A DNA stretch of 64,000 bases from sequence record OP558005.1; one strand, written 5' to 3'. The stretch is from Klebsiella phage vB_KpnM_VPA32. The number at the start of each line of letters is the position of its first letter. Within the stretch, counting starts at the first letter, position 1. The notes beneath the pieces are model-generated. The model was not told the origin of the DNA and searched no databases. It saw only the letters and a list, made by a program, of their open reading frames with translations. Below are positions 1 to 64,000 of this stretch, piece by piece. A program made the translations under genes and the position numbers.

Positions 1-812
1 TCATTAGCGAGTTTTTCAATGAACCAAGAATAATTGACCGCATACTTAGGAGCTAGTGCACGAAGTTGTTTAACATCTTTTGATTTCAGTGCATCAATAA
101 CATCACTGATATCACCAGAAGTTTTTGTCACCAAATCCAAAATTCCCGAGTCAATAACACCCTTGGAAGAATAATGGTCCAAATCACCAATCGTCTTACG
201 AAAATCTGGGAAGTTCTTGTTAACCAAAGCCGCAATGACTTTAAGGTCTTCAACCTTGATATTTTCATTTTTGCAGATTTCTACACAACGACGAATCATC
301 TCTTTCATCATGTTGCGTTTATCGTCATCAGTTGCTTGACCAAATTTGATAACGCGGCAACGAGATTGAAGTGGTTCAATGATACCATCAATGTTGTTAG
401 CTGTAATGATGATTGTACAGTTGCTCGAGTAAGCTTCCATGAAAGAACGTAAGTGACGTTGCGATTCAGCAAGACCTGAACGGTCAAATTCATCAATCAC
501 AATAACTTTCTGCTTACCAGATAATGAAGCAGCTGTTGCAAAGTTTGTCAGCGGTCCACGTACGAAATCAATCTTACAATCTGAACCATTAACGAACATC
601 ATTTCAACACCAACGTCGTTACAAAGTGCTTTTGCTAAAGTAGTTTTGCCTGTACCTGGAGATGCAGATACCAAAATCATATGAGGGATGGTGCCTTTCT
701 TGATGATAGCATCAAATACTTGGCGGTCAAATTCCGGAAGAATACATTCCGAAATTGATTGTGGGCGATATTTTTGTTCGAAGATGTGTTCTTTTTCGTT
801 AATGCTTAACAT
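1..812 (-). CDS. 44: clamp loader large subunit gp44, N-terminal part (gene continues beyond window start)
   Basis: Minus-strand translation from ATG at 812 reads MLSINEKEH...SASPGTGKTT (Walker A)...VIDEFD...; near-identical in pattern to T4 gp44; RBS upstream. Confidence 0.9.
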   Translation of the reverse strand, partial: MLSINEKEHIFEQKYRPQSISECILPEFDRQVFDAIIKKGTIPHMILVSASPGTGKTTLAKALCNDVGVEMMFVNGSDCKIDFVRGPLTNFATAASLSGKQKVIVIDEFDRSGLAESQRHLRSFMEAYSSNCTIIITANNIDGIIEPLQSRCRVIKFGQATDDDKRNMMKEMIRRCVEICKNENIKVEDLKVIAALVNKNFPDFRKTIGDLDHYSSKGVIDSGILDLVTKTSGDISDVIDALKSKDVKQLRALAPKYAVNYSWFIEKLAN

Positions 813-871
813 AATTTCCTCATATTGAATTAATCAAATCATTGGATGGTCCGAAGACCATCCTATCACAA

Positions 872-1558
872 TTAGAAATCGTGAGTACTATCTGCTTCCA
901 TTGCTACTACATAACTTGCGTGTTCACCTTCGAACTTAGCAGCAGTTTTCTTACCCTGTGCCCAGAGCAGCAGTTTATAATCGGCAGGCTGCATCTTCAT
1001 GTTACCCATATTGATAACAAAGTTGAAGTTATTCGTGCCGTCATAATCACCGAGAGTCAGAGAATATTTGGTACGAACCAGAGCAGAATCTTCTACCTTA
1101 TTGAAACCGTTCAGAACAATCTTACCATCTTTATTAGTGATGGTGATTGTGTCAATCTGCAGACCACGAGATACTCGCATCAGCTGTTGCAAGTCTTCAG
1201 ATTTGAAGTCAACGATAACAGAAGCAACCGGGAATGGAATTGGCTTGCTTGGGAATACGATAGTGCTTGGGTCAGCTGCTGGCCAGAAAATGGTTGAACG
1301 AGCATCGGCAATTTTGATGTTACCGTCATCAGCCAGAGAAATTTCTGCATCTTCATTAACCAGAGACAGAATACCAAGGAAGCCGTTCAGTTCATAAATC
1401 GCAACTTCAAAATCAATCTCGTCGGCGATAGTTGCTTCAGCATAAGTTGTACCATTAACTGCACGAGTCATGATGAACTTACCAGGTTTCAGCATAATAC
1501 CAGAGTTGATGGTAGAGAAGTTTTTCAGAATATTCAGAGTATCTTTAGACAGTTTCAT
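872..1558 (-). CDS. 45: sliding clamp gp45
   Basis: 228 aa, MKLSKDTLNILKNFSTINSGIMLKPG..., same length and N-terminus as T4 gp45; sits upstream of 44 as in T4. Confidence 0.9.
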   Translation of the reverse strand: MKLSKDTLNILKNFSTINSGIMLKPGKFIMTRAVNGTTYAEATIADEIDFEVAIYELNGFLGILSLVNEDAEISLADDGNIKIADARSTIFWPAADPSTIVFPSKPIPFPVASVIVDFKSEDLQQLMRVSRGLQIDTITITNKDGKIVLNGFNKVEDSALVRTKYSLTLGDYDGTNNFNFVINMGNMKMQPADYKLLLWAQGKKTAAKFEGEHASYVVAMEADSTHDF

Positions 1559-1566
1559 GTTTTTCC

Positions 1567-1986
1567 TTAGTTCAATTCAATTTCAGATGATTCAGATTTT
1601 ACAACAAATGGAGCGAAGCTATCATAAACTTCTTGAGCAACGATTTCAGCAGCTACCAACAGCTGTTCATCAGCGTTAGTACAGAATTCGTCTTCCAGAC
1701 GTTCACCACCGACCTTATCGAGAATAACTTTAGCGCCGGCTTTAATTGAACGGTCATAGTGCTTACGCATTACTTCAATCCACTTTTCAGAGATTGAATT
1801 ATCAATAGAAGAGTAATAAGCGAAACGAACTTCAGAATCTGGCAGTTTGCGTTTAATAGCTTCTTTAATTTCTTCAGGCAGCATCAGAACCCATGCTCGA
1901 CGGATTTTATTCTGATTGTTAGGATTGGAGTCAGTACGTACGTTTTTAGGTTGGATTTCTTTAACATCAGTAACGATATTCAGCAT
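1567..1986 (-). CDS. rpbA: RpbA-like RNA polymerase-binding protein (positional call)
   Basis: 139 aa ORF directly downstream of gene 45, as T4 rpbA (129 aa). Confidence 0.45.
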   Translation of the reverse strand: MLNIVTDVKEIQPKNVRTDSNPNNQNKIRRAWVLMLPEEIKEAIKRKLPDSEVRFAYYSSIDNSISEKWIEVMRKHYDRSIKAGAKVILDKVGGERLEDEFCTNADEQLLVAAEIVAQEVYDSFAPFVVKSESSEIELN

Positions 1987-1995
1987 ATTATTTTC

Positions 1996-2187
1996 TCATT
2001 CAAAAAATTCAGAAACTGTCCAAGCAGGATGCCTGTTGGAAGATATTTTATCATAGTCTTTACCGAAAGCATCTTTTAAATGCTGTTCAGTAACGATATG
2101 TTCTTCACCAGAAAAATTATTAGTGAGAACATATCTTTTAAGTTCAGGGAACGTTAGTAACTCGTTCCCGGTTGCGTATTGTTTCAT
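1996..2187 (-). CDS. hypothetical small protein (T4 45.2 position)
   Basis: 63 aa ORF between rpbA-like and gene 46. Confidence 0.35.
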   Translation of the reverse strand: MKQYATGNELLTFPELKRYVLTNNFSGEEHIVTEQHLKDAFGKDYDKISSNRHPAWTVSEFFE

Positions 2188-3872
2188 TCCAGTACCGTAA
2201 AGCGACCAACTTTCTTCATTTGAAGATGTTGACCGTATGCTTGAGGGTCATGGTCTCGGTGAGAAATTATAAAAATATTTGAATTTGGCATTTTACTAAG
2301 AATGTTATTAATTGCTTTAACACCCTCAGCGTCAGTGGCGGAGTCAAAGATTTCGTCTAAGAACAGACAGCTTATTTTAACACCAGATACCAATTCAGCA
2401 ATATCGCGCCATGTGAATAACAACGCAATATCAATACGAGCTTTCTCGCCTTGACTGAAAGAGTTATAACTAAACTCTTCACGTCCTCGGGATTTAATCG
2501 TTTCGTTGAACTCTTCATTCAACGTAAAGACGTAATCCGCATCCATTATCTTCAAGTACGTATTAATCTGCTTATTGAACAGAGGAATGTACTTCTTAAT
2601 GATTGCGCCTTTAATACCAGAATCCTTGAACATTTCCGTAAGAATACCACGTTGATATTTTTCCATAACGATGTTGGATTTGGTATCAACTATTTTATTC
2701 AATTCTTCTGTAAGCGTTTTAATTTCATCAGAATAATCAATAAATTCTTCAGCTGCTTTATCAATAGCTGCTTTAATTTTGCGAATTCGTTCTACTGATG
2801 CTTTGAGTTCTTCAGTTTTTGAATTAATCTGAGTTTTGATATCACGAGCTCTACGCCTGACAGCTTCGAATTCAGTCTGGGACGCCTGAAGATTCTCTAG
2901 ATGTGTTTTTAACTCAGCATGTTTGATATTACATTCATCAACTTTAGAATTAATCTGGCCGATTAGAGTGTCACTGGCGTGTAAATCCTGCAAACACGTA
3001 GGACAGTGTCCACCTTTATCATACAATGACAAAACTTTTGTATAAGACTCGATACGGTTAAGGATAGTTATTCCAGCCATTTGAGTCTTCTGAATTCCTT
3101 CAGATACATCATCTTCTTCGCCAATCACAATGTTAGCAAGATTAGCATTCAATTCATCAATCACACCACGAATAGATTTAGCGTCAGCAAGAGATTCTTC
3201 ATACATCGTTTTCCAACGTGCAACGTTTTCTCCAGAAAGTTTCTTTTGCTTCTCTATGTTTTCTTCATAGATTTTGATTTGTTGCTGAATTCCATCTTTC
3301 TTGGCATCAAGAACTTGAACCTGAGAATTCAATTCTCTGACAAGAGCTTTATTCAACTTGTCCATTTCAGCGATAATTGAAACTTCTAATAAGTCTTCGA
3401 CAAGTTTTCTCCGAGCGGGTGTACTAAGACCCATAAACGGAGTGTAGCCCGCTGTTCCGAGTACCACGACTTGTTTGAAACTCGTGTACGACATTCCAAT
3501 GAGTTCTTCGAAATAACTTTGGAAGTCTTTAACTGAAGCCGCTTCATCAAGCTTAGCACCGTCGCGTTCAATTTCAAAGACATTTGGTTTCTGCCCACGT
3601 TTGATGTAATACGAATGACCGTCATATTCCATCCACAATTCGCAGAGCAATCCTTTCTTATTTGTGGAATTGATTAATTGGCCTTTCTTGAAATCACGGA
3701 ATGGTTTACCAAACAATGCGAACGTAATCGCTTCAAGCATTGTACTTTTACCGGCACCATTCTTACCAGTGATTAGTGTCTTGTGAACTTTATCAAGTTG
3801 AATATCAATGGGCTGACCGCCCACTGACATAATGTTCTGATACTTGACTCGGTTCAATTTAAAAATCTTCAT
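2184..3872 (-). CDS. 46: recombination endonuclease ATPase subunit gp46 (Rad50/SbcC-like)
   Basis: 562 aa; Walker A GKNGAGKST near N-terminus; long coiled coil with CPTC zinc hook; C-terminal Walker B/signature LFLDE; T4 gp46 is 560 aa. Confidence 0.9.
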   Translation of the reverse strand: MKIFKLNRVKYQNIMSVGGQPIDIQLDKVHKTLITGKNGAGKSTMLEAITFALFGKPFRDFKKGQLINSTNKKGLLCELWMEYDGHSYYIKRGQKPNVFEIERDGAKLDEAASVKDFQSYFEELIGMSYTSFKQVVVLGTAGYTPFMGLSTPARRKLVEDLLEVSIIAEMDKLNKALVRELNSQVQVLDAKKDGIQQQIKIYEENIEKQKKLSGENVARWKTMYEESLADAKSIRGVIDELNANLANIVIGEEDDVSEGIQKTQMAGITILNRIESYTKVLSLYDKGGHCPTCLQDLHASDTLIGQINSKVDECNIKHAELKTHLENLQASQTEFEAVRRRARDIKTQINSKTEELKASVERIRKIKAAIDKAAEEFIDYSDEIKTLTEELNKIVDTKSNIVMEKYQRGILTEMFKDSGIKGAIIKKYIPLFNKQINTYLKIMDADYVFTLNEEFNETIKSRGREEFSYNSFSQGEKARIDIALLFTWRDIAELVSGVKISCLFLDEIFDSATDAEGVKAINNILSKMPNSNIFIISHRDHDPQAYGQHLQMKKVGRFTVLE

Positions 3873-4891
3873 TGATTCTGAGCCTCAACATAAAGAGCTT
3901 GTGCAAATTTTTTCAATGCAGCGTTATCAGTTGGAGATAAGTCTTCCAATGCATCAATATATTCTGACATCAAATCTAATAAGCTTTTAACTTCAATGTC
4001 TTCTTCATCGTCAGATTCAACTGAATTGTCAATCTTAGAAACCATGCGTAGTTCATGAACTACTTTTTCGAGTTCAGTTTCAAACTTCGTGATGTCTTTA
4101 TCAACATCAGTGACAATTACTCGGACTGAAAGATTTTTGTAGTCGTTGTAATCAATCTTACCAGTGAATGGATATTGAAGTCTTACATGCCAGGTGGTTT
4201 CGTTTGGCACAAAATCCATACTTTCCGTTGCGGTATCGAAAATCCAGAATCCGCGAGGGTCGTTCTCGTCACCTGCTGTAAGGGTCCAGGGAGTGCCGAT
4301 ATACTTAACATTGGCAGCAGAGGATATAGTATGGAAATGCCCTGACCACACTTGCTTATATGACTTAAGGAAATCTGGCTCGAGACCATGAGATTTTAAA
4401 CCTTTGTAGTAATAGAAGCCATTAAGCTCCCAGTGTCCAATACAATACTCTGCAGATGATTCTTTTACGTGCTTCATAATAGAAGCTACGTTTTCATCGC
4501 ATAACCATGGAATTAGGTCAATTAAGCACCCATCAAAATCTACTGTAGTCGGCACATCATAAATTTTGATGTGATTGTATTTACCAAGAATCTCTGTAAT
4601 AGCATTTGGATGAATTTTATTCTTCAGGTTCATGTCATGGTTACCAATGATGGTGTGCATAACAATACCTTCGCTCTCAAGAAGTTCAGCTATTTCACGA
4701 GCAAATTCCATAGTTTTGTGTGTAATTGCTTTACGGACATCAAAAATATCTCCGTATTGAATCCACACTTTAATTCCATGCTTCTTTGAATATTCAATTT
4801 TTTGACGAATACCATCACGTTGAATATTTTGGAGCCATGGGTCATCACCCTTTACTCCCAGGTGCCAGTCACCCGTATGCAATATTTTCAT
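3869..4891 (-). CDS. 47: recombination nuclease gp47 (Mre11/SbcD-like)
   Basis: 340 aa; MKILHTGDWHLG and GNHD phosphoesterase motifs; overlaps gene 46 start by 4 nt as in T4. Confidence 0.9.
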   Translation of the reverse strand: MKILHTGDWHLGVKGDDPWLQNIQRDGIRQKIEYSKKHGIKVWIQYGDIFDVRKAITHKTMEFAREIAELLESEGIVMHTIIGNHDMNLKNKIHPNAITEILGKYNHIKIYDVPTTVDFDGCLIDLIPWLCDENVASIMKHVKESSAEYCIGHWELNGFYYYKGLKSHGLEPDFLKSYKQVWSGHFHTISSAANVKYIGTPWTLTAGDENDPRGFWIFDTATESMDFVPNETTWHVRLQYPFTGKIDYNDYKNLSVRVIVTDVDKDITKFETELEKVVHELRMVSKIDNSVESDDEEDIEVKSLLDLMSEYIDALEDLSPTDNAALKKFAQALYVEAQNQ

Positions 4892-4974
4892 ATTTCACCT
4901 CTGAGGACATTATATTCCATACTCCAGAAAGCAGAAAGGGCCCGAAGGCCCTTAATTAAAATCCGTCGAATTCA

Positions 4975-5238
4975 TCAAATTTTCTTAACGAGAACATAAC
5001 CCAATTCCTCGGCTAATTTCTTAGCTTCATTGAATTTTTTCAACATTTCAGTTTTTGAATTACGAATGGCTTCATAATCAATTTCCGCTTTAGGCCTTTC
5101 AGATGAATTGCAGATATTACAAAATATCGAACGTTTTGGACCGATATAATTGATACCGCAATCTCTGCATGTGCACATATAATCGCCAGAAGACCAATCT
5201 TGAGGCATACTGCGAGGCAACATTAAAGTTTCCACCAT
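4975..5238 (-). CDS. hypothetical Cys-rich small protein (zinc ribbon)
   Basis: CTCRDC...CNIC motif pairs. Confidence 0.35.
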   Translation of the reverse strand: MVETLMLPRSMPQDWSSGDYMCTCRDCGINYIGPKRSIFCNICNSSERPKAEIDYEAIRNSKTEMLKKFNEAKKLAEELGYVLVKKI

Positions 5239-5397
5239 GGTTTAACTTGGAGAGTATCAACCCACACAACTTCTTTAGGAGAAGCTTTTACAGCTGGGCC
5301 TGTACTTCCAAGAACACGATAATGAGTTTCGGATAGTTTTACTGCCATCACTCCATTGGAAACTGACAGAGTAAAACCTGCATTAACTTTTAAACGC

Positions 5398-5724
5398 TTA
5401 AACGGTTTTTGTACCAGCATTGATGATTTCCCATACTTGTTGGCGTGTAGTCTGCCAGTTAACACGGATGATTTCGTCATTATAAGGTTGTTTGTAAATG
5501 TCACGCAGTTTACAGAGAGCGTACTTATATGCTTCGAAATTATTTTCGAGGACTGCGCCAGCTGCATGGTCATTCAGTCGCTTAATTTCACGACGATTCT
5601 TTTTGAAGATTTTAGTCGCCACAGCATTTGCGCGTCTCTGGCTTTCTTCTTCAATCAAACGTTTAATACGTTCTTCTTCGTTATCGTCGATTTGTTCTAC
5701 GCTGTCAATATTACGTTCGTTCAT
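5398..5724 (-). CDS. hypothetical protein
   Basis: 108 aa ORF; overlaps a second same-strand ORF 5223-5573 in another frame. Confidence 0.35.
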   Translation of the reverse strand: MNERNIDSVEQIDDNEEERIKRLIEEESQRRANAVATKIFKKNRREIKRLNDHAAGAVLENNFEAYKYALCKLRDIYKQPYNDEIIRVNWQTTRQQVWEIINAGTKTV

Positions 5725-5729
5725 TTGAC

Positions 5730-5984
5730 CTACTTACTTTTGTAATCAATTGTTATGCTAAAATCATTTTCTCCTAGATTATAACTGTGAGTTATCTCAG
5801 CATTATCAGAAGTGAATTCAGCGTCATGTGGGTTCTTGGGGTCGATGTGAATGTCCAAATCTAATACCTCCCTCATATACATTTTAAGCAAATAAGGGAT
5901 AGCATCGTAATCGGGCACTTCTTCCAGGAAACCTGCGAGGTTAATCGTCAGCCTCATATAAAAAATCCAAGTTCGGACCTTCAT
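5730..5984 (-). CDS. hypothetical protein
   Basis: 84 aa acidic ORF. Confidence 0.35.
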
Positions 5985-6474
5985 CTACAACATCGCTCTT
6001 TTTGTCAGACCCTGGCTGTTTGTAGGTGGAGGTTTCGTAATGCGTCATTTTATCGTAGATGTCTTGAATAAAAGTTTCATCTACTAACGCAACCATATCA
6101 TCGTCACGAGCGTCATAGACGTTGTGAACAAAATAGCTGTACTTTTTAGCAACTTCCTTACGTTCTTTCTTGATACGTTGGACAAATGCGTTAAAGCAAG
6201 CACGGGTTATATACGCATGCGGGTTGTCGTACTTTGTTTCATCGAAGTTGTGTAGACCCTTAATAGAAGCTTCTACACCGTCTGAAATCATTTCATCTTT
6301 CCAAGAGCGGGTGTACCCCGAAAAGTTAAAACGCTTACTCAGACCCTCAGATATCAACATAATTGCTCTGCCGATAGTATCATTCTGACGAACGGGTTTA
6401 CCAGCTTCGCGACATTGCTGTTTCCATTCAGTGATGGCTTTCAGCAACTCCTTATTATTTACATAGTTAGCCAT
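5941..6474 (-). CDS. 55: late-transcription sigma factor gp55
   Basis: 177 aa; ...[27 protein letters not shown]...[14 protein letters not shown]...[21 protein letters not shown] matches T4 gp55 nearly residue for residue. Confidence 0.9.
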
Positions 6475-6540
6475 ATTACCTCTTCCGCTTCATTTAATAA
6501 GAATATTATAACACGTTTGGAGGAAGGGTATTTTAAGCAT

Positions 6541-6837
6541 CTATTTAAGGAGTTCGTAAAGCTTAAAGCACTTAATCATAAGTTTGCGGAAAGTAACAAA
6601 GTCAAGTTCAGGTTCGAAAGCGTTTTCATTACAGAATCTGAGCCATGATTTCCAAAGTTCGATGTAGCCATTTTCGTTCAGCTTTGATACATGACCTCGC
6701 CAAACATATTCAAGGCTAGGACCATGTTCATTTGAATCTGAGAATGTAATTCCCATCCATTTATCAACGAAAAATTCACCTAATCCAATTACTCGGAATG
6801 ACGCGATTTCAATATCTTCTAAAGTCACTTGGCTCAT
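6541..6837 (-). CDS. hypothetical protein (55.x region)
   Basis: 98 aa ORF, tandem same-strand array. Confidence 0.35.
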   Translation of the reverse strand: MSQVTLEDIEIASFRVIGLGEFFVDKWMGITFSDSNEHGPSLEYVWRGHVSKLNENGYIELWKSWLRFCNENAFEPELDFVTFRKLMIKCFKLYELLK

Positions 6838-7085
6838 AGGTCAAATACCTTGAATGTATCTTCAATTAAAGTCTTGAACGTATTGTAGTGCATAGGTTCA
6901 AGGTCTTCGCAAGTTTCTTCACAAAATTCGCGGTAAAGAATATCTGAAGTGTAATCGCGGAAAATAGCAATATCAGATTCCCAGTAAGCACCAGTCTCTT
7001 CATCAGAGAAATAAACGGTACCATCACGGCGAATAACCCAGTCGCCGTAGTTCAATACAGTGAGCATGATTTGATTGTATTTCAT
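6834..7085 (-). CDS. hypothetical protein (55.x region)
   Basis: 83 aa ORF, 4-nt overlap coupling. Confidence 0.35.
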   Translation of the reverse strand: MKYNQIMLTVLNYGDWVIRRDGTVYFSDEETGAYWESDIAIFRDYTSDILYREFCEETCEDLEPMHYNTFKTLIEDTFKVFDL

Positions 7086-7309
7086 AGGACAAGTTCCTTA
7101 GCACATTCAATAGCTTCATCCATACTTCCGAATGCATCTACTGAGTGATAATCTTTCCCAGTGTATTCATAAACCCACCAGGCGTCAAAATCTTCTTCAA
7201 TAACGAAATCAACATCGTTCTTTGAAGTACCTTCAATCATCAAGCGACCGTCTTCAGTTCGCTTTGTTTGAAATCCGGCTAGATGCAGATCATTTTCAAT
7301 TTCATTCAT
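7082..7309 (-). CDS. hypothetical protein (55.x region)
   Basis: 75 aa acidic ORF. Confidence 0.35.
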   Translation of the reverse strand: MNEIENDLHLAGFQTKRTEDGRLMIEGTSKNDVDFVIEEDFDAWWVYEYTGKDYHSVDAFGSMDEAIECAKELVL

Positions 7310-7644
7310 TTGGCAGCCTTAACAATCTTGAGGTCAACGAAGCCTTTCTTACGCTGGTTCTTCATCTTACGGATGGTGCTGTCAGAGATTTCTTTACGCT
7401 TTATAGTTGGAATACCAAAAGCATCAAGATTGAATTCAGACAGAATGTAAGCAACGACCAGTTCGCGGATACGAGCTTTACCAATCTTCTGGTCATTTTC
7501 TTTCATGGTGCCGTGCAACTCAACTTCCCACTTATCCAGCAACTTAGGAGTCACGATAACGTCTTTGAACTCACCATCAACTTTCATTGCTTCTACCTTC
7601 GGGAATACGAAAGCGTTCAGTACGTTTTTGATAGCCTGTGACAT
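7306..7644 (-). CDS. hypothetical protein (55.x region)
   Basis: 112 aa basic ORF. Confidence 0.35.
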   Translation of the reverse strand: MSQAIKNVLNAFVFPKVEAMKVDGEFKDVIVTPKLLDKWEVELHGTMKENDQKIGKARIRELVVAYILSEFNLDAFGIPTIKRKEISDSTIRKMKNQRKKGFVDLKIVKAAK

Positions 7645-7709
7645 ATTGATTTCCTCATTTTAACTAAGTTTGACATAAGAGATTCTATTCTGAATCCCTT
7701 ATAGCAAAA

Positions 7710-7976
7710 TTAGCAGTTTTTAATATGCTCGTAGATAGCACGAGTCAGTTCAGATGCTTCTTCTTTGTTGATGTCTGAAATCAAAGCGTAGATAGCATTA
7801 GTGATTGAACTTGGGCGATGGCGCGCAGTGCTGATTGCAACTTCTGTCATACAAGAACGTCCGCGGAAGATGATTTCAACATTGTTGATTTCAATATTCA
7901 TGCGTTCTTGGTCACGGGATTCAGAACGTACCAGAACTTCCAGTTCAACAGAAACTTTCTTTTTCAGTAAAATCAT
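7710..7976 (-). CDS. hypothetical protein
   Basis: 88 aa ORF downstream of early promoter at 8003-8033. Confidence 0.35.
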   Translation of the reverse strand: MILLKKKVSVELEVLVRSESRDQERMNIEINNVEIIFRGRSCMTEVAISTARHRPSSITNAIYALISDINKEEASELTRAIYEHIKNC

Positions 7977-8002
7977 GTTACTCTCCTTGGTTGATGTAAG
8001 AG

Positions 8003-8033
8003 TATAGTAACACCTTCTGCAACAGATGTAAAC
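8003..8033 (-). promoter_or_regulatory. T4-type early promoter (-35 GTTTACA, -10 TACTATA, 17-nt spacer)
   Basis: plus-strand tgtaaac at 8027-8033 and tatagta at 8003-8009. Confidence 0.5.
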
Positions 8034-8042
8034 GGTCCATAG

Positions 8043-8071
8043 AAATAAAAATGGGGACCACCAGGGTCCCC
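8043..8071 (-). terminator. rho-independent terminator
   Basis: hairpin ggggacc-accag-ggtcccc followed on minus strand by ATTTTTATTT. Confidence 0.55.
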
Positions 8072-8122
8072 GAAGATGTGAGCCATATGTTTATATGGGC
8101 TTCAAAAGAAAGTGTCTTAGAG

Positions 8123-8461
8123 TTAATCCAGTGAATCGAGGTCGTAACCTAGTTCACCAAGTCTCTCTTTTATTGTTCTTAGATTTGGGTAATATACACC
8201 ACCGAGGATGACGACCGGGTAATTGACTCGCTTGCTTGGGAAAACTCCTGAGGCTTTAGCGGCTTCTTCAATCGCTTTGTAGTTGTATTGGACGTCACCG
8301 GCCATGTAGATAACGTCGATGAACTCATACGGAATTTTGAATTCGTCAAAAATTTCTTTGACTGCTGCGCAACCAGCGCAGCGATAGACGTCTTCCGGAA
8401 TTCCATAAATTTTAGCTCTTAGTTGTGAGTTTTCCATTGACTGTAACCTCAAGCTTATCAT
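8123..8461 (-). CDS. nrdH: NrdH-like glutaredoxin
   Basis: 112 aa; redox CAGC (CxxC) motif; position upstream of nrdG as in T4. Confidence 0.6.
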   Translation of the reverse strand: MISLRLQSMENSQLRAKIYGIPEDVYRCAGCAAVKEIFDEFKIPYEFIDVIYMAGDVQYNYKAIEEAAKASGVFPSKRVNYPVVILGGVYYPNLRTIKERLGELGYDLDSLD

Positions 8462-8687
8462 CTAAACCAATATCCTTAAGCGCATCAGTCATTCGACGAA
8501 TACGAGCAGTAACTTCTTCAGGAGAAAGTTTAGGCTTATCATCAGTCTTCGGAGCGATAATCACTGCCAGTCCGAATACCAAGAGTGCAGGTACAGCAAC
8601 AATAATTCCGTAAGCAATAACAATATAAGCCAGAAGCTTAGATAAAGCAGTTCGAGTTCCGTTGAAGAAAGATTTGATATGTTTCAT
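8412..8687 (-). CDS. hypothetical small membrane protein
   Basis: 91 aa with one long hydrophobic helix. Confidence 0.3.
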   Translation of the reverse strand: MKHIKSFFNGTRTALSKLLAYIVIAYGIIVAVPALLVFGLAVIIAPKTDDKPKLSPEEVTARIRRMTDALKDIGLDDKLEVTVNGKLTTKS

Positions 8688-8786
8688 GTTTTTCCTTAGG
8701 AGAAAGTTACGATACCAGCGAAAACGTACAGAGCAGGGAATTCTTCGCCCCAGCTTTGAATGATGAAGTTTGCGTTTAGCGCGAGT

Positions 8787-9272
8787 CTATTCAGGATGTT
8801 CATTGTATTCCTCATTCCAAGTTCCGCTGTTAATCCACAGCCTTTGATTATCACTGCCTCTCCAAAGCTTTTTATTTGGTAGAGACTGTTCATATTTACC
8901 ATCGATAATAACATCAACATAATTTAGCAGTTCCAAGTCCTTGATATCTTCGAACTTGTAACCCGTCCACATCCAAACGTCTTTGTGAGGGTGACTAGTA
9001 TGTAAGCACTTAAGCAGTGCTTCTATAGTTTCTCTATTGTCTGGATAAAGAGGGTCTCCACCAGTAATAGTGATTCCTTGAATGTAATCAGGCTCAAGAA
9101 GCTCTCTGATTTCACCAATCGTTTCACCGGTGAACTCTGTTCCATTGCGTGGATTCCATGTAGACTTATTGTAACATCCTTCGCATTTATGCAAACACCC
9201 GGTGACGAAAAGAACGACCCTGCAACCAGGGCCATTCACAAAATCACAAGGATAGATTCTGTCATACTTCAC
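8787..9272 (-). CDS. nrdG: anaerobic ribonucleotide reductase activase NrdG (radical SAM)
   Basis: 161 aa; CDFVNGPGCRVVLFVTGCLHKCEGC cysteine cluster. Confidence 0.9.
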   Translation of the reverse strand: MKYDRIYPCDFVNGPGCRVVLFVTGCLHKCEGCYNKSTWNPRNGTEFTGETIGEIRELLEPDYIQGITITGGDPLYPDNRETIEALLKCLHTSHPHKDVWMWTGYKFEDIKDLELLNYVDVIIDGKYEQSLPNKKLWRGSDNQRLWINSGTWNEEYNEHPE

Positions 9273-11091
9273 AGTGTTTTGTCCTGTGCATTATTTCTTT
9301 ATTTTTACCAAGATTAAATCCGCGTTCAGACGGATTGCCAAGATATCCGCAAGTGCGTCGGATTGTGTTCATCTTTTTAGGGTCTGATTCACCACATTCA
9401 TGACAGACGAATCCATTTTCAGTTGGAGTCATTTCATGAGTTGAACCGCATGTAAAGCATTTATCAACTGGCATGTTTACACCGAAGTAATCAAGATGCT
9501 CAACAGCATAATCCCACACAGCTTCAAGCCCTTTGAGATTGTTCTTCATATCAGGAAGTTCTACATAACTGATATGACCACCCTTAGCGATGAAGTGGAA
9601 AATAGATTCACGGTCAATTTTACCAAATGGCGAAATCTTTTCTTCTACTGAAACATGGAAGCTGTTAGTGTACCACCCTTTATCGGTGACGCCTTTAATG
9701 TCACCATGGACCTCAGCATCAATCTTACAGAAGCGATAACACAAATTCTCTGCTGGAGTTGAATAAAGACTAAAAGCAAATCCAGTTTCTTTAGTCCATT
9801 CAGCGAGATAATCATTCAAGCATTTCAGAAGAAGCTTACCGATATCAGCACCCAATAGAGTTTGAACTTCATGGATTCCGATATACCCTAATGAAATTGA
9901 AGAACGACCGTTTCGGAAGATGTCGAGAATCTCGTCATTTGGCTTAAGACGAACACCAAAAGCGCCTTCTTGATAAAGAATAGGAGCTACCGAAGCTGTT
10001 ACACCACGGAGTGATTCAATACGAGCCAAAAGAGCTTCTTTACAAATCTTCAAACGGTCATCAAGAATATGGAAGAACTTGGTCAAATCTGGACGACCAT
10101 CAACCATACAATCGAGTGCTACTCGTGGAAGGTTAATTGTCACTACACCAAGATTATTACGACCATCGAGAATTTCTTCGCCATCTTTGTTCTTCCATAC
10201 ACCAAGGAATGAACGACACCCCATTGGAGAAACTGGAACAGAAGAGCCAGTGATTAGACGGTTATTCTTTGAACTAATGATGTCAGGATACATTCGCTTA
10301 CTTGCACATTCCAATGCAAGTTGTTTGATGTCATAGTTCACATCAGTAGGATGAAGGTTAATTCCTTCTTCAACAAACATAACGAGCTTAGGAAAAATCG
10401 GAGTGATTCCGTCTCGTCCAAGACCTTTGATTCTATTTTTGAGAATAGCTTTTTGAATCATTCGTTCATAATCGCTTGTACCGGTACCAAAGGTAATTGT
10501 CACGAATGGAGTTTGTCCATTTGAACTGAACAGAGTATTGACTTCATATTCATAAGCTTGGAATGCGTCGTATACGTCTTTTTCTGTTTTCTCAATCGCG
10601 TATACATAGTCATTGACATGCTCAATGCCGTATCTTTCTGCATCGTGTAAATGCTTAAAGAAAGTCTTCTCTACAAAAGGAGCAAGTACAACATCAACAT
10701 TAGCAAATGTCGTTCCACCATATTGATGTGAAGCTACTTGAGCAGTGATTTGAGCCATAATAGCAGTTGCTACACCAATTGACTTTGGAGTCTCAATTTG
10801 AGCATTACCAAGTTTAAATCCATTGCTGAGCATACCCTTCAAATCGACTAAGCAACAGTTAGTGAATGGAAGAGCTGGAGAATAGTCTAAGTCATGAAAA
10901 TGAATAAGACCTTTATCATGAGCATTTAGAACAGTAGGAGAGATAACCTGACGAGCAATGTGTTTTGAAACAATTCCTGCCATCAGGTCTCGTTGAGTTG
11001 GAAAAACACGAGAATCTTTATTGGCATTCTCGTTGAGTAAGTCTTTGTTGGTGCGGTTGATTAAACCCTGGATTTCTGATTCAATTGTCAT
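9262..11091 (-). CDS. nrdD: anaerobic ribonucleoside-triphosphate reductase NrdD, uninterrupted
   Basis: 609 aa continuous ORF; C-terminal glycyl-radical region RRTCGYLG and Zn-ribbon cysteines; no intron (T4 nrdD carries a group I intron with I-TevIII). Confidence 0.9.
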   Translation of the reverse strand: MTIESEIQGLINRTNKDLLNENANKDSRVFPTQRDLMAGIVSKHIARQVISPTVLNAHDKGLIHFHDLDYSPALPFTNCCLVDLKGMLSNGFKLGNAQIETPKSIGVATAIMAQITAQVASHQYGGTTFANVDVVLAPFVEKTFFKHLHDAERYGIEHVNDYVYAIEKTEKDVYDAFQAYEYEVNTLFSSNGQTPFVTITFGTGTSDYERMIQKAILKNRIKGLGRDGITPIFPKLVMFVEEGINLHPTDVNYDIKQLALECASKRMYPDIISSKNNRLITGSSVPVSPMGCRSFLGVWKNKDGEEILDGRNNLGVVTINLPRVALDCMVDGRPDLTKFFHILDDRLKICKEALLARIESLRGVTASVAPILYQEGAFGVRLKPNDEILDIFRNGRSSISLGYIGIHEVQTLLGADIGKLLLKCLNDYLAEWTKETGFAFSLYSTPAENLCYRFCKIDAEVHGDIKGVTDKGWYTNSFHVSVEEKISPFGKIDRESIFHFIAKGGHISYVELPDMKNNLKGLEAVWDYAVEHLDYFGVNMPVDKCFTCGSTHEMTPTENGFVCHECGESDPKKMNTIRRTCGYLGNPSERGFNLGKNKEIMHRTKHCEV

Positions 11092-11561
11092 TTTAAACTC
11101 TTACGAAGTTGCTTTTTGAATGAAGCAACAAGCTTTGGTTTGGAATCATCTTCAGAATAGGTAAACCCGTAAGCATTCATTTCAGCTATCATCTCGGGTT
11201 TACCAAGTCGACTGAATTCTTTTGACTTATCGCCAATGAAATTAGGATGAATGTTGTTTTTAGTATAGTCATTCTTCAGATAGGTCAGCAAACTCTCAAG
11301 CCACTCGAGGTAGTCGACTTCACGACCTTTCAAACCAGAGCGGTTGAACTTATGCTTCATTTGACCTTCTGCTGCGTTACACAAATTACACAGTAAACCA
11401 CGAACTTTACCAGCTTTTGGCCCGTTCAATTCATGGTCGTGGTCAAGGTGGTTACTTTGAACATCGCTGTCTAATTCGCGTTTACAAATAGGACAGATAC
11501 CATGCTGTGCATCAAATAGTCTTTGTTTTTCTTCTTTGTAGAGTTTGCTAGTCAATAACAT
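11088..11561 (-). CDS. 49: endonuclease VII (Holliday junction resolvase) gp49
   Basis: 157 aa; MLLTSKLYKEEKQ...CPICKREL...HLDHDHELNGPKAGKVRGLLCNLCNAAEGQ, near-identical to T4 endo VII. Confidence 0.9.
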   Translation of the reverse strand: MLLTSKLYKEEKQRLFDAQHGICPICKRELDSDVQSNHLDHDHELNGPKAGKVRGLLCNLCNAAEGQMKHKFNRSGLKGREVDYLEWLESLLTYLKNDYTKNNIHPNFIGDKSKEFSRLGKPEMIAEMNAYGFTYSEDDSKPKLVASFKKQLRKSLK

Positions 11562-11595
11562 AGTTCACCTCAGTATTAGATGAACTATTTATAGT

Positions 11596-12060
11596 TTAGA
11601 ACTTCCTGGAGTTAAACTCCAATTGAGATTCAAGCCAACGAATATAATCTGCAGCAGCTTGCATCAAATCGTATTCTTCGGAATCACAATTTTCTTGACC
11701 AGCCATTTTATAGAGCTGCGCAGTGATATCTTTTCCGTTAAAAAGGTTACGAGGGATATCTTCAGAAGAGCCGTATTGGTCAGAAGAAAGTTCTTCAAGT
11801 TCTTCTAAATGATCAATCTCATCAGAGTAGAAGCACCAGAACCATGAATCTTGACCACTAATTTCTGGATGAGTAGCAGTTTTAACATGAACATAAGGGC
11901 CGTTCTTAAATTGAACAGAAGTCATGCCAGTTGATTCGCCTACTTTACTGATGCTCAGAACTTTAAATTCCGCACCCTTTACAAATTCAGGGAATTGAGA
12001 AAGCAGCTCTTCATCTTCTTCAATAACACGAAAAACTTTATTCAGGAAACTCATATCCAA
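11596..12060 (-). CDS. hypothetical acidic protein
   Basis: 154 aa ORF. Confidence 0.4.
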   Translation of the reverse strand: MDMSFLNKVFRVIEEDEELLSQFPEFVKGAEFKVLSISKVGESTGMTSVQFKNGPYVHVKTATHPEISGQDSWFWCFYSDEIDHLEELEELSSDQYGSSEDIPRNLFNGKDITAQLYKMAGQENCDSEEYDLMQAAADYIRWLESQLEFNSRKF

Positions 12061-12168
12061 ACTCCATATCGATTAATTCATTGTTGGTAGGTTCATTATA
12101 ATCATTTTCAGGAAAGCTTTCTTCTTCCTCTGGCTCGAGGGTTTCCCAACGAGCCGCGTACCAAGGTT

Positions 12169-12480
12169 TTAGAGCGTAACCCATTCTGTGATAGTCTTAG
12201 TTACAACGCGTTCGCGTTTTTCAACTAGTGAAACATCAGGTTCCATGTAATACCAGTCAGTATGATACGAACCAGAACGAGTTTCATTTACAGCGACGTG
12301 AACGTCATGTTTCTTGCTGTAGTAAACTACTTGACGATATTGATACTTGTGGTTCTGAGTCCATTCATCATGGTCTACTTCTTCAAGATAATCAGAGTCT
12401 TCAAAGTCGTAATACTCTGAATGCCCATCATGGTCTTCCATGATTTCTTTCAGAATTTTTTCTTTCATTTCAGAAATCAT
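12169..12480 (-). CDS. hypothetical protein
   Basis: 103 aa ORF. Confidence 0.4.
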   Translation of the reverse strand: MISEMKEKILKEIMEDHDGHSEYYDFEDSDYLEEVDHDEWTQNHKYQYRQVVYYSKKHDVHVAVNETRSGSYHTDWYYMEPDVSLVEKRERVVTKTITEWVTL

Positions 12481-12649
12481 TATTCACCTCGCAAAGTTTC
12501 AAGAACTTCATCATCAACCCAAGATTCTAAACCACTTGGAAGAGAACGTTCGACTTCCCAAAGTAAAGCTTCGCATTCGCGAAGACGAGCAAGCTCAGCA
12601 GAGCAAATTACTTCTTCTGTCTTTGGGTCAATCAATACAGAGTTCAGAC

Positions 12650-12946
12650 TCATTTCAAATATTCCTTCAATTCAGTAAATCCACCGATAGGCGAACCTTT
12701 TTCATCAAAAATCTGGGGCATTGTCAGACCAACACGAGATGGTCTATTCAGACGCGTCAGAAGCTCAGAGATAACTTCTTCATTAAAGATTGGTGTACCA
12801 TCTTCATTATTACCTGAAGTCACAGAGATGAACTCGTAATCTTTACGTTTAGCATCTAACAGACGCTTAGAGTTAATGCATGGAACACATTTAAAATGCT
12901 TGCTGTCGTAACCGAAAACCTTGAATGTCACTAGAGATGTCCTCAA
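12650..12946 (-). CDS. nrdC: thioredoxin/glutaredoxin NrdC
   Basis: FKVFGYDSKHFKCVPCINSKRLL...GLTMPQIFDEKGSPIGGFTELKEYLK parallels T4 NrdC; exact start uncertain. Confidence 0.7.
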   Translation of the reverse strand: MRTSLVTFKVFGYDSKHFKCVPCINSKRLLDAKRKDYEFISVTSGNNEDGTPIFNEEVISELLTRLNRPSRVGLTMPQIFDEKGSPIGGFTELKEYLK

Positions 12947-13184
12947 TAACTGATGAGACTACTTTATCGTAGTCGGGGTGTTTTTGCGTGCGATGGTCCC
13001 ATTTAACACCAAGACGTTTTGCAACTTCACGGTTAATTGAGCCAAACGCAAATGAATGAGCACGGGTTAAAGCACTCTTCAAAACTGAATAAGAATCCGG
13101 CATTTTACCATGGTCTTTATGATAAGCTACCATCATTCGGAGGAGGCTGTCTTCAGCCTCAATCATATATTCTTTACGGCTCAT
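12891..13184 (-). CDS. hypothetical protein
   Basis: 97 aa ORF. Confidence 0.35.
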   Translation of the reverse strand: MSRKEYMIEAEDSLLRMMVAYHKDHGKMPDSYSVLKSALTRAHSFAFGSINREVAKRLGVKWDHRTQKHPDYDKVVSSVIEDISSDIQGFRLRQQAF

Positions 13185-13474
13185 AGTTCTTTTAATCTCT
13201 TATAAGACTCGTGAGCTGCAACAGCAATCTTTTCACTCATTGGAAGAGAAGTGTTAGGTTGACTATTCAATTGATGATATGCATATGTTTTGAACATTAT
13301 AACATCAAAATCAATTGAAGCGTGAAGAGAACGATGGACATGGTCCATGTTAAGATTTTCACCTTTTTCTTCAGCGTATTGAAGACAAATACGCCCAGCA
13401 ACTTCGCGAAGCTCTTTAAACAGAGATTTCATCTCTTCAGTTTCAGAAATAGCACTACTTTGAAATGGATTCAT
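13181..13474 (-). CDS. hypothetical protein
   Basis: 97 aa ORF. Confidence 0.35.
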   Translation of the reverse strand: MNPFQSSAISETEEMKSLFKELREVAGRICLQYAEEKGENLNMDHVHRSLHASIDFDVIMFKTYAYHQLNSQPNTSLPMSEKIAVAAHESYKRLKEL

Positions 13475-13806
13475 TTGACCGCCTTAACACCAGGAATGTT
13501 GCGGATGACTTCTAACACTTCGTCAAAATCGTCTTTGTTGACTGTGACCACAATAGTGCGAGTTGTTTGCTTCTTTTTCCAACGCTTAAAGAAAGTTTCT
13601 AAACGAAGGTCATGAGCTGTAAAACTGTCTTCATCATTTTTATAGACGTAACCAGACTCAATTGTAACTACTGCATCTGGAGCTGGGTCTTCATAATCTT
13701 CAACTTCTACACCATCAAACAGAATCAGTGTATCATCGTGATAATAACCTTCCCAAAAGGCTTCATCGTTATAGAATTCTTTCCAAAGTGCACCAGTAGT
13801 TTTCAT
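13471..13806 (-). CDS. hypothetical protein
   Basis: 111 aa ORF. Confidence 0.35.
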   Translation of the reverse strand: MKTTGALWKEFYNDEAFWEGYYHDDTLILFDGVEVEDYEDPAPDAVVTIESGYVYKNDEDSFTAHDLRLETFFKRWKKKQTTRTIVVTVNKDDFDEVLEVIRNIPGVKAVK

Positions 13807-14318
13807 TTCTTCACCTCAGGGAAAGCGGCAGCAATACGTTCAGCAATTGCTTTATCAAGCATATTACCAAAATGATTATTGATATGAGAAACAATCATTC
13901 GTTCCCAACGTTGTTCAGTCATTTGAAGAGTTTCTTCAATGCGGTTTTCTAATTTTTTAGCAGCTTCTTCAATGCATTTAGCGATTTTGTCTTGAATGAT
14001 ATTTTGAGCAACTTCAATAGCTTCTTTACGCATTGCTTGGTCTAACTCAAACGTTGAGTCATAGTTATTCCAACCGCGCTTAGTGAAGAAAGTTTTGAGT
14101 TCAGTTTCAACAGCAGCTTTTACTGAAGGAACACGGGCACCAAGTAATTCAATTTCCTGCGAAACTGCTTTACGAATTTTGTTATCAGAGTCTTTAAGCA
14201 CCATCTCTTTGACGATGTTCTGAATAACTGACTGTTGCAAGGCGGCACGAATTTCTGTTCCTTCTGGGAACAGTTGACGGATTGTGTTGGTGTCTAATTT
14301 TAAATCAATGAGTGACAT
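13803..14318 (-). CDS. hypothetical protein
   Basis: 171 aa ORF. Confidence 0.4.
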   Translation of the reverse strand: MSLIDLKLDTNTIRQLFPEGTEIRAALQQSVIQNIVKEMVLKDSDNKIRKAVSQEIELLGARVPSVKAAVETELKTFFTKRGWNNYDSTFELDQAMRKEAIEVAQNIIQDKIAKCIEEAAKKLENRIEETLQMTEQRWERMIVSHINNHFGNMLDKAIAERIAAAFPEVKK

Positions 14319-14330
14319 AATAATTTCCTC

Positions 14331-14756
14331 TTAAATATCTGAATTCATCCAATCAATAGACGATTTAGGTAAACATACTATCACAGAAAAGAAGAAAGCA
14401 AGTATATAAGTGATAATATAAAGGAACGCTGAACCAAATGACCAAGCAGCATTCCAGCCTTGACGATACTCTGAATAGATTAACTCAGGTCGTATTTCCA
14501 AATCGTACATTGAACCAACTTGTGCCATGCTATAAAATGCAGGTGAAATTTCTCGGTCAAATCTTCGTCCGTTTTGGTCTTCATATACCGCGATGAATTC
14601 CAGATGAGAGTACTTACCGCTTGAGGTTCCGGAATAAAGTTGAACTAATTCTGCTTTAATGAGCTGGTCTTTTGAAAAGTCAGGACGCACATCAGTGAAA
14701 ATAGAGAAACACCAAAAGCAAATCGCTGCTACGAGAAATTTCATACGGGTTGTCAT
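14331..14756 (-). CDS. hypothetical membrane protein
   Basis: 141 aa, N- and C-terminal hydrophobic helices. Confidence 0.4.
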   Translation of the reverse strand: MTTRMKFLVAAICFWCFSIFTDVRPDFSKDQLIKAELVQLYSGTSSGKYSHLEFIAVYEDQNGRRFDREISPAFYSMAQVGSMYDLEIRPELIYSEYRQGWNAAWSFGSAFLYIITYILAFFFSVIVCLPKSSIDWMNSDI

Positions 14757-15010
14757 TTTAATTCCTTCACAAATTTATGAAAACAAATTCGGCATTTCAT
14801 CTGAAGTTGAGGAGTTTGCCAATTAACTAATTGTACTTGAATACTATCGCATTTTGGGCAAGGCGTAACTTGTTTAGCTGCTGCTTCACGGCGTTCAACC
14901 ATTTCCATCATCGCTTCCCAGCGAGTAGCGGCCAGAAGCCGCTCCATTCCTTCAGGGTCATCTAAAATTTCTTGACTTAAGTCAATATCTTCATGTAATT
15001 GCTTTTTCAT
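14753..15010 (-). CDS. hypothetical zinc-ribbon protein
   Basis: CPKCDS...CRIC pair. Confidence 0.4.
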   Translation of the reverse strand: MKKQLHEDIDLSQEILDDPEGMERLLAATRWEAMMEMVERREAAAKQVTPCPKCDSIQVQLVNWQTPQLQMKCRICFHKFVKELK

Positions 15011-16068
15011 ACGCCAGCCTTAGGTTCAGAAATAACTTCTAATGAGATTCGCAATGTTTCCATTTGGCGTTTCAGCTGAATAGTACGTGAACTGATTCGT
15101 GAAACTTCGTCATTAAGATTACGCTTTTTCGTTTCAAGTTCATTGAACTCTTTTTCAAGCTCGTTAATTTTAGCTTTAATAACTTTGCCTGCATCTACAG
15201 GAGTTTCAACAATTTCTTTAACCGTGTTAGGAGTCATAATTGGCTCTTCTGGAGCAACAAAATCTTCGTTTTTCTTGATATTCAAGTTAACCATAATTTG
15301 ATGTTGGCGGGGTGTTTCAACAACAAGATTATGGAAACGCACAATATTCATTCGTTTAAGAGCTGAAATAATCTGCTTAGAGATTCGTTCCATATCACCG
15401 TTTTCACGGCCAGCACGAATGGTGATAGTCATTACATCATCACTTTCTTCAATAAATGAAATTGTCGGAATGGTCCATTTACTAGTTGAAAGCATGAAGT
15501 TAGTTTTAGCTTTGTCGTTTTCAGTCAGAAAAGCTGCACCCAAACGTAACAGACGAGGAAACTCAAAAGAAAACTGATTAATGATGAAATTAACAGCGCT
15601 TTGATTATGCATTTTATTCGTGTGCACATTAGTTTTATCACCGTCAGCGTTATAATAAAGAGCATTGTATTCGTCAGGGGCTTGCATTAAGTAATGACGA
15701 AGACGGTTATTTGCTTTAACACGACGGAGAATTCCACTGGTGCGCAGTACATCAATCCAGGCGTCGGGTTTGTTAGCATCTCCAGCAGCTATTCGCGCAG
15801 CGTTGATGCGAGCATCAATTCCCATTTTACCAAATTCAGTGTTTAAAATGGTTGAAATCCACTGACGAATACATCCAAGTTTTTCAATTCGGTCAGCTCG
15901 TAATCCTTCGCCTGGGACGAAGTTGAAAGATGATTCAGCATTAGCAATAAGTTCTTTGATGTAAGTATTGAAATTGTTGTTGGTCAACACATTTACTAAT
16001 TTCATTTCTATTCCTTCATTGTCAGGCGTAAGATTTGATTGAGAATCCGTGAAACCATTATACATCAC
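15007..16068 (-). CDS. hypothetical protein with C-terminal coiled coil
   Basis: 353 aa ORF. Confidence 0.45.
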   Translation of the reverse strand: MMYNGFTDSQSNLTPDNEGIEMKLVNVLTNNNFNTYIKELIANAESSFNFVPGEGLRADRIEKLGCIRQWISTILNTEFGKMGIDARINAARIAAGDANKPDAWIDVLRTSGILRRVKANNRLRHYLMQAPDEYNALYYNADGDKTNVHTNKMHNQSAVNFIINQFSFEFPRLLRLGAAFLTENDKAKTNFMLSTSKWTIPTISFIEESDDVMTITIRAGRENGDMERISKQIISALKRMNIVRFHNLVVETPRQHQIMVNLNIKKNEDFVAPEEPIMTPNTVKEIVETPVDAGKVIKAKINELEKEFNELETKKRNLNDEVSRISSRTIQLKRQMETLRISLEVISEPKAGV

Positions 16069-16081
16069 GGATTTTAAAGCA

Positions 16082-16288
16082 TTAATCGAAGATGACTGCG
16101 CAAATCCAAAACAGCGGCCAAGTTGCTACTTTAAGGATAAAAATAACCCAAACCACTGGCCAAAGCATCATAATAAATGCAGCAGTATCACCATCAATGT
16201 CGATGAACCAGTCTTCTACAAGCTTAAAGAATCCAGTTGATACTGCGCCGATGGCCAAGTAAACCAGAATAGCTCCTACGATTTCCAT
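16082..16288 (-). CDS. hypothetical small membrane protein
   Basis: 68 aa, two hydrophobic helices. Confidence 0.35.
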   Translation of the reverse strand: MEIVGAILVYLAIGAVSTGFFKLVEDWFIDIDGDTAAFIMMLWPVVWVIFILKVATWPLFWICAVIFD

Positions 16289-16713
16289 AGTATTTCTCTC
16301 GCTTCAATGATACGAAGTTGTGCTTGCTTGTAAGTATAAACTGCTTCTTTTAGTTGACCATTTGAAACTTGAAGATGGTCTTTATACCACTTGTTCAAGT
16401 CCTGATGCTTTTTAAAAGTTTCAACAAGTTTGTTATTTGCTTCAATTAAAGCTTCTTGAAGTTTATCAAAAGTCTTTTCAATAACTTCGCGCTTTACTGA
16501 ACCGTCATAGTTCAATTTACAAAGAATGTTAGCATGACGCCAAATTTCTCTGAGTTCTCCAAGGACGTTTTTCTTATCACCCCAAGTGAACTTATAAAGC
16601 TCTTCACAAATAGCTTCCGCCTGCTTTTCTGCTTTACTTTTAGCCATTCCAGCGTAGATATAAGCAGGAGGATAAAGGGCCGTGTTATCGACCCAGTTAG
16701 AAAGAATCAGCAT
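16276..16713 (-). CDS. hypothetical protein
   Basis: 145 aa ORF. Confidence 0.4.
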   Translation of the reverse strand: MLILSNWVDNTALYPPAYIYAGMAKSKAEKQAEAICEELYKFTWGDKKNVLGELREIWRHANILCKLNYDGSVKREVIEKTFDKLQEALIEANNKLVETFKKHQDLNKWYKDHLQVSNGQLKEAVYTYKQAQLRIIEAREILWKS

Positions 16714-17483
16714 ATAACCACCTTAGTTGGACGCTTAAAGAATGAATGAGTGCTATCGTCTTTAGCATGTTCAAAAGTTGCAGAGAATTCAATGACTCCA
16801 CGATAATCCATCAGAACTGCTTTTGGCAGAGAGCCGTAGACCGTTGCACCGTTTTCAAGACGGACAGTCATTTTGACTTGCATCCCGTAATAATCTTCCC
16901 AGCACTTAACTGAGACGACTTTGCCTTTAACTACTTGCTTACCAACAGGTGCTTCGCCTTTGTTCTTTTTGAACGATTCATACAGTTCATCAAAGAACTT
17001 CTTAGAAGCTTCTTGAATAGCCACAAGAATGTTCTTATGAGCTCTGACTTCAACCATCATAACAGTGGTGAAATCTTCAAGTTCCCAACGTTTGTAAGGT
17101 TCACGGACCTCGATAGGGCATCCGTAAAGTTTAAGTTCAACATACATTGCTGCAGTTAAACGAAGTTTCCACCATCCATGGTCTCTTGTGTACTCTGGTT
17201 TGTCAAAGTAATCAAGTTCCGTAACGTATGGAAGATAACTACCAGCGTGATATGCTTCCACTTCGCCAAGTTCATTTTCCCAGAGATAACCATCGAACGG
17301 AGCATGTGGACGATCATCAATTCCCCAGGTTGGAGCAACCACCTTATCAAATCCTTCGCGACCGTAGCGGGTCTTCGCCCATCCAGCATTCAATTCCAAA
17401 GCGCGTTCTTCAACTTTCGCTCGGCGTGCTGCGTGTGCTTTACGATTTTCATCTAAGATTGAGTCGATGATTTCAGTTAGCAT
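16707..17483 (-). CDS. hypothetical protein (start trimmed to MLTEIIDS)
   Basis: ORF track gives 16707-17561, but an early promoter lies at 17513-17543 and an RBS precedes ATG at 17483. Confidence 0.4.
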   Translation of the reverse strand: MLTEIIDSILDENRKAHAARRAKVEERALELNAGWAKTRYGREGFDKVVAPTWGIDDRPHAPFDGYLWENELGEVEAYHAGSYLPYVTELDYFDKPEYTRDHGWWKLRLTAAMYVELKLYGCPIEVREPYKRWELEDFTTVMMVEVRAHKNILVAIQEASKKFFDELYESFKKNKGEAPVGKQVVKGKVVSVKCWEDYYGMQVKMTVRLENGATVYGSLPKAVLMDYRGVIEFSATFEHAKDDSTHSFFKRPTKVVIC

Positions 17484-17512
17484 TTTGTTTCTCCATTGGT
17501 TGATTACGAGAC

Positions 17513-17543
17513 TATCATATACTAACTTTTTAGTGTTGTAAAC
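17513..17543 (-). promoter_or_regulatory. T4-type early promoter
   Basis: plus tgtaaacgg at 17537-17545 (-35 GTTTACA) with AT-rich -10 about 17 nt downstream on minus strand. Confidence 0.4.
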
Positions 17544-17553
17544 GGTTGAATGC

Positions 17554-17585
17554 GGATTCACCAGAACGGTTGAGAGGAACTTTCT
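17554..17585. repeat. 32-nt exact repeat ggattcaccagaacggttgagaggaactttct (copy 1)
   Basis: identical copy at 40249-40280; both lie between a terminator hairpin and an early promoter. Confidence 0.7.
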
Positions 17586-17617
17586 TGCGAAGGATGATAA
17601 ATCATATTACGAGGATA

Positions 17618-17643
17618 CAAAAATGCCCCAGCGAAGCCGGGGC
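17618..17643 (-). terminator. rho-independent terminator
   Basis: hairpin gcccc...ggggc followed on minus strand by ATTTTTG. Confidence 0.5.
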
Positions 17644-17648
17644 GAACT

Positions 17649-18077
17649 TTAGTGATAAGCTGGAGTATTAGGGTCGCCTGAGAACCACACGGAAGTACTA
17701 ACCTCAGTGGCTTTCATTTGAGTTTCAAAAGCCTCTTCATTTATTGCTTTTTCTTTTTCAAACAGACGCTGCGCATGGATTTGCATTCGGTCCATTTCAA
17801 TAAGCCCAATAGTTTTTAGGCGAATGAATTCAGACTTTGCAGCCATTCGCCCTTTTATATCTATGACAGTTGGGTATTTAACTAATAGCTCAAATCCTCT
17901 GTCATATTGTTTTTCATAAAGCTCAACTGCACCAACCATTCTGCGAATGAAGTTGCAATGAATATCTGATAGCCGCTGTTTGTAATTCTTAATGATTAAA
18001 TCTTTTAAATTCACTGCTTCCACTCCTCTGTTCGACCTATTCGGTCCGGGTGACAATTCCAGAAATAGTCCTTGCAC
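17649..18077 (-). CDS. hypothetical protein
   Basis: 142 aa ORF. Confidence 0.4.
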   Translation of the reverse strand: MQGLFLELSPGPNRSNRGVEAVNLKDLIIKNYKQRLSDIHCNFIRRMVGAVELYEKQYDRGFELLVKYPTVIDIKGRMAAKSEFIRLKTIGLIEMDRMQIHAQRLFEKEKAINEEAFETQMKATEVSTSVWFSGDPNTPAYH

Positions 18078-18445
18078 TTATTTCCATTAGTGCGACAAAA
18101 CTTTTGCTGGTATGATTTCTTTTTAAATGGCTCACCGCAACTTGGACATACTAATGTAGTGCCAACTTTCATTAATGCATTATTTCGGTAGATGGGTTCC
18201 ATGATATCATATCTGGTTGTTGTGGCCTTCTTTTGAGGACTTTGACTACTATGCTCTTTGACTTCTGTAAGCTTTCTTTCTCGAGTTGTGCTAGTCCTTT
18301 GACTACTGTTGAGAAGTCTGAGGACTTCAATTCGGTCACCATGCAAGTTGATGGGTCGAGGCTCGTGACCATATTCTTCATTTTCATAGTCTTCGTCTTC
18401 ATAATCATCATACCAATCGTTTAGTTCATCTAATCCGTAGCCCAT
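18011..18445 (-). CDS. hypothetical protein with C-terminal zinc finger
   Basis: acidic N-terminus; CPSCGEPF...CRTNGNKCKDYFWNCH. Confidence 0.4.
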   Translation of the reverse strand: MGYGLDELNDWYDDYEDEDYENEEYGHEPRPINLHGDRIEVLRLLNSSQRTSTTRERKLTEVKEHSSQSPQKKATTTRYDIMEPIYRNNALMKVGTTLVCPSCGEPFKKKSYQQKFCRTNGNKCKDYFWNCHPDRIGRTEEWKQ

Positions 18446-18661
18446 TTATTTACCTACAATTAAAACACCAACCATGAAAATAATCCAGAACGGATAGAAT
18501 AAAATCATAGACCATTCTGCTAACCATTTAACTACTTTTTGTTTAGTAGTGCGACAGCTTGAAGCTGGCATTCCAAGACACCAAGCGAAAGTTCTGAGAA
18601 AGGCAACTCCACCCAGTAAATAAACCACTATTGCCAAAGCAATAAGAACTGGAATTACCAT
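18446..18661 (-). CDS. hypothetical small membrane protein
   Basis: 71 aa, two TM helices. Confidence 0.35.
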   Translation of the reverse strand: MVIPVLIALAIVVYLLGGVAFLRTFAWCLGMPASSCRTTKQKVVKWLAEWSMILFYPFWIIFMVGVLIVGK

Positions 18662-18840
18662 AAGTCTTTCCTTAATAGATTTTCAACATCACTTCTATAA
18701 ACTGAAGCAGAAGTGATAAGTTCATCGTCGAACTTCAATTCGATTTCTAATGTTCCAAACAATGAATCATTGCGGACTTCAATTGTTAAGTTCTCTTTAA
18801 TCATTTCTTTTAGCAAAACTCTCATTTCTTCGGGATTCAT
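18655..18840 (-). CDS. hypothetical protein
   Basis: 61 aa ORF. Confidence 0.3.
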   Translation of the reverse strand: MNPEEMRVLLKEMIKENLTIEVRNDSLFGTLEIELKFDDELITSASVYRSDVENLLRKDLW

Positions 18841-19340
18841 AGTTTCATCTCAATTCGTTCTTTGCTTTTAACACCCTTTCCATTATCAGAGTGTTTGCGT
18901 TCAAAGATATAATCATATGGGTCATCAATATCCATACGCTGCCAGAATACACCAAGTTGAATATTGCCTGGGTCATTAGGTTTAGAACCTGTGCAACGAC
19001 CTAAGTCGCGGCGGGAATAGCGATGATGACCATTTTCGTCCATGATAGTTTCATAGCCTGTGCGTCCACGACCTTCAAGGTCTTTGAATTCAACCATCTT
19101 CACTTTATCGCCAGACAGAGTTTCATAAGTATATCCAGTTTCAAAGTAAGATGGATTTCCGTCTTTTGATTGAACCATAACAATAACATCTTCAATATTC
19201 TGGTCATCATTATAAGTGCCAAGATGCCATACTGCTTGATATTGGTTTTCAGCTTTTACTGTCGCTACACGGAACTTTTCGTCCCAAACACCATTGACAA
19301 AACGTTTGAATTTGATTTCATAAGTGATTAATTTGCTCAT
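18837..19340 (-). CDS. hypothetical protein
   Basis: 167 aa ORF. Confidence 0.4.
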   Translation of the reverse strand: MSKLITYEIKFKRFVNGVWDEKFRVATVKAENQYQAVWHLGTYNDDQNIEDVIVMVQSKDGNPSYFETGYTYETLSGDKVKMVEFKDLEGRGRTGYETIMDENGHHRYSRRDLGRCTGSKPNDPGNIQLGVFWQRMDIDDPYDYIFERKHSDNGKGVKSKERIEMKL

Positions 19341-19350
19341 TATAATTTCC

Positions 19351-19701
19351 TCAGATTAAGCCTAATGCACGTTTTTCTTCAGGGTTCAATTTAGATAAAG
19401 CGTTCTGTTTTACTTTTTCTAAACGAGCAACTCGTTCTGCTTCTGTTTCAGTGCGAATTTCAAAACCATCTTTCTTTAAGAAAGAAAGTTTGCTTCCGTC
19501 TTCAAAGGTGAGTGTCAAAGCTTTGACAGGATGCCGGTCAACTGTACCGTTTGAACCATACCAGGATTTACCAGCGACACTCTCTTCAGCTTTAAAATAA
19601 GAGTCATAGTAACCATAAACTTCTGAGCGGCGGTCGTCTGGTGAAACTCTGGCGACATAGACGTCTGATTCTTTTACACTGATTACTTTCATTGTACCCA
19701 T
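19351..19701 (-). CDS. hypothetical protein
   Basis: 116 aa ORF. Confidence 0.4.
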   Translation of the reverse strand: MGTMKVISVKESDVYVARVSPDDRRSEVYGYYDSYFKAEESVAGKSWYGSNGTVDRHPVKALTLTFEDGSKLSFLKKDGFEIRTETEAERVARLEKVKQNALSKLNPEEKRALGLI

Positions 19702-19873
19702 TCTCCATTCTCGTCGATATAATTAATCCAGTTTGAAATAGTCCAAGAAGAAGTATTTCCTTTAGGAACATCAACAATATACATTCCGCTTTTAAATAAA
19801 ATTCGCTTTACATCATTGGAAATTAAAGAAGCCATAATATTTTCCTCAATTGGGGCTTTCGCCCCGTGGTTGA

Positions 19874-20851
19874 TTATTTCAGCATAGTTACTTCAGCAAT
19901 TTCAGTCCAGTTTTTCTCGTCAGTAGCGACGAAATCTGCCAGGTAAAGAGCTGTGCGGAGAGATACATTACGAAGACGATTAACGTTGTTTTGCATAAAT
20001 GCCAGAACGTCAAGTACTTGGTAATGCTTTAATCCGCGGTTCTGCAACATGTCGGTTGTCATAATAACATCTTCAACACGAGACATGATTTCTTCATTTG
20101 TGTGAACACCGAGGTCCAGATAAACAGAACGAGATACCAAAGCAGAAAGATGCGGAGCTAATTTGCTACCACGTTCTAATTCTTTGTCAATATCAACGTT
20201 AGTGATGAATACGATAGTACCTTCAAATTCAAATTCGTTCGGAATATCTTTTTCTTCCAGGAAAGCAGAAGCAGTTGACCAGCAAACTTTACGTTTTTCG
20301 CCAGAATCAAGTGCAGCTTTCAGAAGGTTCAGAATGTCCATATCAGAAAATACGTCCACATCATCAATAAGCAGAACAGAATTTGAATGGCGAGATTCCC
20401 AAAGACGGCAGTAAAGACCGATACCAGAAATCTTACCGTTAACCATTTTGTATTCAATATCACCGCGAGCATCTGCTTTAGTTAATGCTTTATCTAAGGA
20501 GAAAGTTTTACCGATACCAGCAGCACCTGAGATAATCAGTGAACGAATGTTCCCGTTAACCAGACCAGCAGTCATTAACCCCATAACGTTGAAGCGTTTA
20601 GCGATACGTGCTTTCATTTCTTCAACAGATTCGGTCAGAACTTCTTTGACTTCTTGTCCTTCAATTTTGTAATCACCGTGGAAAACCCATACTCCGCGTT
20701 TCTTACCATCGATGTTTACGAATACTTTACCATCACCCTGAGCAGCGTCAGATTCTGATAAATCTTTTGGGAACCACTCGCCCAGAAGTTCGAAGGTACC
20801 AGAGATTTCTTTACCGAAGTTAGTACCTTTAACGATAGTGATGGTTTTCAT
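19874..20851 (-). CDS. P-loop NTPase (AAA-like)
   Basis: 325 aa; Walker A GAAGIGKTFSL and Walker B VLLIDDVD. Confidence 0.55.
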   Translation of the reverse strand: MKTITIVKGTNFGKEISGTFELLGEWFPKDLSESDAAQGDGKVFVNIDGKKRGVWVFHGDYKIEGQEVKEVLTESVEEMKARIAKRFNVMGLMTAGLVNGNIRSLIISGAAGIGKTFSLDKALTKADARGDIEYKMVNGKISGIGLYCRLWESRHSNSVLLIDDVDVFSDMDILNLLKAALDSGEKRKVCWSTASAFLEEKDIPNEFEFEGTIVFITNVDIDKELERGSKLAPHLSALVSRSVYLDLGVHTNEEIMSRVEDVIMTTDMLQNRGLKHYQVLDVLAFMQNNVNRLRNVSLRTALYLADFVATDEKNWTEIAEVTMLK

Positions 20852-20887
20852 TTTGTTCTCCGAGTTTCTATTTGTTTGGTATGAGGT

Positions 20888-20918
20888 AATAGTATCATCA
20901 TCTCATACCGTTGTAAAC
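20888..20918 (-). promoter_or_regulatory. T4-type early promoter
   Basis: plus tgtaaac 20912-20918 and tagtatca (-10 TGATACTA) 20890-20897. Confidence 0.5.
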
Positions 20919-20921
20919 AAT

Positions 20922-21185
20922 TTATTTTAATGTTCGCCAAATTTTTACTGCTTCTCGTCTTGAGACTTCTACTGCTCCAAGTTCTACTGCTTTTTGACGT
21001 CTGTCTTCACGGAGGTCGTAGTGCTTGACTCGTTTGTCCTGAAACCACGAACGTTTCATACCTATAGCTTTTGCCATTTCATGGAGTTCTTCAATATCTC
21101 CATCTGTGAACATATGACAATTTTTAGTAGGGTGGCCGCGAAGCTTCCACCCGTGATTCATTAGCACATCGACATAAACTGTCAT
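20922..21185 (-). CDS. hypothetical protein
   Basis: 87 aa ORF. Confidence 0.35.
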   Translation of the reverse strand: MTVYVDVLMNHGWKLRGHPTKNCHMFTDGDIEELHEMAKAIGMKRSWFQDKRVKHYDLREDRRQKAVELGAVEVSRREAVKIWRTLK

Positions 21186-21327
21186 TTATTTGCTTCCAAA
21201 TAAGCTTCTATGATTTTCTGCGCGAGATAAACTGCGTTATCTTCGGTAGCATCTTCAAGGAAAAACTCAAAGCATGTTTGAATTTCTTCATTATCAATGA
21301 GTTCTTTAACTTCAAGCGGAGTAGTTT

Positions 21328-21546
21328 TCATTTAAGCTCCAGAATTTCGTTGATGTAGTAAGGACGAACTTTAGAGTCCAAGAAGAACTCATCAACGAAG
21401 TCAATCAGTTCGTCAGTTGTACCAGAGATGTTTGCTAACTTAGAGAAAACTTCCCCAACCATCAGAGCTTCAAATTTAACATTGTACTGGCGGGCTACTT
21501 CTTCAGCTTTTGCAACGTTGTTTACTACGATTTGTAAAGTTTTCAT
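21328..21546 (-). CDS. hypothetical protein (start at MKTLQIV)
   Basis: RBS ctccttt precedes ATG at 21546; the longer ORF-track version would overlap the promoter. Confidence 0.4.
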   Translation of the reverse strand: MKTLQIVVNNVAKAEEVARQYNVKFEALMVGEVFSKLANISGTTDELIDFVDEFFLDSKVRPYYINEILELK

Positions 21547-21571
21547 TTTGTTCTCCTTTAGTTTTGATAGT

Positions 21572-21604
21572 GCTATAATACCATATGCTATAGCACTTGT
21601 AAAC
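21572..21604 (-). promoter_or_regulatory. T4-type early promoter with palindromic arms
   Basis: plus tgtaaac 21598-21604; -10 region flanked by inverted repeat agtgctata/tatagcact. Confidence 0.45.
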
Positions 21605-21611
21605 AATATTT

Positions 21612-21896
21612 TTAAGCAATGTATGGAGTTGCTGAACCGTCTGAGTAACGTGCCCATACTTCGTTGCCGACGTTGAAAAGTTTTGCTTTACGACCGTTAG
21701 GCATCTGAACCATTTTGCTTTTAACCGGAGTTACAGCTTCAATCAAAGTTCCAGCAGCTTTTGCATTTTCTTTAGTTTTAAGAATTTTTTCCATGTATTC
21801 AACGTATTCGATGATAGCAGGTGCCATATGCTGTTTGTGGCCCATACCGCCAAAATCGAATTCAGTTACTGCGTAGAAAGTTTTTGAAGTAGCCAT
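21612..21896 (-). CDS. hypothetical protein
   Basis: 94 aa ORF. Confidence 0.4.
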   Translation of the reverse strand: MATSKTFYAVTEFDFGGMGHKQHMAPAIIEYVEYMEKILKTKENAKAAGTLIEAVTPVKSKMVQMPNGRKAKLFNVGNEVWARYSDGSATPYIA

Positions 21897-21937
21897 TTTA
21901 TTATCCTTGATTTTTGTTACCGTTTAGTTGATAGAGA

Positions 21938-21968
21938 TATAGTATCAAAACTTAAAGCATCTGTAAAC
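21938..21968 (-). promoter_or_regulatory. T4-type early promoter
   Basis: plus tgtaaac 21962-21968, atagtatca 21939-21947. Confidence 0.5.
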
Positions 21969-21989
21969 ACTTTTTGAAAACTTTCTTCA

Positions 21990-22015
21990 AAAACAACAAA
22001 ACCTCCCGAAGGAGG
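21990..22015 (-). terminator. rho-independent terminator (UUCG-loop hairpin)
   Basis: cctcc-cgaa-ggagg hairpin followed on minus strand by TTTTGTTGTTTTTG. Confidence 0.6.
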
Positions 22016-22276
22016 TTATTTTGAATGTTTTTCTAGCTGACGTTCAGCAAACAGCTTTGGCTGCATTAACAACCAACTTAAGATACGCCAGATGACTTGT
22101 ATGACACCGACAGGTAGCCATAATATAATACTAAACAAGTAATTAAAAGGTGTCTCTATGAACCCTCGTTTAACGAGAGCGTTTGTGATGAGCCACCCGA
22201 CGGCTAGATAAACCAATACAATAAAGACAGGCATAATCCACCATAGTTGAGCCAAAAGTAAAGTAACCATAATCAC
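22016..22276 (-). CDS. hypothetical membrane protein
   Basis: 86 aa, two or three hydrophobic helices. Confidence 0.4.
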   Translation of the reverse strand: MIMVTLLLAQLWWIMPVFIVLVYLAVGWLITNALVKRGFIETPFNYLFSIILWLPVGVIQVIWRILSWLLMQPKLFAERQLEKHSK

Positions 22277-23283
22277 CTGTAGTAAGAGTTGTGATTAGCC
22301 AGATAAACTTCTTCCAAGAACTTGTCCCAGAATGTCATGTCAACTTTATCAGGCATACCGTTTTTAGAAGCAATGATGCTTTGACGTTCAACTTCGTCAA
22401 CACAGATTTCTAACCACTCTTGAACTTCTTTGAATGGAATAGTACCGGCTTTAACTTTCTTGATGAACTCAGCATCTTTAAGCGGATAAACCAAATCACC
22501 GGTGGTGTAGATTTCCTGGAGCTGAAGACCGCCACGAAGAGCATGAGACAGAGCTTTCCAATCTACGCCTTCGTTAGCTTCTGCTTTACGAGCACGTTCG
22601 CCATATTCATTCCATAGCTTAGTGAGACTGTACTTCATTTCAGCAACCGTGATTGTCGTCTGGAATTTACGACCAAGCACATTGTAGAACTTCTGAACAC
22701 CAGATTTGTGGTCAACAAAATCAGTCCATTCGAGGAACTCTGAAGTCGGCAGCAGATGAGCAATATCAGCAACTTTCCAACGAACATTGTGAGCTTTATC
22801 CTTTGGACGATCTTCATATTTCCATTCTGGATAAGGCTCTAACACCTCAAGCACTTTACGAAGTTCAGCTAAACGAGAACCTTTGACACCATACTTAGCC
22901 GCTTGTTTACGAACATAACCAAGATAAGCTTTCATATCAGTGGTGTAGAAACGCCAGCGGTTATCTTGAACGAATTTCCAGACTTCAGGAAGTTCAGACT
23001 TAACAACCATGTTCACAGGAGTGTGAAGCATGTCCAACGCAACAGTTTCACCTGTAGCTGCTAATTGCAGGAAATACTTCAAAGAATAGAGTTCATGGTC
23101 AACGTCATCATGGGAGTTCTTCATTGAAGAGTTGTTGGTGTTCAAGTTGGTGTGATTCATTGCACGACAAAGCAGAATCTCTTTCGGATGAGGAACAAAG
23201 ATTTCTTTGAAGTCCGTGTCACTTTCTGGTGTTGACGTACCATAAAGATGGCTACCGAAGTAGCCTTTCATAACTGTTTTCAT
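22273..23283 (-). CDS. Pol-beta-superfamily nucleotidyltransferase domain protein
   Basis: 336 aa; N-terminal GSHLYGTSTPESDTDFKEIFV fits the hG[GS]x9-13DhD nucleotidyltransferase signature. Confidence 0.5.
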   Translation of the reverse strand: MKTVMKGYFGSHLYGTSTPESDTDFKEIFVPHPKEILLCRAMNHTNLNTNNSSMKNSHDDVDHELYSLKYFLQLAATGETVALDMLHTPVNMVVKSELPEVWKFVQDNRWRFYTTDMKAYLGYVRKQAAKYGVKGSRLAELRKVLEVLEPYPEWKYEDRPKDKAHNVRWKVADIAHLLPTSEFLEWTDFVDHKSGVQKFYNVLGRKFQTTITVAEMKYSLTKLWNEYGERARKAEANEGVDWKALSHALRGGLQLQEIYTTGDLVYPLKDAEFIKKVKAGTIPFKEVQEWLEICVDEVERQSIIASKNGMPDKVDMTFWDKFLEEVYLANHNSYYR

Positions 23284-23705
23284 AGATAAATGTGTTGTCC
23301 TTTGGCAAATTTTACTAGCTCATTAGTGATTTTAACACATTGTTCAACGTGTTCTTTATCTTCGCTTTTCTTTGAAGTTCGATTAATACTTCCGACTTTC
23401 TGTTGAGAATAATAATATTTAACTTCATGCGTATGATATTCTTGGCCATCTGGATGTTGTTCACGTTGAACGTGTTCTTTCAAAACAGTTTCATACAATG
23501 GAACTAATGCCCAGTCACTTCCAGTATTAATAATTGCCACTTGAATGTCAAGTTTATTCCACTTAAAAGCATTGACATATCCAAGGACCCTTTGGGAAGG
23601 GTCCATCATAGCAAATTTTATTTCTGAAATAGAAGCCATCTTCATTTGTTTTAGAATTGACATACTAAGTTTTTTCTTAGTAGTTACAACTTCTATTTCA
23701 ATCAT
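23280..23705 (-). CDS. hypothetical protein
   Basis: 141 aa ORF, coupled to upstream gene. Confidence 0.4.
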   Translation of the reverse strand: MIEIEVVTTKKKLSMSILKQMKMASISEIKFAMMDPSQRVLGYVNAFKWNKLDIQVAIINTGSDWALVPLYETVLKEHVQREQHPDGQEYHTHEVKYYYSQQKVGSINRTSKKSEDKEHVEQCVKITNELVKFAKGQHIYL

Positions 23706-24256
23706 TTAGTCGGTTGACCCCATGTGAATTGACCACCGAAAGCCGCAATCAAGGAAGTGTCATTCAGATTAACCGGCAGACCGTCACCGCTTTCGGATTC
23801 GAGGAACATTGTACCACCATTTTTAGTGATAGCAATTACAGTGAATTCTTTAGAACCCTTTTGGAAGACATCACCAACAACTACCGGAATATTTTTAAAA
23901 CCAGAAGCTTCGGTTTCATATGTTTCCGTATTCCGACCTTCTTTTGGTCTGAAATTAGTAAAATCAACCAGACACTTATTGCGGTTTGAAGTTACATACA
24001 CATTAGTAACACCATATGATGTAATTTTATCTTCACCATAAATGAAGAGCTCAATCATCACACGGTTTGAATATACTTTTAAAACAGCTCGTTGATTTTT
24101 ATTGATTTTAAGGAAAATATGAGTTGCTCCTTGGCAACGGCTAATAAAATCAATTTCACCGTCAAATTCTGTTGTTCCTGATTGAACAGTAATTGAGCGT
24201 CCAACTTCAAGTTCTTTCTTTACAATGCCTTTAGCTTTCACTTGACGAATAAACAT
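23702..24256 (-). CDS. hypothetical protein
   Basis: 184 aa ORF. Confidence 0.4.
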   Translation of the reverse strand: MFIRQVKAKGIVKKELEVGRSITVQSGTTEFDGEIDFISRCQGATHIFLKINKNQRAVLKVYSNRVMIELFIYGEDKITSYGVTNVYVTSNRNKCLVDFTNFRPKEGRNTETYETEASGFKNIPVVVGDVFQKGSKEFTVIAITKNGGTMFLESESGDGLPVNLNDTSLIAAFGGQFTWGQPTK

Positions 24257-24265
24257 AATATTTTC

Positions 24266-24487
24266 CTATAAGAAGCGCCATGAGCCATTACGATATGCAA
24301 CTGAACGGTCCATCATTTCGGAAGATGTAGAACTTCCGCTGAGTTTGTCATGAACTACTGTAATTTTGCGTCCGTCAGCAAAAATAAATTCGGCTACTGG
24401 ACGCAGGCCAGTAAAGCCTTTGTCCACAGTTGCGTTAAATTTAGCAGATTCACCGTTGATAATATAGTTCTGGTCTTGTTTAAGCAT
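24266..24487 (-). CDS. hypothetical protein
   Basis: 73 aa ORF. Confidence 0.35.
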   Translation of the reverse strand: MLKQDQNYIINGESAKFNATVDKGFTGLRPVAEFIFADGRKITVVHDKLSGSSTSSEMMDRSVAYRNGSWRFL

Positions 24488-24939
24488 TATTTAAATTCCA
24501 AAGTTGGGCAGAACTTCTCTTTGCGAGCTTTAACGAAAGCAATAATGATATTAGGTTGTGGTTCAACGTAAGTACCATTTCTGATAGCTTCCCATTTTTT
24601 ATCTTCTTTCTTTTCTTTTCGTCTTTGAACGACTCGATAAATTCCGTAACCAATACAGAAAATTGTACCAAAAATAGCGGCCAGAATAAGCCAACCAACA
24701 ATCAACCCAGGAATAATTGCTGCAGCAGAAGACAGAACTACACCACACTTAGCAAACAACCATGTAGCTACATCAACACCAGAACCCCAACCAGCGAAGC
24801 ACACAGCGAATACAGCAAATGCCAGAAGGAATGTGTGCCATACACCTTTCCAAAAATATGGACACAGAGAACGTGGAGCGCTTTCAGCGCCATTCATAGT
24901 AACGAGTTTGTAGTGCCAAGAGTTAGTATTGATTTGCAT
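24487..24939 (-). CDS. hypothetical membrane protein
   Basis: 150 aa, 3-4 TM helices, basic C-terminus. Confidence 0.4.
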   Translation of the reverse strand: MQINTNSWHYKLVTMNGAESAPRSLCPYFWKGVWHTFLLAFAVFAVCFAGWGSGVDVATWLFAKCGVVLSSAAAIIPGLIVGWLILAAIFGTIFCIGYGIYRVVQRRKEKKEDKKWEAIRNGTYVEPQPNIIIAFVKARKEKFCPTLEFK

Positions 24940-24961
24940 TATAATTTCCTTTCAATTCAGT

Positions 24962-25207
24962 TTATTTAAAGTTTTTAGAAGTGGTCATATGAGGTATTGT
25001 AACCTGCAACCATGAAAGCAATTTCTCAGCTTCTTCTTTAAGAAGCTCAACTTCTTCGCCTTGGGAAATAATTGTGAGAATATCTTTATCGGCATTAACG
25101 AAGAGCATTGTTTTAATATCAGCATGACCACCATAAACTGATTCAGCTTTATAGTTGATAGTAGCATCTAACCCTGGGACGTTCCAATCTAAAGTGCACT
25201 TAGCCAT
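24962..25207 (-). CDS. hypothetical protein
   Basis: 81 aa ORF. Confidence 0.35.
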   Translation of the reverse strand: MAKCTLDWNVPGLDATINYKAESVYGGHADIKTMLFVNADKDILTIISQGEEVELLKEEAEKLLSWLQVTIPHMTTSKNFK

Positions 25208-25500
25208 TATTGCATCTCCTGAATAGCTTTTAAGAAGTTTTGAAGGTTTGCTTTACCGCAAAAAGATACACAACCGTAGCTTCCATCTTTTGCTTCAAAT
25301 GTAAATGAATCATCACCATAATCAGTGTAATCAATATTAGGACATTGGTTACATTCAATCAGATGTGCTTTGTCCAGACGAAAATGGATTTTGAACAAAT
25401 CTTCATCACCTACATGTCCAAGTTTGCAAAAATTTCCACGTACTTCAAGAACCAGAGGACCGTGAACTGAACCGCTTTCAAATGTATGTTTCATAATCAC
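25207..25500 (-). CDS. hypothetical Cys-rich protein
   Basis: 97 aa ORF. Confidence 0.35.
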   Translation of the reverse strand: MIMKHTFESGSVHGPLVLEVRGNFCKLGHVGDEDLFKIHFRLDKAHLIECNQCPNIDYTDYGDDSFTFEAKDGSYGCVSFCGKANLQNFLKAIQEMQ

Positions 25501-25766
25501 CTCAATTGAGAATCTTTTGAACCGCGTCTGTTGTAAGACGCTTTAACGATAGTGTCGTGTGAGCTTTGACAAGCCACACACCTGGTACATCCTTTTTGAG
25601 CTTTGCGTCTAGCTTCCGGAATTTCTCCGTCGCAATCTTCGCAATATTTTTCACTCTCGCGATTTTGAGATTTGATGAGCTCCAAACGAGCCCATTCAAT
25701 TCCATCACTTACTGTAGCTTCAATAGCTGCAAATCCGTCGTCACTTGGACCCCATCCACTTGCCAT
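25497..25766 (-). CDS. DksA/TraR-type C4 zinc-finger protein
   Basis: CEDCDGEIP...GCTRCVACQ four-cysteine motif typical of DksA/TraR family. Confidence 0.45.
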   Translation of the reverse strand: MASGWGPSDDGFAAIEATVSDGIEWARLELIKSQNRESEKYCEDCDGEIPEARRKAQKGCTRCVACQSSHDTIVKASYNRRGSKDSQLR

Positions 25767-25789
25767 TACAAACTCCTTTGAACGAGGTC

Positions 25790-25820
25790 CATTATACCAT
25801 TAACCAAGTTGTATGTAAAC
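25790..25820 (-). promoter_or_regulatory. T4-type early promoter (extended -10 TGGTATAAT)
   Basis: plus attatacca 25791-25799 and tgtaaac 25814-25820. Confidence 0.55.
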
Positions 25821-25872
25821 AGCGGATTGTGATATTGAACAAACAGATAAAGCAGTACAAATACCGTTCTCA

Positions 25873-26361
25873 TTACCAACCTGCCGTATCAAATTCACCA
25901 TCATCGTAGATGTCCCAAGCCATACGTTCTTCCAGAACTCGGACTGGTGTCCAATAGTCCGCATATTCCTGGTCTTCTGGAGAAGAGAATTTATCTGCTT
26001 TAAGTTCAGCCATAAATTCCAAAGCGGATTCAACATCACCGAACAGACGGTTCAAGTTGTGAGGTTTACGTTCAGGGTCTTCAAATACTGCGTTATCACC
26101 CGGGCAAATTTGAGTACGATAAGAACGCTTTGTTTCACCGTTGATGCCAGTGTATTCACAGATGATATCAACCATCAAAATATCTGAAGTTGGACTACGA
26201 TATGGCTTACTAAGAATGATGTATTTCTCAACATTACTCAAAGATACTTCAGTTTCCGTACGAGATATACCGTACACGTGATACATGATGCGGCCTGGAA
26301 CAAAATCAGATAATTTAGTAATGCGATTCATGATGTTCTCCTCTTGTTTGTGTAAGGTCAT
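25873..26361 (-). CDS. hypothetical protein (true start possibly MNRITKL at 26331)
   Basis: 162 aa ORF; the first ATG overlaps the -10 of the upstream promoter. Confidence 0.4.
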   Translation of the reverse strand: MTLHKQEENIMNRITKLSDFVPGRIMYHVYGISRTETEVSLSNVEKYIILSKPYRSPTSDILMVDIICEYTGINGETKRSYRTQICPGDNAVFEDPERKPHNLNRLFGDVESALEFMAELKADKFSSPEDQEYADYWTPVRVLEERMAWDIYDDGEFDTAGW

Positions 26362-26389
26362 AGTATCACCTTTTGAAGAGGATGTAAAC
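26360..26389 (-). promoter_or_regulatory. T4-type early promoter
   Basis: plus tagtatca 26361-26368, tgtaaac 26383-26389. Confidence 0.5.
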
Positions 26390-26397
26390 GGTTCCCT

Positions 26398-26433
26398 TTA
26401 AAACAACAAAAGCCCTGACCAAAAAGTCAGGGC
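26398..26433 (-). terminator. rho-independent terminator
   Basis: gccctgac-caaaaa-gtcagggc hairpin followed on minus strand by TTTTGTTGTTTT. Confidence 0.6.
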
Positions 26434-26438
26434 TCAAA

Positions 26439-26831
26439 TTATTCCAAAGACAGCAAATATTTGGTTTGAAACACTATACCATTGATTTCGTCAATCGTGT
26501 TTCTAATTGCTCCAGGCATCTTATCATAGATGCTTTCAGCTTTTGCTGTGATGCTATCGAGCATCTCAATTGTGTCAGTAGGCAAATCCTGTTGCGAAGG
26601 GATAGATGGAGTGTACTTTTTACCAGACCATCCAAGCCATTGCTCTCCGAACTTGTCGGTTAACTCAGGGATTGCATCAAAGAAGAAATTGTATGCTTTA
26701 TGACGAGCATAACTTTTAGTTTCAAAATGAGCAGAATGGAAGTATGACGCAGAAGCCATCAAAAGACCAATGAACTCATCCTCTGGAAGTTTCTTTCCGG
26801 TTGTTATGAAATCTTCAAATTTCGTTTTCAA
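26439..26831 (-). CDS. hypothetical protein
   Basis: 130 aa ORF. Confidence 0.4.
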   Translation of the reverse strand: MKTKFEDFITTGKKLPEDEFIGLLMASASYFHSAHFETKSYARHKAYNFFFDAIPELTDKFGEQWLGWSGKKYTPSIPSQQDLPTDTIEMLDSITAKAESIYDKMPGAIRNTIDEINGIVFQTKYLLSLE

Positions 26832-27090
26832 GTTTAACCTTCGTTAGAGAAACATATTGCTTACCAGCATGAACTCCTTCTTCAGTGCACTGAGTAGTAC
26901 AACTTGAAGCTGCCCATTTCTGCTTAATAAAAGAAAAGAAGCGTTCAGATTCTTCTTTAGAAGGTTCTTTGAACTTGCTATATACTGCCATAGCACCATC
27001 AGCGTATTGTTCAAAATTAGCTTCTTCTGCCGATACGGGCGAGATTAAAGTGGCTGCAAATAAAATCGCAGCCAATGCGCGTAGAGTCAT
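26815..27090 (-). CDS. rI: lysis-inhibition antiholin RI
   Basis: from internal Met: MTLRALAAILFAATLISPVSAEEAN...FFSFIKQKW...C..QC..., parallels T4 RI signal-anchor and periplasmic domain; T4 position upstream of tk. Confidence 0.6.
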   Translation of the reverse strand: MTLRALAAILFAATLISPVSAEEANFEQYADGAMAVYSKFKEPSKEESERFFSFIKQKWAASSCTTQCTEEGVHAGKQYVSLTKVKLENEI

Positions 27091-27097
27091 AAAAACC

Positions 27098-27310
27098 TCA
27101 GCGTTGTCCTGTATTAAGTTTGTGCTGAAGAACAGCCTTAACTTTATCGAGGTATTTTTGCAGCTGGCGTTTACGCAAATAGTCTGGGCGTGCACCATGC
27201 TGGCGAAACTCTTCGTTTAAACTTGAGATAGCGTGGCCAATCTCGCACTTAATTTCTTCCAGTTGAGATACACCAAGATTACGAAGTTGCTTATCGTTCA
27301 AATGCTTCAT
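27098..27310 (-). CDS. hypothetical protein
   Basis: 70 aa ORF. Confidence 0.35.
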   Translation of the reverse strand: MKHLNDKQLRNLGVSQLEEIKCEIGHAISSLNEEFRQHGARPDYLRKRQLQKYLDKVKAVLQHKLNTGQR

Positions 27311-27334
27311 ACATACCTCATTAGTTAGTAATAG

Positions 27335-27360
27335 TATTTATAAAGGGGAGCATGCTCCCC
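27335..27360 (-). terminator. palindromic hairpin terminator with adjacent TATAAATA late-promoter-like box
   Basis: ggggagcatgctcccc hairpin; plus tatttata at 27335-27342 = minus TATAAATA. Confidence 0.4.
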
Positions 27361-27370
27361 CAATTTAACT

Positions 27371-27739
27371 TTAGTCCCACAGCATCATTGACAAGCCTTT
27401 CTCATATTGACGAGCGGCCTTTTCGTCCCAGTTGTAGTCCGTGTCGTTTCTCAACGAGTTTTTGATTTCCATCTTGTGAAACACACGAGGAATCGGTGAT
27501 GCATATTTACGCCAACGGAGAGTTTTCCAGAAACTGTCACGATGACGTTCTGACATTAACTTAGACAGACGCTGAGGCTCTTCTAAGTTTTCAGCGATAT
27601 CTCGTTCGATATAAGCTTCGTTACGTGCTTTATTATCGCTCTGATGTTTCTTGACATAAGCAAAAGGATTGTTCTTCTGAGAATGCCATTTGGCTGAAGT
27701 GGTTACGTGCCAGCCTTTACGACGAATAGTTCTTGACAT
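27371..27739 (-). CDS. hypothetical basic protein
   Basis: 122 aa ORF. Confidence 0.4.
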   Translation of the reverse strand: MSRTIRRKGWHVTTSAKWHSQKNNPFAYVKKHQSDNKARNEAYIERDIAENLEEPQRLSKLMSERHRDSFWKTLRWRKYASPIPRVFHKMEIKNSLRNDTDYNWDEKAARQYEKGLSMMLWD

Positions 27740-28097
27740 ATCTACCTCTTGAGTTAAAGTACCTCAATGGTAGTAAAATCCTGCTTTAAAATATTTCATC
27801 CTAATGTCACCTTACATTTGCATTTTGGACATTCAACTTCTTTTACTCGAAGACGCTTAGTCTTTGTACGATGAGCGGTATCATGGTCATAAACATGAAG
27901 ACAACGATAGCAAATGACTAATTTCATCGGTCGATAACCTCAAAGATTTCATCCATGATTTCATCACCTTGACGAGCACGAATTAACTCTTCGAACGTAA
28001 CAGGCTTTTCAGACCAACCAAGAACAACGCTATTACGTTGAAGCATATCACGAAGTTCTTCTAAAGCTTCTTGTTTAGTTGAAATCATAGAACCTTC

Positions 28098-28682
28098 TTA
28101 TTCATAAATACCGGTCATTTCACACCAATGTTTTCGACAGAGTGAGACGTATTTGTCTTCACCGCCTAATTCAATAGTATCACCTTCTACGATAGCATTT
28201 CCTTCTTGGTCAACACGAGCAACCATTGTTGCTTTACGTCCACAGTGGCAAACGCCCTTCAGTTCGCAGAGTTTATCTGCCGTAGCCAGAAGAGCAGCAG
28301 AGCCCTTAAATAGGTTACCACGGAAATCCGTGCGAAGTCCATAGGCCATAACTGGAGTGTTATAGAGGTCAACAATTTGACATAATTGAAGAACATGAGA
28401 CTGAGTCAAAAACTGAGCTTCATCGACAAACACACAATGAATATCTTTCTGAGTCTGTGCCCATTTGAAGAACTCAAGAATGTCCATGTCTTCAGTGATG
28501 GTATTTGCTTCAGCATGCAAACCAACACGAGATACAACTTCATTTGCTGAATCTCGAGTATCAATAGCTGGCTTAAGAATGAGTGTTCCCATTCCACGCT
28601 CTTTATAGTTATGAGCTGCTGTAAGCAAAGATGCTGATTTACCAGCGTTCATTGAAGCATAGTTAAAATAAAGCTGAGCCAT
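28098..28682 (-). CDS. tk: thymidine kinase
   Basis: 194 aa; MAQLYFNYASMNAGKSASLL P-loop; C-terminal CHCGRKA...C..HW zinc site. Confidence 0.9.
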   Translation of the reverse strand: MAQLYFNYASMNAGKSASLLTAAHNYKERGMGTLILKPAIDTRDSANEVVSRVGLHAEANTITEDMDILEFFKWAQTQKDIHCVFVDEAQFLTQSHVLQLCQIVDLYNTPVMAYGLRTDFRGNLFKGSAALLATADKLCELKGVCHCGRKATMVARVDQEGNAIVEGDTIELGGEDKYVSLCRKHWCEMTGIYE

Positions 28683-28891
28683 TACTTAGGTTCCTCAAAT
28701 TCAATCCAGTCTGGGGTGTTTTGGAAAATTCCTTCACCTACATGGTTTTCACAACCTTTATTAGAGCAATAATTCCAATAGTCCCAGTCGCAAGCCATTT
28801 CATCATTGCACAATGCAAATACTACTGGCCATTTGCACTTTTTACATCGTTTATTTTTATAGATGTAAGTTTGCATTATTCGCCGTCCCAA
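28682..28891 (-). CDS. hypothetical Cys-rich protein (tk.1 position)
   Basis: 69 aa, 8 cysteines. Confidence 0.4.
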   Translation of the reverse strand: MGRRIMQTYIYKNKRCKKCKWPVVFALCNDEMACDWDYWNYCSNKGCENHVGEGIFQNTPDWIEFEEPK

Positions 28892-29331
28892 TCAACAACT
28901 ACAATATCAGTATTTGGAGTAAACATATTAATTAGTGCTTCAATCTTTTCCCAATCACCGCCAGCAATACCGGCACCAATACGAGGAATGTAGACTTCCA
29001 CCTTAAACAGAGAACCAGATAAAAATTTATCTAATCTTTGAAAAGCATTAACTAACGCGCCGTAATCAAGATTAGGGCCTGGCTCATATTGAGTATAAAG
29101 ATTAAAGCAAGCACTTCCCTTTAATGCATATGCTAAACTAAAAGTTCCAAGCTTTTCACGGGCCGCATAATCAGTAGCTGCTTTATCCGTTGATAAAATA
29201 ACCGGAAATTTTGATGCAAGTTGGCCTGCTACACCAGCACCCATGGTGTGAAAACAATTGCATCCGTGAGCAATTACTTTGCCTTCGGAAAATAGCTTAA
29301 CAATATCACCTTTAATGTATTTTACAATCAT
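28876..29331 (-). CDS. macrodomain (ADP-ribose binding/processing) protein
   Basis: GDIVKL...VIAHGCNCFHTMGAGVAGQLASKFP resembles the macrodomain core (vvNAAN...GgGVagai..p). Confidence 0.55.
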   Translation of the reverse strand: MIVKYIKGDIVKLFSEGKVIAHGCNCFHTMGAGVAGQLASKFPVILSTDKAATDYAAREKLGTFSLAYALKGSACFNLYTQYEPGPNLDYGALVNAFQRLDKFLSGSLFKVEVYIPRIGAGIAGGDWEKIEALINMFTPNTDIVVVDWDGE

Positions 29332-29747
29332 CTTTTCCTCAACTCAGGTATGCTTTTAAATTGATAAGTAGCGTAGTTTTCAAATTCATCGTAAACTCGC
29401 ACATAAATTTCTTCGCCGCATGTTAAATTCTTAAAAGACTTCAAATCTTTTTCAGAAAAATCTATCGATACTCCATTGATGGTTCCAGAGGATTTGGCTC
29501 CGCAACCTCGAAAATGAATTGAACCACCCGGAATAATAGCTTGGTCTTCTTTGTTAGAGAAATTGTAAAATGATACACCAAAAGCTTTCTTTTTCGGATA
29601 GTAAGAAACTTCAATATTCTTTTTAAACGAACCAGTTGTTTCAACTAGCTTACCATCAATAGCGTAGATATTATCAGGATAGCCTGGGAGTTTTTCCCAG
29701 GCATTTACCGATAATGGTAGAGCTAGCAGAAATGCTGCTATTTTCAC
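29328..29747 (-). CDS. hypothetical secreted protein
   Basis: N-terminal signal peptide MKIAAFLLALPLSVNA. Confidence 0.4.
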   Translation of the reverse strand: MKIAAFLLALPLSVNAWEKLPGYPDNIYAIDGKLVETTGSFKKNIEVSYYPKKKAFGVSFYNFSNKEDQAIIPGGSIHFRGCGAKSSGTINGVSIDFSEKDLKSFKNLTCGEEIYVRVYDEFENYATYQFKSIPELRKR

Positions 29748-30070
29748 TTAGATAATCCCGCTATATACACCCTCAATAATGTGTCACGATATTCTTCGCA
29801 AACATTCATATCAGGCGCATTATCACACAACGACTCCAGGTCTTTAGCCTTACGAGCCACCAAGGTAGACCATTTAAAGCGGCTACCAGAATCAGTTTGT
29901 CCTTCAGCATAAGTTTTGTCAAAGTCAAATGACAAAATGTTCAAACACTCCGTATTAGTCTTAGTGCAGAATTGCTTTGCTAATGCCAGTGAATCATCCT
30001 GCTCAGTAGCAAAATCCATCTTACACCCAGATAGAGCAAAAACTATTAGAAGTACAAACAACCTTTTCAT
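29744..30070 (-). CDS. hypothetical lipoprotein
   Basis: lipobox LSGC after the signal sequence. Confidence 0.4.
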   Translation of the reverse strand: MKRLFVLLIVFALSGCKMDFATEQDDSLALAKQFCTKTNTECLNILSFDFDKTYAEGQTDSGSRFKWSTLVARKAKDLESLCDNAPDMNVCEEYRDTLLRVYIAGLSK

Positions 30071-30618
30071 TATTCCACCGTATAATGAAGCATTTTACGA
30101 GATTTCAAGTAATTCGCCTTTGCTAATACTTCAGAGGCGTACTTGTTGCCGGCTTTCCACTTGTTTCCTGCGTTGTATGACGCTATGGCTTTTCTCATAT
30201 CACCGTTATGACGGTCCAACCAATAGCTTAACTCAATGTACGCCCAAGCGGCGGAGTGCTTCCGGCTCTTTGCCATGCGGATGATTTCAGCGTCTGTCAT
30301 TGACCATCCGGCTTGTTTAACTCTTTCCCTAAGTGTAGGAAGATAATTTTGAAATATCCCGTAAGCTTGATGTCCGTGTTTACCAGTTGTACGTAAGCCT
30401 GCGGAACTTTCCTGCCAGACTAGTGCAGCCATAATGTAACCAAGTCCATCATTGTCATAGCGCTTACTATGGTCTTTATACTTCCCATTCTTCTGAAATT
30501 GTTCACCAAACGAATATGCGTAATGCAAATTGTCGAGTTGGACATTACTGAAGGTGTGTTCGGACGCGAATCCTAGAGACGAAACTAGGAGTAACGCCGC
30601 GCATAGAGCTTTTTTCAT
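30070..30618 (-). CDS. secreted lytic transglycosylase-like (SLT domain) protein
   Basis: signal peptide; E-S catalytic region ALVWQESS, AYGIFQ, SYNAGN motifs of family-1 lytic transglycosylases. Confidence 0.5.
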   Translation of the reverse strand: MKKALCAALLLVSSLGFASEHTFSNVQLDNLHYAYSFGEQFQKNGKYKDHSKRYDNDGLGYIMAALVWQESSAGLRTTGKHGHQAYGIFQNYLPTLRERVKQAGWSMTDAEIIRMAKSRKHSAAWAYIELSYWLDRHNGDMRKAIASYNAGNKWKAGNKYASEVLAKANYLKSRKMLHYTVE

Positions 30619-30636
30619 GTTTACCTCAAATTAAAG

Positions 30637-31107
30637 CTATAACTTGATAATCTTTGTGCTGATTTTACCTTTCAAGCGTTTATCATTTACAAATGCCATG
30701 CGACACTGCATGGAATGACCACGGAACGGATGTTCTGGGTTTGGTAAAGAAACAGTCATTCCAAGCCATAGAGTACCATCTGTGATTTCCAGACGTTGAG
30801 GTCTGTACTCTACTTCTGGGTCAATTTCCAATGGGTCAATTGGAAGCATCGGCATTTCTAAGAACTCGTGAATTTCTGTTACATGATTGTGTACTTTGTG
30901 GAACAGAGCGAACACATACTCTTCATCAATTTCTCGCTGGATAGCACGGTCCAGGAGGTGATTAGAATATTTAATAAAGAAAGCTGGAATACCAGCAGAT
31001 GCGCAAGCACTACGTATAGAATCGTTTACACTCTTGAATTCAGTCTCAAAGCGACGACGTAGCTTGTTTCGGCGGATGAATACTTCTGGATTAGTTGTCA
31101 TTTTCAA
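30637..31107 (-). CDS. regB: RegB endoribonuclease
   Basis: 156 aa; FIRRNKLRR..FE.EF...N..IR...A...H.KYS.HLLDRAIQREIDE.YVF.LFHK...H..E..EFL.MP...I....ID.EVEYRP.RLEITDG.LWLG matches T4 RegB. Confidence 0.85.
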   Translation of the reverse strand: MKMTTNPEVFIRRNKLRRRFETEFKSVNDSIRSACASAGIPAFFIKYSNHLLDRAIQREIDEEYVFALFHKVHNHVTEIHEFLEMPMLPIDPLEIDPEVEYRPQRLEITDGTLWLGMTVSLPNPEHPFRGHSMQCRMAFVNDKRLKGKISTKIIKL

Positions 31108-31116
31108 TCTCCTTTG

Positions 31117-31142
31117 TTGATAGGGCTATAGTATCATAGCCC
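31117..31142. repeat. 26-nt exact repeat ttgatagggctatagtatcatagccc (copy 1; palindromic early-promoter -10 region)
   Basis: second copy at 47128-47153; internal palindrome gggctat/atagccc flanks tagtatca. Confidence 0.7.
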
Positions 31143-31157
31143 TTGGAGAAAGTAAAT
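31126..31157 (-). promoter_or_regulatory. T4-type early promoter upstream of regB
   Basis: -10 TGATACTATA (plus tatagtatca), -35 variant ATTTAC. Confidence 0.45.
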
Positions 31158-31159
31158 AG

Positions 31160-31432
31160 TCAGTAGTTGTGGTCATCGTAGAACACTTGAAGCAGAACAT
31201 TGTTGCGCAGCTTCTTGGTGTCCGCGATGCGTTGACGGAGCTTGGAGATTTTATCCTGAACCGCATTGAAAGCATCAGAAGTCTTAGGGTCGTGAAGACC
31301 CATAGACTCATCCACAAGCTGCTCCATCTTTTCTTCCATAGCATTGATAGCTTCAGAGAAAGATTCAGAGACTTTGTTGCGGATAGACATTAATACTTTT
31401 CTTCTGGTTGGAATACTGAACGGCATGCCCAC
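31160..31432 (-). CDS. hypothetical protein (vs.3 position)
   Basis: 90 aa helical ORF. Confidence 0.35.
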   Translation of the reverse strand: MGMPFSIPTRRKVLMSIRNKVSESFSEAINAMEEKMEQLVDESMGLHDPKTSDAFNAVQDKISKLRQRIADTKKLRNNVLLQVFYDDHNY

Positions 31433-31668
31433 ATAGAAGCTTCTTTCAAACGATCAATTGCATTACGAATCTGAGTGATTCTAGAATGAGCTAGATCGAA
31501 TTCTTCGTCGCTTATAGTGTCAACATCCAAGTCCATGTAAACTTTGACATGCTCTTCTTCAAGAGCTTTAAAAATCAAGCCGAGACGAACTTCAGCATCT
31601 TTAATAGCATTCACTTTACCGATTTTATCATCGGTATGCGGCTTATAGCCCTTGATATCTTCAATCAT
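31390..31668 (-). CDS. hypothetical protein (T4 vs.4/Acb2 position and size)
   Basis: 92 aa ORF, second gene downstream of regB as vs.4 in T4. Confidence 0.35.
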   Translation of the reverse strand: MIEDIKGYKPHTDDKIGKVNAIKDAEVRLGLIFKALEEEHVKVYMDLDVDTISDEEFDLAHSRITQIRNAIDRLKEASMWACRSVFQPEEKY

Positions 31669-31859
31669 TCAGCTTTCCTTAATTTAAAAATTTGACCAGT
31701 AGGAGGAACCATTTTCTGAAGACCCCACGTTTTACCATAACCTGCATCTTCAGCAGATTTGTAATTGAACGGAGAAGAAGATTCATCTACCTCATCTTCT
31801 AATTCATAGTCTTTACGTTCAATCGACATAAGGAATTTCCTCGTCAGTTTCTTTATCAT
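31665..31859 (-). CDS. hypothetical protein
   Basis: 64 aa ORF. Confidence 0.3.
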   Translation of the reverse strand: MIKKLTRKFLMSIERKDYELEDEVDESSSPFNYKSAEDAGYGKTWGLQKMVPPTGQIFKLRKAE

Positions 31860-32058
31860 ATTCTACAATGCGAATAGGCTCATTCACACCGTAGCCTTGA
31901 ACACCGATATAAGTTTTAGCATCTTCCCATTGCATAGTTTCTTCATTCCACACACCATTAGCATGGGCTTCCATTAAATCTTGTTCGCCTTGGTTTGAAA
32001 ACCAGCTACAGAAACATTCAACCAAGTGGTCTGGGATATTGATAACAATTTGCGCCAT
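31819..32058 (-). CDS. hypothetical protein
   Basis: 79 aa ORF. Confidence 0.3.
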   Translation of the reverse strand: MAQIVINIPDHLVECFCSWFSNQGEQDLMEAHANGVWNEETMQWEDAKTYIGVQGYGVNEPIRIVEYDKETDEEIPYVD

Positions 32059-32393
32059 GTTGGCTCCAGAGAAATGACCTTACGGTCGTAAGTTACTAAG
32101 CTTGAAGTTTTAATGCCCTTACATGGGCCAGAGATAAATTCAACTTCAAACCATGGGTGCTCATTCATCAGACGTACATCTGGTGAAGTGCATAGGAACA
32201 ATGAACCTTTAAAAGGGCCATCTAAAAATCGATACAGTTTAGGTTCAAGAATGGATTTACCCGAAAATTTAATGTGAAACATGTCAATCAAAGTTTTCAC
32301 ATTGCAGCTTCCGGTAGAACGTAAAAAGCGGATATAATCTCCGACACTCATATTAAGGGCCCGAAGGCCCTTATCGAAACTTTCTTTCATCAT
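31974..32393 (-). CDS. hypothetical protein
   Basis: 139 aa ORF. Confidence 0.4.
   Translation of the reverse strand: MMKESFDKGLRALNMSVGDYIRFLRSTGSCNVKTLIDMFHIKFSGKSILEPKLYRFLDGPFKGSLFLCTSPDVRLMNEHPWFEVEFISGPCKGIKTSSLVTYDRKVISLEPTWRKLLSISQTTWLNVSVAGFQTKANKI
32357..32370 (-). terminator. GGGCC-UUCG-GGCCC tetraloop hairpin (copy 2 of 3)
   Basis: gggcccgaaggccc also at 4938-4951 and 36379-36392. Confidence 0.4.
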
Positions 32394-32944
32394 TGCATTC
32401 CTATCACAAAGAACAACGGTAACATTTCTTTACCAGTAACATGAGCTTGATTAATACAGGCATAAAACGGTCCTTTGAAATGGGCTTCATAGAATTTTTC
32501 CATTTCAGGGAGTTTCATTGGTTCTTCTATAATATACAAAATTCTATTAAGCGTTCGGCCACGAGCCTTTGAACAACCATCGCTCAGAAAACTTCGCACA
32601 GTGTCCATGATAATCATGCGTTTGGCTTCTTCTGGATTTGCTTGATGGATGAGTTCTTTCTCATAACAAGCTCGTATTCTTCTGGCTGTTTCTTCGGAGT
32701 TTCGTTGATGGGTGCTAATAATCCAGACAGTTCCGCCGTCGTGTAACCAATCAGCTGCAAATTCAGCAACAGCTTTAGTTTTGCCTGACTGGCGTCCACC
32801 ATCAATTTTTAGCGTAGCATATTCACGTAGAATATCTATAGGAGTGTAATGACTTTCTTTGAGGATTTCTATACAATCATCAGCACGGATTTTGAATGCG
32901 TGCATCAGGGATAGATATGGAGCAAATAGAGATTTCATTTTCAT
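32390..32944 (-). CDS. P-loop NTPase with terminase-like Walker A (GRQSGKT)
   Basis: IDGGRQSGKTKAV...; start trimmed to MKMKSL because the ORF-track N-terminus runs into a GC-rich intergenic segment. Confidence 0.45.
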   Translation of the reverse strand: MKMKSLFAPYLSLMHAFKIRADDCIEILKESHYTPIDILREYATLKIDGGRQSGKTKAVAEFAADWLHDGGTVWIISTHQRNSEETARRIRACYEKELIHQANPEEAKRMIIMDTVRSFLSDGCSKARGRTLNRILYIIEEPMKLPEMEKFYEAHFKGPFYACINQAHVTGKEMLPLFFVIGMQ

Positions 32945-33135
32945 AGAGTTACTTACCGTTAGTGAGGGCCTTCCATGGCTCAAGAATTTCCATCAGCTAG
33001 CGGGAGTGCTAGGACCCTGATTGTAACTGGCTTTACCGCACTTGGGCTCGACCTTTTCACAGGTACCAGAAGCTACTTCACTCAGAGGACACGACGTTCA
33101 TGAGGAGAGGTCCAGGTTGGCTTTTTGATTGAGGA

Positions 33136-33429
33136 TTAACTAAATGGGTCAACCAATTTATTGCCTTCACGACGGAAGACTTTAGCAGCAAATTTATTGG
33201 TTGGGTTATCAACCATAATTTTGCGCATATGACCGGTTGCTACAGTGCGGGCTGCTTTATATCCAGCGATATTATCCTTGATAGTTACGCGCTTACCACC
33301 GGGACCATCCGCAGTTACTTTCCAGACACCAGTGTCATCACCAGGTTTGATATTCTCAATCCAGATGTAACCGCCTTGTACTCGCTTTTGTTCAGCTGCT
33401 TCATTTAAAAATTCATTATAGGTTTTCAT
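33136..33429 (-). CDS. internal head protein with N-terminal capsid-targeting sequence (ipIII locus)
   Basis: [11 protein letters not shown]... matches the [11 protein letters not shown] capsid-targeting sequence of T4 IPs; immediately downstream of e. Confidence 0.55.
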
Positions 33430-33910
33430 ATGCTTTCCATGTTCCAACTCGGAATGTTTCAATTACTCGTTTAGCACGATTTGGTGTCTGACGATACCAC
33501 TTGGAATTAGCAAGCTCTTTTGCAGCTGCTTCCCATTGTTTTGATTTAAGCAGACGCATTGATGCTGGGAAACCAGCTACACCTGCAACGCCCATCTGGA
33601 AAACCATATTAATGAGTGCAGCGCGACGAACTCCATCAAGTACATCATATACTGGTTTTAATACAGCATTTCCGAGAATCCCTCGAGTTGCTTTATCGAC
33701 ATCTTTCGCAAAAATAGCTTCTGCTTCAGCTTTTGTGATTTGACCATTACACGGACGCCCCACAAGCTTATCAAGTTCTCGTTTAGCAACATCAAGAGAA
33801 GGGTCACGAGTCAAAAGGTGACCGATACCGATTGTCCAAAAACCTTCGGTGTCTTTATAGATTTTAGAATCGTATCCTTCATCGATACGAAGCATGCCAA
33901 AAATGTCCAT
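33416..33910 (-). CDS. e: lysozyme (endolysin) e
   Basis: 164 aa; [33 protein letters not shown]...; same length and pattern as T4 lysozyme. Confidence 0.9.
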
Positions 33911-33943
33911 GAGGACCTCCTATCAGTTGATAGGAGTATTTAT

Positions 33944-34423
33944 TTAGCATTCCCAAAGAGCGTCTTGAATGACCTTTGGATAAAGTTTTTGCATAACTGA
34001 GAATAAACTTGGACCCATTACTACATTCCACATACGCGGATGAATCAAAGCAAATGCATCGATTTCAGGGAATTCATTTCCGTCTTCATCTGTATGATAT
34101 GCTGTGCAAACACAATCTCTGAATTGAGAGTGTTCCACTGGATGCATGTATTGGAAAAGATGTATATCTTTATTGCTAGCATAATCATGACGACCTAGGT
34201 CAACCAGTAAACTCTGGTCGTAATCAACAAAGCCGGTTTCTTCACGACATTCGCGAATAGCTGCTTCAATAGGTGTTTCACCTTCTTCAATATGACCCTT
34301 TGGAATATCCCAGCGTGATGGCCCACCGCCTAATCCAGAATTAGTCACTCTTCCCATGAATAGTTCGTAGTCTTCGGTAAAGAAGATAATTCCTGCAGAG
34401 ACTTCTTTAATTTTCTTACTCAA
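33944..34423 (-). CDS. nudE: Nudix hydrolase NudE
   Basis: Nudix box GHIEEGETPIEAAIRECREETGF. Confidence 0.8.
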   Translation of the reverse strand: MSKKIKEVSAGIIFFTEDYELFMGRVTNSGLGGGPSRWDIPKGHIEEGETPIEAAIRECREETGFVDYDQSLLVDLGRHDYASNKDIHLFQYMHPVEHSQFRDCVCTAYHTDEDGNEFPEIDAFALIHPRMWNVVMGPSLFSVMQKLYPKVIQDALWEC

Positions 34424-34650
34424 ATTTCACCCCAACTAATTTCACGAAGTCTTTGCATGATTGACTCAACTTCTTCAATCATATCTTCATCACAGTCAAA
34501 CGAACCTTCTACCATCCAATCACTAATTGGAGTGAACATTTCCAGGTCCGTAGCAAGACGATTACGAATATCATCAACTGACTCATTATCATTAAAAGAG
34601 TACAAATAAGAATCAGCTGATTCGGATTTTACAAATACTGCAATACTCAT
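34420..34650 (-). CDS. hypothetical acidic protein
   Basis: 76 aa ORF. Confidence 0.35.
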   Translation of the reverse strand: MSIAVFVKSESADSYLYSFNDNESVDDIRNRLATDLEMFTPISDWMVEGSFDCDEDMIEEVESIMQRLREISWGEI

Positions 34651-34958
34651 ACCTTTTCCTCTAAGAAGTCCGACAGCTTAAAATCTTTACGGTCCATCAG
34701 ACCGTAATGAATGTTCTTCAGCGTATCGTACATGTCCCAGTACTTTTCTTTTAGCATATTACCAAATGGTGGAATGTAAAGCTTATCCCATTTAGCAGCT
34801 AATTGGCCGCTGCGCAGTTCTCCTGGAACATTTTCAACGATACGTAAAACTTTAGTTGCAACCTCATAATCGGATGGCGGAATCCATCCCCAATTATGAT
34901 GGACTGAACCGTTAATTTCGCCATTCAGCGAAGTAAAAATTGTAGCTGGACAACTCAT
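34647..34958 (-). CDS. hypothetical protein
   Basis: 103 aa ORF. Confidence 0.35.
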   Translation of the reverse strand: MSCPATIFTSLNGEINGSVHHNWGWIPPSDYEVATKVLRIVENVPGELRSGQLAAKWDKLYIPPFGNMLKEKYWDMYDTLKNIHYGLMDRKDFKLSDFLEEKV

Positions 34959-35317
34959 CGTGTACCTCTAATACCTTGAATGAAATTTAAAGCATCTTCA
35001 CCTGGTGGAACTTCTTTAGGCTTAGATTTCGATTTAAAGAGTTTCCATTCTCGTTTTTGGTCAAAAGTTCTTCGTTGAACCTGACCGAGATAAAATAACC
35101 ACTTTCCAATCCAGTAGAATGGAGTTAAAATTCCGGCCATCCAACCGACGAAAAGTAATTGTTCTCCATACAGAGGACTAAAGAAGTACAATCCCCAATA
35201 TAAACCAAATCCATTAAGCATTGTGAACATAAAGCAAATAATAATAGTGCCAATAGTCCATCCGAAATTATCATATGAACCAGCATCTTTGAATCCGCGA
35301 AATAATGTTTTAATCAT
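34955..35317 (-). CDS. small membrane protein (e.x paralog family)
   Basis: 120 aa, 2-3 TM helices. Confidence 0.4.
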   Translation of the reverse strand: MIKTLFRGFKDAGSYDNFGWTIGTIIICFMFTMLNGFGLYWGLYFFSPLYGEQLLFVGWMAGILTPFYWIGKWLFYLGQVQRRTFDQKREWKLFKSKSKPKEVPPGEDALNFIQGIRGTR

Positions 35318-35652
35318 CGTTTAATCCTGCATCTGGAGATAAAGTTCTCTAAATTTTGTTTGTCGTCGTAAATGGCCTTGGCTTTAGTAAACAGTTTAAC
35401 ATGAATTTTACAATAGCACCATTTGATAAAAGAATCTAAAACTATTACCACGAATAATGAGCATAAAGCACTTAGTGGTACAGAGATAATCATTTCAGCT
35501 ACAAATCCATTGAACCACCAAACTACGAAATTTGATATGAAGACAGTAAGTATAATAATTGCCCAACAAACGTCGTCCTCATATTTCGACTTGAATCTAT
35601 CTTCAATTTCTCGTTCAAAATGTCTGATATTCATTTTAGGATTGTATTTCAT
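35314..35652 (-). CDS. small membrane protein (e.x paralog family; C-terminal ENFISRCRIKR)
   Basis: 112 aa, 2 TM helices. Confidence 0.4.
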   Translation of the reverse strand: MKYNPKMNIRHFEREIEDRFKSKYEDDVCWAIIILTVFISNFVVWWFNGFVAEMIISVPLSALCSLFVVIVLDSFIKWCYCKIHVKLFTKAKAIYDDKQNLENFISRCRIKR

Positions 35653-35993
35653 TTTTTACCTCGACATTCCGCAATGAATTCTTCTGATTCTCGGATTATT
35701 CTATTACGAATAACTTTAGCGTTCTGTTCAGCTAAGCGTTTATTTTCTGGTCGCATCACCCACCAAATTGCAATCTTGGGAGCTTTATTGTTTGACCAAA
35801 TCATAAAAGGTATAGCTATAAAAATAGATGTGACGAACCAAATTGGAGCATATGGGTCAGGTAAAAGAATAGAAGGAAAGAAACACAATGCCACCGTAAT
35901 TACAGATGCAGCAAGACAAACCATCATATGCCAAAAGTCTGCTTTTTCTTCAAGTTCTCTTAATTCGCTTCTTGGCTGATATCCCATGATCAT
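35649..35993 (-). CDS. small membrane protein (e.x paralog family; C-terminal EEFIAECRGKK)
   Basis: 114 aa, 2 TM helices. Confidence 0.4.
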   Translation of the reverse strand: MIMGYQPRSELRELEEKADFWHMMVCLAASVITVALCFFPSILLPDPYAPIWFVTSIFIAIPFMIWSNNKAPKIAIWWVMRPENKRLAEQNAKVIRNRIIRESEEFIAECRGKK

Positions 35994-36364
35994 TTCCTCG
36001 CTTTACGGCAGTCATTAATAAAGCATTCAAACCGTTCAACTTTGCTGAGCTTTGACACTATTTTATTTCTTCGCATGCCAATTAAAATTTGTGCAATCAC
36101 GTTAACAAATTCACCAATCAACATAACAATGATACCAAACATTCCCCAACCAAAGCATGTAAATGCAGCCATTGCTCCAGCTGAATCAGCTCTTTCTTCT
36201 TTTGGAAGATTTGTAATATCAGACCAACCCCAAAATACAATAATTCCGTATAGTGTCAATGCAACACACCAGCAGAGCTTTTCATTTCTGGTCAAAATAT
36301 ATCTGACTTTGGTTGAAAGAGAATCCGTTTTAGCAATTTTAGCTTTAAGTTCAGTTGAATTCAT
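35990..36364 (-). CDS. small membrane protein (e.x paralog family; C-terminal ECFINDCRKARK)
   Basis: 124 aa, 2 TM helices. Confidence 0.4.
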   Translation of the reverse strand: MNSTELKAKIAKTDSLSTKVRYILTRNEKLCWCVALTLYGIIVFWGWSDITNLPKEERADSAGAMAAFTCFGWGMFGIIVMLIGEFVNVIAQILIGMRRNKIVSKLSKVERFECFINDCRKARK

Positions 36365-36397
36365 TTTATTTTCCTCATAGGGCCCGAAGGCCCTTTA

Positions 36398-37315
36398 TCA
36401 TTTAAACGGACGAATCATATCAAAGTTTTGTTTAAAGCGTTTGACATAATCTGTCTTTCCAAGTTTCTTATGCATTGCAACTATCTTATGGTAGTTTTCC
36501 CATGCATATTCACGAAACCAGCCAGATGTAATGCTAGTACAAACTTTTTCCAAAGCGTACATAAATGAACCCGTAGGGTCTGGGTTGAAATTATTTGGAA
36601 TTTGATGACGTTCTAAAGCAAGTACACAAGTTTCTTCATATACGCCTGCAAGCTTGAGTTCTTCAGGAAGAGAATCAAATTTCTCTTTTGAAGTCATTAC
36701 TTCAGAGCCATCTTTCATGTAGAAGGTATAAGCAGGACGCCCAGCTAAGGCCACTGCTTCGTGAATTGAATCGTGGTCATAGATGTAAAAATCATCTTTG
36801 AAGAAAGAATCTTTATCTACATCCAAATTAGGATGAGAATATGCTAACGTTTCTTTCTGGCGCAGTTCAGAAATCTTTTTCAGTTTACTGTCTAAAACAA
36901 TTCCTTTATTACGCAAGAAACGAATATGATGCATAGTCTTTTGGAAGAAACGAGTGTTCTTCTTGAATCGGTGAGACATCTTAATTGCTAAGCACATCTC
37001 AGGAGTTGCCCAATACATCTGTGAAAGCGCATCATAGCATCCATTAAATACTGCGTAGTGAGCAAGCAGTTCAGACGAACTTTCGTCATTATATTCAAAA
37101 ATGTATGCTTCAAAATAAGTCTCACGACCGTTGTGCATACATTTGAAAGCGCGTACATTAGGAGATTGAACTTCAACCTCTGTGCCGTTCATACGGTTTT
37201 TGAAATGAAGCCATTCACCTGGAGACGCAATGAAGTCCCAATCAGAATTCTTAACATCACTGTACTCAATGAGTCCATGGTGGTGTAGAGCTCTAGAACC
37301 AATAACCAGCAACAT
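36398..37315 (-). CDS. hypothetical protein (weak nucleotidyltransferase-like N-terminus)
   Basis: 305 aa; IGSRALHHHG...SDWDF loosely resembles GS...DxD. Confidence 0.35.
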   Translation of the reverse strand: MLLVIGSRALHHHGLIEYSDVKNSDWDFIASPGEWLHFKNRMNGTEVEVQSPNVRAFKCMHNGRETYFEAYIFEYNDESSSELLAHYAVFNGCYDALSQMYWATPEMCLAIKMSHRFKKNTRFFQKTMHHIRFLRNKGIVLDSKLKKISELRQKETLAYSHPNLDVDKDSFFKDDFYIYDHDSIHEAVALAGRPAYTFYMKDGSEVMTSKEKFDSLPEELKLAGVYEETCVLALERHQIPNNFNPDPTGSFMYALEKVCTSITSGWFREYAWENYHKIVAMHKKLGKTDYVKRFKQNFDMIRPFK

Positions 37316-37342
37316 AATATTTTCCTCTTTAGAATGTAGAAC

Positions 37343-37373
37343 TACTATAACACATTTGACTGGTGTTGTAAAC
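37343..37373 (-). promoter_or_regulatory. T4-type early promoter
   Basis: plus tgtaaacgg 37367-37375 with AT-rich -10 17 nt away. Confidence 0.45.
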
Positions 37374-37740
37374 GGTTCTTTCTACACATTCTGATGAAGT
37401 TTTCAATAGGCTCTTCTGGTCTATTGGCTGGATAGCATTTCTTCCAGTTCCAACCGCCTAGTAAGTCAAAGATTTGGTCAGGAAGAGAATCCCATGGATG
37501 CTCTCTTTCGCGGAGTTGAAGCACAATATCACCGGCTGCTTCTCTAATTCCAGTATCAAGTTTTCCATTACAAATCACGACATCCATGAGTACTGCAAGA
37601 CAACAACTATCATGGCTTCCGTATTTGTTCGGATAGTAGAAATAATGGTCAATAATGTAGCAGCAATTACGGTCTAAACCTTTCATAGTGTTCCTCCAGT
37701 GATTCTGGGGAAACTTTTCAGTCTCCCCATATATTACCAT
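37345..37740 (-). CDS. hypothetical Cys-rich protein sharing the C-terminal ENFIRMCRKNR motif
   Basis: 131 aa; motif shared with the membrane paralogs at 35314-36364. Confidence 0.4.
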   Translation of the reverse strand: MVIYGETEKFPQNHWRNTMKGLDRNCCYIIDHYFYYPNKYGSHDSCCLAVLMDVVICNGKLDTGIREAAGDIVLQLREREHPWDSLPDQIFDLLGGWNWKKCYPANRPEEPIENFIRMCRKNRLQHQSNVL

Positions 37741-37973
37741 TAACAGCTGCTAGTGTACCACACAGAGCCGTCCTCGTTAACCCCAAAGGTCTCAGAGTTA
37801 CCTTCGCCGTAACAGTCGGAAGACTGCCAATCATTGAAAGTCAAATAACCACCAGAAACTTCCATACCAAAAGAAGCTTCATTCGCCATAGTTTCAAGCT
37901 TACCAAGAAGCTTAGCTACTTCAACTGCTACTTCTTCAATTTCTTGACGTTTTTCTTCACGAGTTTTAGACAT
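37740..37973 (-). CDS. hypothetical protein
   Basis: 77 aa ORF. Confidence 0.35.
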   Translation of the reverse strand: MSKTREEKRQEIEEVAVEVAKLLGKLETMANEASFGMEVSGGYLTFNDWQSSDCYGEGNSETFGVNEDGSVWYTSSC

Positions 37974-37981
37974 AATTTACC

Positions 37982-38320
37982 TTAGCACATATCAGAGGAA
38001 GAAAGCCAAACGCCTTCTACGAGTTTTTCATTTTCATCAACTTCTACACCATGATGACCTACAAGCCAGTGAGCATCATAACCAACTGGATAATAAGTAC
38101 GACCACTTCCGTAATCACCTACATCAAAAGTCAAACAATGCTCATCAGCAATAACTTCAGCAGCTTGTTCAATTTCTTCTGACCGCTCCAGAAGTTTTGC
38201 AATTGCTGCGGCAGCAGATTTACGGTCATTATATTCAGGAATTTCAATCTGAATCACTTTATTCATTTCTTGCTCTCTTTGCAATCTGCCCACGGCAGTA
38301 GTTAATGAAATCGGAAACAT
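37982..38320 (-). CDS. hypothetical protein
   Basis: 112 aa ORF. Confidence 0.35.
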   Translation of the reverse strand: MFPISLTTAVGRLQREQEMNKVIQIEIPEYNDRKSAAAAIAKLLERSEEIEQAAEVIADEHCLTFDVGDYGSGRTYYPVGYDAHWLVGHHGVEVDENEKLVEGVWLSSSDMC

Positions 38321-38912
38321 CTGCTCCGATATGGCTTCCAGGAATCTGGAGTTTTTCTACAAGCTTATTCATTTCAGCTGAAAAGTGCTTAACAAGATAT
38401 TCCCGTGAAGGACCACGGAAGGCTTGAGCCTCTTCAAGAAGACTGTCACAAATGAATGAGAAAATAAACTTTCCGCCACGAGTATTGTAATGAACTTCAA
38501 TAGCTCCGCAGAACCAATGACCCATTGAATAACGAGTTCCTTCGTCTTCTTTACGAACTTCAGAAGTCAAGTTATTCAACGAAATTGATGAATAATGATA
38601 CGAATATGCGCCTTTATAAGCGATACTGCATCCATCGGCAATTAAAGCAGAAAGAATACGACGAACATCTTTCAGGCTGTTGATGTAAACGTGACCTGGA
38701 ACTTTTCGTTCTTTAAGTTGATGGTCATCCATACGTAAAGAATAATCATCGTATGGTGGAGCCAGAGGTTCAATGATATTGATTAAGCGCTTTGGCATAC
38801 CAGAATATTCTAATTGGCCACGAACATATTTCCCAAACTTATTTCCAGTAGAAACTTTTGTCTCTCCGGAATCTTTCTTCTTTGGTTCATGAAAATCATC
38901 ATAAAAAGCCAT
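38259..38912 (-). CDS. hypothetical protein
   Basis: 217 aa ORF. Confidence 0.4.
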   Translation of the reverse strand: MAFYDDFHEPKKKDSGETKVSTGNKFGKYVRGQLEYSGMPKRLINIIEPLAPPYDDYSLRMDDHQLKERKVPGHVYINSLKDVRRILSALIADGCSIAYKGAYSYHYSSISLNNLTSEVRKEDEGTRYSMGHWFCGAIEVHYNTRGGKFIFSFICDSLLEEAQAFRGPSREYLVKHFSAEMNKLVEKLQIPGSHIGADVSDFINYCRGQIAKRARNE

Positions 38913-38965
38913 AATGTTCTCCTCTTATTATCCCGAAAACCGGGAATTTCTCCCCGGTGTATTTC

Positions 38966-39568
38966 TTAGCCTTTCAGACTTTCCAGATATTCCTGGAGGT
39001 CAGCGGTGGTGGTTTCAATACCGACCGGAGTGGTGTTGAAGGTATCAATACGAGACAGGGTAGTCTGTACATCAACTTTCATCAGAGATGCAGATTCGAT
39101 GATATCTGCTACGTTGTCCAGACCCATGGAGTTGGCGGCACGAGTTTCACGGATGTACTCGAGTTTCACCTTAAGGTCTTCACGCTGGTCGTCCAGAGCT
39201 ACGACAGTAGTTTCAATTTCAGTAAGCATCTGTTTCAGTTCAGCTGCTTTGTTACGCAGAGCTTCTGCAGTACGACGATACAGAAGACCAAGTTTAGCGT
39301 GGGTCTGTACGTCAGCGTTAGGATTTTCAGCCAGAATGCGGCGAATTTCTTTTTCTTTGCTTTCAGCCTGTGCATCTTTTTCAGCAGCAGCTTTGGTTTT
39401 GTCATTGATTTCGCGAGTAGCGGTCACGTGACGAGTTTTCAGTTTGTGAACTTCAGAGATAATCTGCTCAGCAGCATGTGTCATCTGGTCTTCAACCGAA
39501 GTGTTCTTGGTCATGAAGGTGCCCAGTTTGATGCGGATGAATTCAACAATTTTCTTCAGAATAGCCAT
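38966..39568 (-). CDS. PspA/IM30 (Vipp1/YjfJ)-family coiled-coil protein
   Basis: 200 aa all-helical; MAILKKIVEFI... N-terminus and ...DDQREDLKVKLEYIRETRA... core align with PspA MGIFSRFADIV... / ...[20 protein letters not shown]...; GC content and codon bias higher than neighbours. Confidence 0.5.
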   Translation of the reverse strand: MAILKKIVEFIRIKLGTFMTKNTSVEDQMTHAAEQIISEVHKLKTRHVTATREINDKTKAAAEKDAQAESKEKEIRRILAENPNADVQTHAKLGLLYRRTAEALRNKAAELKQMLTEIETTVVALDDQREDLKVKLEYIRETRAANSMGLDNVADIIESASLMKVDVQTTLSRIDTFNTTPVGIETTTADLQEYLESLKG

Positions 39569-39622
39569 GTTTATTTCCTTTTTGTTTAGAGATTTGAATT
39601 TTATACTCTGTATTGTAAAGCA

Positions 39623-39823
39623 TTAAATTTTATCACCGAAGATAACTTCAGCGGTACACCAGTGTGCATTAACATACTCAACGATATCAGTCATTTTCTT
39701 ACTTTCAACGATGTTAGTTACGTGGTACTCGTGTTCGCCTCTATTGAGTATTGCTCGGAACTTCTCAAAGCGACCGAAATCATCAGTTATTTCATTAATG
39801 GTTACTGTATTGAATTTAGCCAT
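39623..39823 (-). CDS. hypothetical protein
   Basis: 66 aa ORF downstream of promoter 39858-39890. Confidence 0.35.
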   Translation of the reverse strand: MAKFNTVTINEITDDFGRFEKFRAILNRGEHEYHVTNIVESKKMTDIVEYVNAHWCTAEVIFGDKI

Positions 39824-39857
39824 GATTTATTCTCCGATTCAATTTTGTTTTGATGAG

Positions 39858-39890
39858 GTAATAATACCACACTACCTCATCATTGTAAAC
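39858..39890 (-). promoter_or_regulatory. T4-type early promoter with palindromic arms (extended -10 TGGTATTAT)
   Basis: plus tgtaaac 39884-39890; inverted repeat gatgaggta/tacctcatc flanks the -10. Confidence 0.5.
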
Positions 39891-39894
39891 AATT

Positions 39895-40155
39895 TTATTT
39901 CATTTTGTTGAAATATTTTTCAGCTGCTTCGTCATCTTTATGGTAGGTCTTAGTCAAAGCTACCGGGCGAACGTTGAAAGTGTTAAGAGAATCACGAGCA
40001 ATCACGATAGTAAACCAACGGCCATCATCATTACCTAAAGCAGCATAACGATAAGTGTCCCATACGAATTGCTTAATGCTTTTGATATCATTCAAAGAAT
40101 TTGCTAAATCTGAATGACCGTTCTTAGCAAGTTTTTCTGTGATGATGTTGAACAT
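39895..40155 (-). CDS. hypothetical protein
   Basis: 86 aa ORF. Confidence 0.4.
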   Translation of the reverse strand: MFNIITEKLAKNGHSDLANSLNDIKSIKQFVWDTYRYAALGNDDGRWFTIVIARDSLNTFNVRPVALTKTYHKDDEAAEKYFNKMK

Positions 40156-40184
40156 TTTCTTTACTCCGTTTGTTTTTTGATGGA

Positions 40185-40216
40185 GCTATAATAACACATC
40201 TAGAACCAATGTAAAC
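40185..40216 (-). promoter_or_regulatory. T4-type early promoter
   Basis: plus tgtaaacgg 40210-40218; -10 ctataataaca. Confidence 0.45.
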
Positions 40217-40248
40217 GGCTGAAGTGAAAGATTTTAAAGAAGAGATTT

Positions 40249-40280
40249 GGATTCACCAGAACGGTTGAGAGGAACTTTCT
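40249..40280. repeat. 32-nt exact repeat (copy 2)
   Basis: identical to 17554-17585. Confidence 0.7.
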
Positions 40281-40313
40281 AGAAGGGAATGATTAAACCA
40301 TTGGCTATACATA

Positions 40314-40349
40314 CAAAAATGCCCTGAGTGTCATAGAGATACCCAGGGC
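40314..40349 (-). terminator. rho-independent terminator
   Basis: gccctg...cagggc hairpin followed on minus strand by ATTTTTGTAT. Confidence 0.55.
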
Positions 40350-40357
40350 ATTAAATC

Positions 40358-40999
40358 TTACTTAGCTTCTTTCTTTTGAAGAACTTTCGCACGTTCTACT
40401 ACGCGGTGAGCTGTAGCCATATAATCACGAACTTCTTTTCTAAGAGATGAAGTATAAGCGGCTGTTTCTACTGAAGTGTACAAATCCATTAACTCAGGCG
40501 TGTCAATGTTGCTGATGTTGCGGCCTCGACGGATTTTAGAAAACTGAGTTTTGAGAACAGCACCTTCTTTTGCGATTTCGTCTAAAAGAGCTAAAATTTT
40601 CTCATACTTACTCACAATTCCTTTGACATTAAAGTCATACAGACCTTTGTCGACCTTAGGAGCTGGAGCTGCTTTTTGTGTTTGTACCGGAGCAACAGGC
40701 TTAACTACCGGCGTAACTTTAGGTGCAGGAGCTGCTTTAGCTTCTTTTGGTGCTTTAGCAGGAGATTTAATTCCTCTTAAAGAGTTGAAAGCATTTTGCA
40801 CTTTATAATATTCTTGCTGTTTTGTAGTGTCGATGCCATAAAGTTTTTTCGCTACAGCAGCAAATTTCATGAAGTCGTTGCGCTCTCCTGGCGGAACTAA
40901 ATCCATAGCACTCTGCCATTTCATTTTAGTCATACGTTCGCCAGCTTCGGTAATCATGTCAGAGTCTGACTCTGCAATAAATTGTTTAAAATTAAGCAT
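40358..40999 (-). CDS. internal-protein-like protein with capsid-targeting-like N-terminus (MLNFKQFIAES), Ala/Pro/Lys-rich
   Basis: 213 aa; N-terminus resembles IP capsid-targeting sequence; TATAAATA late promoter immediately upstream (41028-41035). Confidence 0.45.
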   Translation of the reverse strand: MLNFKQFIAESDSDMITEAGERMTKMKWQSAMDLVPPGERNDFMKFAAVAKKLYGIDTTKQQEYYKVQNAFNSLRGIKSPAKAPKEAKAAPAPKVTPVVKPVAPVQTQKAAPAPKVDKGLYDFNVKGIVSKYEKILALLDEIAKEGAVLKTQFSKIRRGRNISNIDTPELMDLYTSVETAAYTSSLRKEVRDYMATAHRVVERAKVLQKKEAK

Positions 41000-41027
41000 A
41001 ATAGTGTTCCATGTTGGTTTATTATTG

Positions 41028-41035
41028 TATTTATA
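41028..41035 (-). promoter_or_regulatory. late promoter TATAAATA
   Basis: plus tatttata = minus TATAAATA, 29 nt upstream of the IP-like gene start. Confidence 0.55.
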
Positions 41036-41269
41036 TGCAACAACGCCCCGTCCGAAGACAGGGCGTAAGAATCAACAGCACCACCTACTGGCAGATGGCC
41101 TGCAGAAGTTCGTTCCCAGCGACTCGGAGGCATCAGTCTCGCCACTGGGAATATAGCGTCATGGAGGTTATGCTTGCGACAGGGAACAACCGGCTAGCGG
41201 CAATGGACGAACCATTCTCTTCTAGCATGACGTCTCAACTAAGGATATACGCAAGTTTCCCTTAGAATT

Positions 41270-41345
41270 TGGTGCCGGTTAACGGATTCGAACCGCTGAC
41301 CCTCTCATTACAAATGAGCTGCTCTACCAACTGAGCTAAACCGGC
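41270..41345 (-). tRNA. tRNA-Thr (anticodon TGT)
   Basis: GCCGGTT acceptor, GCTC..GAGC D-arm, anticodon loop TTTGTAA, T-arm GGTTCGAATCC, CCA encoded. Confidence 0.75.
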
Positions 41346-41346
41346 T

Positions 41347-41431
41347 TGGTGCATCAAGTGGGATTCGAACCCACAATCCAAAAGGCGCAGCATTTTAAGT
41401 GCTGTGTGTATACCAGTTCCACCATTGATGC
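41347..41431 (-). tRNA. tRNA-Leu (anticodon TAA), long variable arm
   Basis: acceptor GCATCAA/TTGATGC, anticodon loop CTTAAAA, T-arm GTGGGTTCGAATCCCAC. Confidence 0.7.
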
Positions 41432-41437
41432 GAAATT

Positions 41438-41522
41438 TGGAGCTAGGAGTGAGATTCGAACTCACGAAGGGATACCCGGCGGATTTGCAATCCGCTGCCT
41501 TTGGCCACTCAGCAACCCTAGC
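41438..41522 (-). tRNA. tRNA with Cys anticodon arm (GCA), U73, but type-II-like long variable arm
   Basis: anticodon stem-loop GCGGA-TTGCAAA-TCCGC identical to E. coli tRNA-Cys; 13-nt variable arm CGGGTATCCCTTC; D-arm GCT-GAGTGGCCAAA-GGC. Confidence 0.55.
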
Positions 41523-41526
41523 AAAT

Positions 41527-41604
41527 TGGTCGAGGTAGAGGGATTCGAACCCGTCGACCTGTGGATTAGAAGTCCACTGCTCTATCCAGCTGAGCTATAC
41601 CCCG
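41527..41604 (-). tRNA. tRNA-Arg (anticodon TCT)
   Basis: anticodon loop CTTCTAA; T-loop GGGTTCGAATCCC; weak T-stem (ACGGG/CCCTC). Confidence 0.6.
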
Positions 41605-41607
41605 AGT

Positions 41608-41734
41608 GTGTTCAGACAGGACTCGAACCTGTAAGCATGTTCTTGCGGCGTTTTACCACCGTCGTCAGCATATGATTCAATATGCGAACTCAAAAGGTGT
41701 TGGACCCCTTGTCTACCAATTCCAGCACTGAACA
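41608..41734 (-). ncRNA. 127-nt tRNA-like element (acceptor-type stem TGTTCAG/CTGAACA plus T-arm ACAGGTTCGAGTCCTGT), candidate stable RNA
   Basis: tRNA-like 3' half but about 50 nt too long for a tRNA; position analogous to T4 RNA C/D species in the tRNA cluster. Confidence 0.3.
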
Positions 41735-41744
41735 ACTTTATTTA

Positions 41745-41969
41745 TTACATATCAACTTGAGTAAACCAGTTGATTTTGAAATACTCATCAAAATGAAGAG
41801 CAGGTTCAACTTGAGTATCTTCCTCAAGAAGAATTAAATTCTTTCTTACAATCGGGTCAAGATGAGTTGTGTTTAAGCAGCTATCATGCCAATATGTAAG
41901 AACTCGATTTGATTCAGTATCAACGAGATAACGAACATTCATATCAGGATGTCGATACAGATTAATCAT
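41745..41969 (-). CDS. hypothetical protein
   Basis: 74 aa ORF within tRNA region. Confidence 0.35.
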   Translation of the reverse strand: MINLYRHPDMNVRYLVDTESNRVLTYWHDSCLNTTHLDPIVRKNLILLEEDTQVEPALHFDEYFKINWFTQVDM

Positions 41970-41972
41970 AAT

Positions 41973-42422
41973 CTATTTCTCTTGAAGCATTTTGCGTAAA
42001 CGATAGAGCTGATTACAAAATTCCTTTTCAGTCAAAACTGTTTCAGAGATTTTGTTCTTGCCCATACTATGAGTTAATGTTGCGTTACGAGTAGCAATCA
42101 ATGCTTTTTGGAATCCAGTGTTTTGAGCAAGTGCGTCATAAGCTCCAGTTAAAAGATTCTGGTATGCTTCAGATGCTCGATGAATAGGAACACCCTTCCA
42201 GTAAAGCGTTTGAGTAGGCCACCAACGTTTCTTCTTGCCTTTAAACTTTGCTGCCTTTCCAACCAAGGTGCAAACATGAGCTTGCATTTCAGGGTTAGAA
42301 AATTTGAGGGATTGTAAAAATCCCTCCATTGAAGCGCATTCTACACCGTCATAAACGAAAGCATGTGGTGCAAAGTTACTTAAAGCACAAGAAGGATATG
42401 AACTTCCAGAGCCAATGTCCAT
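41973..42422 (-). CDS. NADAR (DUF1768/YbiA-like) domain protein
   Basis: ALSNFAPHAFVYDGVECASMEGFLQSLKF aligns with YbiA FSNFAAWPIKVDGKTWPTSEHYFQAQKF core. Confidence 0.55.
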   Translation of the reverse strand: MDIGSGSSYPSCALSNFAPHAFVYDGVECASMEGFLQSLKFSNPEMQAHVCTLVGKAAKFKGKKKRWWPTQTLYWKGVPIHRASEAYQNLLTGAYDALAQNTGFQKALIATRNATLTHSMGKNKISETVLTEKEFCNQLYRLRKMLQEK

Positions 42423-42653
42423 TTAATTACCGTGAGATATTCTAGAAGGTTTCTTATCAAAATAATATTCATACGAGCCATCTAAACGACCTGCTTTAGT
42501 ACGGCAATATGAATCCCATTTCTTATAATGCCGCCATTCATCATTATATCTTGGATGACGGTCAGCGATTAAAATCTCTAATGGCCAACCAGGCGCAAAG
42601 GAACGGAGCCGTTCGACCTTTTTAATGTATCTTTTCTTTAAGATTTTCTTCAT
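42423..42653 (-). CDS. hypothetical basic protein
   Basis: 76 aa ORF. Confidence 0.35.
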   Translation of the reverse strand: MKKILKKRYIKKVERLRSFAPGWPLEILIADRHPRYNDEWRHYKKWDSYCRTKAGRLDGSYEYYFDKKPSRISHGN

Positions 42654-42871
42654 ATAGATTCCGACATTACGTGAGTAGTTCTCTTTCTGATTGTAAATTG
42701 AGTTAATTCATCAACTTCACCACAACGCCAAGCATCATCTTCAGTTTCAAAACCAAGAGCCTCAAATAGGTCACCTAGACGCCAACCTTCGTCAAACTCG
42801 GGGTCTCCTGAAAAATAGTAATAGTAATCACCAGTTACTAAATCTTGAATTACAAAATCAAACTTTTCCAT
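42650..42871 (-). CDS. hypothetical acidic protein
   Basis: 73 aa ORF. Confidence 0.35.
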   Translation of the reverse strand: MEKFDFVIQDLVTGDYYYYFSGDPEFDEGWRLGDLFEALGFETEDDAWRCGEVDELTQFTIRKRTTHVMSESI

Positions 42872-43368
42872 CAGATACTTACCACAGTAATAGCTTCAGG
42901 AGCTTTAGGAATAACGATATCTTCTTCGATGTAGAAGAGCTTAAATGTTTCAGCTACACGCATGAAGTCAATATCATAACCAACTGGAGTTCCAATCAAT
43001 TCCTGAATCTTATCCATCACTTTATACTGGACTTGATAAAAATCTTCAAGACGAGCATCGAATTCATCTTCAGTATAATCACCTTCTGGGATTACAAAGC
43101 CAAGCACTTCTGAACAGAACTCTGGAGTGATTTCTTCATTTTCAACACAGTATTCAAAGAAAGCATCACCGGAATAATCTTCATTACCCATTCCATTAGG
43201 GTCTGAATTATCAGATGCAAAACATTTAGCAACGGCACACCAACCTGGAATGTGTCTAGCATTTACAGCATAAATCACATTTTCTTGATAATCATCTCCG
43301 TCGTTTTCCCATGATACACACGATACAGCATAGCCTTTAGGGATAGTTTGACCAAAGCGGAGTTCCAT
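42871..43368 (-). CDS. hypothetical acidic protein
   Basis: 165 aa ORF. Confidence 0.4.
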   Translation of the reverse strand: MELRFGQTIPKGYAVSCVSWENDGDDYQENVIYAVNARHIPGWCAVAKCFASDNSDPNGMGNEDYSGDAFFEYCVENEEITPEFCSEVLGFVIPEGDYTEDEFDARLEDFYQVQYKVMDKIQELIGTPVGYDIDFMRVAETFKLFYIEEDIVIPKAPEAITVVSI

Positions 43369-43378
43369 AATATTTCCT

Positions 43379-43753
43379 TCAATTAAATGGTGGAAGTGGT
43401 TTCATATACAAATCTATCAACATTCTCCATTTAGCAATTACTTTAGAATACGGAGATTTATGAGAGAATTGCGAAATGTCAGAATAATCAAGTTCAGGCA
43501 GTGGAGTTAAATGACCCATCAGCTCACGAGGAAATTGATGAAAACAATTCATCAAATCTTTGTAAACATAATCAAGTAAGTCTTTAACATCAAAGAATTG
43601 GGTATTTAGTCCTTCTTTGGAATAACGATATTTCAGAAATTTCCAATGGCCAGACTTAGAATCTTGAGTAAACGCGTAATCACTATGAAGCATGATATCG
43701 CGAACAAAATCTTCAGAAAAGAAGATGGAGTGAGTGCAACCATAATAAATCAT
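43379..43753 (-). CDS. hypothetical protein (start trimmed; ORF-track N-terminus is translated tRNA)
   Basis: MIYYGCTHSIFF... start; upstream 48 nt overlap tRNA 43772-43848. Confidence 0.4.
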   Translation of the reverse strand: MIYYGCTHSIFFSEDFVRDIMLHSDYAFTQDSKSGHWKFLKYRYSKEGLNTQFFDVKDLLDYVYKDLMNCFHQFPRELMGHLTPLPELDYSDISQFSHKSPYSKVIAKWRMLIDLYMKPLPPFN

Positions 43754-43771
43754 AATATTTTCCTCAGAATT

Positions 43772-43848
43772 TGGTGACCCCAGCAGGACTCGAACCTGCA
43801 ACCTAGCGATTATGAGTCGCGTGCTCTAACCAATTGAGCTATAGGGCC
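43772..43848 (-). tRNA. tRNA-Met or Ile2 (anticodon CAT)
   Basis: GGCCCTA acceptor, GCTCAATTGGTTAGAGC D-arm, loop CTCATAA, T-arm GCAGGTTCGAGTCCTGC, CCA encoded. Confidence 0.7.
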
Positions 43849-43875
43849 AAAGTCCTCCTAAGAGGACCGAGGGTA

Positions 43876-44100
43876 TTATTCAACCATGAAATCTGCTACT
43901 TCATCAAAGTCGTTATTGATGACAACAGTAAATGGCAGAGCTTCATCACTTGTTTTGATAGTCAGCTTAACAAAACCATCAACAGTTTCAACCAAACCAA
44001 CGATTTTATCTGAACGCACTACAGCACGAGCTACGTCAACAATTTTGCCAGTCATTGCAAATGTAGCGATTTGGTTAACTTCAACAACGATACGTTTCAT
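43876..44100 (-). CDS. hypothetical protein
   Basis: 74 aa ORF. Confidence 0.35.
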   Translation of the reverse strand: MKRIVVEVNQIATFAMTGKIVDVARAVVRSDKIVGLVETVDGFVKLTIKTSDEALPFTVVINNDFDEVADFMVE

Positions 44101-44160
44101 TCTTTTTCCTTAGTGGTTTTGATAAGGTAATTATATACTGAATTTTTAAAGCGTTTTCAC

Positions 44161-44196
44161 TAAAAAGCCCCGTAACAGATTTCTCTGTCCGGGGCG
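44161..44196 (-). terminator. rho-independent terminator downstream of tRNA block
   Basis: gccccg...cggggc hairpin followed on minus strand by CTTTTTA. Confidence 0.55.
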
Positions 44197-44201
44197 TCAT
44201 T

Positions 44202-44276
44202 TGGTGGGAAGTGTTGGAATCGAACCAACCTCTCATGCTCTTCAGGCACGCGCTAATCCATCTCAGCTAACTTCCC
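44202..44276 (-). tRNA. tRNA-Phe (anticodon GAA)
   Basis: acceptor GGGAAGT/ACTTCCC, loop CTGAAGA, T-arm GTTGGTTCGATTCCAAC, CCA encoded. Confidence 0.7.
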
Positions 44277-44279
44277 AAT

Positions 44280-44356
44280 TGGTCGGTGCGGCAGGATTTG
44301 AACCTGCGACCCCTTGGTCCCAAACCAAGTGCTCTACCAAACTGAGCTACACACCG
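44280..44356 (-). tRNA. tRNA-Pro (anticodon TGG)
   Basis: CGGTGTG acceptor, loop TTTGGGA, T-arm GCAGGTTCAAATCCTGC. Confidence 0.75.
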
Positions 44357-44362
44357 TTAATT

Positions 44363-44437
44363 TGGAGCATCCAGAGAGAATCGAACTCTCCTCCGTTGGG
44401 TGGAAACCAACTATAATAGCCGCTATACGATGGATGC
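44363..44437 (-). tRNA. tRNA-Gly (anticodon TCC)
   Basis: GCATCCA acceptor, stem GTTGG loop TTTCCAC, T-arm GAGAGTTCGATTCTCTC. Confidence 0.7.
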
Positions 44438-44586
44438 ATTTGTACGGAACGCCAGGATTCGAACCTGGTTACAAAGTAGTTGACGCTACATTGCATTTTT
44501 CAAAGGCCGTCATCTTTCTATGTCAAAGGAGCAGCGTCAACTACTTTATCCTTAGACACATCAGATAAGTCCTCGAACCGATTGTT

Positions 44587-44660
44587 TGGCAGGCCCCGTA
44601 GGAATCGAACCCACGTCACTGAGGTTGGAGCTCAGGGTAATACCACTATACGAGAGACCT
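44587..44660 (-). tRNA. tRNA-Trp (anticodon CCA)
   Basis: loop CTCCAAC, T-arm GTGGGTTCGATTCCTAC. Confidence 0.65.
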
Positions 44661-44664
44661 AAAA

Positions 44665-44758
44665 TGGAGGAAGCGGTGGGATTCGAACCCACGGACCGTA
44701 TCACTACGGCCTCCGCATTTCAAGTGCGGTGCAATTAACCAGACTCTACCACGCTTCC
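44665..44758 (-). tRNA. tRNA-Ser (anticodon TGA), long variable arm
   Basis: GGAAGCG acceptor, loop CTTGAAA, 20-nt variable arm, T-arm GTGGGTTCGAATCCCAC. Confidence 0.75.
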
Positions 44759-44766
44759 GAATTGAG

Positions 44767-44839
44767 GGTGACCGATGGGAGTTGAACCCATGACTACGAG
44801 AATCACAATCTCGAGTTCTACCAACTGAACTACGGCCAC
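44767..44839 (-). tRNA. tRNA-His (anticodon GTG), CCA not encoded
   Basis: GTGGCCG acceptor, loop TTGTGAT, T-arm ATGGGTTCAACTCCCAT. Confidence 0.65.
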
Positions 44840-45053
44840 ATCAATATTTACTCCAGCAATCATGATGCCTTCACACGAAATTGAGAGAAGAGTGATCAGT
44901 TCAACCCTTGTAGACGCGTCAAGTAAATATTGATGTGACAGCTTATTTAAGAAGAGTGAGAGTCCCAGTCTTGTACGGAGTAACCATTTATGCATTGGCA
45001 GCTATCGCGCGGTTCGCACTTCCGATAAATGGACTTACCGTTACACTCTAATT

Positions 45054-45128
45054 TGGCTGGACTATCTGGATTCGAACCAGAGATACCGGAGTCAAAGGCC
45101 GGTGACTTAACCGCTTGTCTATAGTCCA
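45054..45128 (-). tRNA. tRNA-Gln (anticodon TTG)
   Basis: TGGACTA acceptor, loop CTTTGAC, T-arm TCTGGTTCGAATCCAGA. Confidence 0.6.
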
Positions 45129-45134
45129 ATTGTT

Positions 45135-45211
45135 TGGAGGCGGGTGATGGACTCGAACCATCGCGTAACGGGATATGAACCCGTCATTCTACCAACTGAA
45201 GTTAACCCGCA
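45135..45211 (-). tRNA. tRNA-Met (anticodon CAT), possible initiator (1-72 mismatch)
   Basis: stem ACGGG loop TTCATAT, T-arm GATGGTTCGAGTCCATC. Confidence 0.65.
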
Positions 45212-45368
45212 TCTATCCGGATTCTTGAAGTACTAACAAGTAGCTTGATGTAGAACACGCTAAAGATATAATCTTCCGAATATAGAGCTTATCCCGTGGG
45301 AACAAACAGCTTCGTCCTCGGCATTATCTTATAGGACTCAAACTCATCTTCAAGAACTGCCTCGTATT

Positions 45369-45444
45369 TGGCGGACCTAACGGGATTCGAACCCGTGACT
45401 CTCGCGTGACAGGCGAGTATTTTCACCGCTGAAACTATAGGTCC
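45369..45444 (-). tRNA. tRNA-Asp (anticodon GTC)
   Basis: GGACCTA acceptor, loop CTGTCAC, T-arm ACGGGTTCGAATCCCGT. Confidence 0.7.
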
Positions 45445-45687
45445 AAATTTACTTTCGTGAGTATGGGATTACCCTCAAGCCTTCCGGAAAGCTGAATAGG
45501 CGTTATTGGCTCTCATATACCCGTGCACAGATATAATCTTCATTAACGCAATAACTTCATCAATATACTCCGAAAGTAAACTTTCGGCGCCGTATTTAAT
45601 TTGGACTGTGTAGTTATCGTTGAGGGAACTCACAGACAGGGATTAAAGTGCCGACGACTTATCAGAACGTCTTCTGACTTCTACATT

Positions 45688-45772
45688 TGGCGGGCCGTGC
45701 AGGTATCGAACCTGCCTAGTCATTTCTGACACGGATTAACAGTCCGTCGCTTACCCTCTCAGCCAACGACCC
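45688..45772 (-). tRNA. tRNA with Asn anticodon arm (GTT), G73, but type-II-like long variable arm
   Basis: anticodon stem-loop CGGACTGTTAATCCG identical to E. coli tRNA-Asn; 15-nt variable arm GTCAGAAATGACTAG; D-arm GCT-GAGAGGGTA-AGC. Confidence 0.55.
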
Positions 45773-45778
45773 TGAATT

Positions 45779-45853
45779 TGGTTCTCCGTAAGAGAATTGA
45801 ACTCTTCTTTCCGACGTGAAAGGCCGGCGTCCTAACCGATAGACGAACGGAGA
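45779..45853 (-). tRNA. tRNA-Glu (anticodon TTC)
   Basis: loop CTTTCAC, T-arm AAGAGTTCAATTCTCTT. Confidence 0.7.
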
Positions 45854-45854
45854 T

Positions 45855-45932
45855 TGGTAGGACGTGAGGGAGTTGAACCCATCGACATTCCGATTAAAAG
45901 TCGGATGCTCTAACCAACTGAGCTAACGTCCT
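45855..45932 (-). tRNA. tRNA-Lys (anticodon TTT)
   Basis: AGGACGT acceptor, GCTCAGTTGGTTAGAGC D-arm, loop CTTTTAA. Confidence 0.65.
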
Positions 45933-45970
45933 GTAGATATTTATAATATCAAAAATATCTTTAAGCAAAT

Positions 45971-46046
45971 TGGTGGGAATAACTGGACTCGAACCAGTGA
46001 CCTAACGATTATCGGTCGTTTGCTCTACCAACTGAGCTATATTCCC
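45971..46046 (-). tRNA. tRNA-Ile (anticodon GAT)
   Basis: GGGAATA acceptor, loop CCGATAA, T-arm ACTGGTTCGAGTCCAGT. Confidence 0.75.
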
Positions 46047-46052
46047 GGAATT

Positions 46053-46140
46053 TGGTGGGGAGTGATGGAGTCGAACCACCCGAGTCGCAATGACAACAGA
46101 TTTACAGTCTGCACCGCTACCTCTACGGAATTAACTCCCC
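46053..46140 (-). tRNA. tRNA-Tyr (anticodon GTA), long variable arm
   Basis: anticodon arm GCAGACTGTAAATCTGT as E. coli tRNA-Tyr; T-arm GGTGGTTCGACTCCATC. Confidence 0.7.
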
Positions 46141-46145
46141 GAAAT

Positions 46146-46505
46146 TTATTTAAGAACTGTTGAGTTCATTGACTTAACCAAGAAAACTTGGTGCGGCGAA
46201 CGAAGTGAACCTTCAATAGTGCGATGTTCTGGAAAATTGGTTGAAGTCTGAAAACCAGCTACACGGTAACCTTGCTCAGTCCATCCTAAAAGGATACCAA
46301 CCATACAGCCAGAATATTTTCCGCTTTTATCCAAAGCTACAATATCACCAGGAGCAATTTCATTACCCATTGAATCAGGCTTAATCCATTGTGGAGTAAC
46401 CAGTTCTATAGGTATATTTATACCGCTTGAAAAGCTGTAATATTCGTCTGAACGTAAGCCCTGAATGCTTTTAAAGACTTTATGCCAAGTTTTGCTGATG
46501 CTCAT
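46146..46505 (-). CDS. hypothetical protein
   Basis: 119 aa ORF. Confidence 0.4.
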   Translation of the reverse strand: MSISKTWHKVFKSIQGLRSDEYYSFSSGINIPIELVTPQWIKPDSMGNEIAPGDIVALDKSGKYSGCMVGILLGWTEQGYRVAGFQTSTNFPEHRTIEGSLRSPHQVFLVKSMNSTVLK

Positions 46506-46785
46506 AATGTTCTCTCGCAGTGTTTTGGTGAATCAACGATAATTCATCGAAGATTGACTTCATTGCATTTTTCACAAAGACTTTTTCAGAAGGCTCCATC
46601 GACGTATTGTTGATGATTCTTGCCATTCGTTCTTTGAGCTTCTTTTTCCGATTCCGGACCGTCTCCTTAGAAGCGGTCCTCATGTGAGCAAGATTAGTCA
46701 TCATGTTCCGTCGATAGATTAATAATATCAAGTAGCTCTTTAAGCATTTAACCGCGTTTGTATGCGTGATGAGCCAAAATAGCAA
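46480..46785 (-). CDS. hypothetical basic protein
   Basis: 101 aa ORF. Confidence 0.35.
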   Translation of the reverse strand: MLFWLITHTNAVKCLKSYLILLIYRRNMMTNLAHMRTASKETVRNRKKKLKERMARIINNTSMEPSEKVFVKNAMKSIFDELSLIHQNTAREHYEHQQNLA

Positions 46786-46945
46786 CTACAGCAATAGACA
46801 GTATTACACTTTTGATTGCAGTTAAAACACAACCAGTAGCAACACCAATAAGAATCCAGTCAAACTTATTCATTGGAGTGTCTGTGTCATAAGTTTTCTT
46901 AACCCATGCTTTAGCTTTGGTGAACAGTTCTTTAATTTGGTTCAT
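46748..46945 (-). CDS. hypothetical small membrane protein (start trimmed to MNQIKEL)
   Basis: 65 aa, one TM helix. Confidence 0.35.
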   Translation of the reverse strand: MNQIKELFTKAKAWVKKTYDTDTPMNKFDWILIGVATGCVLTAIKSVILSIAVVAILAHHAYKRG

Positions 46946-47111
46946 TTGCAATTTTATCCATAACGAATGAAATGATACCAGCAACGAGTGTAAGTACTAC
47001 GCTACTGATGAGTTCAGAATTTGAAAGGAACGGCCATCCGAAGATTGAAGTTCCAAGTGCTCCCAGGGTTACTACAGTAAAGATGTTTCCGATGATTTCG
47101 CAACGTTTCAT
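46932..47111 (-). CDS. hypothetical small membrane protein (not in ORF track, 59 aa)
   Basis: MKRCEIIGNIFTVVTLGALGTSIFGWPFL...; downstream of promoter 47137-47168. Confidence 0.3.
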   Translation of the reverse strand: MKRCEIIGNIFTVVTLGALGTSIFGWPFLSNSELISSVVLTLVAGIISFVMDKIANEPN

Positions 47112-47127
47112 TTTTAATCTCCTTGTG

Positions 47128-47153
47128 TTGATAGGGCTATAGTATCATAGCCC
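47128..47153. repeat. 26-nt exact repeat (copy 2)
   Basis: identical to 31117-31142. Confidence 0.7.
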
Positions 47154-47168
47154 TCAAGGAAAGTAAAC
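47137..47168 (-). promoter_or_regulatory. T4-type early promoter
   Basis: plus tatagtatca 47138-47147 (-10), agtaaacgg 47162-47170 (-35 GTTTACT). Confidence 0.5.
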
Positions 47169-47176
47169 GGCTAAAA

Positions 47177-48187
<1,011 letters not shown>

Positions 48188-48191
<4 letters not shown>

Positions 48192-48916
48192 TTAATTACC
48201 TTTTCAATTTTAGAATAGAGGTCCTCTAAAGAACCATCGTTTGTTATTACAATATCACCGTCTCTGATTGGTAAACCAGCTTCAGTGATGTGAGTATCTT
48301 GTGAACTTTCACTATCTGGACGAACTACATGAATTACTGTAGCACCCATCGCCCGAGCAGCATCGAGTTCGTGGTCCTGACGAGTATCTGGAACAATGTA
48401 AAAATCCAGGTCGTCATGGAAGCTATCGACATAATCAATAGCGAATAACTTCAACCAATACATGCGGTCAACCATGTTGCAGAAAATATCAGTCCCAAGG
48501 GTCTGCATGAGACGACGTACTGTCCATGGTTTGGTATTTTTATTTATTAGGGCTTCAATCTTGGTATTTCCACTGAATGAAAAATCACCGTTGTCATGAA
48601 TGAAGAACCCGTTTTCTCTTTTTCCAGCTTTTAATTTGCGGTCCAAAAGACGATAAACACACCGTTTCATGTAATCGATGACGTCTTTGTTATTCAGCAA
48701 CAGAATCTGTTCGCGGTCATAACCTTTACCTTCAAAATCAAGGCGGTTCAAAGATACACCAGTTTTTTGGGTCAAATCTGGATTCCAGCAATCAGCTAAT
48801 GTATCTTTAATTGGACCAGCAAGCTGGAACTTTTTAGTTTTGTAGTTATTCGCAAGATAGTCAGCGGTGGTGTCTTTACCTGACCGTTTCTTACCTATGA
48901 TGAAAATAAGTTTCAT
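48188..48916 (-). CDS. 1: dNMP kinase gp1
   Basis: 242 aa; MKLIFIIGKKRSGKDTTADYL P-loop; T4 gp1 is 241 aa. Confidence 0.9.
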
Positions 48917-48917
48917 A

Positions 48918-49508
48918 TTACCTCATAGAAGGATGCATTCCAACAGATGAACGAGACTGAGCAGCCTGTTCGATATTTTGTTTACCTACTATGATTTTAC
49001 CATCTTTTTCTATTTGCAAATGCTTGAATGGGAACATTGCAGTGCAAATAACCGCTGGGTCAGTATCTTCAGTATAGCTGAATTCTACTTCGCCTAAATC
49101 AGAACACCAAGCTCCATAATAATGAAAACTCATTACAATTTTCTTCTTGGAGTTATCAAGCATATGCACAGAAACATGAGGTGGAACGAATCCGGGTTTC
49201 CACGCTTGAGAGTTAAAATCTACGTAGTTGTTAATCGAAAGCATCCATTGATACATCTGAAGCCAAGAGTTTAGGTCTTCATCGACTAAAAAGCGTATGA
49301 CCAGTGGGTCATGCTCAAAAGTTGAGCCTGGCAGTTGAGAACGTGCTAGACCACCTTGTCCAGATGGAGTTTCAGTGATAGGGATGCGTATACCTGGTAT
49401 ATTAGCTGATTGCACGTTAAGCGTAAAAGCTTTTGTCAATCCAGCATCAGGAATATCTACTATAAAGTTAGTAATATTCGTTTGGTTAAAAAGTTGATTG
49501 GCGTCCAA
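48918..49508 (-). CDS. 3: tail completion/sheath stabilizer gp3
   Basis: IPDAGLT..FTLN.QSANIPG.RIP.TETP.G..GLAR..LPGSTFE.DPLV.R.LVDEDL matches T4 gp3. Confidence 0.8.
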   Translation of the reverse strand: MDANQLFNQTNITNFIVDIPDAGLTKAFTLNVQSANIPGIRIPITETPSGQGGLARSQLPGSTFEHDPLVIRFLVDEDLNSWLQMYQWMLSINNYVDFNSQAWKPGFVPPHVSVHMLDNSKKKIVMSFHYYGAWCSDLGEVEFSYTEDTDPAVICTAMFPFKHLQIEKDGKIIVGKQNIEQAAQSRSSVGMHPSMR

Positions 49509-49589
49509 TTCGCTTTCCTTCTGGAGTAGTTATAATGGTTTTGAGTTCTTCCGGAGCAATCAATATCAATCAATCCGGAAGAAGATGGA

Positions 49590-50432
49590 TTAAGATTTCC
49601 AAACAGCATTCGCAGAATAACGCTTGCCTTTTGACATAAACTGCTGAAGAGGAAGTAGAACAACGTTAGCCCAGTCTGCTGGCTTAATTTCTACTAAACT
49701 TCCTTTGATATGACCAGGAAGATAAGCTTTAATCATCTTATCCGCGCCAGCGAAACCCTTAACTTGACTCCAATTAATCTTCAACTTAGTTTTGTTAGTA
49801 ATAGTCGGAGTGTTAGCATATTGCTTTAGCAACTCTTCGAGAAACTGTTGTCGTGCTTTTGGTGGAATATAGTGCAAGTTCAAACCATACATCAACGTAG
49901 TTGAGCCTTGCTTACCCAATCCCAAATAAATAATCAATGGAAATCTGTCCCAGAATGGAAGTGTGTCTTTATGTTTAGCATCATACATATAAGCATAAAG
50001 TTTTCCTGGAGTAGGTTTTGATACCTGATGACCACGAATATTTTTCTTCATTGTCTCGTTGAACCAACGAGCTGACTTATTGTTAACAGATGCGCCTTCA
50101 TTAGCAATCTTTTGACGAATGCTCTGACGGAAACTGTTAATCATCACGAGCTGTCTTTCTTGACGAGTAAGTTTCTTTGGACTCTTTCCTTCGAGTTTAG
50201 CAACTTGCACAGCTGTCTTAATTCTCGAAGCATATCTGCTCATCGCCTTTGTAAATGTAGCATATTTTATGCCTTTTTCTTCGGCAAAAGATTTGGCGGT
50301 GGCACCTTTCTTTTTCGCTTCAGCATATTCTACACCTATCTCTACCCATTTTCTTTCGTCTTTAGGGACTGTTCGAGCTATCGGTTGAGCACCTTCATTA
50401 AGCAATTCAAATATAGCCATTAGCCTTTCCAC
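49590..50432 (-). CDS. 2: DNA end protector gp2
   Basis: 280 aa basic protein at T4 gene 2 position. Confidence 0.7.
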
Positions 50433-50869
50433 CCTAATCTCTTCAGACCATCTTCTGTAAGCAATCTGAATTTTATGTTATTCTTTTCAGCAACTTTTTG
50501 AGCAGCTGACCATTTATCCTGGTTCACACTCCATGTGTATATCTCATCGATATATCTTTTCTTTGCTGCTGTAGTAAGTTTAGCAGGCTTTGGAGGTGGT
50601 TGAGTCTCTTTCTTTGGCTTAACTTCAACAAAGAATTCTTGTCCGTTTACATCTCTGAACCAGAAATCCATGAAGTATCTGCGTTTTTTACCTTCTGCGT
50701 TGCAGAAATAAGGAATAACAACTTCTTCACTGTTCCATTTAACTATTTCTGGATTTGCATCAAGCCATTTCATGAACCATGACTCCCAGGACGAGCGATA
50801 TGTAATTTTACGAATATCACCCCTGTACTTTTCATGGTTCTTAGGCATAAATTTGCCAGAGTACGCCAT
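50420..50869 (-). CDS. 4: head completion protein gp4
   Basis: 149 aa at T4 gene 4 position, divergent from gene 53. Confidence 0.75.
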
Positions 50870-50882
50870 TTCATTTTCCTCT

Positions 50883-50905
50883 AATAAATAATATTACTAT
50901 TTATA
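50883..50905. promoter_or_regulatory. divergent late promoters (minus TATAAATA for gene 4; plus AATAAATA for gene 53)
   Basis: plus tatttata 50898-50905 = minus TATAAATA; plus aataaata 50883-50890. Confidence 0.55.
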
Positions 50906-50918
50906 AAGTGGAGGCTTT

Positions 50919-51494
50919 ATGTTATTCAGCTTTTTTGACCCTATTACATACACCGCTAAAACGGTTGATGAAAACGCTAAGCCTATTTCCATGACAGACA
51001 TTTTCAGAAACTATAAAGCATACTTCAAAAGAGTTGCTGCTAACTATCGTCTGCGCACATACTATATCCAAGGTTCTCCACGACCTGAAGAGTTGTCTAA
51101 CATCATTTATGGTAACCCTCAATTGTATTGGGTACTTCTGATGTGTAATGATAACTATGACCCTTACTATGGTTGGATTACGAGTCAAGAAGCAGCTTAT
51201 AGAGCTTCTGAACAGAGATATGAAAATGCTGGTGGAAATCAGGTGTTGTACCACGTGGACGCCAAAGGAGAAAGATACTACAACTTAGTAGAATCTGAAA
51301 CTAATCCTGGTACATGGTATGACAAAGGAGATACTCTTCAAGAACATCCTCAATATCAAGGTGCTTTAGCAGCTGTTGATGTTTATGAAGCAGCTATTCT
51401 TGAAAATGAAAAGAAACGTCAAATCAAAATTATTTCTCCTGCTGATATTGACACTTTTATTGCAGACTTAATCCGTGAGATGGAGATTGCATAA
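50919..51494 (+). CDS. 53: baseplate wedge protein gp53
   Basis: 191 aa, directly precedes gene 5. Confidence 0.8.
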   Translation: MLFSFFDPITYTAKTVDENAKPISMTDIFRNYKAYFKRVAANYRLRTYYIQGSPRPEELSNIIYGNPQLYWVLLMCNDNYDPYYGWITSQEAAYRASEQRYENAGGNQVLYHVDAKGERYYNLVESETNPGTWYDKGDTLQEHPQYQGALAAVDVYEAAILENEKKRQIKIISPADIDTFIADLIREMEIA

Positions 51495-53230
51495 TGGAAA
51501 TGATTAGTAACTCTCTTCAATGGTTCACAGGGGTTGTTGAAGATAGAATGGACCCGCTTAAGCGTGGTCGTGTACGTGTACGTGTGCATGGACTACATCC
51601 GTTCCAGAAGACTCAAGGTCCTGTAATGGGTGTTCCTACTGAAGACCTTCCGTGGATGAGTCCAATATTTCCGGTGACATCTGCTGCGATTTCTGGCGTA
51701 GGTGGTTCAGTTACTGGTCCTGTTGAAGGGACTCATGTGTATGGTCATTTTTTAGACAAATACAGACAAAACGGAATTATTCTTGGAACGTATGCAGCAA
51801 ACGCAACTGCTCGTCCAAATAGAACTGAAGGATTCTCTGACCCAACTGGACAGTATCCTCGTTATCTTGGTAATGACACTAACGCATTGAACCAAGGCGG
51901 AACCGAAGGCGATGATTATACAGCAAACATAGTTCAAGATAATAACCTTGACACCGGTATTAATCCAGATGATACCGATCTTGCTAATATCCCAGAAGAT
52001 AATAATCCGAACTATACGATTGAAGACATGATTCGTCGTGATGAAGGTCTTCGTTTAAAAGTTTACCGTGATTTAAACGGTCGCGGGTGGACCGTAGGGT
52101 TCGGTCACTATATTACTGATAATCCAAATTTAACTAACGACCAAATAAATTCAGAATTATCTAAACAAGTTGGGAGAGAAGTAACTGGAAATCCAGGCTC
52201 CATTTCAATGGATGAAGCTTCAAAATTATTTAAAGAAGATTTAGAAAAAGTTCAAAGAGACATGAGAAATAATGCAGCTGTTTCTCCGGTCTATATGAAA
52301 GTGAACAGATCTCGTCAAATGGCTCTTGAAAATATGAGTTTCCAGATGGGCATAGGCGGATTAGCCAAATTCACAAAAATGCTAGACGCCATGTTAATAG
52401 GCGATTGGAAAACTGCCTACAATGAAGCAAGAAATTCTCGTTGGTTTCAACAGACCAAAGGACGAGCATCTCGTGTTTCAATGATTATATTGACTGGTAA
52501 CTTAGAGTCATATGGTATACCTGTTTCTATACCGAGTGCAAAAAGTCTTTCAGCTGCAGCAGTTGCAATGGCTGTTGGTTCTGACGACCCATGGGGACCA
52601 CCGATTCCTCAAACTGGACGAATCTTATTCAAAGAGCCAAAGTCTTCGTATAATGGCCAATATCCATATGTACACACGATGGAAACTGAGTCTGGACATA
52701 TTCAAGAATTTGACGATACTCCAGGATACGAACGTTATCGCATTCTTCATCCAACTGGAACATATGAAGAAGTTGCTCCTGACGGACGAAGAACAAGAAA
52801 AACTGTCGGTGACTTATTTGACATCACAAATGCTGATGGCAATATTTTAATTTCAGGCGATAAGAAAGTCAACGTCGGTGGTGATGAAACTTATTACAAT
52901 ATGGCTAATAAGATTAATCAAATCGATGGAAACAATACTCTCTTTATTCGTGGTGATGAAACTAAAACTATTGAAGGTGACGGAACTCTTTATGTGAAGG
53001 GTAATATCAAAATTGTGGTTGATGGAAATGCTGATATTCTTGTGAAGGGCGATGCCAAAACACAGGTTGAAGGTAATCATGACTACACTGTCAATGGTAA
53101 CGTCACATGGTCAGTCAGGGGTAATGTGTCAATGAACGTCACCGGAAACTGGACTGAAACTATGCAGACGATGAGTTCTAAAGCATCTGGTCAGTACACT
53201 GTCGACGGTTCACGTATCGATATCGGTTGA
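51494..53230 (+). CDS. 5: baseplate hub + tail lysozyme gp5
   Basis: 578 aa; OB N-terminus, lysozyme domain IEDMIRRDEGLRLKVYRD..GFGHYI, C-terminal VxGxxxxx beta-helix repeats. Confidence 0.95.
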   Translation: MEMISNSLQWFTGVVEDRMDPLKRGRVRVRVHGLHPFQKTQGPVMGVPTEDLPWMSPIFPVTSAAISGVGGSVTGPVEGTHVYGHFLDKYRQNGIILGTYAANATARPNRTEGFSDPTGQYPRYLGNDTNALNQGGTEGDDYTANIVQDNNLDTGINPDDTDLANIPEDNNPNYTIEDMIRRDEGLRLKVYRDLNGRGWTVGFGHYITDNPNLTNDQINSELSKQVGREVTGNPGSISMDEASKLFKEDLEKVQRDMRNNAAVSPVYMKVNRSRQMALENMSFQMGIGGLAKFTKMLDAMLIGDWKTAYNEARNSRWFQQTKGRASRVSMIILTGNLESYGIPVSIPSAKSLSAAAVAMAVGSDDPWGPPIPQTGRILFKEPKSSYNGQYPYVHTMETESGHIQEFDDTPGYERYRILHPTGTYEEVAPDGRRTRKTVGDLFDITNADGNILISGDKKVNVGGDETYYNMANKINQIDGNNTLFIRGDETKTIEGDGTLYVKGNIKIVVDGNADILVKGDAKTQVEGNHDYTVNGNVTWSVRGNVSMNVTGNWTETMQTMSSKASGQYTVDGSRIDIG

Positions 53231-53237
53231 GGTAATA

Positions 53238-53741
53238 ATGGTTGACATACTTCCAGTAAACACTGAGCTGCCTGATATTCAAGAAGGCGGTTCAGTTAAT
53301 CAAACATTCATAGCTCAATTAGAAGCAACAGACACATTAGAGTCTATAAATATAATTGATTTTCAACCTACTCCTGGGATTACGGTCTCAGGAGCCAATT
53401 ACAAAGGCGTATATGAAAGTGTCTTTTCCTTTGGAGGAGATGCTCTTAAATATCGAGAAGGTGATGAATTTAAAGTAGCACAATCGTGGGAATCTTTACC
53501 ACCTTCTGGTGCAGCCGATTTATACCTCTGGAAAGCCCCCTCTAAACTTGAGAGGACCTTTACGTACACAGTTAAGGTTATATATTGGAGACAAGGCGAA
53601 GACACTACAGGACCATCTGGTGAACCTGTCACACCTCCTCCAGTTAAAATGGAAATGACCAAAACTTATTCTCAGTTAGTGTATGGTAATTGGAGCAAAT
53701 GGGCTGAACAACTTCGCTCATACGTATATGCGAGACCATAA
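53238..53741 (+). CDS. 5.1: gp5.1-like
   Basis: 167 aa ORF between genes 5 and 5.4. Confidence 0.6.
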   Translation: MVDILPVNTELPDIQEGGSVNQTFIAQLEATDTLESINIIDFQPTPGITVSGANYKGVYESVFSFGGDALKYREGDEFKVAQSWESLPPSGAADLYLWKAPSKLERTFTYTVKVIYWRQGEDTTGPSGEPVTPPPVKMEMTKTYSQLVYGNWSKWAEQLRSYVYARP

Positions 53742-54038
53742 ATGGCCGGATTAAGTTATGACAAAGCTTTAACTGCAGGCCACTCAGCTTATCCTCCTAC
53801 GCAAGTAAATGCGACTCAAGGAAAAGTATTTGTTGGTGGAATTGCAGTTCTAGTAGATGGAGACCAAATAACTCCTCATACTAAAACAGTTAAACCCTAC
53901 GACACTCACGGGGGTTCTGTTCAACCTCGTACAAGTAAAGTGTTCGTTACAGGAAAGAAAGCCGTTCAAATGGCTGACCCTATTTCTTGCGGTGACACTG
54001 TAGCCGAATCGAGTAACAAAGTATTCATTCACGGATAA
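53742..54038 (+). CDS. 5.4: gp5.4 PAAR-repeat spike tip
   Basis: 98 aa Gly-rich PAAR-like protein after gene 5. Confidence 0.7.
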
Positions 54039-54042
54039 AACA

Positions 54043-55989
54043 ATGGCAACTACTGAACCCTTTAACTATCAATTAAAAAGAACCGCGAATGCGATTCCTG
54101 AAGTTTTCATCGGCGGCACGTTCCAAGAAATTAAAAAGAACTTCGTTGACTGGCTGCGTGGCCAAAATGAGTTTTTAGATTATGATTTCGAAGGTTCACG
54201 CATGAACGTACTGCTGGACCTCTTAGCATACAACACTCTTTACATTCAGCAATTCGGTAATAGTGCAGTGTATGAATCATTCATGCGTACTGCCAACCTC
54301 AGAAGCTCAGTTGTTCAAGCAGCTCAAGATAATGGATATCTTCCATCTTCTCGTTCAGCAGCTAAAACACAAATCATGCTGGAATGTACTCATGCATTGA
54401 ATGAAAACAGTTTAAGAATTCCTCGCGGAACAAGATTCCTTGCATACGCTCGAGACACAAGCGCTGACCCGTATCCATTCGTAACTACTGAAGACGTAAT
54501 TGCGTTAAAAGACCAAAACAACTTATATTTCCCTCGTGTTAAATTAGCACAAGGTCGTATTGTTCGCACTGAATTAAAATACAATAAGTTGAAACCAATT
54601 ATCATCAGGGACGAAAATATCGACCGTTCAGAGGTTCGTTTGTTCGTTGACGGTGCAGAATGGACTAACTGGACTTACAAGTCAATGGTACATGCTGGTT
54701 CTACATCAACAATTTATTACATGCGCGAAACTGTAGATGGTCACACTGAATTCTTCTTTGGAGAAGGTGAGCAATCTGTTTCCGTCGCTGGCGCAGCTTT
54801 AGAAGCTAACTACATCGGCGGGTTAAAACCTATTCAAGACCAAACTATCGTTATTGAATATATTCGTACTGATGGTGAACGAGCAAACGGTGCTACTGAA
54901 TTTTCTTATGCTGATACACTCCCGTATATAAGTGTACAGAAAATCTACGAAAACCCAGATGATTCTCCAGATTACGTTGGTGCTGATGGTGGTGGTGACC
55001 CTGAAGATATTGAACGTATTCGCGAACTTGGAACTATCAAAAGAGAAGCTCAAGCTCGTTGCGTAACCGCAACTGACTATGATACTTTCGTTTCAGAGCG
55101 TTTCGGTTCAATAGTTCAAGCTGTACAGACATTTACTGACCAATATAAGCCTGGCTATGCATTTATTGCAATTAAACCAAAATCTGGACTGTACTTAACT
55201 TCTGTTCAAAGAGAAGACATTCAGAACTATCTGAAGCCATTTAACTTGGCTACGATTACTCCATCTGTTATTTCTCCGAACTATTTGTTCTTGAAGCATA
55301 AAATTAAAGTTACTTATGCTTTAAACAAACTTCAAGAATCAGAGCAGTGGTTACATGGACAAATCATCGATAAAATTGATGAGTATTACACCAATGAAGT
55401 TGAAATTTTCAATGCTCAATTTGCTAAGTCAAGAATGTTGACTTATGTTGACAGAGCAGACCATTCAATTATCGGTTCATCTGCCGAAATTGAAATGATT
55501 CGTGAAGTTCAAAACTTCTTTGAAACTCCATCTTCAGGTATTAAATACTATAACCAGATTACTCCACGCAGTTTAAAATCAAGCGAATTCAAATTCATTA
55601 AAGGCTCTTCATCTTACATGGTACGTTTAGCTGGTACTGTCGGTGATGGCAAAAAAGGTAAAATTGTTCTTGGGCCATTTAAAGCCGGAGATTTAGCAGC
55701 TACTCCAGCCGCTCCAATTTATACCGGTAGTGATTTTGAAAAGCTTCCAGTAACTGATGGAAGAAATACATATTTCGTTGTTGGTGAAGTAGATTATCCA
55801 TCTGATTATATCTATTGGAATATCGCAGCTCTTAATATTAACTCAAGTTTATTTGACGTTCAATCAATTGAGCTTTATTCTTCACCAAAAGAAAACAACA
55901 TTTTCACTAAAGATGGTTCATTGATTGTATTTGAGAATGATCTTCGTCCTCAATACACGACCATCACATTGGAGCCTATTGCACAATGA
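54043..55989 (+). CDS. 6: baseplate wedge gp6
   Basis: 648 aa at T4 gene 6 position. Confidence 0.85.
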   Translation: MATTEPFNYQLKRTANAIPEVFIGGTFQEIKKNFVDWLRGQNEFLDYDFEGSRMNVLLDLLAYNTLYIQQFGNSAVYESFMRTANLRSSVVQAAQDNGYLPSSRSAAKTQIMLECTHALNENSLRIPRGTRFLAYARDTSADPYPFVTTEDVIALKDQNNLYFPRVKLAQGRIVRTELKYNKLKPIIIRDENIDRSEVRLFVDGAEWTNWTYKSMVHAGSTSTIYYMRETVDGHTEFFFGEGEQSVSVAGAALEANYIGGLKPIQDQTIVIEYIRTDGERANGATEFSYADTLPYISVQKIYENPDDSPDYVGADGGGDPEDIERIRELGTIKREAQARCVTATDYDTFVSERFGSIVQAVQTFTDQYKPGYAFIAIKPKSGLYLTSVQREDIQNYLKPFNLATITPSVISPNYLFLKHKIKVTYALNKLQESEQWLHGQIIDKIDEYYTNEVEIFNAQFAKSRMLTYVDRADHSIIGSSAEIEMIREVQNFFETPSSGIKYYNQITPRSLKSSEFKFIKGSSSYMVRLAGTVGDGKKGKIVLGPFKAGDLAATPAAPIYTGSDFEKLPVTDGRNTYFVVGEVDYPSDYIYWNIAALNINSSLFDVQSIELYSSPKENNIFTKDGSLIVFENDLRPQYTTITLEPIAQ

Positions 55990-58900
55990 CTGTAAAAGCA
56001 CCTTCTGTTACAAGTCTCAGAATAACAAAACTATCTGCAAACCAAGTTCAAATTAAGTGGGATGACGTTGGTGCTAACTTCTTCTATTTTGTTGAACTTG
56101 CAGAGACTCGTAACCAAAACGGGGAGATTATACTCCCCGAAAATTATCAATGGAGAAATTTAGGCTATACTGCTGAAAATGAATTTTTCGAAGACAACTA
56201 CATTCGCCCATTGAGTTATTATGTTATGCGAGTGGCTGTGGCCGCTGAAGGATTCGAGCAATCAAATTGGAAAATGACTGAAGAATTTCAGTCATTCGAA
56301 ACGAACGTCTATACGTTTGAAATGATGCGTCAGATGACTTTATCTAAGCAGTTCATTGAAGAAAAATTCACTAAAGATAACGAAGATTTTGTGAATTTTA
56401 ACCGTGATACTATCATGGCATCTTTGATGGATGAAACATTCCAATTTTCTCCTGAATATCGCACGGCTTCTTCTGTTAACAATTTTATTCTTAAAGAAGA
56501 TGAATACCATGAAATTCAAGGCGACATAGCTAAAATCTGTAAAGATAAAGAGCGTGTAATGCTTATGGAATCTGAGGGAGTTCTTTATCTCTTTGAAAGA
56601 TTTCAGAATATCGTTAAAGTATCAAACGATAAAGGACAGACTTGGAAGGCCGTACGATTACTCAATGATCGCGTAGGGAACCCAGTATCAAAAAATGTAT
56701 ATTACCAAACACGGAACACTACGTATCTCCTGGGATACGACAGGGTCTTCTACGGCCGTAAGAGTAATGACATTCGTTGGTCAGCTGATGACGTAAAATT
56801 TAGTTCACAGGATGTTACGTTTGCTAAAATTGGTGACCAGCTTAAACTAGGATTTGATGTAGAAATTTTTGGTACTTATGCTCGGCTTCCATTAGCAGTT
56901 CAGAAATATGCTGAAGCTATCACAGCAACAGATAGTATGATTTATGTTGCTGGTCGTGATGTTGTTTACAGAGCTAAGACTAGAAATGCTCCTATCGACC
57001 AAGACCCATTATCACCTACGTTTGGTGAAAAACTGTTCGATAATTGGACTTCAAGAATCACTGGTAATTCAAAAGCAGTTTGTCATAACTTAGTTTCCGT
57101 AGACGGCGTAACTTTAGCATTAATCACTGGTGAAGTTAGAAACGAATTAGACGATCGTACTATTCCAGATAATGTTATCGATTCAGAATCTAAAGGTGTT
57201 TATCTTTTAGAAGGGGATAACTGGGTAAGAGTCTTTGGAAACACCGCAGAAGAACGTAGACGTATAGAGCATGGTTATACTTCAATGTCTACTAATGGAA
57301 CAGATATTTTCTTCAGTTCAAGTAACTTTAAGTTTCTGGACTCTAATGTGGTACCAGACCCAGAAACAACTGCAAAATATGGTCTTTTAGGCGCTGTTAA
57401 GTATGAATTCACAAGAGAATGGTTGTCTGACAAACATTATCATATGATGAGTTTCAGAACCAATTCTAAGAGCGGATTTAAAACTTTTGTTCCAGGCGCG
57501 ATGAATTACTACGCTGAACCATTCTTTAACTGGTCTCGTAAATCAAAAACTCGTTGCTGGATTGACACATCATACAGAATTGCGGTTGTTTATTCTGATA
57601 TCACTCACTCTAAAGTCATTGATATTAATGGCTCGGGTTCTCCTGACCGAGTGTTGCACGAATACTGGGATAAAGGCACTTGTACAGTAACAAGTCCTAA
57701 CATTCAGTTTGACAATTTCACAAAATATGCTTCTGGTATTTTATTCCACAAAATGTCAGGTGAAATCATTTCATACTTCGAATTTGATTATCGAGTTCGT
57801 GATGAAGTGTCTATCATATGGAAACCATCTGAAATTTTCTTAAAAGCATATCTTCAGAACCAAGAAAGAGTTGTTCCTTGGACTCCAGACAATCGTGACG
57901 GACTTAAAGACCCTGATTTGCGTCCATTGCTGAATACAATGATGCCAGATAGCTATTTGCTTGAAGAAAGTAATTTCGAAGCTTTCTGTGAAGCTTATAT
58001 TCAGTATCTGTCAGATGGATATGGAACACAGTACAACAATCTATTAAATCTCATTCGTAACAAATATCCTCGTGAAAAAGATGCTTGGGAATATTTGTGG
58101 TCTGAAGTTTATAAGCGCAATATCTATTTGAACCCAGATAAACGAGATGCTGTCTCAAGATTCTTTGAAGCTCGTAAGTCTGATTTTTATTCAACTAAAG
58201 GTATTGAAGCTTCTTATCAATTCTTGTTCAAATTGTTATACAATGAAAACGTTGAAATTGAAATTGAATCAAATCCTGGAACAGAATACGATATTATCAT
58301 TGAATCTGATTCAGTGAATGACGATTTAGTTGGTCATACAATTTATACAGCGACCGGGCGTACAAACGTTACTTATGTTGAACGCCACTATAATGAAGGT
58401 CGTTTGCAATGGCGAATCACAATTCACAACCTTTTAGGTCGTTTAATTGTGGGCCAAGAGATTAAAGCGGAGCGCATGCCCGGATTTAGTGGAACAATTG
58501 TCCAAGGCGTTCGTGGTAAAGAATTGGTTGAAAACACCATCGAGTATATCAACCGTAACCGTTCTTACTATGTGATGAAAATTAAATCAAATCTTCCTAC
58601 GTCAAGATACAGAAATGATGTTTTAAGATTTGTTCATCCAGTTGGTTTTGGATTTATTGGTATCACGTTATTGACTATGTTCATTAACGTTGGTTTGACC
58701 CTTAAACACGTTCAAACTATAATCAATAAATACAAAAACTACAAATGGGATGCAGGACTTCCACTTATTTGGCCTGACCGAGTAGCTCAATTAGATTCAA
58801 ATGGAAATATCGAGCATAACGATGTTACTGGAGAGGCTCTTTATTTACCTCATCCAAGAGCAAACGAAGACTTTGATATTCCTGACGACTATGATGCTGA

Positions 58901-59084
58901 AAACAATAACTCAGTAATAGCTGGTCAGCTTCCATCGGAAAGACGAAAACCAATGAGCCCTACATTCGACCAAAGTGCAGTAACATTCTCCAATTGGAGA
59001 GATTTGGTTAATTCAAGACTTATTGATAAAGTTAATATCCCTCGTGACCCGGCTAATCCAACACAGGTTAAGATTAATGAATGA
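55986..59084 (+). CDS. 7: baseplate wedge initiator gp7
   Basis: 1032 aa; N-terminus MTVKAPSVTSLRITKLSANQVQIKWDDVGANFFYFVELAETRN matches T4 gp7. Confidence 0.9.
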   Translation: MTVKAPSVTSLRITKLSANQVQIKWDDVGANFFYFVELAETRNQNGEIILPENYQWRNLGYTAENEFFEDNYIRPLSYYVMRVAVAAEGFEQSNWKMTEEFQSFETNVYTFEMMRQMTLSKQFIEEKFTKDNEDFVNFNRDTIMASLMDETFQFSPEYRTASSVNNFILKEDEYHEIQGDIAKICKDKERVMLMESEGVLYLFERFQNIVKVSNDKGQTWKAVRLLNDRVGNPVSKNVYYQTRNTTYLLGYDRVFYGRKSNDIRWSADDVKFSSQDVTFAKIGDQLKLGFDVEIFGTYARLPLAVQKYAEAITATDSMIYVAGRDVVYRAKTRNAPIDQDPLSPTFGEKLFDNWTSRITGNSKAVCHNLVSVDGVTLALITGEVRNELDDRTIPDNVIDSESKGVYLLEGDNWVRVFGNTAEERRRIEHGYTSMSTNGTDIFFSSSNFKFLDSNVVPDPETTAKYGLLGAVKYEFTREWLSDKHYHMMSFRTNSKSGFKTFVPGAMNYYAEPFFNWSRKSKTRCWIDTSYRIAVVYSDITHSKVIDINGSGSPDRVLHEYWDKGTCTVTSPNIQFDNFTKYASGILFHKMSGEIISYFEFDYRVRDEVSIIWKPSEIFLKAYLQNQERVVPWTPDNRDGLKDPDLRPLLNTMMPDSYLLEESNFEAFCEAYIQYLSDGYGTQYNNLLNLIRNKYPREKDAWEYLWSEVYKRNIYLNPDKRDAVSRFFEARKSDFYSTKGIEASYQFLFKLLYNENVEIEIESNPGTEYDIIIESDSVNDDLVGHTIYTATGRTNVTYVERHYNEGRLQWRITIHNLLGRLIVGQEIKAERMPGFSGTIVQGVRGKELVENTIEYINRNRSYYVMKIKSNLPTSRYRNDVLRFVHPVGFGFIGITLLTMFINVGLTLKHVQTIINKYKNYKWDAGLPLIWPDRVAQLDSNGNIEHNDVTGEALYLPHPRANEDFDIPDDYDAENNNSVIAGQLPSERRKPMSPTFDQSAVTFSNWRDLVNSRLIDKVNIPRDPANPTQVKINE

Positions 59085-60087
59085 TTCAAGCGTAATCTAT
59101 CGTTCCATAGTGACTTCAAAATTCCGTACTGAAAAGATGCTGAATTTTTATGAGTCAATTGGTGATGGCGATAATCAAAACACAATTTACATCACATTCG
59201 GACGAAGTGAACCTTGGTCAGATAACGAATCGGAGGTGGGGTTCGCCCCACCATATCCAGTAGATAATACACAAGGTGTTGAAGATATGTGGACTCATAT
59301 GATGGGTTCAGTAAAAGTAATGCCTTCTATGCTGGACGCAATTATTCCCCGTAAAGATTGGGGAGATATTCGTTATCCAAACCCAAGAAACTTTGCAATT
59401 GGTGAAATTGTTGTTGTAAACAGTGCTCCATATAACGCCACAGAAGTAGGTAGTGGCTGGTTGGTATATCGTTGTATTGATATTCCTGATGCAGGCACAT
59501 GCTCAATTAATACTATCAAAAATAAAGAAGAGTGTATTAAGCTCGGTGGTAAATGGACTTCTTCTGTTCAATCAGCATTTCCTCCAAGAGGACGTGGCGA
59601 TGCAATAAACGATAATAAGATTGATATGAAAGACGGATATCTTTGGGAATATCTTTATGAGATTCCACCTGATGTTTCTATCAACCGTTGCACAAACGAA
59701 TATATTGTCGTTCCTTGGCCTGATGAAGTTAAAGAAGACCCAGAACGTTGGGGTTACAACAATAACTTGGAATGGGAACATGACGCATATGGAATTATCT
59801 ATCGCGTAAAAGCATATACTATTCGATTTAAAGCATATTTCGATTCAGTATATTTCCCAGAAGCAGCTTTACCTGGTAACAAAGGCTTCCGTCAAATTTC
59901 AGTTATTACTAATCCATTAGAAGCTAAAAAGATACCTTCTGAGCCAAATAAAAAGGCTAAGAATTTATGGTACAACCCTATTGATTTAAGCCGTCATTCC
60001 GGTGAAATGATTTACATGGAAAATAGGCCTCCTATCATTATGGCTATGGACCAAACCGAAGAAATTAACATCATCTTCGAATTCTAA
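59077..60087 (+). CDS. 8: baseplate wedge gp8
   Basis: MNDSSVIYRSIVTSKFRTEKMLNFY... matches the T4 gp8 N-terminus; start chosen at ATG 59077, overlapping the gene 7 stop. Confidence 0.9.
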   Translation: MNDSSVIYRSIVTSKFRTEKMLNFYESIGDGDNQNTIYITFGRSEPWSDNESEVGFAPPYPVDNTQGVEDMWTHMMGSVKVMPSMLDAIIPRKDWGDIRYPNPRNFAIGEIVVVNSAPYNATEVGSGWLVYRCIDIPDAGTCSINTIKNKEECIKLGGKWTSSVQSAFPPRGRGDAINDNKIDMKDGYLWEYLYEIPPDVSINRCTNEYIVVPWPDEVKEDPERWGYNNNLEWEHDAYGIIYRVKAYTIRFKAYFDSVYFPEAALPGNKGFRQISVITNPLEAKKIPSEPNKKAKNLWYNPIDLSRHSGEMIYMENRPPIIMAMDQTEEINIIFEF

Positions 60088-60090
60088 TGC

Positions 60091-60115
60091 GGGAGCCTGA
60101 GGGCTCCCATTTTTG
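60091..60115 (+). terminator. rho-independent terminator after gene 8
   Basis: gggagcc-tga-gggctccc followed by ATTTTT. Confidence 0.6.
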
Positions 60116-60123
60116 TATAAATA
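60116..60123 (+). promoter_or_regulatory. late promoter TATAAATA for gene 9
   Basis: exact TATAAATA 25 nt upstream of ATG 60148. Confidence 0.6.
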
Positions 60124-60147
60124 GCATATATCAATAGAGGACTTATT

Positions 60148-61056
60148 ATGTTCGAACAAGAAGCAAAACAACTAATTGACGTCGGTGAAATTGGTAACGC
60201 ATCGACCGGTGATATTTTGTTCGATGGCGGTAACAAAATTAATAACAACTTCAATGGCATTTATAATGCATTTGGTGACCAAAGAAAAATGGCCTTAGAC
60301 AATGGCCAAGGTTCTGGAGTTGGACAAGTAATTCATGCTACCGGCTATTGGCAGAAATCAAATGACCCACTGGAATTTACTACTCCAGTACCAAACGGCT
60401 CGCAATATGACATTGACACTTCAGGAGGAGCTGTACAAGTTACTTTAAGTAAAGGTGTTCGTGGAGAAGCAGTATTTTTCTGCAACAGCAATGGCTCATT
60501 CTCTCCAACTAACCCATTAACTATTGATGCAAACGACACATTTGCAACTGTAACAGGTTCATTAAGAATTACGTCTCCTTACGTATTTGTAAAATGCTGG
60601 TGTATTTCTGACGAAGGCGGCCGTTCCGTTTGGGATTATTCAGTAGAAAGTATGTTTGGTGAAAAACATATTCCAACTGATGGCACTTGGCAATTAGGAG
60701 CTGTTGGTACTTCTGTAGATATTCCGTTGTTCCATAATACTGAATTTACTATAGCGAAGTATCTTATTACTGCGGAAACCAGCAATGGTTCAAAAGCCAA
60801 AAGTTGCGAAATAAATATTCACATAGACAGAATTAAGAGAGAAGTTAATAGTGTAGAATATGCAGTAATTCGAATTGGAGCAGTTGACACTCCAGCTACT
60901 TCTACAACTCCTGAAGTGATAGACAAAATTTTCGTTCCGTCATTTTCTATTAACCCTACCACAGGATATGTAGTCCTGACATTAACGCCAGGAGTCGCTG
61001 GTTTGAGAGCGGCAGTTAAAGCTATCGCTACACAGAAAATTGGGAATCCAAGATGA
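60148..61056 (+). CDS. 9: baseplate long-tail-fibre socket gp9
   Basis: KQLIDVGEIGNASTGDILFDGGNKIN..FN.IYNAFGDQRKMA matches T4 gp9. Confidence 0.85.
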   Translation: MFEQEAKQLIDVGEIGNASTGDILFDGGNKINNNFNGIYNAFGDQRKMALDNGQGSGVGQVIHATGYWQKSNDPLEFTTPVPNGSQYDIDTSGGAVQVTLSKGVRGEAVFFCNSNGSFSPTNPLTIDANDTFATVTGSLRITSPYVFVKCWCISDEGGRSVWDYSVESMFGEKHIPTDGTWQLGAVGTSVDIPLFHNTEFTIAKYLITAETSNGSKAKSCEINIHIDRIKREVNSVEYAVIRIGAVDTPATSTTPEVIDKIFVPSFSINPTTGYVVLTLTPGVAGLRAAVKAIATQKIGNPR

Positions 61057-62861
61057 AGCAAGATATTAAAATTGGTCAAGCTGTTGATGACGGCTCCGGC
61101 GACTACCTGCGTAAGGGTGGTCAAAAAATTAATGATAACTTTGATGAGTTGTATTACGAGCTTGGCGATGGAGATGTTCCATTTGCTGCTGGTGCATGGA
61201 AAAACCACAAGACCTCTACAGCAGCTACATTAAACGCTGAATGGGGTAAAGCTTATGTGCTTGATACTTCAACTGGCCGTTTAAATGTGCGTCTTCCTAA
61301 AGGTACTGCGAATGATTATAATAAAGTCATTCGTTTACGAGACGTTTATGCAACTTGGCAAGTTAACCCTATAACTATTATTCCTGGTTCAGGAGATACT
61401 TTAAAGGGTGATTCTCGTCCAAGAGAAATTCGCACTCAATTCGCTGACTTGGAAATGGTGTATTGCCCTCCAGGTCGTTGGGAATATGTTGAAAATAAGC
61501 AAATCAACAGAATTTCAAATAGCGAATTGAGTACAGTAGTTCGTAAAGAGTTTTTAGTTAAAACTAACGGACAAACTGATTTCCCTGATGTATTCAGTGG
61601 AACAGAATACAACATTGGAAATACCCAAGTATTCCATCGTGGTAACATTCTGTATTACGGTGAGAAATTCAGTGCAACTGATTCTGATTTTGGTTCAATT
61701 GGACCAAATGGAACAAGAGTTGCTCTTGATGGTAAAAGCATTAAGCTGAAAAACCCGGCTAATGCAGGTGATACTGTAATTGTAGTATCTTACTTAGATG
61801 GTATTTCTCAATTCCGTAGTTCTTATAATAGACGATCAGTCACTTTGAGAGATTCATCTAAAACTAACCAGACATCTATTGAAGGTTCATTGTTAGTTGA
61901 CGATTTAAAAACTCTTAGATATTTCCCATTAAGTGCATTTGGTATTGATAGTTTCTCTCCTGTAAACCATCAATCTATGGAAGTTCGTTTTAATGGAATA
62001 CTTCAGAACGAAGCTGGTACTGCAGGTCTTCCATTAGCTCGTTGTATTGATGCTATTGCAGATGACGCATTTACATGTCAGGCTCTTGGCGGAACTTGGC
62101 AAAACAGTAAACTTGACTATGTTCTTGATATCGATGACAATAATAAATTGATTGGTATCGAAACAGACCGTGAAATGGAAGATGGTGACATTATTACTTT
62201 AACTTGGTACAACAACCAAATTGGTACAGTAATGGAGCTTGAAGACATTCTTAATGAAACTGACGCAAAATATGTATCTAAAGGCGAAGTTCTCAATCTC
62301 ACTGGTCAAGTACGTATTACTAACCAAAACAAACCAGGTTGGCCTAATGTTGCTCCTGAACCAGCTGCTGCTGTTGAAGTAAATAATGTTCAAAACTTAT
62401 TTGATTTGGTTTATCCGATTGGAACAATTTACGAAAACGCAGTAAACCCTAATAACCCAGCAACATATATGGGATTTGGTACTTGGGTTCTGTGGGGACA
62501 AGGTAAAGTTGTTGCTGGCTGGAATAACGATACAACCGACCCTAATTTCGCAATGAACAATAACGATTTGGATGTAAATGGTAATCCAAGTCATACTGCT
62601 GGTGGAACTGGTGGTGTAATTAGCAATGAATTAGAAAATGCTCAAATTCCTGCTTCTCAAACAACCGAAAAAGTTTTAGTAGTTGACCCTAACGGACCTA
62701 TTGTCGTCGGCGGATGTCAATTTGACCCGAATGAACAAGGGCCGGCTTATACTAAATATCGTGAATCGGTTGCTAACATCAACCCGACTCACACACCTCC
62801 AAAATCAGTAACTAATATTCAGCCATATGTTACCGCATATCGTTGGTTAAGGGTTTCTTAA
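61053..62861 (+). CDS. 10: baseplate wedge/short-fibre attachment gp10
   Basis: 602 aa, same length as T4 gp10. Confidence 0.85.
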   Translation: MKQDIKIGQAVDDGSGDYLRKGGQKINDNFDELYYELGDGDVPFAAGAWKNHKTSTAATLNAEWGKAYVLDTSTGRLNVRLPKGTANDYNKVIRLRDVYATWQVNPITIIPGSGDTLKGDSRPREIRTQFADLEMVYCPPGRWEYVENKQINRISNSELSTVVRKEFLVKTNGQTDFPDVFSGTEYNIGNTQVFHRGNILYYGEKFSATDSDFGSIGPNGTRVALDGKSIKLKNPANAGDTVIVVSYLDGISQFRSSYNRRSVTLRDSSKTNQTSIEGSLLVDDLKTLRYFPLSAFGIDSFSPVNHQSMEVRFNGILQNEAGTAGLPLARCIDAIADDAFTCQALGGTWQNSKLDYVLDIDDNNKLIGIETDREMEDGDIITLTWYNNQIGTVMELEDILNETDAKYVSKGEVLNLTGQVRITNQNKPGWPNVAPEPAAAVEVNNVQNLFDLVYPIGTIYENAVNPNNPATYMGFGTWVLWGQGKVVAGWNNDTTDPNFAMNNNDLDVNGNPSHTAGGTGGVISNELENAQIPASQTTEKVLVVDPNGPIVVGGCQFDPNEQGPAYTKYRESVANINPTHTPPKSVTNIQPYVTAYRWLRVS

Positions 62862-63523
62862 TGATTAGTGTATCTTCTTCAAAGGCGGGACTTAAGTCCC
62901 GCAATGCAGATTTCTTGCAATATGAAATCGCCCCAGGCAGTATTGATGTTATGAATACTCAGCCAATTGGGTCAAATACGATTTCACAAAAATATAAAGG
63001 TGTTGATTTTCCAAATGTTCAATCAGCGATAGAAGATGTTCGTGGATTCGCTATTCTTCCAATTGGAACAATTGTAATTAACGATACTGGCGTTTCTCCT
63101 GAAGGTATTCAACAAATTGATGATTGGACTTTTACCGGAACAGTAGCAGTTGATGGAAAATCTGAAGGTGAATCAGTTTTAGTTGATGTATACGGATTTA
63201 TGGTTCCGGCTTTAATTGGTGACACTGACACTGAATTTGCCGCGAAAGTTAAATTGGTTCTTGAGGACGCTATTACTGCTGGAGATGTAATTTCTTCAGT
63301 TGAAGTATCTACATCTGCCGGTAATATTTTAAATGTTAAATATATCGACAACCAAGAACATATTCTTCCCTCATATTCTTCATGTGGAGTTTCCATCTCT
63401 GCTTCAATCCAGTCTCCTTCTAAGGTTGGTTATGGGTCATGGGATTTAATCGGTCGTCAATCATTAACTTTCGATGGAGCTACTTCACCGACAGTTTTAC
63501 AATACTTTAAGAGAATGGGTTAA
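62861..63523 (+). CDS. 11: baseplate wedge gp11
   Basis: 220 aa from ATG overlapping the gene 10 stop (taATG); ORF track extends upstream via a TTG. Confidence 0.85.
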   Translation: MISVSSSKAGLKSRNADFLQYEIAPGSIDVMNTQPIGSNTISQKYKGVDFPNVQSAIEDVRGFAILPIGTIVINDTGVSPEGIQQIDDWTFTGTVAVDGKSEGESVLVDVYGFMVPALIGDTDTEFAAKVKLVLEDAITAGDVISSVEVSTSAGNILNVKYIDNQEHILPSYSSCGVSISASIQSPSKVGYGSWDLIGRQSLTFDGATSPTVLQYFKRMG

Positions 63524-64000
63524 TGGCTACTAATACTCTAAACCATATAAGTGACGAATCAAAATATAAAACGTTTAACCCGGCTGGAACTAGTTTTCCA
63601 GCCAACATAACAAACGTTCAATCGGCATTAGCCGCATTAAAGCCAATAGCAGTTAATGGCGTCCCTGACGCAACTGAAACTGTTAAAGGGATAATTCGCA
63701 TTGCTACCCAACAAGAAGTTAATGATGGTGATTCAGCTAATACTGTAGTTACTCCAAAAACTTTAAAAGAACGTCTTGGTAATCCACAAGCTTCTACTAC
63801 AGTAATTGGCTTAACTCGATATGCTACTACAGCTGAAGCTACTGCAGGGTCTATTGGCAATGCTGCTGTTGTTCCAACAGGGTTAAAAGCTTCAATTGAT
63901 AATGCGTTTGCTACTCGTATTTCTAAAGAGTCAGTTTTAGGTGTAATTAAAATTGCCACAATTGGAATGGCTGAAGCTGGTACTGATGATACCTCGGCAA
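63523..64000 (+). CDS. 12: short tail fibre gp12 (5' part, runs off window)
   Basis: MATNTLNHISDESKYKTFNP...VNGVPDATETVKGIIRIATQQEV parallels the T4 gp12 N-terminus. Confidence 0.8.
   Translation, partial: MATNTLNHISDESKYKTFNPAGTSFPANITNVQSALAALKPIAVNGVPDATETVKGIIRIATQQEVNDGDSANTVVTPKTLKERLGNPQASTTVIGLTRYATTAEATAGSIGNAAVVPTGLKASIDNAFATRISKESVLGVIKIATIGMAEAGTDDTSA

Follow-up and report, generated by a model that had tools for sequence, protein, structure and literature searches.

Class II tRNAs, those with a long variable arm, comprise tRNA-Leu, tRNA-Ser, bacterial tRNA-Tyr and tRNA-Sec, plus the selC* and allo-tRNAs (reviews from 2020 and 2023). A precedent for the gene reported here is given by the selC* tRNA-Cys species, which combine a long variable arm with U73 and a GCA or UCA anticodon and are cysteinylated both in vitro and in vivo (Mukai 2017, PMC5389517). 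Thus, long arms are compatible with CysRS. The selC* molecules are tRNA-Sec-like, with a bulged 8/4 geometry in which the acceptor and anticodon stems are lengthened; they are linked to selB* and cysS* and belong to anaerobic bacteria (PMC5389517). Class II bodies also occur with class I anticodons in the nematode nev-tRNAs, which are charged with leucine at Gly or Ile codons (Hamashima 2012, PMC3333845). This mischarging works because LeuRS ignores the anticodon and the crucial Leu determinants are kept (PMC3333845). Finally, Streptomyces coelicolor has both type I and type II tRNA-Leu, and one LeuRS serves both (PMC6614811).

The major determinants for CysRS are U73 and the GCA anticodon, and U73 alone gives minihelices Cys identity; the critical determinants for TyrRS are A73 and U35 (Giege and Eriani 2023). 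The G15:G48 pair is a strong determinant for E. coli CysRS but is conserved in few bacterial species only (Giege and Eriani 2023), and the acceptor determinants listed for bacterial Cys tRNAs are G2-C71 and C3-G70. Here, we describe a phage gene that, judging from its sequence, is quite likely a functional cysteine tRNA on a class II scaffold with the canonical 7/5 acceptor/T geometry, and we compare it with these systems.

Genomic setting and structure of the gene

The window, that is, the whole stretch of 64,000 nucleotides of Klebsiella phage vB_KpnM_VPA32 (OP558005.1) that was analyzed, comes from a T4-like Enterobacter phage (genus Karamvirus). The 6-kb stretch around the gene shows 94 to 95% identity to phages fGh-Ecl01 and PG7, and other ORFs of the window match T4 gp46/47-like proteins, NrdD and the baseplate proteins gp5, gp6, gp7 and gp10. 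The same phage carries a large tRNA cluster and, at positions 22273 to 23283 on the minus strand, an ORF with a Pfam match to RlaP (E value, 2.9e-14), a DNA polymerase beta family protein of an RNA repair pathway. The cluster holds 19 tRNA genes on the minus strand (41270 to 46140), 18 called by ARAGORN and one more, at 46056 to 46140, by Rfam. They span 18 amino acids, with only Ala and Val absent, and the gene described here is the sole Cys member. It is the second gene of an Arg(UCU)-Cys-Leu(UAA)-Thr(UGU) sub-cluster (41270 to 41604, minus strand), whose genes are separated by gaps of 1 to 6 nt and point in the same direction as the small ORFs on either side. When the surroundings of the tRNA cluster were scanned for promoters and terminators, fewer promoter-like sites turned up than in shuffled sequences, and the scans yielded no informative signal.

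The gene is 85 nt long, runs from 41522 to 41438 on the minus strand with its CCA encoded, and was called tRNA-Cys(GCA) by ARAGORN. The Rfam tRNA model RF00005 matched positions 41441 to 41522 with a score of 48 bits (gathering score, 29; E value, 3.7e-7 for the whole window). The single-sequence MFE z-score was only −1.78, a value that is uninformative for a tRNA. In order, the sequence reads GCUAGGG UU GCUG AGUGGCCAA AGGC A GCGGA UUGCAAA UCCGC CGGGUAUCCCUUC GUGAG UUCGAAU CUCAC UCCUAGC U CCA, and it folds into a regular cloverleaf. In the ARAGORN drawing, the 5' strand of the 7-bp acceptor stem, GCUAGGG (tRNA positions 1 to 7; 41516 to 41522), pairs with UCCUAGC (41442 to 41448), including a G7.U66 wobble. 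Both Rfam and ARAGORN place the D arm, GCUG-AGUGGCCAA-AGGC, at 41497 to 41513; its stem consists of three pairs (G10-C25, C11-G24 and U12-G23), with G13.A22 as an unpaired mismatch, and its 9-nt loop includes A14, G15, G18 and G19. The anticodon arm, GCGGA-UUGCAAA-UCCGC (41479 to 41495), has a 5-bp stem and a 7-nt loop with U33 and the anticodon GCA (positions 34 to 36; 41486 to 41488; tgc on the plus strand), which ARAGORN puts at position 35 of the gene and which reads UGU and UGC. The T arm, GUGAG-UUCGAAU-CUCAC (41449 to 41465; Rfam and ARAGORN drawing), has a 5-bp stem, and U8, A14, G18G19 and the UUCGAAU T loop are all present in the drawing. The discriminator base U73 (41441) and the genome-encoded 3' CCA (41438 to 41440) are evident from both the sequence and the drawing.

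The variable region (41466 to 41478) is 13 nt long and reads C-GGG-UAU-CCC-UUC, with a GGG/CCC stem closed by a UAU loop in both the MFE fold and the ARAGORN drawing; the Rfam tRNA model placed 11 of its bases as an insertion. Given as 5' unpaired bases, stem pairs, loop bases and 3' unpaired bases, the layout is (1,3,3,3), and the terminal C48 faces G15. A variable region of at least 10 nt that forms a stem-loop defines class II, and the gene belongs to this class. The first-pass annotation, which gave no strand, had proposed a Cys-like anticodon stem-loop, GCGGA-TTGCAAA-TCCGC, together with U73 and a 13-nt variable arm. All three are present, on the minus strand, and folding gave a 13-nt variable region and no standard 4- to 5-nt loop.

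Conservation in related phages

The gene was found at 97.6 to 100% identity across 29 phage records, most of which annotate it as tRNA-Cys. A more distant version, in Escherichia phage EcS1 (Kagamiyamavirus), is 87 nt long and 85% identical. There, the anticodon stem GCGGA/UCCGC is replaced by CUGGA/UCCAG with the pairing kept, and in place of the GGG/CCC variable stem, at the same location, stands AGCG/UGCU, or AGC(G)/(U)GCU. Two further pairs change from U12-G23 to C12-G23 and from G7.U66 to A7-U66. Cluster membership, presence in 29 records and the compensatory changes in EcS1 establish that this is a real tRNA gene beyond chance.

A similar picture was obtained with more relatives. In an RNAalifold consensus of 20 family members, 14 of the 22 pairs had two-sided changes that keep the pair. 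All seven acceptor-stem pairs were canonical across 20 relatives, with compensatory changes in six of them, and the D-stem pairs 10:25, 11:24 and 12:23 were canonical in all 23 viral relatives, with two to five pair types each. The variable stem is missing from the RNAalifold consensus because MAFFT misaligns arms of unequal length; variable stems were tested by folding each sequence with shuffled controls. In the viral set, 83% of the variable regions formed at least 3 bp, compared with 22% of the shuffles. These changes suggest that the gene is under selection, although the near-identity within Karamvirus may equally reflect recent common ancestry.

Comparison with tyrosine, serine and leucine tRNAs

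The long arm of the window tRNA was compared with arms measured on phage tRNAs that had not been selected for layout. Phage tRNA-Tyr has the layout (1,3,x,3), modal in 22 to 26 of 26 cases, with 13 to 15 nt, and carried A73 in 30 of 30 cases. In phage tRNA-Ser the layout is (1,5-7,x,1), with stems of 5 to 7 bp, a total of 16 to 20 nt and a single 3' unpaired base, and in phage tRNA-Leu it is about (1,2-4,x,2), with A15:U48 and with A73 in 61 of 62 class II tRNAs. With 13 nt in the layout (1,3,3,3), G15:C48 and G1-C72, the window tRNA follows the tRNA-Tyr layout. The likeness extends beyond the arm. The only E. coli chromosomal BLAST matches of the window tRNA were tyrT and tyrV, and they were weak (E value, 0.02). 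Like the window tRNA, E. coli tRNA-Tyr (tyrT/tyrV) has 85 nt, U8U9, a D loop of the form AGYGGCCAA, G13.A22, A26, the arm layout C-[3 bp, 3-nt loop]-UUC, the T loop UUCGAAU and G1-C72. It differs in having GUA and not GCA (U35 where the window tRNA has C35), A73 and not U73, and C32 and not U32, and the helices have diverged.

The first-pass annotation had raised the possibility of a misacylating tRNA. One form of this would be recognition of the Tyr-type body by TyrRS, leading to tyrosine at Cys codons, as leucine is misplaced by the nematode nev-tRNAs. The layout, U8U9 and the D loop AGUGGCCAA are indeed as in bacterial tRNA-Tyr, positions 8 to 26 are the same as in the phage tRNA-Tyr at locus L293, the E. 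coli matches are to tyrT/tyrV only, and class II mischarging has a precedent. However, the two critical TyrRS determinants, A73 and U35, are replaced by exactly the Cys determinants. The nev-tRNAs keep the crucial leucylation determinants of their donor, whereas in the window tRNA both A73 and U35 have given way to determinants that match its anticodon, with U73 fitting the amino acid of that anticodon. Additionally, GCA goes with U73 in all 112 family members among the matches listed (see below). In the phage NrdD, as aligned to T4 NrdD, UGY codons also stand at invariant cysteines, namely the four of the zinc ribbon and the catalytic ones; UGY thus encodes essential cysteines, and the phage therefore depends on UGY being read as cysteine. 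We consider charging by TyrRS very improbable.

The other form would be charging by SerRS through the long arm, in the style of tRNA-Sec, giving serine at Cys codons or a Ser-tRNA intermediate. Although the long variable arm and C11-G24 are both review-listed bacterial Ser determinants, the arm is not of the Ser type: its stem has 3 bp, its length is 13 nt and it leaves three 3' bases unpaired, versus 5 to 7 bp, 16 to 20 nt and one unpaired base in phage tRNA-Ser. U73 stands in place of the usual G73, and C2-G71 in place of G2-C71. No gene resembling a Sec or Sep pathway was noticed among the nine large ORFs of the window that were sampled. This form of misacylation appears extremely remote. 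In the tRNA cluster itself, the tRNA-Ser(UGA) gene at 44665 to 44758 (minus strand) has U73 instead of the usual G73, which was the case for 10 of 98 sampled phage tRNA-Ser genes.

A chimera, another explanation put forward by the first-pass annotation, is not needed to account for the gene. We dropped a Cys anticodon arm placed on a Tyr body as a candidate: EcS1 has a different anticodon stem, and GCGGA/UCCGC is not diagnostic.

Comparison with cysteine tRNAs

The reading that we prefer is a functional phage tRNA-Cys, and the canonical counterpart for comparison is E. coli cysT (74 nt). The two share U73 (41441), the anticodon G34 C35 A36 (41488 to 41486), 16 of the 17 bases of the anticodon arm, G1-C72 and the 7/5 geometry, as well as a 3-bp D stem with a purine-purine mismatch at 13.22. 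The last point bears on the 3-bp D stem, which the first-pass annotation had counted as a type II feature. It is present, but it is not foreign to Cys, as canonical E. coli tRNA-Cys has 3 bp and A13.A22. Since E. coli tRNA-Cys shares both the short D stem and the purine-purine mismatch, the variable arm is the one feature that does not fit the Cys type. The differences from cysT are the 13-nt variable hairpin versus the 4-nt loop CUAG, a core of G15:C48 and G13.A22 versus G15:G48 and A13.A22, a D loop of 9 versus 7 nt, U9 versus A9, and an acceptor stem with C2-G71 and U3-A70 versus G2-C71 and C3-G70. Because G15:G48, A13.A22, G2-C71 and C3-G70 are absent, charging by an enterobacterial CysRS could be inefficient.

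The absence of G15:G48 and of the minor acceptor-stem determinants of E. coli would also fit a poorly charged or non-translational tRNA-like RNA, for instance a duplicate in decay or a decoy that diverts a host nuclease from its tRNA targets. The cluster contains other atypical tRNAs, a class II tRNA-Asn and a tRNA-Tyr whose D stem is weak and which one record annotates as a pseudogene; these point in the same direction. Against this, no helix is disrupted and the tertiary positions universal to tRNAs are all conserved, the EcS1 version has evolved by compensatory changes, and the anticodon arm is almost identical to that of the host tRNA-Cys, as expected of a substrate of CysRS and the ribosome. 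We regard a decoy or a decaying copy as unlikely, and a working tRNA-Cys as the better description of the gene.

Like the window tRNA, the selC* tRNAs are natural Cys tRNAs that join U73 and GCA to a long variable arm; for selC*, cysteinylation was shown. The window tRNA departs from them in its plain 7/5 body (7-bp acceptor, 5-bp T and 5-bp anticodon stems in place of 8/4 and elongated stems), its Tyr-type arm and its location in a phage tRNA cluster.

Distribution of class II tRNA-Cys

Viral contigs and one genome per bacterial species were scanned with the pattern GGATTGCAAATCC, 16 to 30 bases, GTTCGAATC; the pattern of both large surveys fixes GGAUUGCAAAUCC and GUUCGAAUC and leaves position 73 free. 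In the viral contigs, 32 loci were found, with 23 distinct tRNA-Cys(GCA) sequences of 79 to 88 nt and very different acceptor and T stems. The bacterial genomes gave at least 120 loci and at least 89 distinct class II tRNA-Cys sequences, in which CCA is not encoded. Frequencies from these surveys are rough, because bases of the pattern are fixed and two of the listings give lower bounds. All 112 distinct class II tRNA-Cys sequences among the matches listed (23 viral and 89 bacterial) had U73, and in the same matches the D-stem pairs were canonical in 88 of the 89 genomic sequences, as they were in all viral ones. The same anchors with class I spacing gave at least 120 loci in the viral contigs; because these matches are so numerous, the long-armed forms appear to be a minority of phage Cys tRNAs.

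The bacterial class II tRNA-Cys genes among the matches listed were nearly all from Phycisphaerae or other Planctomycetota, and almost all were chromosomal. One of them is flanked by the genes for SecA and glutamine synthetase on a chromosome of 3.1 Mb; that chromosomal tRNA-Cys genes in such a setting share the design is a further argument against a decoy. In the matches listed, arm lengths in Phycisphaerae peak at 12, 14 and 16 nt, as expected from additions of whole base pairs. At two Phycisphaerae loci (L117 and L139), the long tRNA-Cys stands next to a copy of 74 nt that shares its D arm. Among the matches listed at loci L037 to L156 (for example, L046:6198-6280), 116 of 118 Cys genes were class II, 81 to 88 nt long, with U73 and no encoded CCA.

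These results bear on two further statements of the first-pass annotation. The confinement of long arms to Leu, Ser and Tyr stands as a textbook rule, but the 23 viral and at least 89 bacterial class II tRNA-Cys sequences make it less than absolute. Its third suggestion, an unusual phage tRNA architecture, gains support, since a design with GCA and U73 recurs in these same distinct sequences. A literature search on phages and Planctomycetota, with most subscription journals outside its coverage, did not turn up any account of a 7/5 class II tRNA-Cys. It appears that the class II nature of the molecule and the size of its family are new, while the annotation as tRNA-Cys in relatives was already known.

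Origin of the scaffold

Two routes fit the sequences, and either may have been taken: a tRNA-Tyr ancestor could have changed by U35C and A73U, or a Cys tRNA with a short loop could have gained the hairpin, with losses of the hairpin also possible. The identity of positions 8 to 26 with the tRNA-Tyr at L293 and the Tyr-type arm layout support the first route. The second is supported by tRNA-Cys genes with the same D arm and a loop of 5 to 6 nt in 24 viral contigs and phage CBB, and by the short and long tRNA-Cys copies that stand together at the two Phycisphaerae loci. A pattern search found two phage tRNA-Tyr genes (L293 and L307) with the D arm of the window tRNA. Of 28 new loci that a looser probe found with this D arm, most (24) were short-loop tRNA-Cys. 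Because the D arm is found in both, it does not tell a Tyr from a Cys origin. Similarly, a hand alignment of positions 8 to 43 gave roughly 32 of 36 matches to the tRNA-Tyr at L293, about equal to the short-loop tRNA-Cys at L284. With profile HMMs built from sets of phage tRNAs, the scores of the window tRNA were 29 for Tyr, 35.7 for Ser, 9.8 for Leu, 48.3 for short Cys and 64.6 for long Cys. We rejected these scores as a test of origin, given that the pattern behind the Cys sets fixes 22 bases shared with the window tRNA and that the long set includes its relatives.

In Pectobacterium phage CBB (L002:291-368), the tRNA-Cys is 75 nt long, with a class II-like D arm, CCUG-AGUUGGCUUA-AAGG, and a 5-nt loop, UGUUC. 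From its sequence, it looks like a class II Cys tRNA minus the hairpin. That the same body occurs both with and without the hairpin suggests that the arm is neither required nor harmful. The tRNA-Leu of S. coelicolor offers a parallel: one family there has short and long forms, as do the Cys tRNAs that share one D arm. However, the S. coelicolor case runs in the opposite direction, with a class I member in a normally class II family, and the amino acid and the synthetase differ.

Other tRNAs with unusual bodies

Several other tRNAs of the cluster and of the surveyed phages have unexpected features. At 45688 to 45772 (minus strand), the window encodes an 85-nt class II tRNA-Asn(GUU) whose discriminator is G73 and whose variable arm, GUCA-GAAA-UGAC-UAG, has 15 nt. 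This gene had matches in 620 phage records, among them T5-like phages of Salmonella and Escherichia, T4-like phages of Klebsiella and rV5-like phages, and its counterpart in PG7 is annotated as tRNA-Asx. The tRNA-Tyr(GUA, A73) at 46053 to 46140 (minus strand) was found by Rfam only (39 bits) and missed by ARAGORN. Its D stem is weak (A-U, U-G and U-G, read by eye), and one relative has it as tRNA-Pseudo-GTA; 1,563 phage records matched, from T4-like, T5-like, Felix-like and even Enterococcus phages. The CAU tRNA at 43772 to 43848 (minus strand) was called Met by ARAGORN, while its counterpart in fGh-Ecl01 is apparently annotated as tRNA-Ile, which would fit a lysidine-type tRNA-Ile2.

The 120 viral loci listed included 19 long-armed tRNA-Ile(UAU) genes of 90 to 95 nt (L162, L164, L188, L190 and others), most with the motif CCAGAUUAG. 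In Microbacterium phage Cece (L277), an 86-nt tRNA-His(GUG) at 195 to 280 and a 90-nt tRNA-Met(CAU) at 326 to 415 are annotated, both long-armed although their amino acids are of class I. An 87-nt tRNA-Lys(UUU) with A73 was found at L006 and an 87-nt tRNA-His at L029.

Discussion

We propose that the window tRNA-Cys would be transcribed together with the Arg-Cys-Leu-Thr sub-cluster from the minus strand and processed like its neighbors. The host CysRS would then charge it by way of U73 and GCA, with the variable arm presumably not being read, and the charged tRNA would decode UGU and UGC during infection as the only Cys tRNA of the phage's own. For Klebsiella phage vB_KpnM_VPA32, the practical meaning is modest and most likely consists of a plain supply of tRNA-Cys.

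For tRNA biology, a canonical 7/5 class II body with Cys identity is no one-off, as it occurs in dozens of phage lineages and across a class of bacteria. Should these tRNAs carry cysteine, then neither the variable arm nor the G15:G48 core would matter to CysRS in natural substrates. Isoacceptor families would be able to shift between class I and class II, and nature would have provided a case in which to test how tRNA identity switches between Tyr and Cys. There is also a consequence for annotation. Tools call Cys by the anticodon, and a body-based classifier might disagree; the same applies to the long-armed Asn, Ile, His, Met and Lys tRNAs of phages.

More tentatively, and we hold this as possible rather than probable, the 7/5 class II tRNA-Cys genes could form an unrecognized isoacceptor family, located on Phycisphaerae chromosomes, where they may be the sole tRNA-Cys, and in phage tRNA clusters, with U35C and A73U as a natural Tyr-Cys switch. 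In enterobacterial phages, the class II core might then have a task of its own; for instance, it might replace the G15:G48 determinant or weaken attack by host tRNA-targeting nucleases. If this reading is true, the long variable arm extends past Leu, Ser, Tyr and Sec, and the tRNAs for Tyr (UAY) and Cys (UGY) would be linked in nature by a two-step switch.

Follow-up and report, generated by a model that had tools for sequence, protein, structure and literature searches.

A tRNA-Asn gene with a long variable arm

The window analyzed here, a stretch of 64,000 nucleotides from the Karamvirus-type T4-like Klebsiella phage vB_KpnM_VPA32 (OP558005.1), carries on its minus strand a complete tRNA-Asn(GUU) gene of 85 nt, encoded CCA included, at positions 45688-45772. 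ARAGORN called the interval as tRNA-Asn (gtt), the Rfam tRNA model (RF00005, full model 1-71) scored it at 49.2 bits, above its gathering score of 29, and its MFE structure was a five-helix cloverleaf of -32.7 kcal/mol, with a z-score (-2.49) that is modest by itself. Because all three analyses agree, the interval is confirmed as a real tRNA gene. Phage records with a 100% identical sequence annotate it as tRNA-Asn, and so do the GenBank records of relatives of this phage for the same gene. The Rfam model also assigned the extra bases, with high posterior probability, to an insertion within the variable region. A preliminary description had proposed an Asn (GUU) tRNA of 85 nt with a 15-nt structured variable arm, as all three methods now attest, and neither an intron nor a different anticodon was present in the ARAGORN, MFE or Rfam structures.

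All parts of a working tRNA can be located on the minus strand. The 5′ strand of the acceptor stem (GGGUCGU, nt 1-7; 45766-45772) pairs with the 3′ strand (ACGGCCC, nt 66-72; 45692-45698) in the MFE fold. The D-arm (GCU-GAGAGGGUA-AGC; 45749-45763, from the ARAGORN bracket output) has a 3-bp stem and a 9-nt loop; its would-be fourth pair is G13/A22, and it holds A14 and the GG of positions 18 and 19. The anticodon arm (ACGGA-CUGUUAA-UCCGU; 45731-45747, from the sequence and the MFE fold) presents the anticodon GUU at 45738-45740 (aac on the plus strand; ARAGORN), which reads AAC and AAU, and contains the 15-mer CGGACUGUUAAUCCG, identical to that of E. coli asnT, as the earlier reading of this arm had it. 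The 15-nt variable arm (GUCA-GAAA-UGAC followed by the 3′ linker UAG; 45716-45730), placed by the MFE fold and by covariation, is a helix of 4 bp under a GAAA tetraloop. A linker is absent on its 5′ side and spans 3 nt on its 3′ side, where the final G stands in for nucleotide 48. The T-arm (GCAGG-UUCGAUA-CCUGC; 45699-45715) was defined by the MFE fold and the A2 alignment described below, and the discriminator G73 (45691) and the CCA 3′ end (45688-45690) were read directly from the sequence. The core is likewise complete, with U8:A14, G18 and G19, 15:48, G53:C61 and a UUCRA T-loop.

The gene sits in a cluster of 19 tRNA genes. Its upstream neighbor, 6 nt away on the same strand, is a tRNA-Glu(UUC) gene (45779-45853; ARAGORN and Rfam). 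This layout suggests that the cluster is transcribed on the minus strand, with tRNA-Asn 6 nt downstream of tRNA-Glu, and that host tRNA-processing enzymes would excise it from a precursor in which the CCA is already encoded. A second 85-nt tRNA whose variable arm is long was said to lie in the cluster, and it is real: a separate tRNA-Cys(GCA) gene with U73 (41438-41522, minus strand; ARAGORN). The long ORFs of the window use AAU and AAC at a combined 55 per 1000 codons (5.5%). All nine of the ORFs tested in or beside the tRNA cluster matched PHROGs of unknown function, and no tRNA-modifying enzyme, repair enzyme or endonuclease was recognized among them. We also considered a mobile module with an adjoining small ORF; by eye, the 52-aa ORF adjacent to the window gene did not obviously resemble the 61-aa one next to the T5-like copies, and the idea was dropped.

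Distribution and covariation of long-arm Asn tRNAs

Sequences 80-100% identical to the 85-nt tRNA-Asn occur in 548 phage records from the T4-like and T5-like families; identity is at least 99% in 148 records, which puts the gene far beyond chance, and 100% in well over 100. Copies from T4-like and T5-like phages are 80-83% identical to each other and have the acceptor stem in common, that of the T5-like phages Bas27 and EH3 being the same as in the window gene. The homologues sought in other Tevenvirinae are thus there, in the Karamvirus phages CC31 and PG7, in Moonvirus CF1 and in many Klebsiella phages of ~166 kb. The long arm is not universal in this subfamily, as Tequatrovirus RB3 has an ordinary 75-nt tRNA-Asn, and it extends well beyond it, to Marfavirus, T5-like Demerecviridae, a 381-kb jumbo phage, Erwinia and Cellulophaga phages and megaphage contigs. 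Three pattern scans of viral contigs recovered at least 189 distinct long-arm Asn tRNAs in at least 229 loci. Together with the 548 phage records, these numbers show that the molecule is not a one-off. The family statistics given below rest on sequences chosen by such patterns; in two of the three scans the pattern prescribed the anticodon arm, and the near-invariance of GUU in the family follows from the search patterns, which fixed it.

In 185,579 species genomes of cellular organisms, the same pattern matched just 37 stretches, 17 of which were long-arm Asn genes by ARAGORN, and 11 of those 17 lay within dense tRNA arrays. The long-arm Asn tRNA is therefore almost confined to viruses and to tRNA arrays that resemble mobile elements, and is nearly absent from cellular genomes. 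A BLAST search of 5,426 complete E. coli genomes with the 85-mer returned no match, so the gene is not carried by prophages of that set. It belongs to a lineage of long-arm Asn tRNAs that is old, carried by viruses and spreads horizontally. Labels on these genes vary (tRNA-Asn, tRNA-Asx, tRNA-OTHER, “hypothetical protein”), and some are unannotated. We found no description of a long-arm tRNA-Asn in the searchable literature, a body that leaves out subscription-only papers, including the T5 tRNA sequencing of the 1980s.

To follow the helix across the family, we relied on a gapless alignment of 12 long-arm Asn sequences (A2). It replaced a MAFFT alignment of 24 heterogeneous members (A1), in which D-loop length differences were pushed to the 5′ end, because the acceptor stem was misaligned there. 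In A2, 98% of the cells were paired, and double-sided changes appeared at 7/7 acceptor pairs and, as compensatory changes, at all four pairs of the variable helix. In 500 shuffles, the observed percentage of paired cells, the count of cells with double-sided changes and the covariation score were never reached. Among the 78 distinct long-arm Asn tRNAs listed, 44 distinct variable stems were found and the stem was at least 3 bp long in 69. These results show that the long arm is held as a helix by selection. Tertiary pairs covaried as well in the 78 sequences: 8:14 was U:A in 69 and G:C in 5, and the Levitt pair 15:48 was G:C in 32, A:U in 18 and G:G in 13. The discriminator G73, which had been read from the window copy alone, was kept in 76 of the 78. 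A covariance model built from A2 (R1) recognized all tRNAs of the loci, with 450 hits, and the resulting alignment (A3), which mixes isotypes, was set aside. GNRA loops were considered as a special signal of the Asn arms (51/78) and are a generic arm feature, because Ser (61/102) and Leu (34/74) arms carry them too.

The covarying helix also bears on a DNA-level explanation, by which an insertion in the variable region, the one part of a tRNA that would tolerate it, would break the site at which a homing endonuclease of a phage tRNA cluster cuts within the tRNA gene, and would then persist as harmless. SegB of phage T4 prefers a 27-bp site inside the tRNA-Asn gene of T2L, and each of the nine SegB sites in the T2L cluster is located at a tRNA gene's 3′ end (PMC2330249). 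HNH endonuclease genes are dotted through the T5 tRNA region, putative homing endonucleases are annotated in the region surrounding the Bas34 gene, and the variable loop of L163 was lengthened by a simple 11-nt tandem duplication. PHROGs comparison of the nine ORFs in and beside the tRNA cluster, however, revealed no endonuclease gene next to the tRNA-Asn gene, and a conflict over DNA would leave unexplained a covarying helix of like size in very distant phages. We regard this explanation as improbable.

Relation to class II tRNAs and predicted charging

Textbooks and reviews limit the long variable arms of bacteria to tRNA-Leu, -Ser, -Tyr and -Sec (PMC7609411). The preliminary description had read the gene as a class I anticodon on a class II scaffold; the long arm of that reading is genuine, with 15 nt where class II requires at least 10 nt and class I loops have 4-5 nt, but comparison did not support the Tyr/Ser scaffold, the discriminator being G73 rather than A73, the D-loop not being 11 nt and the bodies giving z-scores of about 0. 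Its “Tyr/Ser-like D-arm” holds only loosely: the stem has 3 bp, and the 9-nt loop is shorter than the class II type of 11 nt, which was seen for Ser, Leu and 85-nt Cys among the co-resident tRNAs and for tRNA-Tyr of E. coli. D-loops of the long-arm Asn family spanned 7-11 nt with a mode of 9, whereas the mode for Leu and Ser was 11. The acceptor stem, D-stem and T-arm of the long-arm Asn tRNAs had no excess similarity to those of co-resident Tyr, Ser and Leu tRNAs over other tRNAs (Ser, z = 0.02; Tyr, z of about -0.1), and the same body parts were slightly nearer to those of the short Asn tRNAs from the same loci (z = 0.53, n = 12). Long and short Asn bodies interleaved on clustering, with a short one as the nearest neighbor of 16 of the 78 long ones. 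GUU is a single base away from both the Tyr (GUA) and the Ser (GCU) anticodon; a class II origin through such a shift was rejected for want of excess similarity, both in this family test and in pairwise identities (67-69% between the 85-nt tRNA-Asn and Tyr tRNAs; 62-65% with unrelated tRNAs).

Bacterial tRNA-Tyr resembles the 85-nt tRNA-Asn in length (85 nt, also in E. coli), in its short variable stem (2-4 bp) and in the 2-3 unpaired bases before the T-stem. This geometry, and the single base between GUU and GUA, would favor a tRNA-Tyr with a changed anticodon that still accepts tyrosine or is decaying as a pseudogene. The window copy differs from tRNA-Tyr, however, in U36 (A in Tyr), in its shorter D-loop and in G73, where A73 is found in all co-resident tRNAs for Tyr (17/17) and Leu (26/26), and its identity to Tyr tRNAs is near background. 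Tyrosylation depends critically on A73, and TyrRS and LeuRS are kept off tRNA-Ser by G73 as an antideterminant (PMC9976931). Furthermore, the window has a separate tRNA-Tyr at 46056-46140, and the strong conservation of the gene argues against a pseudogene. By the discriminator and similarity tests the Tyr reading is largely refuted, and we give it a negligible probability.

The comparison with bacterial tRNA-Ser, including Ser(GCU) with its one-base anticodon difference, is closer in some elements. Both have a long arm and G73, and the window copy carries G1:C72, G2:C71, C11:G24 and G9, which, together with G73, coincide with parts of the serine identity set of E. coli. For recognition SerRS uses the long arm, G73 and the acceptor's first pairs without regard to the anticodon; the gene could then specify a missense tRNA through which AAY codons are partly read as Ser. 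Nematode nev-tRNAs are charged according to their scaffold, with leucine. These class II tRNAs with Gly or Ile anticodons combine, like the 85-nt tRNA-Asn, a long arm with an anticodon foreign to Leu, Ser and Tyr, and follow the synthetase of the scaffold despite the mismatched anticodon (PMC3333845). In the phage tRNA, unlike in the nev-tRNAs, the discriminator goes with the synthetase of the anticodon, and the carriers are phages rather than nematodes. The arm also departs from the serine type, which has a stem of about 5-7 bp and no more than 1 unpaired base ahead of the T-stem: variable stems of the long-arm Asn family are mostly 3-4 bp (2-6 bp overall) with a 3′ linker of 3-4 nt in 55/66, and the window copy has 4 bp and 3 nt, whereas co-resident Ser tRNAs have dissimilar bodies, 11-nt D-loops, stems of 4-8 bp (mode 6) and 0-1 nt before the T-stem in 45/52. 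G1:C72 and G2:C71, absolutely conserved in most bacterial tRNA-Ser (PMC9976931), are present in just 29/78 and 30/78 long-arm Asn tRNAs, against near-invariant G73 and GUU, the latter fixed through the search patterns. Serine in place of Asn throughout the proteome would harm the phage, yet 100% identity is kept across more than a hundred records. A missense tRNA is therefore very improbable, even if some SerRS charging of the window copy may conceivably occur, given its serine-type elements.

Apart from its arm, the molecule shares its decoding and charging features with E. coli asnT, a class I tRNA of 76 nt: both have GUU in a CUGUUAA loop, match over the 15 nt at the core of the anticodon arm, and end in G73 and a genomically encoded CCA. 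Its synthetase and codons are presumably those of a canonical tRNA-Asn. The two differ in the variable region (15 helix-forming nucleotides against 5 nt), in the D-arm (3 bp and a 9-nt loop against 4 bp and 8 nt) and in the acceptor, which is unrelated (G1:C72 against U1:A72), and overall identity is 64%. Asn identity in E. coli consists of the anticodon and G73 and can be transplanted into tRNA-Lys (PMC9976931). By these rules, host AsnRS would recognize the phage tRNA through G34, U35, U36 and G73 and tolerate the long arm, and the product would decode AAC and AAU. The short stem, the long 3′ linker and G73 may in turn keep the molecule off SerRS, TyrRS and LeuRS. In E. coli, the expected discriminators are G73 for Trp and A73 for Thr. 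Other long-arm types of the phages likewise had the discriminator of their own synthetase, namely U73 for Cys (nearly all viral loci), G73 for Trp and A73 for Thr. The identity of the 85-nt tRNA-Asn should thus follow its anticodon, because the discriminator fits the synthetase of that anticodon. We consider it probable, from these sequence features, that the gene encodes a functional phage tRNA-Asn that AsnRS charges through the anticodon and G73, with the arm not serving as an identity element.

Possible roles of the variable arm

The variable-loop side of a tRNA is where class II synthetases of the AspRS/AsnRS type make their approach, so AsnRS could be hindered by a long arm. There is close to an even chance that the arm is merely tolerated. 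It may otherwise give the variable-loop face a different outline by which host or phage factors tell phage from host tRNA-Asn, a proposal that we rate as somewhat less likely. One set of factors to consider is that of the nucleases that cleave tRNAs in antiphage immunity. The AriB nuclease of PARIS cuts host tRNA-Asn at the 40|41 bond, and the added helix starts 3 nt downstream of this bond, on the variable-loop face. It could block or mis-register defense nucleases, or mark the phage tRNA for a phage or host factor. Normal charging and modification would remain possible through the host-like anticodon arm and G73. T5 tRNA-Lys, tRNA-Thr and tRNA-Asn provide a parallel in their relation to AriB, for they too are phage copies of tRNAs cut by the defense, altered yet decoding (PMC12409363, PMC10264068). 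The known escape variants alter bases of the anticodon stem-loop, and the 78-nt tRNA-Asn of T5 has a changed stem; the 85-nt tRNA-Asn, in contrast, keeps the host-like U36-A-A-U-C-C41 and adds an arm. Evasion by shape would then be a second route beside the known substitutions in the anticodon loop. On this adaptive reading, phages would possess “armed” tRNAs as a distinct class, with Asn as the main type and Cys, Trp, Thr(UGU), Lys(UUU), Glu and Ile(UAU) as further ones; we judge the reading to be unlikely.

Two candidate lines of evidence on shielding were discarded. According to the PARIS paper, Bas34 needs the T5 tRNA-Asn despite having its own copy, and we considered it as a natural test. 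Its copy, of the long-arm type, has unpaired acceptor strands and no ARAGORN call, and because it is probably dead, Bas34 gives no test of a shield. Nor could changing the stem and adding an arm be treated as exclusive routes: the short Asn tRNAs of RB3 and T5 alter positions 39-41 and the long ones keep UCC, but Det7 breaks this rule. The Asn tRNAs of Det7-type Ackermannviridae are 91% identical to E. coli asnT at positions 6-62, from which we infer that they are short and have a host-like arm, and for this reason the rule is not general.

A further candidate role is that of a tRNA-like decoy or regulator acting outside translation, for example as a competitive inhibitor of a defense nuclease that cleaves tRNAs. 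In its favor, E. coli tRNA-Asn(GUU) is a secondary target of AriB. A pure decoy would need neither G73 nor CCA, however, and the features of a translating tRNA are intact and conserved, from the 7-bp acceptor stem, G73 and CCA to the canonical loops of the anticodon and T arms and the tertiary pairs. This role is consequently highly improbable.

The long-arm tRNA-Asn makes asparagine the fourth amino acid with a large, structurally coherent family of long-arm tRNAs, and one that is common to unrelated phage families. It has a consequence for annotation, as genes of this type are inconsistently labeled or missed. If AsnRS charges the 85-nt tRNA-Asn, the variable-loop face of tRNA-Asn would be free for engineering, for example of aptamer-tagged or orthogonal tRNAs. 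If the arm shields the molecule from tRNA-cleaving immunity, it would represent a new mechanism in the contest of phages and hosts over tRNAs, and a protective arm would help to account for phage copies of tRNAs already present in the host.

The tRNA-Asn gene of the window and its phage relatives

In the interval 41270-46046 (- strand), ARAGORN called 18 tRNA genes, among them an 85-nt tRNA-Asn(gtt) at 45688-45772. Rfam, which placed 19 tRNAs in the window, recovered the same gene with 49.2 bits (gathering score, 29) and aligned its extra bases, with high posterior probability, as an insertion in the variable region. The minimum free energy (MFE) fold, computed from energy alone, is a five-helix cloverleaf (-32.7 kcal/mol; z = -2.49). 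Read from the sequence, the molecule has an acceptor stem GGGUCGU/ACGGCCC, U8 and G9, a D-arm GCU-GAGAGGGUA-AGC, an anticodon arm ACGGA-CUGUUAA-UCCGU, a variable region GUCA-GAAA-UGAC-UAG, a T-arm GCAGG-UUCGAUA-CCUGC, and a 3' end with G73 and an encoded CCA. Thus, ARAGORN, Rfam and the MFE fold uphold the preliminary description of a GUU tRNA of 85 nt with G73 and a helical long variable arm, and the anticodon-arm core is, as described, identical to that of E. coli asnT. The D-arm, however, is only loosely the Tyr/Ser-like one that had been proposed: with 9 nt, its loop is shorter than the 11-nt loop that E. coli tRNA-Tyr shares with the co-resident Ser, Leu and long Cys tRNAs. The gene is real and neither a sequencing nor a reading artefact, as the preliminary description had argued from a second case in the same cluster. 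That case, an 85-nt tRNA-Cys(GCA) at 41438-41522 (- strand), is indeed present, with a long variable region (CGGGUAUCCCUUC), U73, an 11-nt D-loop and 73% identity to E. coli tRNA-Tyr, above every other tRNA compared.

The neighbours of the tRNA-Asn gene, also on the - strand, are tRNA-Glu, 6 nt upstream of it, and tRNA-Asp, 243 nt downstream (ARAGORN). No convincing promoter or terminator was found for the strand of tRNA-Asn on either flank, which fits processing of the tRNA out of a long precursor. The 243-nt spacer to tRNA-Asp (45445-45687, - strand) folds with z = -3.5 (0/200 shuffles as good), contains only a 52-aa GTG ORF and may encode a small stable RNA comparable to rnaC/rnaD of T4 or the stable RNAs of T5. 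All nine ORFs tested, within the tRNA cluster and beside it, matched PHROGs of unknown function. Asn codons account for 55 per 1000 in the long ORFs of the window, AAU being slightly favoured. Rfam also detected a tRNA-Tyr(GUA) at 46056-46140 (- strand; 39.1 bits) that ARAGORN did not call; with 85% identity to T5 tRNA-Tyr and 91% to RB3 tRNA-Tyr, it is another tRNA common to T4-like and T5-like phages.

The window region shares 98% identity with Enterobacter phage PG7 and 93% with CC31 (Karamvirus, Tevenvirinae), and an 82-nt tRNA-Asn is annotated at the homologous position of CC31. Other phage records label the gene tRNA-Asn, 'tRNA-Asx' or not at all. As relatives' records already annotate it, the tRNA-Asn gene itself is not new. 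When the 85-mer was searched by BLAST in 50,697 phage records, 548 of them matched, 148 with at least 99% identity. The matches comprise Karamvirus phages, many ~166-kb Klebsiella phages, Moonvirus CF1 (85 nt), Marfavirus F48 (83 nt), three genera of T5-like Demerecviridae (83-86 nt) and one 381-kb jumbo phage (85 nt). Copies from T4-like and T5-like phages share 80-83% identity and the acceptor stem GGGUCGU/ACGGCCC, so one gene lineage has moved between unrelated phage families. T5 itself carries a different tRNA-Asn of 78 nt with an aberrant anticodon stem. Conservation across other Tevenvirinae is partial: the long form is found in Karamvirus and Moonvirus CF1 but not in Tequatrovirus RB3, whose tRNA-Asn is of the ordinary 75-nt type.

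Structure and spread of the long-arm tRNA-Asn family

We aligned 12 diverse members of the family without gaps and without reference to structure. Standard pairs filled 98% of the cells, and each of the four pairs of the variable helix (4/4) had changes on both sides. Across 500 shuffles, neither the observed percentage of paired cells nor the number of both-side-changed cells nor the covariation score was ever reached, and pairing collapsed to 32-44% when the registers were slid. Among 78 distinct, pattern-selected long-arm Asn tRNAs there are 44 different variable stems, of at least 3 bp in 69. The loop is mostly a tetraloop, GNRA in 51/78, a motif equally common in Ser and Leu arms and thus not Asn-specific. 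Position 15 and the final base of the variable region form a covarying Levitt pair (G:C in 32, A:U in 18 and G:G in 13 of the 78), and the tertiary pair 8:14 likewise covaries; hence, these tRNAs should fold as a normal L-shape from which the arm protrudes. One subgroup of long-arm Asn tRNAs, in viral contigs L095, L106, L119 and L084, has G8 with C14 instead of U8:A14.

A pattern that joined an anticodon arm of the E. coli Asn type to 11-19 nt of variable region matched at least 120 stretches in viral contigs and only 37 in one genome per species of 185,579 bacterial and archaeal species. ARAGORN called long-arm Asn genes in 17 of these 37, and 11 of the 17 lie in dense arrays of 7-36 tRNA genes, as in Micromonospora. 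Four Micromonospora/Verrucosispora chromosomes (L131, L132, L136, L160) pack 23-36 tRNA genes within 8 kb, each including a long-arm tRNA-Asn of 89-90 nt. The cellular form is mostly tied to such arrays. Several of the 37 matches are weak tRNA-like repeats (29.7 bits) of the kind found in a Saprospiraceae MAG (L139, 5469-5555 and 5725-5811), where two tandem 87-nt copies with the Asn anticodon arm precede a normal 74-nt tRNA-Asn; similar pattern matches occur in L129, L138, L142, L149 and L157. A second scan of viral contigs with the anticodon arm alone, unbiased as to the variable region, gave at least 120 stretches; among those listed, ~13 had the long form and 97 the short (~12% long). Leaving the anticodon stem free (at least 120 matches) added at least 82 more distinct long-arm Asn tRNAs, in which the anticodon stem varies widely. 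In total, we collected at least 189 distinct sequences (81-91 nt) from 229 loci. Beyond the Enterobacter/Klebsiella group, cultured phages that carry such a gene include those of Erwinia, Klebsiella phages of ~142 kb and Cellulophaga phage phi4:1, whose copy is labelled 'tRNA-OTHER'; ~635-kb contigs of uncultured phages also match.

Other phage tRNAs also carry long arms. Nine of 55 distinct Cys tRNAs in viral loci are of this type, nearly all with U73. Another type is tRNA-Ile(UAU), with 21 distinct genes of 91-96 nt in viral contigs (e.g., L114 5943-6034; L140 5454-5546; L025 313-403; L028 9355-9446) that combine class-I-like D-arms with ~20-nt variable regions sharing a CAGAUAA or AGAUUA-like motif. 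With still other class-I anticodons, helical long arms occur in phage tRNA clusters on Lys(UUU) (L140 4198-4287), Thr(UGU) (L019 4406-4492; L090 8998-9084), Trp(CCA) (L127 8187-8273; L054 4387-4473) and Glu(UUC) (L096 7898-7983).

Origin and charging

GUU is one base from Tyr GUA and Ser GCU, making an anticodon shift worth testing. The comparisons gave such a shift no support: the window copy is 67-69% identical to Tyr tRNAs and 62-65% to unrelated ones. Across loci, the bodies (acceptor, D-stem and T-arm) resemble co-resident Tyr (z = -0.10), Ser(GCU) (z = 0.02), Ser(UGA) (z = 0.07) and, likewise, Leu no more than they do the average tRNA. Their resemblance to co-resident short Asn is slightly greater (z = 0.53, n = 12), and long and short Asn bodies interleave on clustering. 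In a cellular example, Azoarcus sp. L1K30 (L163 114-200), the body of an 87-nt tRNA-Asn is identical to a short Asn (L242) and the variable region, taggtcATCCGtaggtc, is a normal loop lengthened by an 11-nt tandem duplication, which is a simple way to a long variable region. The class-II scaffold with a class-I anticodon of the preliminary description thus finds no backing in any extra likeness to Tyr, Ser or Leu bodies, nor in the 9-nt D-loop. From these comparisons, a tRNA-Asn that gained an arm, possibly more than once, would be no worse a fit than a Tyr or Ser tRNA with a changed anticodon, in data too short to decide.

Asn identity in E. coli consists of the three anticodon bases and G73 and can be transplanted into tRNA-Lys (PMC9976931). 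The window tRNA-Asn has both parts, and G73 is present in 76 of the 78 family members, whose GUU was set by the search; every co-resident Tyr and Leu tRNA has A73. The other long-arm oddities have U73 (Cys), G73 (Trp) and A73 (Thr), the discriminators of the corresponding E. coli tRNAs. In tRNA-Ser, G73 is an antideterminant against TyrRS and LeuRS, and serine identity lies in the long arm and its orientation and in two pairs, G1:C72 and G2:C71, that show absolute conservation in most bacterial tRNA-Ser (PMC9976931). The Asn arm is short (mostly 3-4 bp) and stands 3-4 nt from the T-stem in 55/66, whereas the Ser arm of the same loci has 4-8 bp and ends 0-1 nt before the T-stem in 45/52; in the family, G1:C72 occurs in only 29/78 and G2:C71 in only 30/78. 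These identity rules are consistent with an identity that follows the anticodon and an arm built so as not to attract SerRS, and charging by AsnRS is predicted. Appreciable serylation of the window copy is very improbable, and keeps its small share because this copy carries G1:C72, G2:C71, C11:G24 and G9.

Possible role of the arm

The PARIS effector AriB cleaves three tRNAs between nucleotides 40 and 41, namely Lys(UUU), Thr(UGU) and, with lower efficiency, Asn(GUU), and T5 variants of all three, substituted around the cut site, jointly neutralise PARIS (PMC12409363, PMC10264068). Anti-phage immunity does target host tRNA-Asn(GUU). Lys(UUU), Thr(UGU) and Asn(GUU), all with long-arm forms in phages, are exactly the tRNAs that AriB cuts, with small long-arm numbers (1/61, 4/39). 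The window tRNA-Asn retains the host U36-A-A-U-C-C41, and three bases further along this strand, at nucleotide 44, its extra helix starts. A putative steric or registration effect of the arm on nuclease cutting is plausible but unproven.

Rescue of phage Bas34 needs the T5 tRNA-Asn though Bas34 'encodes' a tRNA-Asn (PMC12409363). Bas34 (Escherichia phage SelmaRatti, MZ501103) has a long-arm-type Asn gene (L282 12598-12681), of which the annotated 77-nt 'tRNA-Asn' is a 5'-truncated call. Its acceptor strands, GGGUCGU and ACCCGCU, are unpaired with three mismatches, and ARAGORN makes no call; judging from its sequence, the gene is probably a pseudogene. A dead copy may explain the need for the T5 tRNA-Asn against PARIS, and with its acceptor strands unpaired, Bas34 fails as a natural test of arm protection. 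Over positions 6-62, the tRNA-Asn of Det7-type Ackermannviridae shares 91% identity with E. coli asnT, and it is apparently short with a host-like arm, which weighs against protection as a general rule. At the DNA level, escape from homing endonucleases that cut within tRNA genes deserves mention, since T4 SegB has its preferred site inside the T2L tRNA-Asn gene (PMC2330249). Overall, there is a nearly even chance that the arm is tolerated and retained as a compact helix; a role in discrimination or protection is a tentative candidate, and other causes take the remainder. A full-text literature search found no mention of the unusual shape. The long-arm form is a tRNA-Asn variant for which we found no description, and it constitutes a large, virus-enriched family with coherent identity features.
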